64,000 bases of DNA from an uncultured Gammaproteobacteria bacterium. GTDB taxonomy: Bacteria > Pseudomonadota > Gammaproteobacteria > JAURND01. The translations under genes and the position numbers were made by a program. Shown here piece by piece: positions 1 through 64,000 of the stretch (the stretch's first letter is position 1; each line of letters opens with the position of its first letter). The notes below the pieces were generated by a model. It saw only the letters and a program-made list of their open reading frames with translations, was not told where the DNA came from and ran no database searches. Location of the stretch: the NCBI GenBank assembly GCA_963714975.1, contig CAVQQD010000002.1:992001-1056000 (forward strand), in the 5' to 3' direction.

Positions 1-1
1 G

Positions 2-151
2 AAGCAGCAATTCCCGCCAACAACGGTGATGTTGCAGCTGATTACACACCATATTGGTTATGAAATTATGGATACTGCAGCAGCTTGCCGGACTTATAAT
101 ATTTTAGTTGCTGAAGGGCGCCGGGTAATAGCCGCTTTGTTGATTCGATGA
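2..151 (+). CDS. Mth938-like (DUF498/598) domain protein, 3' part (truncated by window start)
   Basis: Frame 2 reads ...HIGYEIMDTAAACRTYNILVAEGRRVIAALLIR*, the typical Mth938 C-terminal motif; not in ORF track. Confidence 0.85.
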   Translation, partial: KQQFPPTTVMLQLITHHIGYEIMDTAAACRTYNILVAEGRRVIAALLIR

Positions 152-1255
152 TCTGCAGCCTATCTTAGAAGAGGAACTAAATAAGGAATCCCCACTGGAT
201 TCCGCAGATAAATTTTGTTGATTTTCATCTGGAAAATCGCAGATGTATTTTCGATGTTGCCAATATAACACAGCTGCACAGACAAGACCCAACAGGAGCA
301 ACCCACACCCAATAACCACATCGACGCGAAGATGAGGTAATCCAAGTAAAGGGGTCTTCAATCTTTCTTGGGGGAAGAAACCTGCAAGAAAACAAGGTCC
401 TGTTATGAATGACGGAAAAGATACACTTTCTAACCAGGGCATTAGGGACCTGTGGATGTCAAAATCTTTTTTGCTTGAATAGCGATAGATGTGCTGATTT
501 TGGTTTTGTTTAGCTAATTCTGTAAGCTGTCGATCATCAATAGTTGTATTTATAAACGATACATCCCTGATTTTATTTGGAAATTCTAATGGATTTAAGC
601 CGGGATTTACTGAAGTAAACTTAAGACCGGTTATTTCTGCACCCCAGAAATTTGAATCAGCCAATACATTTAATCCACGGAAGGTGCAATTTTTTAAATT
701 AGAATCACTAAAATTTCCATAAAATAAATGGTCTTGTTCATAGTTTATTTGGGCTTCCTCTAAGTTTGCACCTGAAAAATTTGCAAAATCCGCACTAAGC
801 GTGTAAGCAGGGTCAAGGTCAAACTCGCATTTACGCAAATTAGAACCAGAGAAATTAAAGCGAGGAAATAGCGTGTTTAGATCTCCTCTGCTTACATAGG
901 TTATTTCGATGCAATTGTTTACGCTCACAGAAAATTCGTTACGTGAGTTGTACCCCCAATTATCACGAAAATAACAAAACTTAATAGAAAATTCGTATGC
1001 TTTCAGGTCTAAATTCGAAAAATCAAAGATAAAGGACTCCTTGTTAGCTAGTGACCGCTTATAATCTTTTTGAATCTTAGCAAAATATTCCCGAGTAGGT
1101 GCAGCCGCTATAAGAATATGATATTCGAGCACTATGTGTTGTATAACCTCCAGGGGGAGAAGAGTACAAGCTTGTAGGATATCTATAAAAATTTTTTGCG
1201 TAAGAATTTCTTGCGAGGATTTTAGGCTTGTTGGATTTTCAATCTCGTCTAACAT
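104..1255 (-). CDS. Pentapeptide-repeat protein with C-terminal TM segment (orphan, effector-like)
   Basis: ANFSGANLEEA, NFSDSNLKNCTF, SNFWGAEI repeats; hydrophobic VVIGCGLLLLGLVCAAVLYW; Ser-rich tail. Confidence 0.7.
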   Translation of the reverse strand: MLDEIENPTSLKSSQEILTQKIFIDILQACTLLPLEVIQHIVLEYHILIAAAPTREYFAKIQKDYKRSLANKESFIFDFSNLDLKAYEFSIKFCYFRDNWGYNSRNEFSVSVNNCIEITYVSRGDLNTLFPRFNFSGSNLRKCEFDLDPAYTLSADFANFSGANLEEAQINYEQDHLFYGNFSDSNLKNCTFRGLNVLADSNFWGAEITGLKFTSVNPGLNPLEFPNKIRDVSFINTTIDDRQLTELAKQNQNQHIYRYSSKKDFDIHRSLMPWLESVSFPSFITGPCFLAGFFPQERLKTPLLGLPHLRVDVVIGCGLLLLGLVCAAVLYWQHRKYICDFPDENQQNLSAESSGDSLFSSSSKIGCRSSNQQSGYYPAPFSN

Positions 1256-1305
1256 AAACTATTTCCCCCAACCTATTGATATATATAATTATTTCATGAA
1301 CAATA

Positions 1306-3022
1306 TCAAAAGTTTGATGGGAAAGCAACTTGAAACCCCGAAGTAATTGGATAGCGGCGATCTTTACCAAAAGCACGCTCAGTAATACGCACTCCCGGCG
1401 CGGCTTGGCGTCGCTTGTACTCACTAGAATCTACCATCTTAATTACCCTCCGCACTGTGTCAGCTGCAAAACCTGCCACAATGATTTCTTCGGCACTTTG
1501 ATCTTGTTCGATATAACGTTCCAAGATTTCATCCAGTATCGCATAGGGTGGCAAAAGGTCTTGATCCTTTTGGTTAAGGGATAGCTCTGCTGAAGGGGGA
1601 CGATCAATCACTCGTTGTGGAATCACCGGGAGATAATTGATTGCGATAAACAGCAAGTCGATAAACTAAGGTCTTAGGGATATCTTTTAACACCCCAAAA
1701 CCTCCTACCATATCTCCATATAAGGTGGCATAGCCAACTGACATTTCACTTTTATTCCCTGTAGTTAATACCAAACTTTTTTTCTTATTTGATAAGGCCA
1801 TTAACAGCGTTCCTCGGCAACGCGATTGCAAATTCTCCTCAGTCACATCGGCTGGCAGGCCAGCAAATTCCTCAGCCAATACCTCAAGAAATACTTTAAA
1901 TATTGGCTCTATGGATAAGATATGCTGCTTTACACCCATTAATTTAGTTTGTTCCATGGCATCTTCGATACTCATCTCTGCGGTGTAACGAGAAGGCATT
2001 AACACCGCTTCCACTCGTTCAGGACCAATCGCATCGACGGCAATGGCCAAGGTAAGTGCAGAATCAATTCCCCCGGATAAGCCAATGATTGCCGAAGGAA
2101 AATGATTTTTTTCCAGGTAATCATGGACCCCTAACACTAGGGCTTGATACACGCGAGCCTCCTCACTTACCCCCCTTTGACAAAGGGAGGCGGCAGGGGG
2201 GGGGATTTTCGGCGGGCTGGCTATGTGGCAGGACACGTCGGTGATCAGGGTTGCAGCAAGAGAGGTAATCTCTACTTGATCAGGACCCCAGGCAAGATCG
2301 ACTGGAAATAAACCTTCTACAAAAAATTCCGCTTGCTGCACTATTTGGCCAGTCGCATCCAAAACCATTGAGCCGCCATCGAATACTAATTCATCTTGGG
2401 CGCCAACCAAGTTGACATACACTATCGGCATCTGCCCTTCACGGGCTCGCTGTCCCATAATCTGCGTGCGAGTTTGGGCTTTATCTTTAGCAAAAGGGGA
2501 AGCATTGATGCTGATAGCAAGTTGCGCATTTTCTTCCTTGGCTTGAGTCATCGGTTCTGGAAACCAAAGATCCTCACAAATAGTAATGGCCACTGGAATG
2601 CCTTTAATGTCGACGATACAAGGGGTTATGCCAGGTTTGAAATAACGTACTTCATCAAAAACACTATAATTAGGCAGTTTTTGCTTATGGTAATGGGCCA
2701 CTAATTGCCCGTTGCGCCAAAGCGCAGCTTGGTTATAACAAGCACCATCACGCTTTTCTGGATAGCCTAAAATAACATCGATATCGTGGCTAGCTGCTTG
2801 AATTTCCGGGAGTACTTTCGCAATGCGTTCGAAAAGTTCATTGCGATACAGCAAATCTTCAGGGGGATAACCCGACAGGGCCAATTCAGGAAAGATAATC
2901 AGATCGGCTGTATAGGTTTCTTTGGCAGCTTGAATGGCTGCTAAAATTTTTGTGGTATTGCCCTCAATGTCACCAACGAGAAAATTGAGCTGTGCCATGA
3001 TAAGGCGAAGACGATTGGACAT
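1306..3022 (-). pseudogene. nadE: Glutamine-dependent NAD+ synthetase, split by a 1-nt frameshift near 1628 (pseudogene or sequencing error)
   Basis: Nitrilase domain (FPELALSGYPPEDL, ICEDLW), SGGIDS and TTGNKSE in 1604..3022; C-terminus ([24 protein letters not shown]) continues in 1306..1656. Confidence 0.92.
2170..2208. repeat. Family B palindromic repeat (CCCCCTTTG..AAAGGG.GG...GGGGGATTT) inside nadE
   Basis: ccccctttgacaaagggaggcggcagggggggggattt matches intergenic copies at 15672, 25569, 25794, 59628; encodes KIPPPAASLCQRG. Confidence 0.75.
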
Positions 3023-3160
3023 ATTGTTCCTTAAGATAAGCCACTCTTAATAAAAAGTTTGCTTTAGTAGCTTATCTTAATGCGCGTTTGCGTAAAACTC
3101 TTTTCTGTATGCTAACCATTTTTTTTCACCTGCATGGCGTCGGGCAGATGCTTTGCGCCC

Positions 3161-3212
3161 TGGATCCCGCGGACAAGCCGCGGGACGACGTAAGAACCCG
3201 AGCGGGACGACG
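3161..3212. repeat. Family D palindromic repeat (TGGATCCC-stem-GGGACGAC) plus partial second unit
   Basis: tggatcccgcggacaagccgcgggacgac; related copies at 48208 and 50581. Confidence 0.75.
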
Positions 3213-3271
3213 TGCAGCATAGCATATATCTGGTTGACTGAATTGCGGATTTCCAGGATAGTATCCAACCT

Positions 3272-3445
3272 ATGAGACGGAAAAAAATTATTGATTTTGT
3301 GAGTGCAGTTGACCGATATACCGCTAAGCTCGACGGGTCACTACCGCTTTCTGAATCTCAAAAAGCAGAAATGCAAAAATATGAAGATATTAGACGCCGG
3401 CGTGACTTGCCCCGGGGCACTAAGAAACTTCCGCACTCCTCTTAA
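3272..3445 (+). CDS. Small protein, CBU_0585-family-like (57 aa)
   Basis: MRRKKIIDFVSAVDRYTAKLDGSLPLSESQKAEMQKYEDIRRRRD...; pattern VS..D......D...LS.SQ..E..KY..I...RD recalled for this Coxiella/Legionella family; below ORF-track cutoff. Confidence 0.6.
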   Translation: MRRKKIIDFVSAVDRYTAKLDGSLPLSESQKAEMQKYEDIRRRRDLPRGTKKLPHSS

Positions 3446-3481
3446 ATCGTAACTCCCTAGGGGTCATCCCGAACGACGGTG

Positions 3482-4462
3482 TCATTTTGCCACTATGGCC
3501 TGTGGTAAGGGTAAAAAAGTAAGATGGCCTTTTTTCAGCAATTCCATAGCAGCCACAATACCTGCATGTTCATTGGAATTTCCATGCACTAAAATAATAC
3601 TGCCAGGTTTTGGAATTTCTTTCTTTGCCAACCAAGCATCACTTCCTAAAGGAATAAGGCTTAACTGATTTAACTTTAACAACAGTGCCTGATTAGCAAC
3701 TAAGCCGGGATAACGGAAAAATACCGAAGGAATCAGGCCTCTTTGCAATAATAGTTTTTCAGTAGCCAAAATCTCGTAACTAAAATCGTCAGGACGAAGA
3801 AGCATAAAATTATGGTCTAGAGGGAGATCTTGGTAATAAATATGGTTAAAGCTATGATTGACCCAAGTGATTAGCAATTTATGCTTCTTTTGTTGCTCAA
3901 TTAACCAATTAAATTCAACTGGGTGCCCAATCATCCATAATCCAGTCATTGATAAAGCGATAGGCGTTGGCTGGCCTGTTTTATTTGCTAAAGCAACTAA
4001 GTTTTGAAAGAATTCTTTTTCAAAAGGTTTGACGGATGGGCACATATCTATGGTCAAAAAAACCCCACTTTGCTCACGATTCGCATGAGTCAAGCCATAA
4101 TTTTGCAAGATATAAGGTGGCTTAGAATATTTGCTCAAAGCTTGAAGATAAGGCGTATTTTGGATGGCTGCCCTAGTATAGTAGCCAGGTTCTGCTTTTA
4201 CGTTAGTATTACGGCTCTTGAAATTGGCTGAAGGTAAAACACTGGTTTGTAGTGTATTAGGATCCACTAGCAAAAAATAGGGGGTGTTATCGATTAAATA
4301 GCTGCGAATAGCAATTGTTAACTGACCATTGGAATTATAGCCAGGTATGAAAACTGGCTGATAATCTAAAATAAAACTATAAGCCATAGCGGTGATAGCA
4401 TTTAATAGCAGTAAGAAAAATAGCAGGTGGGCAGTAAATTGCTTTCTAAAATAAAAACGCAT
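3482..4462 (-). CDS. Secreted polysaccharide-deacetylase-like protein
   Basis: Signal peptide; LTIDMCPS, WVNHSFNH, FFRYPGL, IILVHGN motifs (NodB-like). Confidence 0.7.
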   Translation of the reverse strand: MRFYFRKQFTAHLLFFLLLLNAITAMAYSFILDYQPVFIPGYNSNGQLTIAIRSYLIDNTPYFLLVDPNTLQTSVLPSANFKSRNTNVKAEPGYYTRAAIQNTPYLQALSKYSKPPYILQNYGLTHANREQSGVFLTIDMCPSVKPFEKEFFQNLVALANKTGQPTPIALSMTGLWMIGHPVEFNWLIEQQKKHKLLITWVNHSFNHIYYQDLPLDHNFMLLRPDDFSYEILATEKLLLQRGLIPSVFFRYPGLVANQALLLKLNQLSLIPLGSDAWLAKKEIPKPGSIILVHGNSNEHAGIVAAMELLKKGHLTFLPLPQAIVAK

Positions 4463-4468
4463 AAGGGA

Positions 4469-4807
4469 TTACACCGCCTCTAAAATTAACTTCTGCAACT
4501 CTCCCTGCTTATGCAATTCCGTTATAATATCGTTACCACCAATCAACTCGCCTTTAATGTACAGTTGCGGGATGGTTGGCCATTGCCCATAAACCTTAAT
4601 CCCTTCGCGTATTTCAGGATCTTCTAGAACATTCACATATAACACCTTGTTTTCAGCAAACTCTGGGGGACATTTGCTTAAACATTCTTGCAAAATGTGG
4701 CTGGCATTGGCAGAAAAACCACATTGCGGGAAAAGTACAGTCCCTTTTAAATAAAGCACTATGGGGTAAGTCTGTAACTGCTCTTTAATTTTATCGGTGA
4801 TTGTCAT
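4469..4807 (-). CDS. grxD: Monothiol glutaredoxin Grx4
   Basis: PQCGFS, WPTIPQLYIKGELIGG. Confidence 0.95.
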   Translation of the reverse strand: MTITDKIKEQLQTYPIVLYLKGTVLFPQCGFSANASHILQECLSKCPPEFAENKVLYVNVLEDPEIREGIKVYGQWPTIPQLYIKGELIGGNDIITELHKQGELQKLILEAV

Positions 4808-4950
4808 TGGAAAGGCTCTTAGGTAATGAAATTAGGCCAACATTATACCAGGACTGCTGACGAGAAGGCTAGTGACGACGGTTTTCTGATTGCACTTAGC
4901 GCTTTGACTCGCTACAATTTCAAGCCTTTAAGACCTATCGGAGATTTCGT

Positions 4951-5283
4951 ATGACCTTTGTCGTGACCGACAGTTGCATTCGCTGCAAATACACAGACTG
5001 TGTCGAAGTATGTCCCGTGGATTGCTTTCGCGAAGGCAAGGATTTTCTGGTGATTGATCCCGATGAATGTATCGACTGTAATCTCTGTGTCCCTGAATGC
5101 CCGGTCGAAGCCATTTTCAACGAAGACGATGTCCCAGAAGACCAAAAGCACTTCATTCAACTCAATGCTGAACTTGCCAAAAAATGGCAGCCCATCACGG
5201 CGAAAAAAGAAGCTCCTGCTGATGCAGCTGAGTGGGAAAAAGTCAAAAACAAGCTTGAAAGCTTATCCAAAGACGACCTGTAA
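4951..5283 (+). CDS. fdxA: 7Fe ferredoxin
   Basis: [26 protein letters not shown]...[12 protein letters not shown]. Confidence 0.93.
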
Positions 5284-5289
5284 AACTAC

Positions 5290-5315
5290 GATTGCTTCGC
5301 TGCGCTCGCAATGAC
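5290..5315. repeat. Family C palindromic repeat variant (GATTGCTTCGCTGCGCTCGCAATGAC)
   Basis: Same architecture as GATCCCTCGCTTCGCTCGGGATGAC in nadD; followed by degenerate partial units. Confidence 0.6.
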
Positions 5316-5383
5316 GGAACTAGGCTCGTAATGGCAAGTGTTGGTCGCAATGATAAGTAATAGCCAGAAGTCCTTGATTTTAT

Positions 5384-5458
5384 TGGTAGGCACGAGTGGG
5401 ATCGAACCACCGACCACCACCATGTCAAGGTGGTGCTCTACCACTGAGCTACGTGCCT
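5384..5458 (-). tRNA. tRNA-Val (GAC)
   Basis: AGGCACG acceptor stem, TAGCTCAGTGGTAGAGC D-arm, CCACC-TTGACAT-GGTGG anticodon arm, GGTTCGATCC T-loop, encoded CCA. Confidence 0.97.
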
Positions 5459-5780
5459 ACACGACAGAGGAGCAATAAAATAGCATTGCCTTTTCAGCAG
5501 TGCAACAGTTTTAAGATGTACTGATGGTATTAATAATTAAGAACCCGGTTACATAATGATTGACCCTTGAGCGATTCATCCAATTTCACACCCTCAGCAT
5601 TTTCTCCAGTTATGAGATTTCTATCCATAAATCTGAGCAACAAGTAAAAAGCTATCGTCATAGCAGCAAGGGTGCCAAGATAAGCGAAAGCTTCGGCTGC
5701 AGTTGTATAATGACCCCCAATTTTCAGACCAGCAAAATTAAAATTTTTGAGAGATAATAGCCTCCTAAGCGGAGGTGAAA

Positions 5781-6092
5781 ATGGCTCAAAAAAAGAAATG
5801 GTCAGCAACGATAAAATTTGAAATTGCTGTGCTGGCAGTCAAGGGGGAAACGACCCTAAATGAACTATGCAAACGATATCAGGTAGCTCCAAGCCAAGTG
5901 CACGCGTGGAAAAAAGAACTCTTGGAACAAGGCGCGGAATTATTCGGCAAGGGAGAGAAGTCTAAAAGAATCATTTCAGATCAAGAGGATGTGAAGAAGC
6001 AACTCTATGAGAAAATAGGACAGCTCACTATGGAGCGTGATTTCTTAAAAAAAAGTTGGGAACGATTCCAGGGGAGCAACGACGAGGATTAA
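5781..6092 (+). CDS. IS3 transposase OrfA (HTH)
   Basis: GGAGG SD; KFEIAVLAVKGETTLNELCKRYQV..QVHAWKK; LYEKIGQLTMERDFLKK; A8G -1 slip motif at 6047-6055. Confidence 0.9.
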   Translation: MAQKKKWSATIKFEIAVLAVKGETTLNELCKRYQVAPSQVHAWKKELLEQGAELFGKGEKSKRIISDQEDVKKQLYEKIGQLTMERDFLKKSWERFQGSNDED

Positions 6093-6910
6093 TTGATGAG
6101 AGGATTGATTTAAGCCTGAGGCATCAGTGTGTACTGTTAGGCGTTAATCGAAGCGGCTTGTATTACAAGAGCTGTGAACCAGTATAGATGATGTCACCCT
6201 GCTCAATGAGATCCGTGACGTATGGAGTCAGTACCCATTCTACGGGTATCGACGGATTACCAAAGAGTTAGTGGCTAACGGTTATTGTGTAAACCGCAAG
6301 CGTGTGCAGCGTTTAATGGTGACTGGCGGTGTTGCAGCAATTTATCCAGGACCTAACACGAGCAGGCGCAACCAGAAGCATGCTGTGTACCCTTATTTAT
6401 TGCGTGATTTAACGGCAGATATACCCAATCAAGCCTGGATGGTGGATATCACCTACCTACGCCTGAGTGATGGTTTTATGTACTTGGTGGCGCTAATAGA
6501 CGTATATAGTCGCTATATAGTGGGCTGGTCCTTATCAAATACGCTTGAAACGAGTTTCTGCGTGCAGGCATTAGATACTGCGCTGTCGATAGCAAAACCG
6601 CAGATCATCAATAGCGATCAGGGATGTCAATTTACTAGCACTGAATGGGTCAATGCGGTGATAGGAAGTGGTGTGCGTATCAGCATGACAGGTAAAGGTC
6701 GGTGCACGGATAATGCGCATATAGAGCGTTTTTGGCGCAGCTTTAAGCGAGAAGAGTTTTATCTGAATGAGTACGGGAGCGTCAGGGATTTAAAGAAGGC
6801 CATTAGGAGCTTATATGGAGTTTTACAACCACAAGCGATGGCATCAGGCATTAAATTATAAGACACCGGCTAAAGTCTATCTTAGCGGTGTTGAACACAG
6901 GGCAGCGTAG
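6053..6910 (+). pseudogene. IS3 transposase OrfB (DDE), two apparent frameshifts (~6180, ~6808)
   Basis: GVNRSGLYY, YGYRRIT, WMVDITY, IINSDQGCQF, IERFWRSFK; FYNHKRWHQALNYKTP lies in another frame. Confidence 0.85.
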
Positions 6911-6913
6911 GGT

Positions 6914-7046
6914 CCTGTGGATATGTGGACGAGTCCTTCGGACCAACCAGCGCTTGCGGGACGTGTGGTTAAGTCATGGATAACGCTGACGCGTTACCCA
7001 CAACTTTGCCACACTCTCGCTGGCTTCTCACCCACATACCCACAGG
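6914..7046. other. Nested stem-loop element inside the IS 3' region
   Basis: cctgtggatatgtgg pairs with ccacatacccacagg; inner hairpins gtcc-ttc-ggac and taacgc-tgac-gcgtta. Confidence 0.7.
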
Positions 7047-7344
7047 GTAACAACAACTATTTTTTAATTAATTTTAAACGGCTATAGTCTCCTAAAATTT
7101 TCTTGGGCAGTGGTCTTGACATTGGGGTCACTTCCTTGAATCAAGTCCTAATGATCCATAAGGCCCAAAACTCTTACCGTTAAGAACAAAATCGCCAGTA
7201 ACAGCTATATTGGTTAAAAAACCACTCACAATACCTGATGACAATAATCCTACTAGGGCTGGAACCAATCTATTACTAGTCAAACTCATTTTGTTCTCCA
7301 AATAATTTTTAAATTACACGAAAATCCCAAACTTTCAGTTTATG

Positions 7345-7377
7345 ATTATCTCCTTTGATTCTTAGGGGTATATTAAA
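7345..7377 (-). promoter_or_regulatory. PmrA-type box + -10 upstream of the IS-disrupted gene
   Basis: TTTAATATA-N2-CCTAAGAAT-N7-GATAAT. Confidence 0.6.
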
Positions 7378-8151
7378 TCAAAGAGAAGGAATTTTAAAAC
7401 TCCTGGCCAATTGACTGATTTCTTGTGGTGGTACGCCTTGTTCCATGGCTTTAACAAACAGTGAACCAACCACGAAGCCATCGGCAGCATAATTTAGTAT
7501 TTCTTGAGCGCTTTCCGGCTTGCCGATACCAAAGCCAACCACAATCGGTAAGCGCGTGTGTTGCTTAAACATCGCTAATTTTTCAGCAATCCCTGGCGGT
7601 AATTCCGCCCGCACTCCCGTGGTGCCCTTTTGACAGGCATAGTATAAAAAACCATTTGCGTGACGAACAATTTTCATGAATCGCTGCTCGGAAGTCGCAG
7701 AAGTGACAACAGCAATTGGGGTTATTTCATGTTGCTTGCATTGTTGATAAAAAGCTTTTCCTTCTTCCCAAGGCAAATCGACTACCAAGATCCCATCCAA
7801 CCCCGCTTGCTTTGCTCGCGGTAACCATTGCTGGGGATTATGGGCAAGCAAGGGGTTGAAATAACTAAAGAGGATTAAGGGAATATCGGCATAAGCGCGT
7901 ATTTTAGCGGCTAATTGTATCACATCAGCTAGACGCGTTTTGGCTTGTAAAGCGCGTTCTGCTGCTCGTTGAATCACTGGACCATCGGCTACTGGGTCTG
8001 AAAATGGCACGCCGAGTTCTAAGAGGTTCACTCCCCCATCAAGCAATGCCTTGGCTACGGAAAAGCTATAATCTAATCCCCCATCTCCGACCACAAAATA
8101 CCCTACAAAAGCTTTGCTGTGTGCAAATAAATTTTGGATGCGCTGGGTCAT
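7378..8151 (-). CDS. trpA: Tryptophan synthase alpha subunit
   Basis: LELGVPFSDPVADGPVIQ, GTTG, VGFGI, DGFVVGS. Confidence 0.97.
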   Translation of the reverse strand: MTQRIQNLFAHSKAFVGYFVVGDGGLDYSFSVAKALLDGGVNLLELGVPFSDPVADGPVIQRAAERALQAKTRLADVIQLAAKIRAYADIPLILFSYFNPLLAHNPQQWLPRAKQAGLDGILVVDLPWEEGKAFYQQCKQHEITPIAVVTSATSEQRFMKIVRHANGFLYYACQKGTTGVRAELPPGIAEKLAMFKQHTRLPIVVGFGIGKPESAQEILNYAADGFVVGSLFVKAMEQGVPPQEISQLARSFKIPSL

Positions 8152-9335
8152 AGCACTTGCTCCTGCAGCGTTCCCAGATCCTTGTCGCCGCGCCCAGAAA
8201 GATTGATCAATACCATACTGCCTTTAGGTAACTCCCGCCCTACTTCACAAACATAGGCCAAAGCATGAGCTGATTCTAAAGCCGCTAGAATTCCTTCGGT
8301 ACGTGCTAATAGTTGCAATGCCTGCACGGCTTGCGTGTCACTGGCTGTCACATATTTAGCGCGTTTTTCTGCAAATAAGGCGGCATGTTGTGGCCCAATC
8401 GCTGGATAATCTAAACCCGCCGAAATAGAATGGGTGGGGGCAATCTGCCCCTCAGTATCTTGCAGGATGTAAGTATAGCTGCCATGCAAAACCCCGAGAG
8501 TAGGATGCAGCAACCGGGCGGCATGTTGGCCTAATTGCTTACCGCTGCCTCCGGCTTCGACTCCGATTAATTCAATGTCTAAATTTCGGAGAAAAGCCGA
8601 GAAAATTCCGATTGCATTAGAGCCACCGCCTACGCAAGCGACGACATAATTCGGTAATTGCCCGATTTCACGCAGGCATTGTTGATGCGCTTCCTTGCCA
8701 ATGACTGATTGAAATTCCGCCACCATTTCTGGATAAGGATGGGGGCCCAAAGCGGAACCTAAGCAATAGTAAGTCGTTTCAAAGGAAAAAGACCAATCGC
8801 GTAGGGCTTCATTGACGGCTTCTTTTAGGGTTTGATCCCCATTTTCCACCGCTATAATACGCGCGCCAAACATCTGCATACGTAACACATTCATGGCCTG
8901 CCGTTCCATATCGACTTTGCCCATATACACTTCACAGGGCAGGCCGAGATGAGCACAAGCCGCTGCAGTAGCTACCCCATGTTGGCCAGCGCCGGTTTCC
9001 GCAATGACGCGGCTCTTGCCCATTTTCTTGGCCAATAAGCACTGACCAAGCGCATTATTTAATTTATGCGCACCGGTATGTAATAAATCTTCGCGCTTTA
9101 AAAAAATGCGTGGTCCATCGATGGCCTGGGCAAAACGAGGAATTTCTGTGATCGGTGTTGGGCGGCCCGCATAATGCTTGAGACTGTGTCGAAAGGCTTG
9201 TTTAAATTCAGCATTATGGCGATAGTAGTTCCAGGCAGCGCCTAAGTCTTCGAGTGCTGGTATGAGAATTTCCGGCACATAGCTACCACCAAATTGGTCA
9301 TAATGGCGGTTTTTAGCTGTCAAAAAATGAGTCAT
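8148..9335 (-). CDS. trpB: Tryptophan synthase beta subunit
   Basis: LKREDLLHTGAHK, AETGAGQHG, CVGGGSNA, NLSGRGDKD. Confidence 0.98.
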   Translation of the reverse strand: MTHFLTAKNRHYDQFGGSYVPEILIPALEDLGAAWNYYRHNAEFKQAFRHSLKHYAGRPTPITEIPRFAQAIDGPRIFLKREDLLHTGAHKLNNALGQCLLAKKMGKSRVIAETGAGQHGVATAAACAHLGLPCEVYMGKVDMERQAMNVLRMQMFGARIIAVENGDQTLKEAVNEALRDWSFSFETTYYCLGSALGPHPYPEMVAEFQSVIGKEAHQQCLREIGQLPNYVVACVGGGSNAIGIFSAFLRNLDIELIGVEAGGSGKQLGQHAARLLHPTLGVLHGSYTYILQDTEGQIAPTHSISAGLDYPAIGPQHAALFAEKRAKYVTASDTQAVQALQLLARTEGILAALESAHALAYVCEVGRELPKGSMVLINLSGRGDKDLGTLQEQVL

Positions 9336-9341
9336 ATGTAT

Positions 9342-9400
9342 CCCCCCTCTCCCTACCCTCTCCCACCTTCCCTCGCTGACGCTCGGGCGGGGGAGAGGGA
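9342..9400. repeat. Family A palindromic repeat with a family-C-like core nested inside; supplies trpF C-terminus and stop
   Basis: ccctctccc...ggggagaggg enclosing ccctcgctgacgctcggg; TrpF ends SLSPARASAREGGRG*. Confidence 0.7.
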
Positions 9401-29581: not shown

Positions 29582-29845
29582 ATGTCAAGACGAAATGAGC
29601 CGCGATGCGCTGCTCGGATGGGTGTTATGTTTTCGATATTGGCTACGCCATTTTTATTCGCTGATGTGAGTGAGGATCATCCTGATTTGCTAATGCCCGT
29701 TGGAGTAATCCTGGCTGCGATCGCAGCGATTGCTTTTCTGATAGCTTTTTTCCAGTTTTTATGCAGTTCTTGTGTGGAAGATGATAGTAGTGATGCCTCT
29801 ACAAACGATACTACGCACAATCACAGAACTTTCTTCTCCCACTGA
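29582..29845 (+). CDS. Small two-TM protein, tandem paralog 1
   Basis: GAGG SD; R.E..C.A, GV.L..IA..AF motifs; upstream ~110 bp shared with paralog 2. Confidence 0.7.
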   Translation: MSRRNEPRCAARMGVMFSILATPFLFADVSEDHPDLLMPVGVILAAIAAIAFLIAFFQFLCSSCVEDDSSDASTNDTTHNHRTFFSH

Positions 29846-29956
29846 AAGAAATGAGAACGATACGGCTGCGCTGAACGGCAAGAGGGTTCCATCAAGTCCC
29901 CTCTCCCCCCGTATAAACCAATCTTTTGGCTTGGCAAGAAAGTAATTTTCTTAACA

Positions 29957-29985
29957 TCTACGAAAATTTTACATTAATTAATGTA
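29957..29985. promoter_or_regulatory. CpxR-like box and palindrome, copy 2
   Basis: TCTAC-gaaaat-TTTAC; tacattaattaatgta. Confidence 0.5.
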
Positions 29986-30027
29986 TTTACTAACCTATGC
30001 TCACCGAAAATTAACGAGGTAATGATA

Positions 30028-30318
30028 ATGCCCATGAAGATACGAGATGATCTGCAAGCTACTGCTCTTGCACACTTGGTGGTGGGTGGTATATTTTCGA
30101 TACCTGCAACATATGTTTTAGTAGGTAGTGTACGTTCGGATGATTTTGCTGCTAGAGAGTGTGGAGTAGTCCTGGGTGTGATTGCAATGATTTTTTTTCT
30201 GGCAGCGCTGCGTTTTTGGATCACCAGCTTTCGTCACGAACGTAGTCAAACACCCCTATCCGACCCAGAAGAGTCGCAGTCTTCTTCCACTTGCGGGAGC
30301 GGGGGCAGAGATGTCTGA
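30028..30318 (+). CDS. Small two-TM protein, tandem paralog 2
   Basis: RDDLQATAL...FLAALRFWITSFRHER. Confidence 0.7.
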   Translation: MPMKIRDDLQATALAHLVVGGIFSIPATYVLVGSVRSDDFAARECGVVLGVIAMIFFLAALRFWITSFRHERSQTPLSDPEESQSSSTCGSGGRDV

Positions 30319-30436
30319 ATCACTTCCGCCAACAACATATATACCGCCGGCACCACAAGTAACGTAAACAAAGTGCCAATCGAAATACCTGTAGCAATAA
30401 CCAAGCCAATATTAAAACGGCTTACCGCACCCGCGC
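30317..30436 (-). pseudogene. 120-bp diverged copy of the RND permease 3' region (30953-31072)
   Basis: Encodes AGAVSRFNIGLVIATGISIGTLFTLLVVPAVYMLLAEVI vs AGAVSRYNIGLVIASGISIGTIFTLFVVPAVYMLLAEVI. Confidence 0.9.
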
Positions 30437-30437
30437 A

Positions 30438-30453
30438 TCTACGAAAGCTTTAC
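30438..30453. promoter_or_regulatory. CpxR-like box, copy 3
   Basis: TCTAC-gaaagc-TTTAC. Confidence 0.5.
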
Positions 30454-30508
30454 ATTAATTACTATATTTGTTACCCTATGTTCACCGAAAATTAATGAGG
30501 AAATGATA

Positions 30509-30877
30509 ATGACTACAATGCGCGATGAGCTGCAATGTAATGCTCTTGGAAGTTTTGGAGTGGGTACTGGATTTTCGTCGTTTGCTGCGCCAATTTTAGT
30601 AAAAGGTGTGCAGTGGGATGATCCTACTGTGATATTCTTCGGGGGAGTCTTTGGTGTAGCTGCAGCGCTTGCTTTTCTGACAGCGCTGGTTTTTTGGATC
30701 GCCAGCTTTTGTCACGAACGTAACCCAGAAGATAAAGGCGGCTTGGCAGTTGCGACTGGTGTTTTGTGGGGAGGAGATATTACCGCTGACAAAAGTTTCA
30801 GTTGCCTGGGGGGGGGAAGGGATGAGCGGGCGCCTCTGACGGGTGGTAATACTAATACTCTTGGGCCAAGGGGATAA
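30509..30877 (+). CDS. Small two-TM protein, tandem paralog 3
   Basis: RDELQCNAL...AFLTALVFWIASFCHER. Confidence 0.7.
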   Translation: MTTMRDELQCNALGSFGVGTGFSSFAAPILVKGVQWDDPTVIFFGGVFGVAAALAFLTALVFWIASFCHERNPEDKGGLAVATGVLWGGDITADKSFSCLGGGRDERAPLTGGNTNTLGPRG

Positions 30878-30895
30878 GCCTAGCGGGAAAAAGCA

Positions 30896-30928
30896 TTTAA
30901 ATCCCCCTTTTTCAAAGGGGGGATTTAA
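30896..30928. terminator. Family B hairpin between convergent genes; contains the RND stop codon
   Basis: ttaaatccccctt-ttc-aaagggggatttaa-type palindrome. Confidence 0.6.
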
Positions 30929-33900
30929 GCTCAGGAGAAGGTTCTGCCGCAGGAATCACTTCCGCTAGCAACATATATACTGCCGGCACCACAAATAAAG
31001 TAAAAATGGTGCCAATCGAAATACCCGAAGCAATGACTAAGCCAATATTATAACGGCTCACTGCACCCGCGCCGGTCGCTGTTAATAACGGCACTACTCC
31101 CAGCACCATGGAGGCCGTGGTCATTAAGATCGGGCGCAAACGAATTGCCGCTGCCATCTCAATCGCCTCGCGTTTGCTTTTTCCTTCCTTTTGCAAATCA
31201 TTGGCAAATTGCACCATTAAAATTCCATGTTTACTAATTAAGCCAATCAAAGTCACTAAACCCACTTCCGTATAGATATTTAAACTCGCACCACCTATTC
31301 CCAGAGAAATAAAAATCATCGCCCCACAAATCGACATCGGCACACTGATTAAAATAATCAAAGGGTCACGAAAACTTTCAAATAACGCCGCCAACGAAAG
31401 AAAAATAATCACTAGCGCGAAAATAAAAGTCACAATCAATGCCGTTCCTTCTTGGATATATTGGCGCGATTGTCCCGCGTAATCGACACTATAACCTGTA
31501 GGCAATAAATTTTTAGCAATTTTATTCAATGCCTCCAAGGCTTGGCCTTGGGTTACCCGCGGCCCTGGCACTGCGGATAGTGTCGCTGAATTTAATTGTT
31601 GGAAATGATTCAATGTTTCTGGCACCACACTATTTTTAAATTGAATAATGGTTGATAAGGGAATTTGACTACCATCAGCGGCATTAATGTAATAATTCCG
31701 CAACTGTTCTGCATTGAGACGCTCAGAATGCACCATCTGCGGAATGACCATATAGGATCGTCCAAAAAAATCAAAATAATTCACGAATTTTTCACTTAAA
31801 CTAGCCGCTAGCACATCACCCACCTGTTGCATGGTCAAACCTAATAACGACGCTTTATCTCGATCGATGATAATTGCTGTTTGTTGCTTATCCAGTTTCA
31901 AATCACTGTCCAAATACAGAAATAAACCAGTAGCTTTAGCTTGTGCCATCACTGCTTGCGCCACTTCATTTAAGGCACTATAAGGTTCAGTGGTTTGAAT
32001 TACAAATTGTACTGGCAAGCCACTACCTCCTCCAGGCAATGGCGGGCGTTGGAAGGCCGCTCCCTTAATACCCGCAATGCTATCTAGCATTTTTTGTGCG
32101 ATTGGGGTCATTTCCATCGCCGTGCGCTTGCGCAGATCCCAAGTCTTCAGGCCGTCACCCACCAAAGCAGTATTAAAGCCATTTAACCCCACTAAGGTAA
32201 AAGTCCGATCCGTTTCAGGAAAGGATAGGAAGCGCTTGGTGACTTCTCTGGCATAAAGTTGGGTCTGACCTAGATTCGCATTCGGTGCAGCCGTGATTTG
32301 GGTAATTAGAATACCCTGATCCTCGATGGGTGCTAGTTCTGATTTTGCTGTGCTATATAAAAAATAAATGCTAAGCAAAATTACGATGGCGAACACGACG
32401 GTGACGGGAAGATAATCTAAAGACCGATGTAAATAACGTTCATAGACGGTACGTAGCTTATGAAACTGATGATCAATATAGGTCACCAAGCGCTGCGAGG
32501 ATTGTTTTTGCTGCGCTGGCTTGAGTAATTTCGAACACATCATGGGCGAAAGGGTTAAGGCGACAACGGCCGAAATCGCCACTGCACCTGCTAAAGTAAA
32601 AGCAAACTCAGTGAACAAGGCACCGGTGAGTCCCCCCATAAAACCAATCGGCACATAAACGGCAATTAATACCACAGAAATCGCAATAATTGGGTTCGCT
32701 AATTCCCGAGCCCCTTGGAGCGCTGCTTCGATAGGCGACATCCCAGCACCGATATGGCGATCAATATTTTCGACTACAATAATCGCGTCATCGACCACTA
32801 AACCAATCGCTAATACAAAGGCTAGTAGAGTTAATAAATTAATTGTGTAACCAAACAATAACATGATAAAAAAAGCACCCACTAAAGACAGCGGAATAGC
32901 AATAGCAGGAATACTCACCGAACGAATCGACCCTAAAAAAAGAAAAATCACTGCTGCTACAATAAGCAGCGCTTCCACTAAAGAGCCTATAACTTCGTGA
33001 ATTGAGCTGTTCACATAGGCAGATGCGTCATAGACGATTTTCGCCTTTAAGCCTTGGGGTAATTGCTGCTCAATTGCGGGAAACATCGTCCGTATTTCTT
33101 GAATCACATTTAATAAATTGGCTTTAGGAGCAACCTTAATGCCAATATAAACAGCTGATTGGTTGTTGTAACTGACTTCGGTATTATAATTTTCTGCACC
33201 GAGACTGACAGTGGCGACATCTTTTAAGCGCACGATGGCGCCATTTTGGGCTTTGATAATTAAGTTACGAAATTCCTCCACACTGTGTAAGTCAGTGCTG
33301 GCATTTAGATTGACGGTAATCAACCGACCATCGGTGCGCCCAGCGGCTGAAACCAAGGCATTGGCGCCTAAGACTGAATAAATATCTTGTGCTGTCACCC
33401 CAAACGCCGCTAATTTCACAGGGTCTAACCAAGCGCGCAAGGCAAATAATTTTTGTCCAAGTATCTCCGCTTGTTGCACACCCTCGATAGCCTGTAACTT
33501 GGGTTGTACTACCCGCACTAAATAGTCGGTTACTTGATTATTTTTCAATACCGTGCTGTAAAAGCCCATATACAAAGAATCAATGGTTTCACCGACAGCG
33601 ACTGTGATCACTGGTAGTTGGGAATTTTTGGGCAATTGATTGAGCACGGCATTGACTTTGGTATTTATATTGCTCACCGCAATATTGGAATCATAATTAA
33701 GCAGCAGATTGACTTGAATTGTACTGGTATTTTGATTGCTGGTAGAGGTCATATAGTCGATACCATTGGCTTGGGCAATCGAATTTTCTAATGGAGTGGT
33801 CAGAAAGCCAGCTACCGTTTGCGGGTCTGCTCCATAATAAGTGGTAGAAACAGTCACTACCGCATTTTCGGTATAGGGAAATTGACGAACACTCAGCAAA

Positions 33901-33989
33901 CCCAGTGAACGTAGGCCGAGCGCTAAAATCAACAAACTGACCACTGTGGCTAGCACCGGGCGGCGAATGAAAATATCGGTTATTTTCAT
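30912..33989 (-). CDS. RND efflux permease (AcrB/MexW-like)
   Basis: FIRRPVLA, AIGLVVDDAIIVVENI, LTLSPMMC, RLRPILMT. Confidence 0.96.
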   Translation of the reverse strand: MKITDIFIRRPVLATVVSLLILALGLRSLGLLSVRQFPYTENAVVTVSTTYYGADPQTVAGFLTTPLENSIAQANGIDYMTSTSNQNTSTIQVNLLLNYDSNIAVSNINTKVNAVLNQLPKNSQLPVITVAVGETIDSLYMGFYSTVLKNNQVTDYLVRVVQPKLQAIEGVQQAEILGQKLFALRAWLDPVKLAAFGVTAQDIYSVLGANALVSAAGRTDGRLITVNLNASTDLHSVEEFRNLIIKAQNGAIVRLKDVATVSLGAENYNTEVSYNNQSAVYIGIKVAPKANLLNVIQEIRTMFPAIEQQLPQGLKAKIVYDASAYVNSSIHEVIGSLVEALLIVAAVIFLFLGSIRSVSIPAIAIPLSLVGAFFIMLLFGYTINLLTLLAFVLAIGLVVDDAIIVVENIDRHIGAGMSPIEAALQGARELANPIIAISVVLIAVYVPIGFMGGLTGALFTEFAFTLAGAVAISAVVALTLSPMMCSKLLKPAQQKQSSQRLVTYIDHQFHKLRTVYERYLHRSLDYLPVTVVFAIVILLSIYFLYSTAKSELAPIEDQGILITQITAAPNANLGQTQLYAREVTKRFLSFPETDRTFTLVGLNGFNTALVGDGLKTWDLRKRTAMEMTPIAQKMLDSIAGIKGAAFQRPPLPGGGSGLPVQFVIQTTEPYSALNEVAQAVMAQAKATGLFLYLDSDLKLDKQQTAIIIDRDKASLLGLTMQQVGDVLAASLSEKFVNYFDFFGRSYMVIPQMVHSERLNAEQLRNYYINAADGSQIPLSTIIQFKNSVVPETLNHFQQLNSATLSAVPGPRVTQGQALEALNKIAKNLLPTGYSVDYAGQSRQYIQEGTALIVTFIFALVIIFLSLAALFESFRDPLIILISVPMSICGAMIFISLGIGGASLNIYTEVGLVTLIGLISKHGILMVQFANDLQKEGKSKREAIEMAAAIRLRPILMTTASMVLGVVPLLTATGAGAVSRYNIGLVIASGISIGTIFTLFVVPAVYMLLAEVIPAAEPSPELKSPL

Positions 33990-35176
33990 GACTGCTTCGC
34001 TCCGGACTTGGAATTTTCACTAGAAGCTTCGCTAATGCTCACCGCTGAACCATTTCTGAGCTTAAGCTGACCCGCGGTGACCACCCGGTCTCCTGGTTTC
34101 AGTCCGCGCAAAATGGCGGTTTGTTCATCTCGAGTTTCGCCAACAGTGACGAAAGTTTGGGTCACTATCCACTTGGCCTTTCCATTAACTTCCCTCTCGG
34201 CATTACTCCTTCTCCCCTTGTGGGAGAAGGTGGCCGCAGGCCGGATGAGAGGTGAAGATTTCACTACATAGATTATTTCACCATAGGAATTAAAGCTGAC
34301 AGCCGTTTGTGGCACAGTCAAATAGGTTTGCGGCTTGCCAGTAGTAATAGTAACTGGCGCAAACATACCCGGTTTCAGTTCATATTTAGGATTAGGGAGA
34401 GTTGCTTCTATTTCCACATTACGCGTGGCAGTTTCTACCATGGGTTCAATCGTAGTAATTTTTCCCCGAAAAACTTTGTTAGGCACGCTGTCTGCTGCTA
34501 GGGTTACATTCTGTCCTACTGCTAATTTTTCCAGCATTTGCTGTGGTAAATAAAAATCGACATAAATGGGATCAAAGGATTGTAAATTGACAATCTTATC
34601 TCCTGGATTCAGATATTGGCCTGGATTGACCGCATTGACGCCTAAGCGCCCGCTAAAAGGAGCGCGAATAATTTTTTTATTTACCGTGGCTAGTTGCTGT
34701 GCTACTTGAGCTTGGGTGCTTTTTAAATTTGCAGTGTCGGTATCCAACACGGCTTTACTAACAGCTTGAATGGCATACTGAGCTTTGTCGCGGTTGTAAT
34801 TAATTTCCGCTAAAGTGGCCTGAGCTTGTAAGGAATGTAGCAAGGCAACATCAGTATCGATATTAAGTTCAACCAGTAATTCACCCTGTTTTACCTCAGC
34901 GCCTGGTTTAAAGTAAATGGTGCGGACCATGCCGGCTAATTCAGTAGTCACATTCACACCACGAATAGCCCGAACACTACCCACGGCCTTGAGGGTGGGC
35001 TGCCATTGGGTGTAGTGCGCTATTGCAGTTTCAACCGCAATCGGTTTTCCTGCTGCAGCTGCAGCAGCTCGGCCAGCAATATAGCCCGCAATGGCCTTAT
35101 AAATGAAAATAACGGTGAACAATGCTCCTAAACAAAGGAGCATTAACATCATCCTTTTTTTGATCCGCTCTTCCAA
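33986..35176 (-). CDS. RND periplasmic adaptor (MFP) with in-frame repeat insertion
   Basis: IRAPFSGRLG, LKPGMF, GLKPGDRVVTAGQLKL. Confidence 0.94.
   Translation of the reverse strand: MEERIKKRMMLMLLCLGALFTVIFIYKAIAGYIAGRAAAAAAGKPIAVETAIAHYTQWQPTLKAVGSVRAIRGVNVTTELAGMVRTIYFKPGAEVKQGELLVELNIDTDVALLHSLQAQATLAEINYNRDKAQYAIQAVSKAVLDTDTANLKSTQAQVAQQLATVNKKIIRAPFSGRLGVNAVNPGQYLNPGDKIVNLQSFDPIYVDFYLPQQMLEKLAVGQNVTLAADSVPNKVFRGKITTIEPMVETATRNVEIEATLPNPKYELKPGMFAPVTITTGKPQTYLTVPQTAVSFNSYGEIIYVVKSSPLIRPAATFSHKGRRSNAEREVNGKAKWIVTQTFVTVGETRDEQTAILRGLKPGDRVVTAGQLKLRNGSAVSISEASSENSKSGAKQS
34207..34252. repeat. Complete family A unit inside the MFP coding sequence
   Basis: tccttctccccttgtgggagaaggtggccgcaggccggatgagagg, encoding PLIRPAATFSHKGRRS. 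Confidence 0.9.
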
Positions 35177-35188
35177 AGCTGAAAATCC

Positions 35189-36721
35189 TTATATAAAATC
35201 TCCAATGATTTTTTCTAGCCCGCCTGCTTTTATTTCCGAGGGAGGTAACAAGGGCCGATTCCACCAACCACCGCCTAAGGCTTGAAATAAAGCAGCAGTA
35301 TCGATATAACGCTGCGCTTGGGCTTGAATTCTGGCAATCTTAGCTCTTTGGTATTGTAACTCAGCTAATAATAAGGTGGGATAATTGATTGCTCCCAAGG
35401 TAAATTGCTTACGACTAATATCCAAGCTCTTATAAGCGGATGCTTCAGCCTGGGCTTGCGCGCGCAATTCATAAGCATCCATTTCCACAGCACGCAAACT
35501 ATCGGCAACATTTTGAAATGCTTGCAGCACGGTTTGTTGGTATTGCGCGGCCGCTTGTTGATAGGCGGCAATAGCCGCCCGCCGTTGCGCAGAAAGCGTG
35601 CCCGCATCGAATAGAGTCTGCAACATTTGGAACATATAATTCCAATAGGTTGTGCGCTCCCGGAATAGATTCTTGAGTTGGGTCGCCTCAGTACCATACA
35701 CAGCGGTTAGAGTAAATTGTGGCAACATATTCGCGGTGGCCACGCCAATCTGGGCGTTGGCGGCATGCATTAGCGCTTCAGCTGCCTGTACGTCGGGCCG
35801 TTGCCGCACTAATGCCGAAGGAATGCTTAAGGGCAAGTGCCGAGGTAAATGCAGCTGATTCAAATCGAAATAAGGAATGCAGCTTTCACTGGGTAATTGA
35901 CCAATTAATGCCGCCAAAGCATTGCGCGTCTGGGTGAGGTTTTTCTCAAGGGGTGGCAGCATGGCGATGGTTTGCGCTAATAAGGTTTCTTGGGAATAAA
36001 CATCCGCTCCTGAAGCGCCCCCTAAGCTAAATTGGCCTTTAATAATTTTGAGCGTTTTTTCTTCGGCTTTGATCAATTCATGGGTCGCTTGAATTTGGGC
36101 CCGCAAAGAAGCTTCAGTGATAGCTGTGGTGACAATGTTTGCGGTTAAATTTAAATAAGTGGCTTCAAGTTCAAATTGTTGGAAATCCACCTGAGCGCCT
36201 AATGCCTCAAGCTGTCGCCGTATGCCACCGAATACATCGAAGGTGTAGCTCACATTAATTGCGGCATTAAAAAGGTTAAATTCAGTGGGTGCGACAGTGC
36301 TTTGACCTATCGTAGCCCCAGTAAAACGTTGTTTGCCAGCATTTGATTGCCCTGTTACCAAAGGCAGTAACATCCCCACCTCAGCGCGCAAATTTTCTTG
36401 CGCCACTCTTAATGCCGCTCGTGCCGCGGCAATAGTAGGATTATTGATAATTCCTTGTTCAATTAAAGCATTTAAGTCGGGTGAATGGAACAAGGCCCAC
36501 CATTGAGCTGGGATATCTTGGCAAGGGACAAAATATTGCGCCTGCCCACCAGGGGAGGCTGCGGTGGTGGTTTTGCGGGGTAATGGGGTTTCGGTATAGC
36601 GTTGCGGCTGAGGAGCTGGAGGCGGATGAAAGTTTGGCCCCGCCATACAACCGGCGATAAAGAGCACGAAAAAGAAGAGAAATTCAATGATTAGACCGCG
36701 GAATAAAGATTTTAAGTACAT
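35189..36721 (-). CDS. Outer-membrane efflux lipoprotein (NodT/TolC family)
   Basis: Lipobox IAGC, WWALF, RPDVQAAE, LFQALGGGW. Confidence 0.94.
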   Translation of the reverse strand: MYLKSLFRGLIIEFLFFFVLFIAGCMAGPNFHPPPAPQPQRYTETPLPRKTTTAASPGGQAQYFVPCQDIPAQWWALFHSPDLNALIEQGIINNPTIAAARAALRVAQENLRAEVGMLLPLVTGQSNAGKQRFTGATIGQSTVAPTEFNLFNAAINVSYTFDVFGGIRRQLEALGAQVDFQQFELEATYLNLTANIVTTAITEASLRAQIQATHELIKAEEKTLKIIKGQFSLGGASGADVYSQETLLAQTIAMLPPLEKNLTQTRNALAALIGQLPSESCIPYFDLNQLHLPRHLPLSIPSALVRQRPDVQAAEALMHAANAQIGVATANMLPQFTLTAVYGTEATQLKNLFRERTTYWNYMFQMLQTLFDAGTLSAQRRAAIAAYQQAAAQYQQTVLQAFQNVADSLRAVEMDAYELRAQAQAEASAYKSLDISRKQFTLGAINYPTLLLAELQYQRAKIARIQAQAQRYIDTAALFQALGGGWWNRPLLPPSEIKAGGLEKIIGDFI

Positions 36722-36828
36722 TCCTTGTAGACCCCTGAATCAAACCAAGGCCAAGTGTACCAAAAATGTTTACACAATAAAATTCTAGACATACAATTTC
36801 GCTGGTTAAAAGATTAATAATGAGGAAC

Positions 36829-37103
36829 ATGTCTATGACAAAGCGAGATGAGCTGAAATGTAATGCTTTTGGAGCTGCGACGGTTGGCGCAATGTTGCTT
36901 AGGGTTTGCAGCGACTGTTTGAGCTTTATGCTGGGACCATTCCGATGCGAAATGCTGGTTTGGGTTGTGGAATAACTTTAGGTGGGCTTGCGGTGCTTGC
37001 TTTCCTGGTAGCCCTGAGATTTTGGGTTGCCAATTTACGTGAGCAGCCTGATCCGCAAGATAAGTCTCTCCGCAAGCTTTTAGCTAAGGGATTTGGTTGC
37101 TAG
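36829..37103 (+). pseudogene. Small two-TM protein paralog 4, frameshifted near 36900
   Basis: GAGG SD, MSMTKRDELKCNAFG matches paralog 3 N-terminus; AFLVALRFWVANL continues in another frame. Confidence 0.75.
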
Positions 37104-37105
37104 AC

Positions 37106-37235
37106 CCTCTGTAGGGGAAAAAAATAATTTCCCCCCCACTCTCCGTCATCCCTCGCTTCGCTCGGGATGACGGAGAGCCAAGCTCCTCGGGATGACGGAG
37201 AGCCTAACCTCCCTTTTCCAAAGGGAGGGATTATT
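37106..37235. repeat. Family C units nested inside a family B element
   Basis: cctctgtaggggaaaaaaataatttcccc [ctctccgtcatccctcgcttcgctcgggatgacggagag ... ctcgggatgacggagag] cctcccttttccaaagggagg. Confidence 0.8.
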
Positions 37236-37267
37236 TAATCTAGGGAAGACAAGTCAAGGGCGCAGGG

Positions 37268-37846
37268 ATGAAACACATCGACAAAAAAACTAGCATTATT
37301 ATTTCCATTCTTTTTCCAGTGCTGATTGTAGCCTGGAACTTAGGCTTTGATCTTGGAGTTTTCGGTACTGTGTTGTATCGAAACTTAATGAATGCCTGGA
37401 TCTTTGTCACCGCCACTTTGATCACGACAGTTTACTTAAAGTGGCGCCACAAAATTTATGTCAATTTTTTTAGTTTTTTTCTGATCTTTCTTGGTACGTT
37501 ATGGCCTTTACTTGATTTTTTAGATCAACACGCTGAAAGCGACATTATCCATTATATGGTGGTAGCCTATTATGGCATTATGGCAATCTCCCTGGGATAT
37601 ACGCTCTATGTGTTTTTAAAATTGATTAAATATGACATCTTTGAACCACTGACCAAAACGCACTTAGTATTTGTTATTATCAGTGTTTTGGCCGTGGGCT
37701 TTTCTGGGTATCAATTGGGTTCACATCATTATCTTTTTCTAGCCTGTGGGCATTTTAGAATAAGCGGCGAGTTTATCCCCCCCAATTGTTATAAACACCC
37801 TTCTCATAATTTTCCTACCTTTTACCGCAAGGCATGGAAAAGTTGA
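37268..37846 (+). CDS. Hypothetical multi-TM membrane protein
   Basis: About five hydrophobic segments; 192-aa ORF. Confidence 0.7.
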   Translation: MKHIDKKTSIIISILFPVLIVAWNLGFDLGVFGTVLYRNLMNAWIFVTATLITTVYLKWRHKIYVNFFSFFLIFLGTLWPLLDFLDQHAESDIIHYMVVAYYGIMAISLGYTLYVFLKLIKYDIFEPLTKTHLVFVIISVLAVGFSGYQLGSHHYLFLACGHFRISGEFIPPNCYKHPSHNFPTFYRKAWKS

Positions 37847-37903
37847 AGTAATCAACCAAACCTCATAGAATCATGATCCCTTCATAGCCTAAGAGATGAA
37901 AAT

Positions 37904-39574
37904 ATGGCGCAATATATTTATACGATGCAAGATGTGGGCAAAATAGTCCCGCCTAAACGAGAAATTCTAAAAAAAATCTGGTTGTCATTTTATCCAGGAG
38001 CCAAAATTGGGGTATTAGGCTTCAATGGCTCAGGTAAATCCACATTGCTAAAAATCATGGCTGGTGTCGATAAAGATTACGAAGGTAAGGCATTTCCCCT
38101 CTCTGGAACTAAAATTGGCTATTTACACCAAGAACCGCAACTCGATCCTAAGAAAACGGTGCGAGGAAATATTGAAGAAGGCATGGGGGAAGAACTGAAA
38201 TTACTTGAACGCTTTGATGAAATTAGTCTGCGTTTCGCCGAGCCAATGAGTGAAGAAGAAATGACCCAATTATTGGATGAACAAGGGGAATTACAACAAA
38301 AAATTGACGCAGCTGGACTTTGGGAACTAGGCCACAAATTAGAAATTGCCGCAGATGCGTTGCGCTTGCCTCCCTGGGATGCCGAGGTCAGCAAACTCTC
38401 CGGGGGTGAACGACGTCGCGTGGCATTATGTCGTTTGTTACTTTCAAAGCCTGACATGCTCTTACTGGACGAACCGACTAATCACTTAGATGCTGAAAGT
38501 GTGGCCTGGCTGGAACGATTTCTCCATGATTACTCGGGTACGGTGGTCGCAGTAACTCATGATCGCTATTTTCTCGACAATGTGGCTGGCTGGATTTTGG
38601 AATTGGATCGAGGTGCGGGTATTCCCTATGAGGGAAATTATTCTGCCTGGTTAGAACAAAAAGAAAAACGTCTAGAACAAGAGCATCGCCAGAAAGAAGC
38701 CCATGCTAAATCCCTGCAAGCCGAATTAGAATGGGTTCGCAGTAACCCCAAGGGCCGCCAAGCTAAAAGTAAAGCCCGTCTTGCTCGCTTTGAAGAAATG
38801 AATTCTCGCGAATTTCAAAAACGCTCTGAAACGCAAGAGTTATATATCCCACCCGGTCCACGCTTAGGTAGTTTAGTTATTGAAGTCGAAAATTTGAGTA
38901 AAAAATTTGCTGATCGTTTATTATTTGAAAACTTGAGTTTTAATATGCCTCAAGGGGCTGTGGTTGGCATTATCGGTCCTAATGGCGCTGGAAAATCTAC
39001 CTTGTTTAAACTCCTGGTCAATCAAGAACAACCCGATAGTGGCAGCATTCGTCTCGGTGAAACTGTGCGATTAGCCTATGTGGATCAAAGCCGTGATTCT
39101 TTAGATGGGACTAAAACGGTGTGGCAAGAAATATCCAATGGTCAGGACTTATTAACCATCAATGACTATCAAATTCCTTCTCGCAATTATGTTGGGCGAT
39201 TTAATTTTAAAGGACCCGATCAGCAAAAATTCATTAAAGATCTTTCTGGCGGTGAACGCAATCGAGTGCATTTGGCAAAATTATTAAGCAGCGGCGGCAA
39301 TGTGTTATTGCTCGATGAACCCACCAATGATCTTGATGTGGAAACTCTCCGCGCCTTAGAGGAGGCGATTTTAAGTTTCCCAGGTAACGTGATGGTTATC
39401 TCTCACGACCGCTGGTTTTTAGATCGAATTTCTACTCACATTCTTGCTTTTGAAGAAGATAGCACTGTGACTTTCTTTGCCGGGAATTACACGGAATATG
39501 AACAAGATCGAATCCGGCGCTTAGGTGAGCAAGCCAAGCAACCGCATAGGGTGAAGTATAAGAAGCTGAAATAA
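37904..39574 (+). CDS. ettA: Energy-dependent translational throttle ABC-F protein
   Basis: [41 protein letters not shown]. Confidence 0.97.
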
Positions 39575-39587
39575 CTTAGGACACAAT

Positions 39588-39703
39588 CCCTTCTCCCCTT
39601 GGGGAGAAGGTGCCGAAGGCGGATGAGAGTCTTTGCAATGGCTTTCAGCGTTTTGAAACACCCTCTCCCGCCTTCGGCACTCTCTCCCGCAAGCGGGAGA
39701 GTG
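39588..39703. repeat. Inverted doublet of family A units
   Basis: cccttctccccttggggagaaggtgccgaaggcgg ... ccgccttcggcactctctcccgcaagcgggagag. Confidence 0.85.
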
Positions 39704-39751
39704 GATTTCCGTGCCACACCACTCTCTTAATTTGGGAGTCATCTAGTTACA

Positions 39752-39973
39752 TTAAAGAAACACCTCTTCTAAGGTGGAAGCCTCAAAAATACGCTCACCC
39801 CACAACAATAAAGTTTCAGCACTTGCCTGTTGAATTCGCGCAAGATAATTAGCAGGTATATGAAGGAAACGACGCTGTAATTGGCGAATTAATAGCTTAG
39901 ATTCACCTTGCTGTATACCTTGTTTGATCCCCTTTTCAATACCAAGTCTCTCTGGAGTAGTAATATATCTCAT
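39752..39973 (-). CDS. Putative intragenic small protein (RpnS-type antitoxin), 73 aa
   Basis: In-frame ATG 39973 preceded by GAGGAGG at 39982-39988. Confidence 0.65.
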   Translation of the reverse strand: MRYITTPERLGIEKGIKQGIQQGESKLLIRQLQRRFLHIPANYLARIQQASAETLLLWGERIFEASTLEEVFL

Positions 39974-40714
39974 CTGTTTTTCCTCCTCGATGTTTTTTAT
40001 TGTTTGATTGTATATTGGTTCTTGCTCTTTCGGAAGAGCAATAAGCCAATCGATCAGAGTAAATAATTGAATAATATCGCGTTTAGTATAACCCTTTTTA
40101 TACAACTGACGAGTCAAAGCAGTCTTGGCATGTAAACGCGCTTCGCTATCCTGCCGTGTTTTCAGTGCCACTAATTGTGCCAATATCACCATGGCAAAAC
40201 GATTGTTCATGGCTTCTAGTTCTTGCCAGCGCTTTTGATAATCCAATATTTTTATAACTAAATAACGCACTTCCTGATAGGTTCCAAAACATGCTTCACG
40301 GTAATAATCAGTGCGCCAATCTGGATCGTTATCAATTAAAATAGCAATGCTAACAACGGGTAGATTCCAAAAATCAGAAATTCGATACCGATAAATCATC
40401 ATCCGACGCGGTAAGTTTCCTCTCTTAGGATCCCTTTCAACCTCAAGGTGACACAATATTAAAGTTTGTTTTCCATTTTTTCCATGGACTTTGATTAATT
40501 TATCTGCAATGCAATTACCAATTGCCGCATGACGTGTTATTTTACTTAATTCTTTATCAAGTGATTCCCAATTTTTGGACCAATCGATTTGCGTGGCAAT
40601 ATCCGGCAAGCAAAATTCCATAAAATCACGAAAATATAATCCTAAACCGTATTTCCAAGGACGATCAAAATCAGCCCGGGTATTCTTGTTTTTTGTTTTT
40701 AGCTCATGAGTCAT
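39752..40714 (-). CDS. Rpn-family PD-(D/E)xK nuclease / putative transposase, copy 1
   Basis: DRPWK, IDWS..LDKEL, ADKLIKV, HLEVE, LIDWLIALP; G(I)xx repeats and DUF4351-like tail. Confidence 0.85.
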   Translation of the reverse strand: MTHELKTKNKNTRADFDRPWKYGLGLYFRDFMEFCLPDIATQIDWSKNWESLDKELSKITRHAAIGNCIADKLIKVHGKNGKQTLILCHLEVERDPKRGNLPRRMMIYRYRISDFWNLPVVSIAILIDNDPDWRTDYYREACFGTYQEVRYLVIKILDYQKRWQELEAMNNRFAMVILAQLVALKTRQDSEARLHAKTALTRQLYKKGYTKRDIIQLFTLIDWLIALPKEQEPIYNQTIKNIEEEKQMRYITTPERLGIEKGIKQGIQQGESKLLIRQLQRRFLHIPANYLARIQQASAETLLLWGERIFEASTLEEVFL

Positions 40715-40825
40715 GAACTCATATTAAAAGAAACAGCGGAATGCACAATACCGTAGTCCCGGAGTTTTTATACCTTCTCCCCTTTTGGGGAGAAGGTGCC
40801 GAAGGCGGACGCTACCCTTGCCACT

Positions 40826-41029
40826 TTATCGACCCAACCTCACTCTTCTCCTCTCACATCCCAAATCGCCACAAAATGCTGTCCTACCACCCCACAATGG
40901 CTGCGAGGATTTAAAGCAGACAACATTCTGATTTGACAATGGAAATACCACGAACGATTGACACGTGAGAGAAAAATAATTGAAGCTGTTTTGCACGGAC
41001 GCAAGATGCGTTAAACTGACTGCAGCCAT
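40826..41029 (-). CDS. 67-codon ORF covered by SymR-like RNA, copy 1
   Basis: AAGGAG SD + ATG (MAAVSLTH...); TTGCCA-17-GATAAT promoter at 41100-41128. Confidence 0.45.
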   Translation of the reverse strand: MAAVSLTHLASVQNSFNYFSLTCQSFVVFPLSNQNVVCFKSSQPLWGGRTAFCGDLGCERRRVRLGR

Positions 41030-41099
41030 GGTGAATCTCCTTCTTAGATTCCAGTGGTTAGCGTGTGGCCAGGTGTTAGTGCACCTACCACACGCGCCT
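41024..41099 (+). ncRNA. SymR-like cis-antisense RNA, copy 1
   Basis: AGCCAT..ATCTCC..GTGGTTAGCGTGTGG..AGGTG-ttagtg-CACCT-ACCACACGC; TAAACT -10 six nt upstream. Confidence 0.6.
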
Positions 41100-41173
41100 A
41101 TTATCATTAGTTTATTTTAAGCTGGCAACTGTTTTTTTAAAAAATGTAACTCTCCAGAGGTCATCTAGTTACA

Positions 41174-41431
41174 TTAAAGAAACACTTCTTCTAAGGTGGA
41201 AACCTCAAAAATACGCTCACCCCACAACAATAAAGTTTCGGCACTTGCCTGTTGAATTCGCGCAAGATAATTAGCAGGTACATGGAGGAAACGACGCTGT
41301 AATTGGCGAATTAATAGATTAGATTCACCCCGCTGTATACCTTTCTTTATGCCTTTCTTTATGCCTTTCTGTATACCTTGTTTGATCCCCTGTTCAATGC
41401 CAAGTCTTTCTGGAGTAGTAATATATCTCAT
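41174..41431 (-). CDS. Putative intragenic small protein (RpnS-type antitoxin), 85 aa
   Basis: In-frame ATG 41431 preceded by GAGGAG at 41441-41446. Confidence 0.65.
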   Translation of the reverse strand: MRYITTPERLGIEQGIKQGIQKGIKKGIKKGIQRGESNLLIRQLQRRFLHVPANYLARIQQASAETLLLWGERIFEVSTLEEVFL

Positions 41432-42172
41432 GTGTTGTTTCTCCTCGATGTTTTTTATTGATTGATTGTATATTGGCTCTTGCTCTTTGGGAAGAGCAAT
41501 AAGCCAATCGATCAGAGTAAATAATTGCATAATATCGCGTTTAGTATAACCCTTTTTATACAACTGACGAGTCAAAGCAGTCTTGGCATGTAAACGCGCT
41601 TCGCTATTCTGCTGTGTTTTCAGTGCCACTAATTGTGCTAATATCACCGTGGCAAAACGATTGTTCATCACCTCAAGCTCTTGCCAACGCGTTTGATAAT
41701 CCAATATTTTTATAGCTAAATAACGCACTTCCTGATAGGTTCCAAAACATGCTTCACGGTAATAATCAGTGCGCCAATCTGGATCGTTATCAATTAAAAT
41801 AGCAATGCTAACAACGGGTAGATTCCAAAAATCAGAAATTCGATACCGATAAATCATCATCCGACGCGGTAAGTTTCCTCTCTTAGGATCCCTTTCAACC
41901 TCAAGGTGACACAATATTAAAGTTTGTTTTCCATTTTTTCCATGGACTTTGATTAATTTATCTGCAATGCAATTACCAATTGCGGCATGGCGTGTTATTT
42001 TATTTAATTCTTTATCGAGTGATTCCCAATTTTTGGACCAATCGATTTGCGTGGCAATATCCGGCAAGCAAAATTCCATAAAATCACGAAAATATAATCC
42101 TAAACCGTATTTCCAAGGACGATCAAAATCAGCCCGGGTATTCTTGTTTTTTGTTTTTAGCTCATGAGTCAT
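41174..42172 (-). CDS. Rpn-family nuclease / putative transposase, copy 2
   Basis: Near-identical to copy 1, with three additional 4-aa G-I-x-x repeats. Confidence 0.85.
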   Translation of the reverse strand: MTHELKTKNKNTRADFDRPWKYGLGLYFRDFMEFCLPDIATQIDWSKNWESLDKELNKITRHAAIGNCIADKLIKVHGKNGKQTLILCHLEVERDPKRGNLPRRMMIYRYRISDFWNLPVVSIAILIDNDPDWRTDYYREACFGTYQEVRYLAIKILDYQTRWQELEVMNNRFATVILAQLVALKTQQNSEARLHAKTALTRQLYKKGYTKRDIMQLFTLIDWLIALPKEQEPIYNQSIKNIEEKQHMRYITTPERLGIEQGIKQGIQKGIKKGIKKGIQRGESNLLIRQLQRRFLHVPANYLARIQQASAETLLLWGERIFEVSTLEEVFL

Positions 42173-42228
42173 GAACCCATATTAAAAGAAACAGAGGAAC
42201 GCACAATACCGTAGTCCCAGAGTTTTTA

Positions 42229-42371
42229 TCCCTTCTCCCCTTGGGGAGAAGGTGCCCCTTCGACAGGCTCAGGGCAGGCTGGCGGATGAGGGTGTTTAAA
42301 ATAGCTTAAAGCTACAACAGGACACCCTCATCCGGCCTGCGGCCACCTTCTCCCGCAAGCGGGAGAGGGGA
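42229..42371. repeat. Inverted doublet of family A units; first unit carries a ccttcgacaggctcagg insert in its loop
   Basis: ...gaaggtgcc[ccttcgacaggctcagggcaggct]ggcggatgagggtgt ... acaccctcatccggcctgcggccaccttctccc. Confidence 0.85.
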
Positions 42372-42426
42372 TTTCCGTGCCACCCACTCTCCTGCAGCAA
42401 TCCCTGCGGAAAAAGGGATTTGCAAG

Positions 42427-42828
42427 CTACTCCCAAAAATCCGTCTGCCCTTTTTGCACTCCTGCTAATAACCTCGCGCACAATTCATCGGTAAAAGGCT
42501 TATCAAACAGGCCATTGAGTTTTAGTGCCTTGGCTCGCGTATAACAGCTTTCCTCATGCACGGCATGGGCGGACAAGATGACAATCGGCACGTTCGCATT
42601 GCCACTTAAATGCTTACGCATAAGTTGGGCCAGATCGAGGCCATAGTAATCCGGGAGTCCAAGATCAAGTAAGACCAGGTCATAACGATTGGAAAATAAT
42701 TGAATGGCTTGGGTGCCATTCATAGCTAAATCGACTTGGCAGTTTGCTGCAGTGAAAATAGATTCGGCCGCTTTACTGGCCATTTTGTTATCCTCAACGG
42801 CGAGGACTCTGAATTGCTTGGTATTCAT
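42427..42828 (-). CDS. Single-domain response regulator (receiver only)
   Basis: VLAVEDN, LLDLGLPD..G, ILSAH, DKPF. Confidence 0.9.
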   Translation of the reverse strand: MNTKQFRVLAVEDNKMASKAAESIFTAANCQVDLAMNGTQAIQLFSNRYDLVLLDLGLPDYYGLDLAQLMRKHLSGNANVPIVILSAHAVHEESCYTRAKALKLNGLFDKPFTDELCARLLAGVQKGQTDFWE

Positions 42829-42964
42829 GATGGTTTGCTCCTATTGTTATCGTTAAAATGGATTCATCAAACCAAGAAATCTTAAGGAGTAATAGTGGCA
42901 GAGATTAAAGAGATGACAGGGCAGGAAATCAAATCGCTGCCCCGCCACCGCTACCCCTGCCACT

Positions 42965-43168
42965 TTATCGACCCAACCTCACTAGCCTCCTCCCACATCC
43001 CAAATCGCCACAAAATGCTGCCCTACCACCCCACAATGGCTGCGAGGATTTAAAGCAGACAACATTCTGATTTGACAATGGAAATACCACGAACGATTGA
43101 CACGTGAGAGAAAAATAATTGAAGCTGTTTTGCACGGACGCAAGATGCGTTAAACTGACTGCAGCCAT
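42965..43168 (-). CDS. 67-codon ORF covered by SymR-like RNA, copy 2
   Basis: AAGGAG SD + ATG; TTGCCA-17-GATAAT promoter at 43240-43268. Confidence 0.45.
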   Translation of the reverse strand: MAAVSLTHLASVQNSFNYFSLTCQSFVVFPLSNQNVVCFKSSQPLWGGRAAFCGDLGCGRRLVRLGR

Positions 43169-43239
43169 GGTGAATCTCCTTGTTAGATTCCAGTGGTTAG
43201 CGTGTGGACCAGGTGTTGGAGCACCTACCACACGCGCCT
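43163..43239 (+). ncRNA. SymR-like cis-antisense RNA, copy 2
   Basis: Same stems as copy 1, loop ttggag instead of ttagtg. Confidence 0.6.
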
Positions 43240-43295
43240 ATTATCATCAGTTTATTTTAATCTGGCAACTGCTTTTTAAAAAAAATTACTATCAC

Positions 43296-44249
43296 ATGTT
43301 AGCAACAGACAAAATTTTTCCAGTAGTTATTTTATGCACCTCAGGATTTGGCTTACTTGCTCCCCAGCTTTTTCTTTGGGCAAAACCCCATATTCCAGTT
43401 TTTTTAGGAATCATTATGTTTGCCATTGGCTTAACTTTAGAAGCTGGTGATTTTAAACAAACATGGAATTTACGTGCGCAAATAGTCATCATCATTATTT
43501 TAAAATATGCATTACTGCCAATGGTAGCCTTTTGTTTGGCAAAATTATTTGGATTAACTACAGAACAATATTTGGGTCTATTAATAGTGGCTAGCTGCCC
43601 AGGAGGAACTGCTGCTGCTGTTATGACCTACCTAGCCCGGGCGAATACCGCGTTAACTGTGGTACTAACTTTTTTATCCACAATAATCTCTCCTTTGATG
43701 ACACCATTGCTTATATTTTTGTTTGTTCACCAAGAAATTATAGTGCCATGGCAAAATATGATGAACACTATCTTCTGGGTCATGTTTTTCCCGTTGATGG
43801 ATGGCCTAATCCTCAGAAAAATAATAGGCACGAAAATAGGGGCTATTAAATCGTTCTTACCTATCCTGGCTATGCTATGTATCGCAATTATCATTGGCTG
43901 TGTCATTGCCCTTAACCGTCAAATGCTATTAGCACTTCCTGTGGCTGCAGGAGCAGCGGTGTTAAGCACCCATCTCTGCGGCTTAATTTTGGGCTATCTA
44001 ATAGCTAAATACATTTTTTGCTGGCACAAAAGTAATTGCCAAGCTACAGCATTTGAATTTGGTATGCAAGATTCTGGAATGGCGGTAATGCTAGCAACGA
44101 AATTTTTTAGTAATGCAGTGGCATTATGTGCTAGCTTGTATAGTCTCATCCAGAATCTATTAGGACCCATAGTCGCACGGTATTTTTCAATGCATAACAA
44201 TAAAGTAGGTTCGGCTTATCCCTTCTCCCGTAAGCGGAAGAAGGGATAA
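43296..44249 (+). CDS. Bile acid:sodium symporter (BASS) family transporter
   Basis: LGIIMFAIGLTL, CPGGTA, FEFGMQDSG; start moved to MLATD; C-terminus from a family A unit (44220-44246). Confidence 0.9.
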   Translation: MLATDKIFPVVILCTSGFGLLAPQLFLWAKPHIPVFLGIIMFAIGLTLEAGDFKQTWNLRAQIVIIIILKYALLPMVAFCLAKLFGLTTEQYLGLLIVASCPGGTAAAVMTYLARANTALTVVLTFLSTIISPLMTPLLIFLFVHQEIIVPWQNMMNTIFWVMFFPLMDGLILRKIIGTKIGAIKSFLPILAMLCIAIIIGCVIALNRQMLLALPVAAGAAVLSTHLCGLILGYLIAKYIFCWHKSNCQATAFEFGMQDSGMAVMLATKFFSNAVALCASLYSLIQNLLGPIVARYFSMHNNKVGSAYPFSRKRKKG

Positions 44250-44294
44250 TCAACGGCAGCAGGAAATCGCATGGTAATGGAGAGCTCGAAAGCC

Positions 44295-46004
44295 TCAATG
44301 CCGCTTAAAAACAAATAAATATCCTTCCACTGGTTGCTGTTTTTGGCTGCGTAAAATAACTTCTTCCGTACGTTCAATGCTAAACCCGTGTCGCTCAGCT
44401 AACTCTTCCACATAGCGACGATTATGGGCAAAGCGGGCACTGGGTTGCAAAATAAAGGAAGATTCGTAAGTTTTTTCAACGGTAAGCGCGAATAGTCCTT
44501 GTTGGCGCAATGCTTGGTGTGCTAAATGAAAAGTACAGTCTAATTCTCCTACATAACCCAAAACATCTCCGGCTAACACGAGATCCAAATTTTGATATTT
44601 CTTCAATGCATCTTCAATATCCATCTTTTTTAATTCGTCGTACAGTTGTTTTTGTGCTGCTGCAGTCAGCATGTTGTCAGATAAATCAATGCCAATTAAT
44701 TGTTTTGCTAGCCCGCGAAAAGCAGCTCCGCACAATCCAGTGCCGCAACCTAAATCTAAAATGGTTAATTCAGCTTTTCGCGTCAATAGGGTTTCGGTCA
44801 CTGCTTTAAACAGTAATTGAGGCACTTGATAGTGTAAATATTCTTGCAAATGTTGATCAAAATGAGGGGCATATTGATCAAATAAGTGTTCAATATATTC
44901 TTTTGGTGCAGTAGTAGGGCCTGACTTTTGTGCAATGGCTGCCAATATATACATAATTTCAGGATCTTCTGGTTTTAATGCCAATGCTTGTTCGTAATGG
45001 AAAGCCGCTTGACTTAAATCTTCTTTTTTTAGATACACTGCCCCTAGATTAAGATGAGCATTAAAATATTTCGGTTCTAGACGTAACGCTTCTTTTAGAT
45101 ACTGGATCGCATCATCATGCCGATCTTGATAGAAGTAAATCACTCCCAAATTATAAAAAGTATCTAAATCAGGTTGGATCTCTAATAACTGTAAATAACA
45201 CTGCAGCGCTGCATCTGGCTTGCGTTGCACTAAATACAGTGCACCCAGATTATGTAATGCCTCGGTATGTTTCGGCTCTAATTTTAAAGCTTCTTGATAA
45301 TGATCAATGGCTTGTTCGGCTTGATCTTGTTGAGTCAAGGCCACTGCTAATTGATGATGTATCTCCGAGAGATGGGGATCGATTGCTAATCGTGCTCGAT
45401 AATGCTCAACCGCTTCGGCCGGGCGGCCCTGCTGTAATAATAATTGTCCCAGATGTGCTAGTGCTTGCTCATGTTGTGGCTCGTGCTGCAAAGCTTTTTC
45501 TAAGGCAGCAATGGCTTCAGTATATTTGGATTGTGAAGTCAATGCCGAGCTCAAATTAAAATGAGCATCCGCATAGTCAGGTTTTAATTCTATTGCCCGA
45601 CGATAATACTTTTCAGCTAAGCCATATTGTCTTTGCTTATGATATAAAATACCCATATTATTATTTACAGCAGAAGATTCAGGTTGAATTTCTAGGGCTT
45701 TTTCGAAATGCGCAACGGCTTGCTTGGTATGTCCTAAATGCCTTTGAATATTCCCCATGCTGTTATGAAAAGTAGCTGATTCAGGCTGTAATTTTAAGGC
45801 TAAATTTAACCATGATTCTGCTAATTCAAATTTTCCTTGTTGGCCTGAGGCAATACCCAGCAAATGCAGTACATCGGCCCTCTTGGGATCTTGTTTACGT
45901 ATTTTTTTATAGAGCTGCTCAGCCTGCTCAAAATCACCGCCTTGGTGTAATTGAATTGCTTGCTGCAATAAATCATCGGCTGAAAAATCAGGACTTTTTT
46001 TCAT
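44295..46004 (-). CDS. TPR-repeat protein with C-terminal SAM methyltransferase
   Basis: About ten TPRs; LFDQYA..FD, ILDLGCGTGLCG, RFAH. Confidence 0.92.
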   Translation of the reverse strand: MKKSPDFSADDLLQQAIQLHQGGDFEQAEQLYKKIRKQDPKRADVLHLLGIASGQQGKFELAESWLNLALKLQPESATFHNSMGNIQRHLGHTKQAVAHFEKALEIQPESSAVNNNMGILYHKQRQYGLAEKYYRRAIELKPDYADAHFNLSSALTSQSKYTEAIAALEKALQHEPQHEQALAHLGQLLLQQGRPAEAVEHYRARLAIDPHLSEIHHQLAVALTQQDQAEQAIDHYQEALKLEPKHTEALHNLGALYLVQRKPDAALQCYLQLLEIQPDLDTFYNLGVIYFYQDRHDDAIQYLKEALRLEPKYFNAHLNLGAVYLKKEDLSQAAFHYEQALALKPEDPEIMYILAAIAQKSGPTTAPKEYIEHLFDQYAPHFDQHLQEYLHYQVPQLLFKAVTETLLTRKAELTILDLGCGTGLCGAAFRGLAKQLIGIDLSDNMLTAAAQKQLYDELKKMDIEDALKKYQNLDLVLAGDVLGYVGELDCTFHLAHQALRQQGLFALTVEKTYESSFILQPSARFAHNRRYVEELAERHGFSIERTEEVILRSQKQQPVEGYLFVFKRH

Positions 46005-46032
46005 ACTTCACACCTTAATTAAAGTAAAAAAT

Positions 46033-47013
46033 TTACGTCCCTGCCTTTATAGCTCGGCTTAATTGATAGGTTGCCATTGCATACATCTTACTTCCATTAT
46101 ACTTACGAATTACAGTAAAATTGTGAAAGGTAATCCAGTATTCCATACCCTCTTTTCCTTCTAATGGCAATACGCCAAGTAATGCACCTTTAGGAACTTT
46201 GCCAGTAGGTACAAGACCATAATGATGCAATTCCTGCACAGTAAATCGAGTCTTGCCTGCTTCACTGGCTAATAGCTTATGACGAGGATTGATGATTTTA
46301 GCTCGCATAGCAATGGGCTGTTTTGCCCGCCAACCCTTGGCTTGCAAATAATTACCAATACTGTAAATAGCATCCGGCTTGCTGTGGAACAAATTACTTT
46401 TTTGGCTCGAATTGATTGCAACGGCATAACTACGGTAACTACTGGGCATAAATTGTGCCATTCCCAAGCCCCCATCATAAGAACTCTTAATATGGAGAGG
46501 ATCCCAGTTTTGGTCACGACATAGTAATAAAAATTGGGTCAGTTCATTGCGAAAATAGTCGCGGCGCCGTGGAGAAAAGAAGGCAAAGGTAGTTAAGGCA
46601 TTCAGTGCTTCATAATGGCCCTGATTACGGCTGTAGTTGCTCTCCATCCCTAATATGGCAACAATAACGTTAGGTGGCACACCATATTTTTTTTCAGCCC
46701 GTGCCAAAGTTCGAGCGTTTTCTTGCTTAAATTCGCTGCCTTGATGAATACGTAAGGGGGTGATACGGGTTTCTTGATAGACATACCAGGGCATAGGCTG
46801 TTTTATACGAGCCACCTGTTGCATTTTTGCAATAATTTCGGGATTAAAAAGCACATGATGATACCAGGCATGTAATTGCGCTATATCAAAATCATATTTC
46901 TCACTTACTTCCTTGAGGTAACGATCCACTTCAGGCGCATGATTTAAATCGAGTGCCAAGGAAGTTGTCGCAGACAAAAGGAAAACCACGAGTAAAAGAA
47001 ATTTCTTCATCAA
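46033..47013 (-). CDS. mltB: Lytic murein transglycosylase B
   Basis: VAILGMES, QFMPSSY, SIGNYL...GW, YAMATYQL. Confidence 0.9.
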   Translation of the reverse strand: MMKKFLLLVVFLLSATTSLALDLNHAPEVDRYLKEVSEKYDFDIAQLHAWYHHVLFNPEIIAKMQQVARIKQPMPWYVYQETRITPLRIHQGSEFKQENARTLARAEKKYGVPPNVIVAILGMESNYSRNQGHYEALNALTTFAFFSPRRRDYFRNELTQFLLLCRDQNWDPLHIKSSYDGGLGMAQFMPSSYRSYAVAINSSQKSNLFHSKPDAIYSIGNYLQAKGWRAKQPIAMRAKIINPRHKLLASEAGKTRFTVQELHHYGLVPTGKVPKGALLGVLPLEGKEGMEYWITFHNFTVIRKYNGSKMYAMATYQLSRAIKAGT

Positions 47014-47015
47014 TC

Positions 47016-48161
47016 TTATCGTCTAAGTAATTTTCTATGGGTATGAATCGCCATAATAATACCAAACCCTGCCATAATCGTCACCATAGAGGTTCCGCCA
47101 TAGCTAATTAGCGGTAGTGGTAAACCTACCACCGGTAAAATACCCGTGACCATCCCCATATTGACAAAAAAGGACAGAAAGAAAGTAAGGCTTAAACTTC
47201 CTGCTAATAATCGAGAAAATGTGTCCTGAGCCTGAGTGGCAATATGCAAGCCACGTAAGGCAATAAAGGTTAACATCAGAATTAACAGGATACTGCCCAC
47301 AAAACCCAACTCTTCACCTACTACTCCAAAAATAAAATCGGTGGCATGTTCCGGTAAAAATTGCAAATGTGACTGCGTTCCATGTAAATACCCTTTGCCA
47401 AAAATTCCGCCTGAGCCAATGGCAATTTTAGATTGAATAATATGGTAACCAGCTCCCAGCGGATCACGCTCAGGATCAAGAAAAGTCAGCACTCGTTGTT
47501 GCTGATACTCATGTAAGAAATGCCACAATACCGGCGCACAAACCCCTGCAATTACAATAAAAGCAAATATGCTGCGCCAGCGCATCCCTGATAAGAAAAA
47601 CACCCAAACTCCGGTAAATAAAATAACCAGGGCAGTTCCTAAATCGGGTTGTTTTGCCGTTAAACCCACTGGGACTAATAGCAATAGCCCACATATCAAT
47701 AAGGGGATTAATTGAGGGGGCAAAGGTTTTTTATCTAAAAACCAGGCTAACATCATAGGCATAGCTAACTTCATAATTTCGGAAGGCTGAAAACGAAAAA
47801 TTCCCAAGTTAAGCCAACGTTGCGCCCCCTTTCCGGTATGACCAATAATTAACACTGCGACTAGCATTAACACTCCCAACGTAAACACCCAGGGAGCCCA
47901 TTGGTAATAGCGTTGTGGTGGTATCTGAGCAAAACAAAGCATCACTCCAAGGGCGAGGCATACCCATAACATTTGTCGCCCCAATAAAACTAAACTTTGG
48001 TTGTCGGCACTATATAGAATTAATAAGCCGATAAATAATACTAATGCAATCCCCAAAAACAGCGACGGATCAATATGAAATTTTTCCCAAAAGCTACGTG
48101 CTAAGCGATTTGAAGAACGCGTAGGTCTTAGGCTATAAAAAAAATAATTAATGAATTTCAT
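47016..48161 (-). CDS. rodA: Rod shape-determining protein RodA
   Basis: GAQRWL, QPSEIMK, QPDLGT, GYHIIQSKIAIGSGG, ISYGGTS. Confidence 0.97.
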   Translation of the reverse strand: MKFINYFFYSLRPTRSSNRLARSFWEKFHIDPSLFLGIALVLFIGLLILYSADNQSLVLLGRQMLWVCLALGVMLCFAQIPPQRYYQWAPWVFTLGVLMLVAVLIIGHTGKGAQRWLNLGIFRFQPSEIMKLAMPMMLAWFLDKKPLPPQLIPLLICGLLLLVPVGLTAKQPDLGTALVILFTGVWVFFLSGMRWRSIFAFIVIAGVCAPVLWHFLHEYQQQRVLTFLDPERDPLGAGYHIIQSKIAIGSGGIFGKGYLHGTQSHLQFLPEHATDFIFGVVGEELGFVGSILLILMLTFIALRGLHIATQAQDTFSRLLAGSLSLTFFLSFFVNMGMVTGILPVVGLPLPLISYGGTSMVTIMAGFGIIMAIHTHRKLLRR

Positions 48162-48207
48162 TGGTAAGTCTCAGTGAATCAAATCCCATTCCCATTTCCT
48201 TATGCCC

Positions 48208-48259
48208 TGGATCCCGGCATCCATGCCGGGACGACGACAGGAACCGGGACGACGACAGG
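48208..48259. repeat. Family D repeat plus partial second unit
   Basis: tggatcccggcatccatgccgggacgac. Confidence 0.75.
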
Positions 48260-48261
48260 GA

Positions 48262-64000: not shown

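What the first reader, a model, noticed from the sequence alone, without database searches (positions are those of the whole stretch)
39737..43286. Duplicated two-layer toxin-control locus: SymR-like antisense RNA module upstream of Rpn nucleases with intragenic antitoxin starts
Seen: on the minus strand the order is [promoter, antisense-covered 67-codon ORF] - response regulator - repeat doublet - Rpn2 - [promoter, antisense-covered ORF] - partial repeat - Rpn1. This is a tandem duplication in which copy 1 lacks the regulator, with the junction at a family A repeat (40809). Known: Rpn proteins are toxic anti-phage nucleases neutralised by a separately translated C-terminal fragment, and SymR-type RNAs block translation of type I toxins. 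Inference: the antisense module may act as a leader or co-inherited second lock on Rpn expression. I do not know this combination from the literature.
Basis: partly seen in the sequence, partly recalled or inferred. Interest (0 to 1): 0.75.

Follow-up and report, generated by a model that had tools for sequence, protein, structure and literature searches.

The report
Duplicated Rpn genes beside SymR-like RNA
Two tandem copies of an Rpn-type self-neutralising nuclease gene each sit next to a small cassette whose antisense RNA resembles the E. coli SymR antitoxin, but nothing found here shows that the two parts work together.

Summary
Window 39738-43284 is a tandem direct duplication (segments 92-97% identical). 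Each unit carries a 336-nt cassette (near-consensus promoter, Shine-Dalgarno, 67-codon ORF) and an Rpn-family gene. Only the upstream unit keeps a CheY-like receiver gene, and the deletion junction abuts a REP-like palindrome.

The two large genes are DUF4351-type Rpn proteins. They have a conserved internal start (88 of 90 relatives ATG/GTG; 86 of 88 with a Shine-Dalgarno, against 9% of control codons) and 3 versus 6 four-residue repeats. These are the published features of RpnL/RpnS gene-within-gene toxin-antitoxins.

Opposite each cassette's leader lies a 76-nt two-hairpin element that is a sub-threshold Rfam SymR match. A model built from it finds the annotated E. coli symR exactly (30.7 bits; background at most 18.7 bits in 1.2 Mb), with 8 compensatory pairs. 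The ORF is not SymE and does not look protein-like.

The proposed coupling is not supported: 0 of 78 loci of Rpn relatives carry the cassette, and rpn arrays are known to arise by regional duplication. Most likely these are duplicated Rpn defence genes with a hitch-hiking SymR-like cassette. Both are known kinds; the one new variant is a SymR-like RNA with non-SymE cargo.

The parts
42949..43284 (-). Cassette M2: promoter, leader, 67-codon ORF (fuller, probably ancestral copy)
   Evidence: 95.8% identical to M1 over 336 nt; lies between the SBF transporter start (43296, + strand) and the receiver gene
43240..43268 (-). Sense promoter-like site TTGCCA-17-GATAAT of M2
   Evidence: 10 of 12 matches, joint best site in 39500-43400
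43163..43238 (+). SymR-like two-hairpin antisense element of M2
   Evidence: Rfam symR 32.3 bits, full model 1-77; MFE -34.2 kcal/mol, z -4.43, against z -1.39 for the sense strand; own model R1 finds E. coli symR
42965..43168 (-). 67-codon ORF of M2 (coding status doubtful)
   Evidence: SD and ATG at the position homologous to the symE start. No Pfam match, no SymE similarity, AF2 pLDDT 33. One 68-aa relative, P0116.
42894..42964 (-). Long hairpin after the M2 ORF, possible attenuator or terminator
   Evidence: Fold of 42830-42975 (minus strand): -54.7 kcal/mol, z -4.70. The tail has 4 U in 8 nt, so the terminator scan did not flag it.
42427..42828 (-). Single-domain CheY-like receiver gene (133 aa), present in unit 2 only
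   Evidence: Pfam Response_reg E 1.3e-16; best NCBIfam stretches are receiver domains of hybrid kinases
42228..42391 (.). REP-like GC-rich palindromic repeat doublet
   Evidence: Families D5, D7, D8 and inverted pairs I3-I6; further copies across the window
41174..42172 (-). Rpn-like gene 2 (RpnL2, 332 aa)
   Evidence: DUF4351 E 1.6e-07; 95% identical to RpnL1
41174..41431 (-). Predicted internal product RpnS2 (85 aa) with six four-residue repeats
   Evidence: ATG behind GAGGAG; 12-nt tandem array at 41336-41379, 3.7 copies; sequence
40810..41144 (-). Cassette M1 (second copy)
   Evidence: promoter at 41128-41100, 10 of 12
41024..41098 (+). SymR-like antisense element of M1
   Evidence: Rfam symR 32.9 bits; MFE -34.9 kcal/mol, z -4.75. 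All 4 differences from the M2 copy fall at unpaired positions.
40826..41029 (-). 67-codon ORF of M1
   Evidence: Open in both copies; the 5 nucleotide differences give 3 amino-acid changes, all near the C-terminus
40770..40809 (.). Single REP-like palindrome at the deletion junction
   Evidence: abuts the end of M1 at 40810
39752..40714 (-). Rpn-like gene 1 (RpnL1, 320 aa)
   Evidence: DUF4351 E 6.3e-08; AF2 model pLDDT 88
39752..39973 (-). Predicted internal product RpnS1 (73 aa) with three four-residue repeats
   Evidence: ATG at 39973 behind GAGGAGG; homodimer model score 0.75 against best control 0.00
39585..39726 (.). REP-like palindromic repeats flanking the array

Best explanation
The locus is a tandem array of two Rpn-family gene-within-gene toxin-antitoxin (defence) genes. 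It was made by direct duplication of a roughly 2.1-kb stretch of chromosome that also held a small SymR/symE-type cis-antisense cassette and an orphan receiver gene. One copy later lost the receiver gene in a deletion ending at a REP-like palindrome.

Rpn genes (inferred from the family). Each gene should give a full-length PD-(D/E)XK-type RpnL and, from an internal Shine-Dalgarno plus ATG, a short RpnS (73 or 85 aa). RpnS dimerises through its long first helix and neutralises its own RpnL. The copies carry 3 versus 6 four-residue repeats in that helix. In E. coli the repeat number decides which RpnS blocks which RpnL, so the two copies are probably non-interchangeable pairs.

Cassette (inferred from SymR). 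A near-consensus promoter drives a short sense transcript. Its leader, ribosome-binding site and first two codons are fully complementary to a 76-nt two-hairpin RNA related to E. coli SymR, which would block translation initiation. The cargo is a 67-codon ORF that is not SymE and may not encode a folded protein.

The cassette is most simply a passenger of the duplication, not a conserved regulator of Rpn.

Shown here: the anatomy, the family assignments, the conservation of the internal start, and the sequence-plus-structure likeness to SymR. Inferred: expression of either RNA, toxicity, neutralisation, and independence of the two parts.
For: Duplication.

Rpn identity
- DUF4351 is above Pfam's cut-off in both genes (33 and 31.7 bits against 25). 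24 of 42 aligned relatives match DUF4351 and 11 of 42 match Transposase_31/YhgA-like.
- Zhong et al. 2023 state that RpnS can be annotated as DUF4351, that four-residue repeats begin 8-20 residues after the initiating Met, that only an RpnS with the same repeat number blocks RpnL, and that rpn arrays arise by tandem duplication of genomic regions (passages).
- Here the repeats start at residue 11 of RpnS and number 3 versus 6.
- D71 and E91 are invariant in 42 of 42 relatives. hhalign places them on the D...E-x-Q stretch of E. coli RpnA (E 0.004).

Internal start
- The aligned residue is M or V in 40 of 42 proteins.
- ATG or GTG sits at the aligned codon in 88 of 90 gene copies from 78 loci. 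86 of those 88 have GGAG, GAGG or AGGA at -17 to -5, against 99 of 1095 other in-frame ATG/GTG codons.
- Nearby Glu codons are GAG 143: GAA 52, against 1080: 1539 elsewhere.

Other Rpn features
- RpnS1 homodimer model: score 0.75, best of 3 controls 0.00. The runs agree in at least 96% of contacts and the partner's pLDDT is at least 85. In the tool's calibration the mark was reached by 20 of 30 solved pairs of one chain and 1 of 23 single chains. A like dimer (RpnAS) has been solved, so this pass may be memory.
- 8 of 78 loci hold 2-5 same-strand copies.

SymR likeness
- Rfam symR is the top non-miRNA family for both copies, with the full model matched (32.9 and 32.3 bits, E 0.0014 and 0.002 in 3.9 kb).
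- Model R1, built only from the two window copies, hits the annotated K-12 symR end to end (L079 5836-5912, 30.7 bits, E 1e-05). The next best hit is 7.8 bits. The best non-self hit in 1.2 Mb is 18.7 bits, and it is a hairpin inside a coding gene.
- 27 of 27 pairs are standard in all three sequences and 8 pairs are changed on both sides. Slid controls give 0-1 such pairs.
- Three conserved G-U pairs exist only on the + strand, and the + strand folds much better than the sense strand.
- Leader primary sequence against the E. coli symE upstream region: z 4.2, with 1 of 500 shuffles as high.
- The geometry is the same as in E. coli: the 5' end of the RNA lies opposite codon 2.

No conserved link between the parts.
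Against: - Everything is in silico; no transcript or protein was observed.
- The Rfam symR score is about half the curated threshold (61 bits). Sub-threshold Rfam hits to hairpins are common noise in such DNA (spurious miRNA hits of E 5e-06 to 1e-03).
- The antisense promoter is only TTTGCA-16-TAAACT (8 of 12, read by eye). There is no canonical terminator after the element.
- The covariation count rests on 3 sequences, two of them nearly identical, in an alignment fitted to the model.
- The window's Rpn proteins fail Pfam Transposase_31. They score 15-16.5 bits against a cut-off of 52.1 for TIGR01784.
- hhalign probability against RpnA is only 8%. Foldseek against PDB gave no match below E 0.05. 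A PDB sequence search gave nothing relevant.
- The window proteins carry E where 35 of 42 relatives have the motif Q, so nuclease activity is not assured.
- Independence of the parts is argued from absence elsewhere. M1 sits only 111 nt upstream of rpn gene 1, on the same strand, with no predicted terminator. Read-through is therefore not excluded.
- The rest of the source genome could not be searched.
Confidence: 0.6

Rival explanations
1. The cassette's sense promoter also transcribes the downstream genes (M1 into rpn gene 1; M2 into the receiver gene and perhaps rpn gene 2). The SymR-like RNA then gates Rpn expression on top of the intragenic RpnS antitoxin.
For: - Same strand and close spacing: the ORF stop at 40826 is 111 nt from the rpn start at 40714.
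- No terminator-like site was found between them.
- No promoter-like site of at least 9 of 12 was found in the 86-nt conserved rpn upstream region.
- The cassette promoters are the strongest consensus matches in the locus.
- Both copies of the cassette are intact.
Against: - 0 of 78 loci of Rpn relatives carry the cassette, and 0 of 78 carry a relative of the ORF.
- The M1-rpn adjacency is a secondary product of a deletion.
- A GC-rich 11-bp REP hairpin lies between M1 and rpn gene 1. A 71-nt hairpin (z -4.7) follows the ORF in M2.
- SymR in E. coli acts mainly on translation, with only a modest effect on mRNA level (review PMC4147584, passages). An effect on a gene 111 nt downstream would therefore need polarity or coupling that nothing here indicates.
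Confidence: 0.12
2. The cassette is a decaying relic of a symE/symR-type locus whose toxin gene has been lost. The 67-codon ORF is open by chance, and neither RNA has a present function.
For: - The ORF has no SymE similarity and no Pfam match.
- AF2 pLDDT is 33.
- The language-model recognition score is low: 1180, against 2300 reached by 91 of 100 real families.
- GC by codon position is flat (0.45, 0.48, 0.48), unlike neighbouring genes.
- There is no transmembrane-like stretch (maximum 19-residue hydropathy 1.05).
- No cassette was found in 185,579 species genomes with two peptide patterns.
Against: - The promoter hexamers, the Shine-Dalgarno, the ATG and every stem of the antisense element are identical in both copies. 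All 4 differences in the 76-nt element fall at unpaired positions. The duplication is recent, so this is weak evidence.
- A 68-aa relative with the same start and end exists elsewhere (P0116, 44% identity, library E 4.9e-04). An unconstrained sequence would rarely keep such a frame.
Confidence: 0.15
3. The + strand element is not a free-standing small RNA. It is the promoter-proximal leader of the SBF-family transporter gene that starts 58 nt downstream of it in M2. The M1 copy is then an inert by-product.
For: - The transporter ATG at 43296 lies 12 nt beyond the cassette edge.
- It has no Shine-Dalgarno, and no promoter-like site of at least 9 of 12 lies on the + strand between 42830 and 43296.
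- No canonical terminator follows the element.
Against: - The element matches E. coli SymR end to end. SymR is a discrete 77-nt RNA that also lacks a U-tract terminator.
- The M1 copy keeps all stems although it faces the 3' end of rpn gene 2 rather than a transporter gene.
Confidence: 0.08

Closest known systems
E. coli RpnL/RpnS gene-within-gene toxin-antitoxin and phage-defence systems (RpnA-E, plasmid RpnP2; Zhong et al. 2023, PNAS, PMC10400941)
   Same: - A C-terminal small domain annotated DUF4351.
- An internal translation start with its own Shine-Dalgarno.
- Four-residue repeats (one hydrophobic residue plus glycine or charged residues; here G-I-x-x, compare KGIE in RpnC) starting 11 residues after the internal Met, with the number varying between copies.
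- A predicted dimer through the long first helix.
- Tandem arrays, patchy distribution and no conserved neighbourhood.
- An N-terminal D...E-x-Q type motif aligned to that of RpnA.
   Different: - The window proteins belong to a distant subfamily found mostly in cyanobacteria, Chromatiales, Chloroflexota, Acidobacteriota and uncultured Gammaproteobacteria.
- This subfamily mostly fails the YhgA-like Pfam and TIGR01784 models.
- The window copies and their closest relatives carry E, D or H in place of the motif Q.
- Nuclease activity, toxicity and defence are untested.
E. coli symE/symR type I toxin-antitoxin (Rfam RF01809; Kawano et al. 2007 as summarised in review PMC4147584)
   Same: - A 76-77-nt RNA with two hairpins, encoded opposite the leader, ribosome-binding site and start codon of a divergent ORF.
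- The RNA's 5' end lies opposite codon 2.
- Shared sequence blocks in the linker and in the second hairpin.
- 27 of 27 pairs are kept, 8 of them through compensatory changes.
- Leader and promoter-proximal sequence are similar.
- Neither RNA has a U-tract terminator.
   Different: - The Rfam score is about half the curated threshold.
- The ORF is 67 codons, unrelated to SymE (PF08845), and not convincingly coding.
- The LexA-box-like stretch of the E. coli promoter (consensus recalled from memory) is not intact here.
- The host is a poorly sampled gammaproteobacterium outside Enterobacterales.
- The cassette is present twice through duplication.
Tandem rpn arrays generated by regional direct duplication (Zhong et al. 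2023, section on horizontal transfer)
   Same: Two same-strand copies with flanking sequence co-duplicated. 8 of 78 relatives' loci also hold 2-5 same-strand copies.
   Different: Here the duplicated unit carried along an unrelated antisense cassette and a receiver gene. One copy was then trimmed at a REP-like element.
IncQ plasmid R1162/RSF1010 antisense RNA (Rfam RF00043)
   Same: A weak match of the cassette's sense leader, including the Shine-Dalgarno and ATG-GCT (22-26 bits, E 0.12-1).
   Different: The match is far below threshold (55 bits) and is absent from the true E. coli symE/symR locus. The plasmid record could not be fetched. This is a lead only.

Membership tests
Rpn (RpnL/RpnS) gene-within-gene toxin-antitoxin | C-terminal small domain of the RpnS type (DUF4351, PF14261) | tested here: met
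   33 and 31.7 bits against cut-off 25; 24 of 42 relatives match; the link from RpnS to DUF4351 is stated in PMC10400941
Rpn (RpnL/RpnS) gene-within-gene toxin-antitoxin | Internal translation initiation site giving the small protein | tested here: met
   M or V in 40 of 42 proteins; ATG/GTG in 88 of 90 gene copies; SD in 86 of 88 against 99 of 1095 control codons; GAG-biased Glu codons. Translation itself was not observed.
Rpn (RpnL/RpnS) gene-within-gene toxin-antitoxin | Variable four-residue repeats starting 8-20 residues after the internal Met | tested here: met
   Repeats start at residue 11 and number 3 versus 6; criterion taken
Rpn (RpnL/RpnS) gene-within-gene toxin-antitoxin | N-terminal YhgA-like PD-(D/E)XK domain (PF04754 / TIGR01784 / COG5464) | tested here: inconclusive
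   Window proteins: no PF04754 hit, and TIGR01784 at 15.3-16.5 bits against 52.1. 11 of 42 relatives hit PF04754. hhalign against RpnA: E 0.004, probability 8%. Foldseek against PDB: no match below E 0.05, with several PD-(D/E)XK nucleases among the weak rows.
Rpn (RpnL/RpnS) gene-within-gene toxin-antitoxin | Catalytic D, E and Q of the D...E-x-Q motif | tested here: inconclusive
   D71 and E91 are invariant in 42 of 42. Position 93 is Q in 35 of 42 but E in both window proteins.
Rpn (RpnL/RpnS) gene-within-gene toxin-antitoxin | RpnS dimerises through its first helix | tested here: met
   Model only: score 0.75 against best control 0.00; symmetric contacts at 253-282. This may reflect the solved RpnAS dimer.
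Rpn (RpnL/RpnS) gene-within-gene toxin-antitoxin | RpnL is toxic as a DNA endonuclease, RpnS neutralises it, and the system protects against phage | not testable with these tools
   Needs expression and phage assays
SymR RNA (Rfam RF01809) | Score at or above Rfam's gathering threshold | tested here: not met
   32.9 and 32.3 bits against 61; the true E. coli symR scores 95.3
SymR RNA (Rfam RF01809) | Two-hairpin architecture conserved with the E. coli SymR | tested here: met
   Reciprocal hit at the exact annotated coordinates, 30.7 bits. 27 of 27 pairs kept, 8 compensatory, slid controls 0-1. Only 3 sequences, and the alignment is fitted to the model.
symE/symR type I toxin-antitoxin | RNA encoded opposite the ribosome-binding site and start codon of the target ORF | tested here: met
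   43163-43238 (+) against ATG 43168-43166 (-); 41024-41098 (+) against ATG 41029-41027 (-). The criterion comes from PMC4147584.
symE/symR type I toxin-antitoxin | Target encodes a SymE (PF08845, AbrB-like) protein | tested here: not met
   No Pfam hit at E up to 10; tblastn best E 1.1; hhalign of profiles gives probability 0.14%; no nucleotide similarity in the ORF body (z -1.0)
symE/symR type I toxin-antitoxin | SOS (LexA) control of the sense promoter | tested here: not met
   Read by eye on alignment A6: part of the E. coli box region is shared, but the second half-site is not. The LexA consensus is recalled from memory, not taken from a call.
symE/symR type I toxin-antitoxin | Antisense RNA is expressed from its own promoter, and the ORF product is toxic | not testable with these tools
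   Only an 8-of-12 promoter-like site at the right distance, read by eye
CheY-like single-domain response regulator | Receiver domain (PF00072) | tested here: met
   E 1.3e-16, residues 8-115 of 133. The acidic pair, the Asp, the Ser and the Lys of the receiver signature are present by eye (signature recalled from memory).

The most novel reading that the evidence does not exclude
SymR-type antisense gates are portable 5' cassettes that travel with unrelated cargo: SymE in enterobacteria, a 67-codon ORF here. In this genome one such cassette has been captured directly in front of an Rpn gene-within-gene toxin-antitoxin (M1 to rpn gene 1: 111 nt, same strand, no canonical terminator). RpnL1 would then be transcribed from an RNA-gated promoter. 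That would stack an RNA antitoxin layer on top of an intragenic protein antitoxin.
Probability: 0.12. Interest if true: 0.7.

Novelty: new variant of a known kind. Interest (0 to 1): 0.42.

Why it matters
- **Rpn family.** The results extend the RpnL/RpnS gene-within-gene principle to a large DUF4351 subfamily that standard Rpn models mostly miss. The internal start is conserved in 88 of 90 copies across many phyla. This gives a simple sequence signature (GAGGAG-type Shine-Dalgarno inside Glu codons, then ATG) for annotating hidden antitoxins.
- **Repeat divergence.** The two copies differ by three four-residue repeats. They are a natural test of whether repeat number makes paralogous pairs orthogonal.
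- **Type I toxin-antitoxins.** A SymR-like RNA outside Enterobacterales, paired with a non-SymE ORF, would mean the antisense module and its cargo evolve separately.
- **Claimed coupling.** If the cassette and rpn were really coupled, this would be a new hybrid control scheme. The comparative data do not support that.

Tried and rejected
- **Is the ORF a SymE?** Rejected.
- **Is the ORF a membrane type I toxin?** No hydrophobic stretch.
- **Relatives of the ORF.** The word-indexed search found none. The exhaustive search gave 6 hits. One (P0116) is a plausible relative. Of the three fetched, P0113 and P0117 look like translated CRISPR-repeat arrays (my reading). P0114, P0115 and P0118 were multi-stretch hits that I did not fetch.
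- **Genome scan with the ORF alignment.** 202 pattern matches, none confirmed. The source genome is therefore not in that collection.
- **Cassette by blastn.** No match in plasmids or E. coli genomes. The phage collection was not searched.
- **Cassette near Rpn relatives.** None. The best model hit, L076 at 18.7 bits, lies inside an ATPase gene and matches one hairpin only.
- **Synteny.** The flanking ABC-F, transporter and receiver genes are not near Rpn relatives.
- **R1162 antisense RNA link.** Weak and not shared by the E. coli locus. The RSF1010 record is not held.
- **Fold and family searches.** The fold search of the RpnL1 model was not significant. The PDB sequence search gave nothing relevant. 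PADLOC gave only a weak 90-residue 'putative invertase' model over the repeat region. The protein atlas gave no usable hit for the ORF.
- **Extra conservation of the cassette.** A 160-nt stretch has no differences, but this is not meaningful: the first 450 nt of the rpn genes have only 4 differences.
- **Hairpin plus U6 after rpn gene 2.** Weak (-7.3 kcal/mol, z -0.39).
- **Literature.** Searches for SymR with Legionella or Coxiella and for DUF4351 (4 papers hold the term, 2 listed) found no report of this combination. Most subscription journals are not in that library.

Full report
**Observation.** The repeat finder and blastn show two direct repeat units.

- Unit 2 spans window 41160-43284 and unit 1 spans 39738-41159.
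- Read on the minus strand, unit 2 holds a 336-nt cassette (M2, 43284-42949), a 120-nt spacer, a receiver gene (42828-42427), a doublet of GC-rich palindromic repeats (42391-42228) and a 332-codon gene (42172-41174).
- Unit 1 holds the cassette again (M1, 41144-40810), a single palindromic unit (40809-40770) and a 320-codon gene (40714-39752).
- M1 and M2 are 95.8% identical over 336 nt, and the large genes are 92-95% identical.
- The cassette occurs only twice in the 64-kb window.
- Each cassette has TTGCCA-17-GATAAT. These are the two best of 16 promoter-like sites in 39500-43400, where shuffles give 8.1.
- Each also has a strong Shine-Dalgarno and a 67-codon ORF.
- The shared sequence of M1 stops exactly where the palindrome begins. 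So the missing receiver gene is a deletion with one end at a repeat.

**The large genes are Rpn-family genes.**

- Both match Pfam DUF4351 above its cut-off at the C-terminus.
- They miss Transposase_31 and score far below the cut-off of TIGR01784.
- Of 42 aligned relatives, 24 match DUF4351 and 11 match Transposase_31.
- Zhong et al. 2023 (PMC10400941; passages read, supplements not opened) make five relevant statements:
  - Rpn proteins are toxic DNA endonucleases blocked by a small C-terminal protein (RpnS) translated from an internal start.
  - RpnS is annotated as DUF4351 in some species.
  - Four-residue repeats begin 8-20 residues after the internal Met and vary in number.
  - Only an RpnS with the same repeat number blocks its RpnL.
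  - rpn arrays arise by tandem duplication of genomic regions.
- All the sequence-level features are present here. The internal ATGs sit at 39973 and 41431 behind GAGGAG. The repeats start at residue 11 of the short product. They number 3 in copy 1 and 6 in copy 2, and Tandem Repeats Finder sees the 12-nt array at 41336-41379.

**Conservation of the internal start.**

- In the 42-protein alignment the residue is M in 30 and V in 10.
- I fetched 78 loci of relatives from species-representative genomes (497 confirmed matches, the best 80 kept). I located 90 gene copies in them.
- 88 of the 90 copies have ATG or GTG at the aligned codon.
- 86 of those 88 have GGAG, GAGG or AGGA at -17 to -5, against 99 of 1095 other in-frame ATG/GTG codons in the same genes.
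- The Glu codons just upstream are GAG 143: GAA 52, against 1080: 1539 elsewhere.
- This is selection on the nucleotide sequence for a ribosome-binding site across cyanobacteria, Chromatiales, Chloroflexota, Acidobacteriota, Planctomycetota and others.

**Rpn features that are weaker or against the assignment.**

- The AF2 model of RpnL1 is confident (pLDDT 88). Foldseek against PDB gave nothing below E 0.05, although several PD-(D/E)XK nucleases appear among the weak rows.
- A profile search of PDB sequences found nothing relevant.
- hhalign of the family profile against E. coli RpnA aligns the invariant D71 and E91 and the following Q with RpnA's D...E-H-Q stretch. The statistics are poor: E 0.004, probability 8%.
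- Both window proteins carry E where 35 of 42 relatives have Q, so their activity is an open question.
- A homodimer model of the 73-residue short product passed its controls. The score was 0.75 against a best of 3 controls of 0.00. The runs agree in at least 96% of contacts and the partner's pLDDT is at least 85. In the tool's calibration the mark was reached by 20 of 30 solved pairs of one chain and 1 of 23 single chains. The contacts run symmetrically along the first helix. A similar dimer has been solved, so this shows likeness rather than independent proof.

**The antisense element resembles SymR.**

- At the curated threshold Rfam finds only a tRNA in the window.
- With E-value reporting, both cassettes give a full-length match to symR on the + strand: 41024-41098 at 32.9 bits and 43163-43238 at 32.3 bits, against a threshold of 61.
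- Such scores alone are not trustworthy, because palindromes in this DNA give spurious miRNA hits of similar or better E-value. I therefore tested the likeness in the other direction.
- A covariance model built only from the two window copies was run over a 10-kb stretch of E. coli K-12 with filters off. It hit 5836-5912 on the + strand, exactly the annotated symR, at 30.7 bits (E 1e-05). The next best hit was 7.8 bits.
- Over the window plus the 78 loci (1.2 Mb) its best non-self hit was 18.7 bits. That hit lies inside an ATPase gene and matches one hairpin only.
- In the three-sequence alignment all 27 pairs are standard in every sequence. Eight pairs are changed on both sides between E. coli and the window. 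Slid controls give 0-1 such pairs and 25-53% pairing. The alignment is fitted to the model and holds only three sequences.
- Three conserved G-U pairs are possible only on the + strand. The + strand folds at -34 to -35 kcal/mol (z -4.4 and -4.75), against z -1.4 and -2.2 for the sense strand.
- All four differences between the two window copies lie at unpaired positions.
- The primary sequence of the leader is similar to the E. coli symE upstream region (z 4.2; 1 of 500 shuffles as high). The ORF bodies are not similar (z -1.0).
- The geometry matches the published one: the RNA lies opposite the ribosome-binding site and start codon (PMC4147584, passages), with its 5' end opposite codon 2.
- Two weak points remain. 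The antisense promoter is only an 8-of-12 match read by eye. There is also no U-tract terminator, though the E. coli locus has none either.

**The ORF is not SymE and may not be a protein.**

- There is no Pfam match at E up to 10, no tblastn similarity to SymE, and a profile-profile probability of 0.14% against 14 SymE proteins.
- AF2 gives pLDDT 33. The atlas recognition score is low and there is no usable hit.
- There is no hydrophobic stretch, and GC by codon position is flat.
- In favour of a gene: the Shine-Dalgarno and ATG sit at the homologous position, the frame is open in both copies, and one 68-residue relative has the same start and end (P0116; 30 of 68 identical; E 4.9e-04 for the whole library). 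P0116 is on a 523-bp contig, so it has no context.
- A scan of 185,579 species genomes with two peptide patterns from this alignment confirmed nothing. This also shows that the source genome is not in that collection.

**Are the two parts coupled?** Evidence against:

- The cassette is absent from all 78 loci by blastn and by the covariance model.
- The ORF has no tblastn match in those loci, and the flanking genes are not conserved near them. A receiver gene lies within 10 kb in 1 of 78 loci, about 4 kb downstream on the other strand.
- 8 of 78 loci hold 2-5 same-strand rpn copies, so duplication is a habit of the family.
- In M2 the ORF is followed by a 71-nt hairpin (fold of 42830-42975: -54.7 kcal/mol, z -4.7). 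This makes M2 look like a self-contained unit.
- The deletion in unit 1 removed the 3' arm of that hairpin and brought M1 to 111 nt from rpn gene 1.

Evidence for:

- No terminator-like site lies between M1 and rpn gene 1, and no good promoter-like site lies directly upstream of either rpn gene.

I therefore rate the cassette as a passenger. I leave about one chance in eight that the M1 promoter now contributes to rpn gene 1 expression in a way the antisense RNA can modulate.

**What stayed unchecked.**

- The rest of the source genome and the closely related genome (contigs of 1,240,461 and 866,452 bp).
- The metagenome and viral collections, which were closed.
- The DNA behind P0116.
- The phage collection, for the cassette.
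- Any expression data.
- The organism itself. The window's Rpn proteins occur on one contig each, and the best species-representative match is 66% identical, from an uncultured gammaproteobacterial MAG.

**Verdict.** The Rpn half is a new member of a published kind. The SymR-like cassette with a non-SymE cargo outside enterobacteria is a new variant of a known kind. The proposed two-layer lock is not supported by comparative evidence.

Noticed in passing
window 16903-16949, 17174-17215, 28141-28193, 34208-34254, 55736-55790, plus 39585-39726, 40770-40809 and 42228-42391: A family of GC-rich palindromic (REP- or MITE-like) repeats is scattered through the window. One unit marks the deletion junction. 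A 47-nt stretch 85% identical occurs in a Verrucomicrobiales MAG locus (L058 402-448).
   Followed up: partly
window about 43016-43050 (ORF residues 38-54): The best-conserved stretch of the 67-codon ORF (also kept in P0116) resembles proteins that look like translated CRISPR-repeat arrays (P0113, P0117; multi-stretch hits, E 3e-05 to 6e-04). Tandem Repeats Finder reported no repeat array near the locus and no CRISPR array in the window. This may be chance.
   Followed up: partly
window 43161-43236 and 41022-41096, minus strand: The sense leader gives weak matches to Rfam RF00043 (R1162-like plasmid antisense RNA), including the Shine-Dalgarno and ATG-GCT (22-26 bits, E 0.12-1). The true E. 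coli symE/symR locus gives no such match.
   Followed up: partly
window 40436-40444 and 41894-41902 (residues 91-93 of both Rpn-like proteins): The E-x-Q motif conserved in 35 of 42 relatives reads E-x-E in both window copies. The closest relatives carry E, D or H there, so this subclade may have altered or lost catalysis.
   Followed up: partly
window 43296 (+ strand): The SBF-family transporter gene starts 12 nt beyond the cassette edge. It has no Shine-Dalgarno and no promoter-like site was found, so its promoter must lie inside M2, possibly the antisense promoter.
   Followed up: partly
window 40085-40112, 41543-41570 and 41465-41493, minus strand: Promoter-like sites (9 of 12) lie inside both rpn genes, 27-105 nt upstream of the internal start. 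This fits the internal promoter drawn for E. coli rpn genes in Zhong et al. These are consensus matches only.
   Followed up: no
E. coli K-12 NC_000913.3 4568998-4569918 and 4579499-4579911 (L081, L079): In E. coli K-12 the rpnD pseudogene lies 9.6 kb from symE/symR, in the same variable region as mcrBC and hsdRMS. Rpn genes and SymR-type cassettes are therefore neighbours there too, at a distance.
   Followed up: no
L006 1145-5940; L039; L004: Some relatives carry head-to-tail arrays of up to five Rpn-like genes whose stop and start codons abut (Magnetococcales MAG).
   Followed up: no
window 50848-50921, 37161-37212 and 25600-25691: Other short tandem repeats: 21 nt x 3.5 at 100% identity, 25 nt x 2, and 46 nt x 2. 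The first two share a CTCGGGATGAC core.
   Followed up: no
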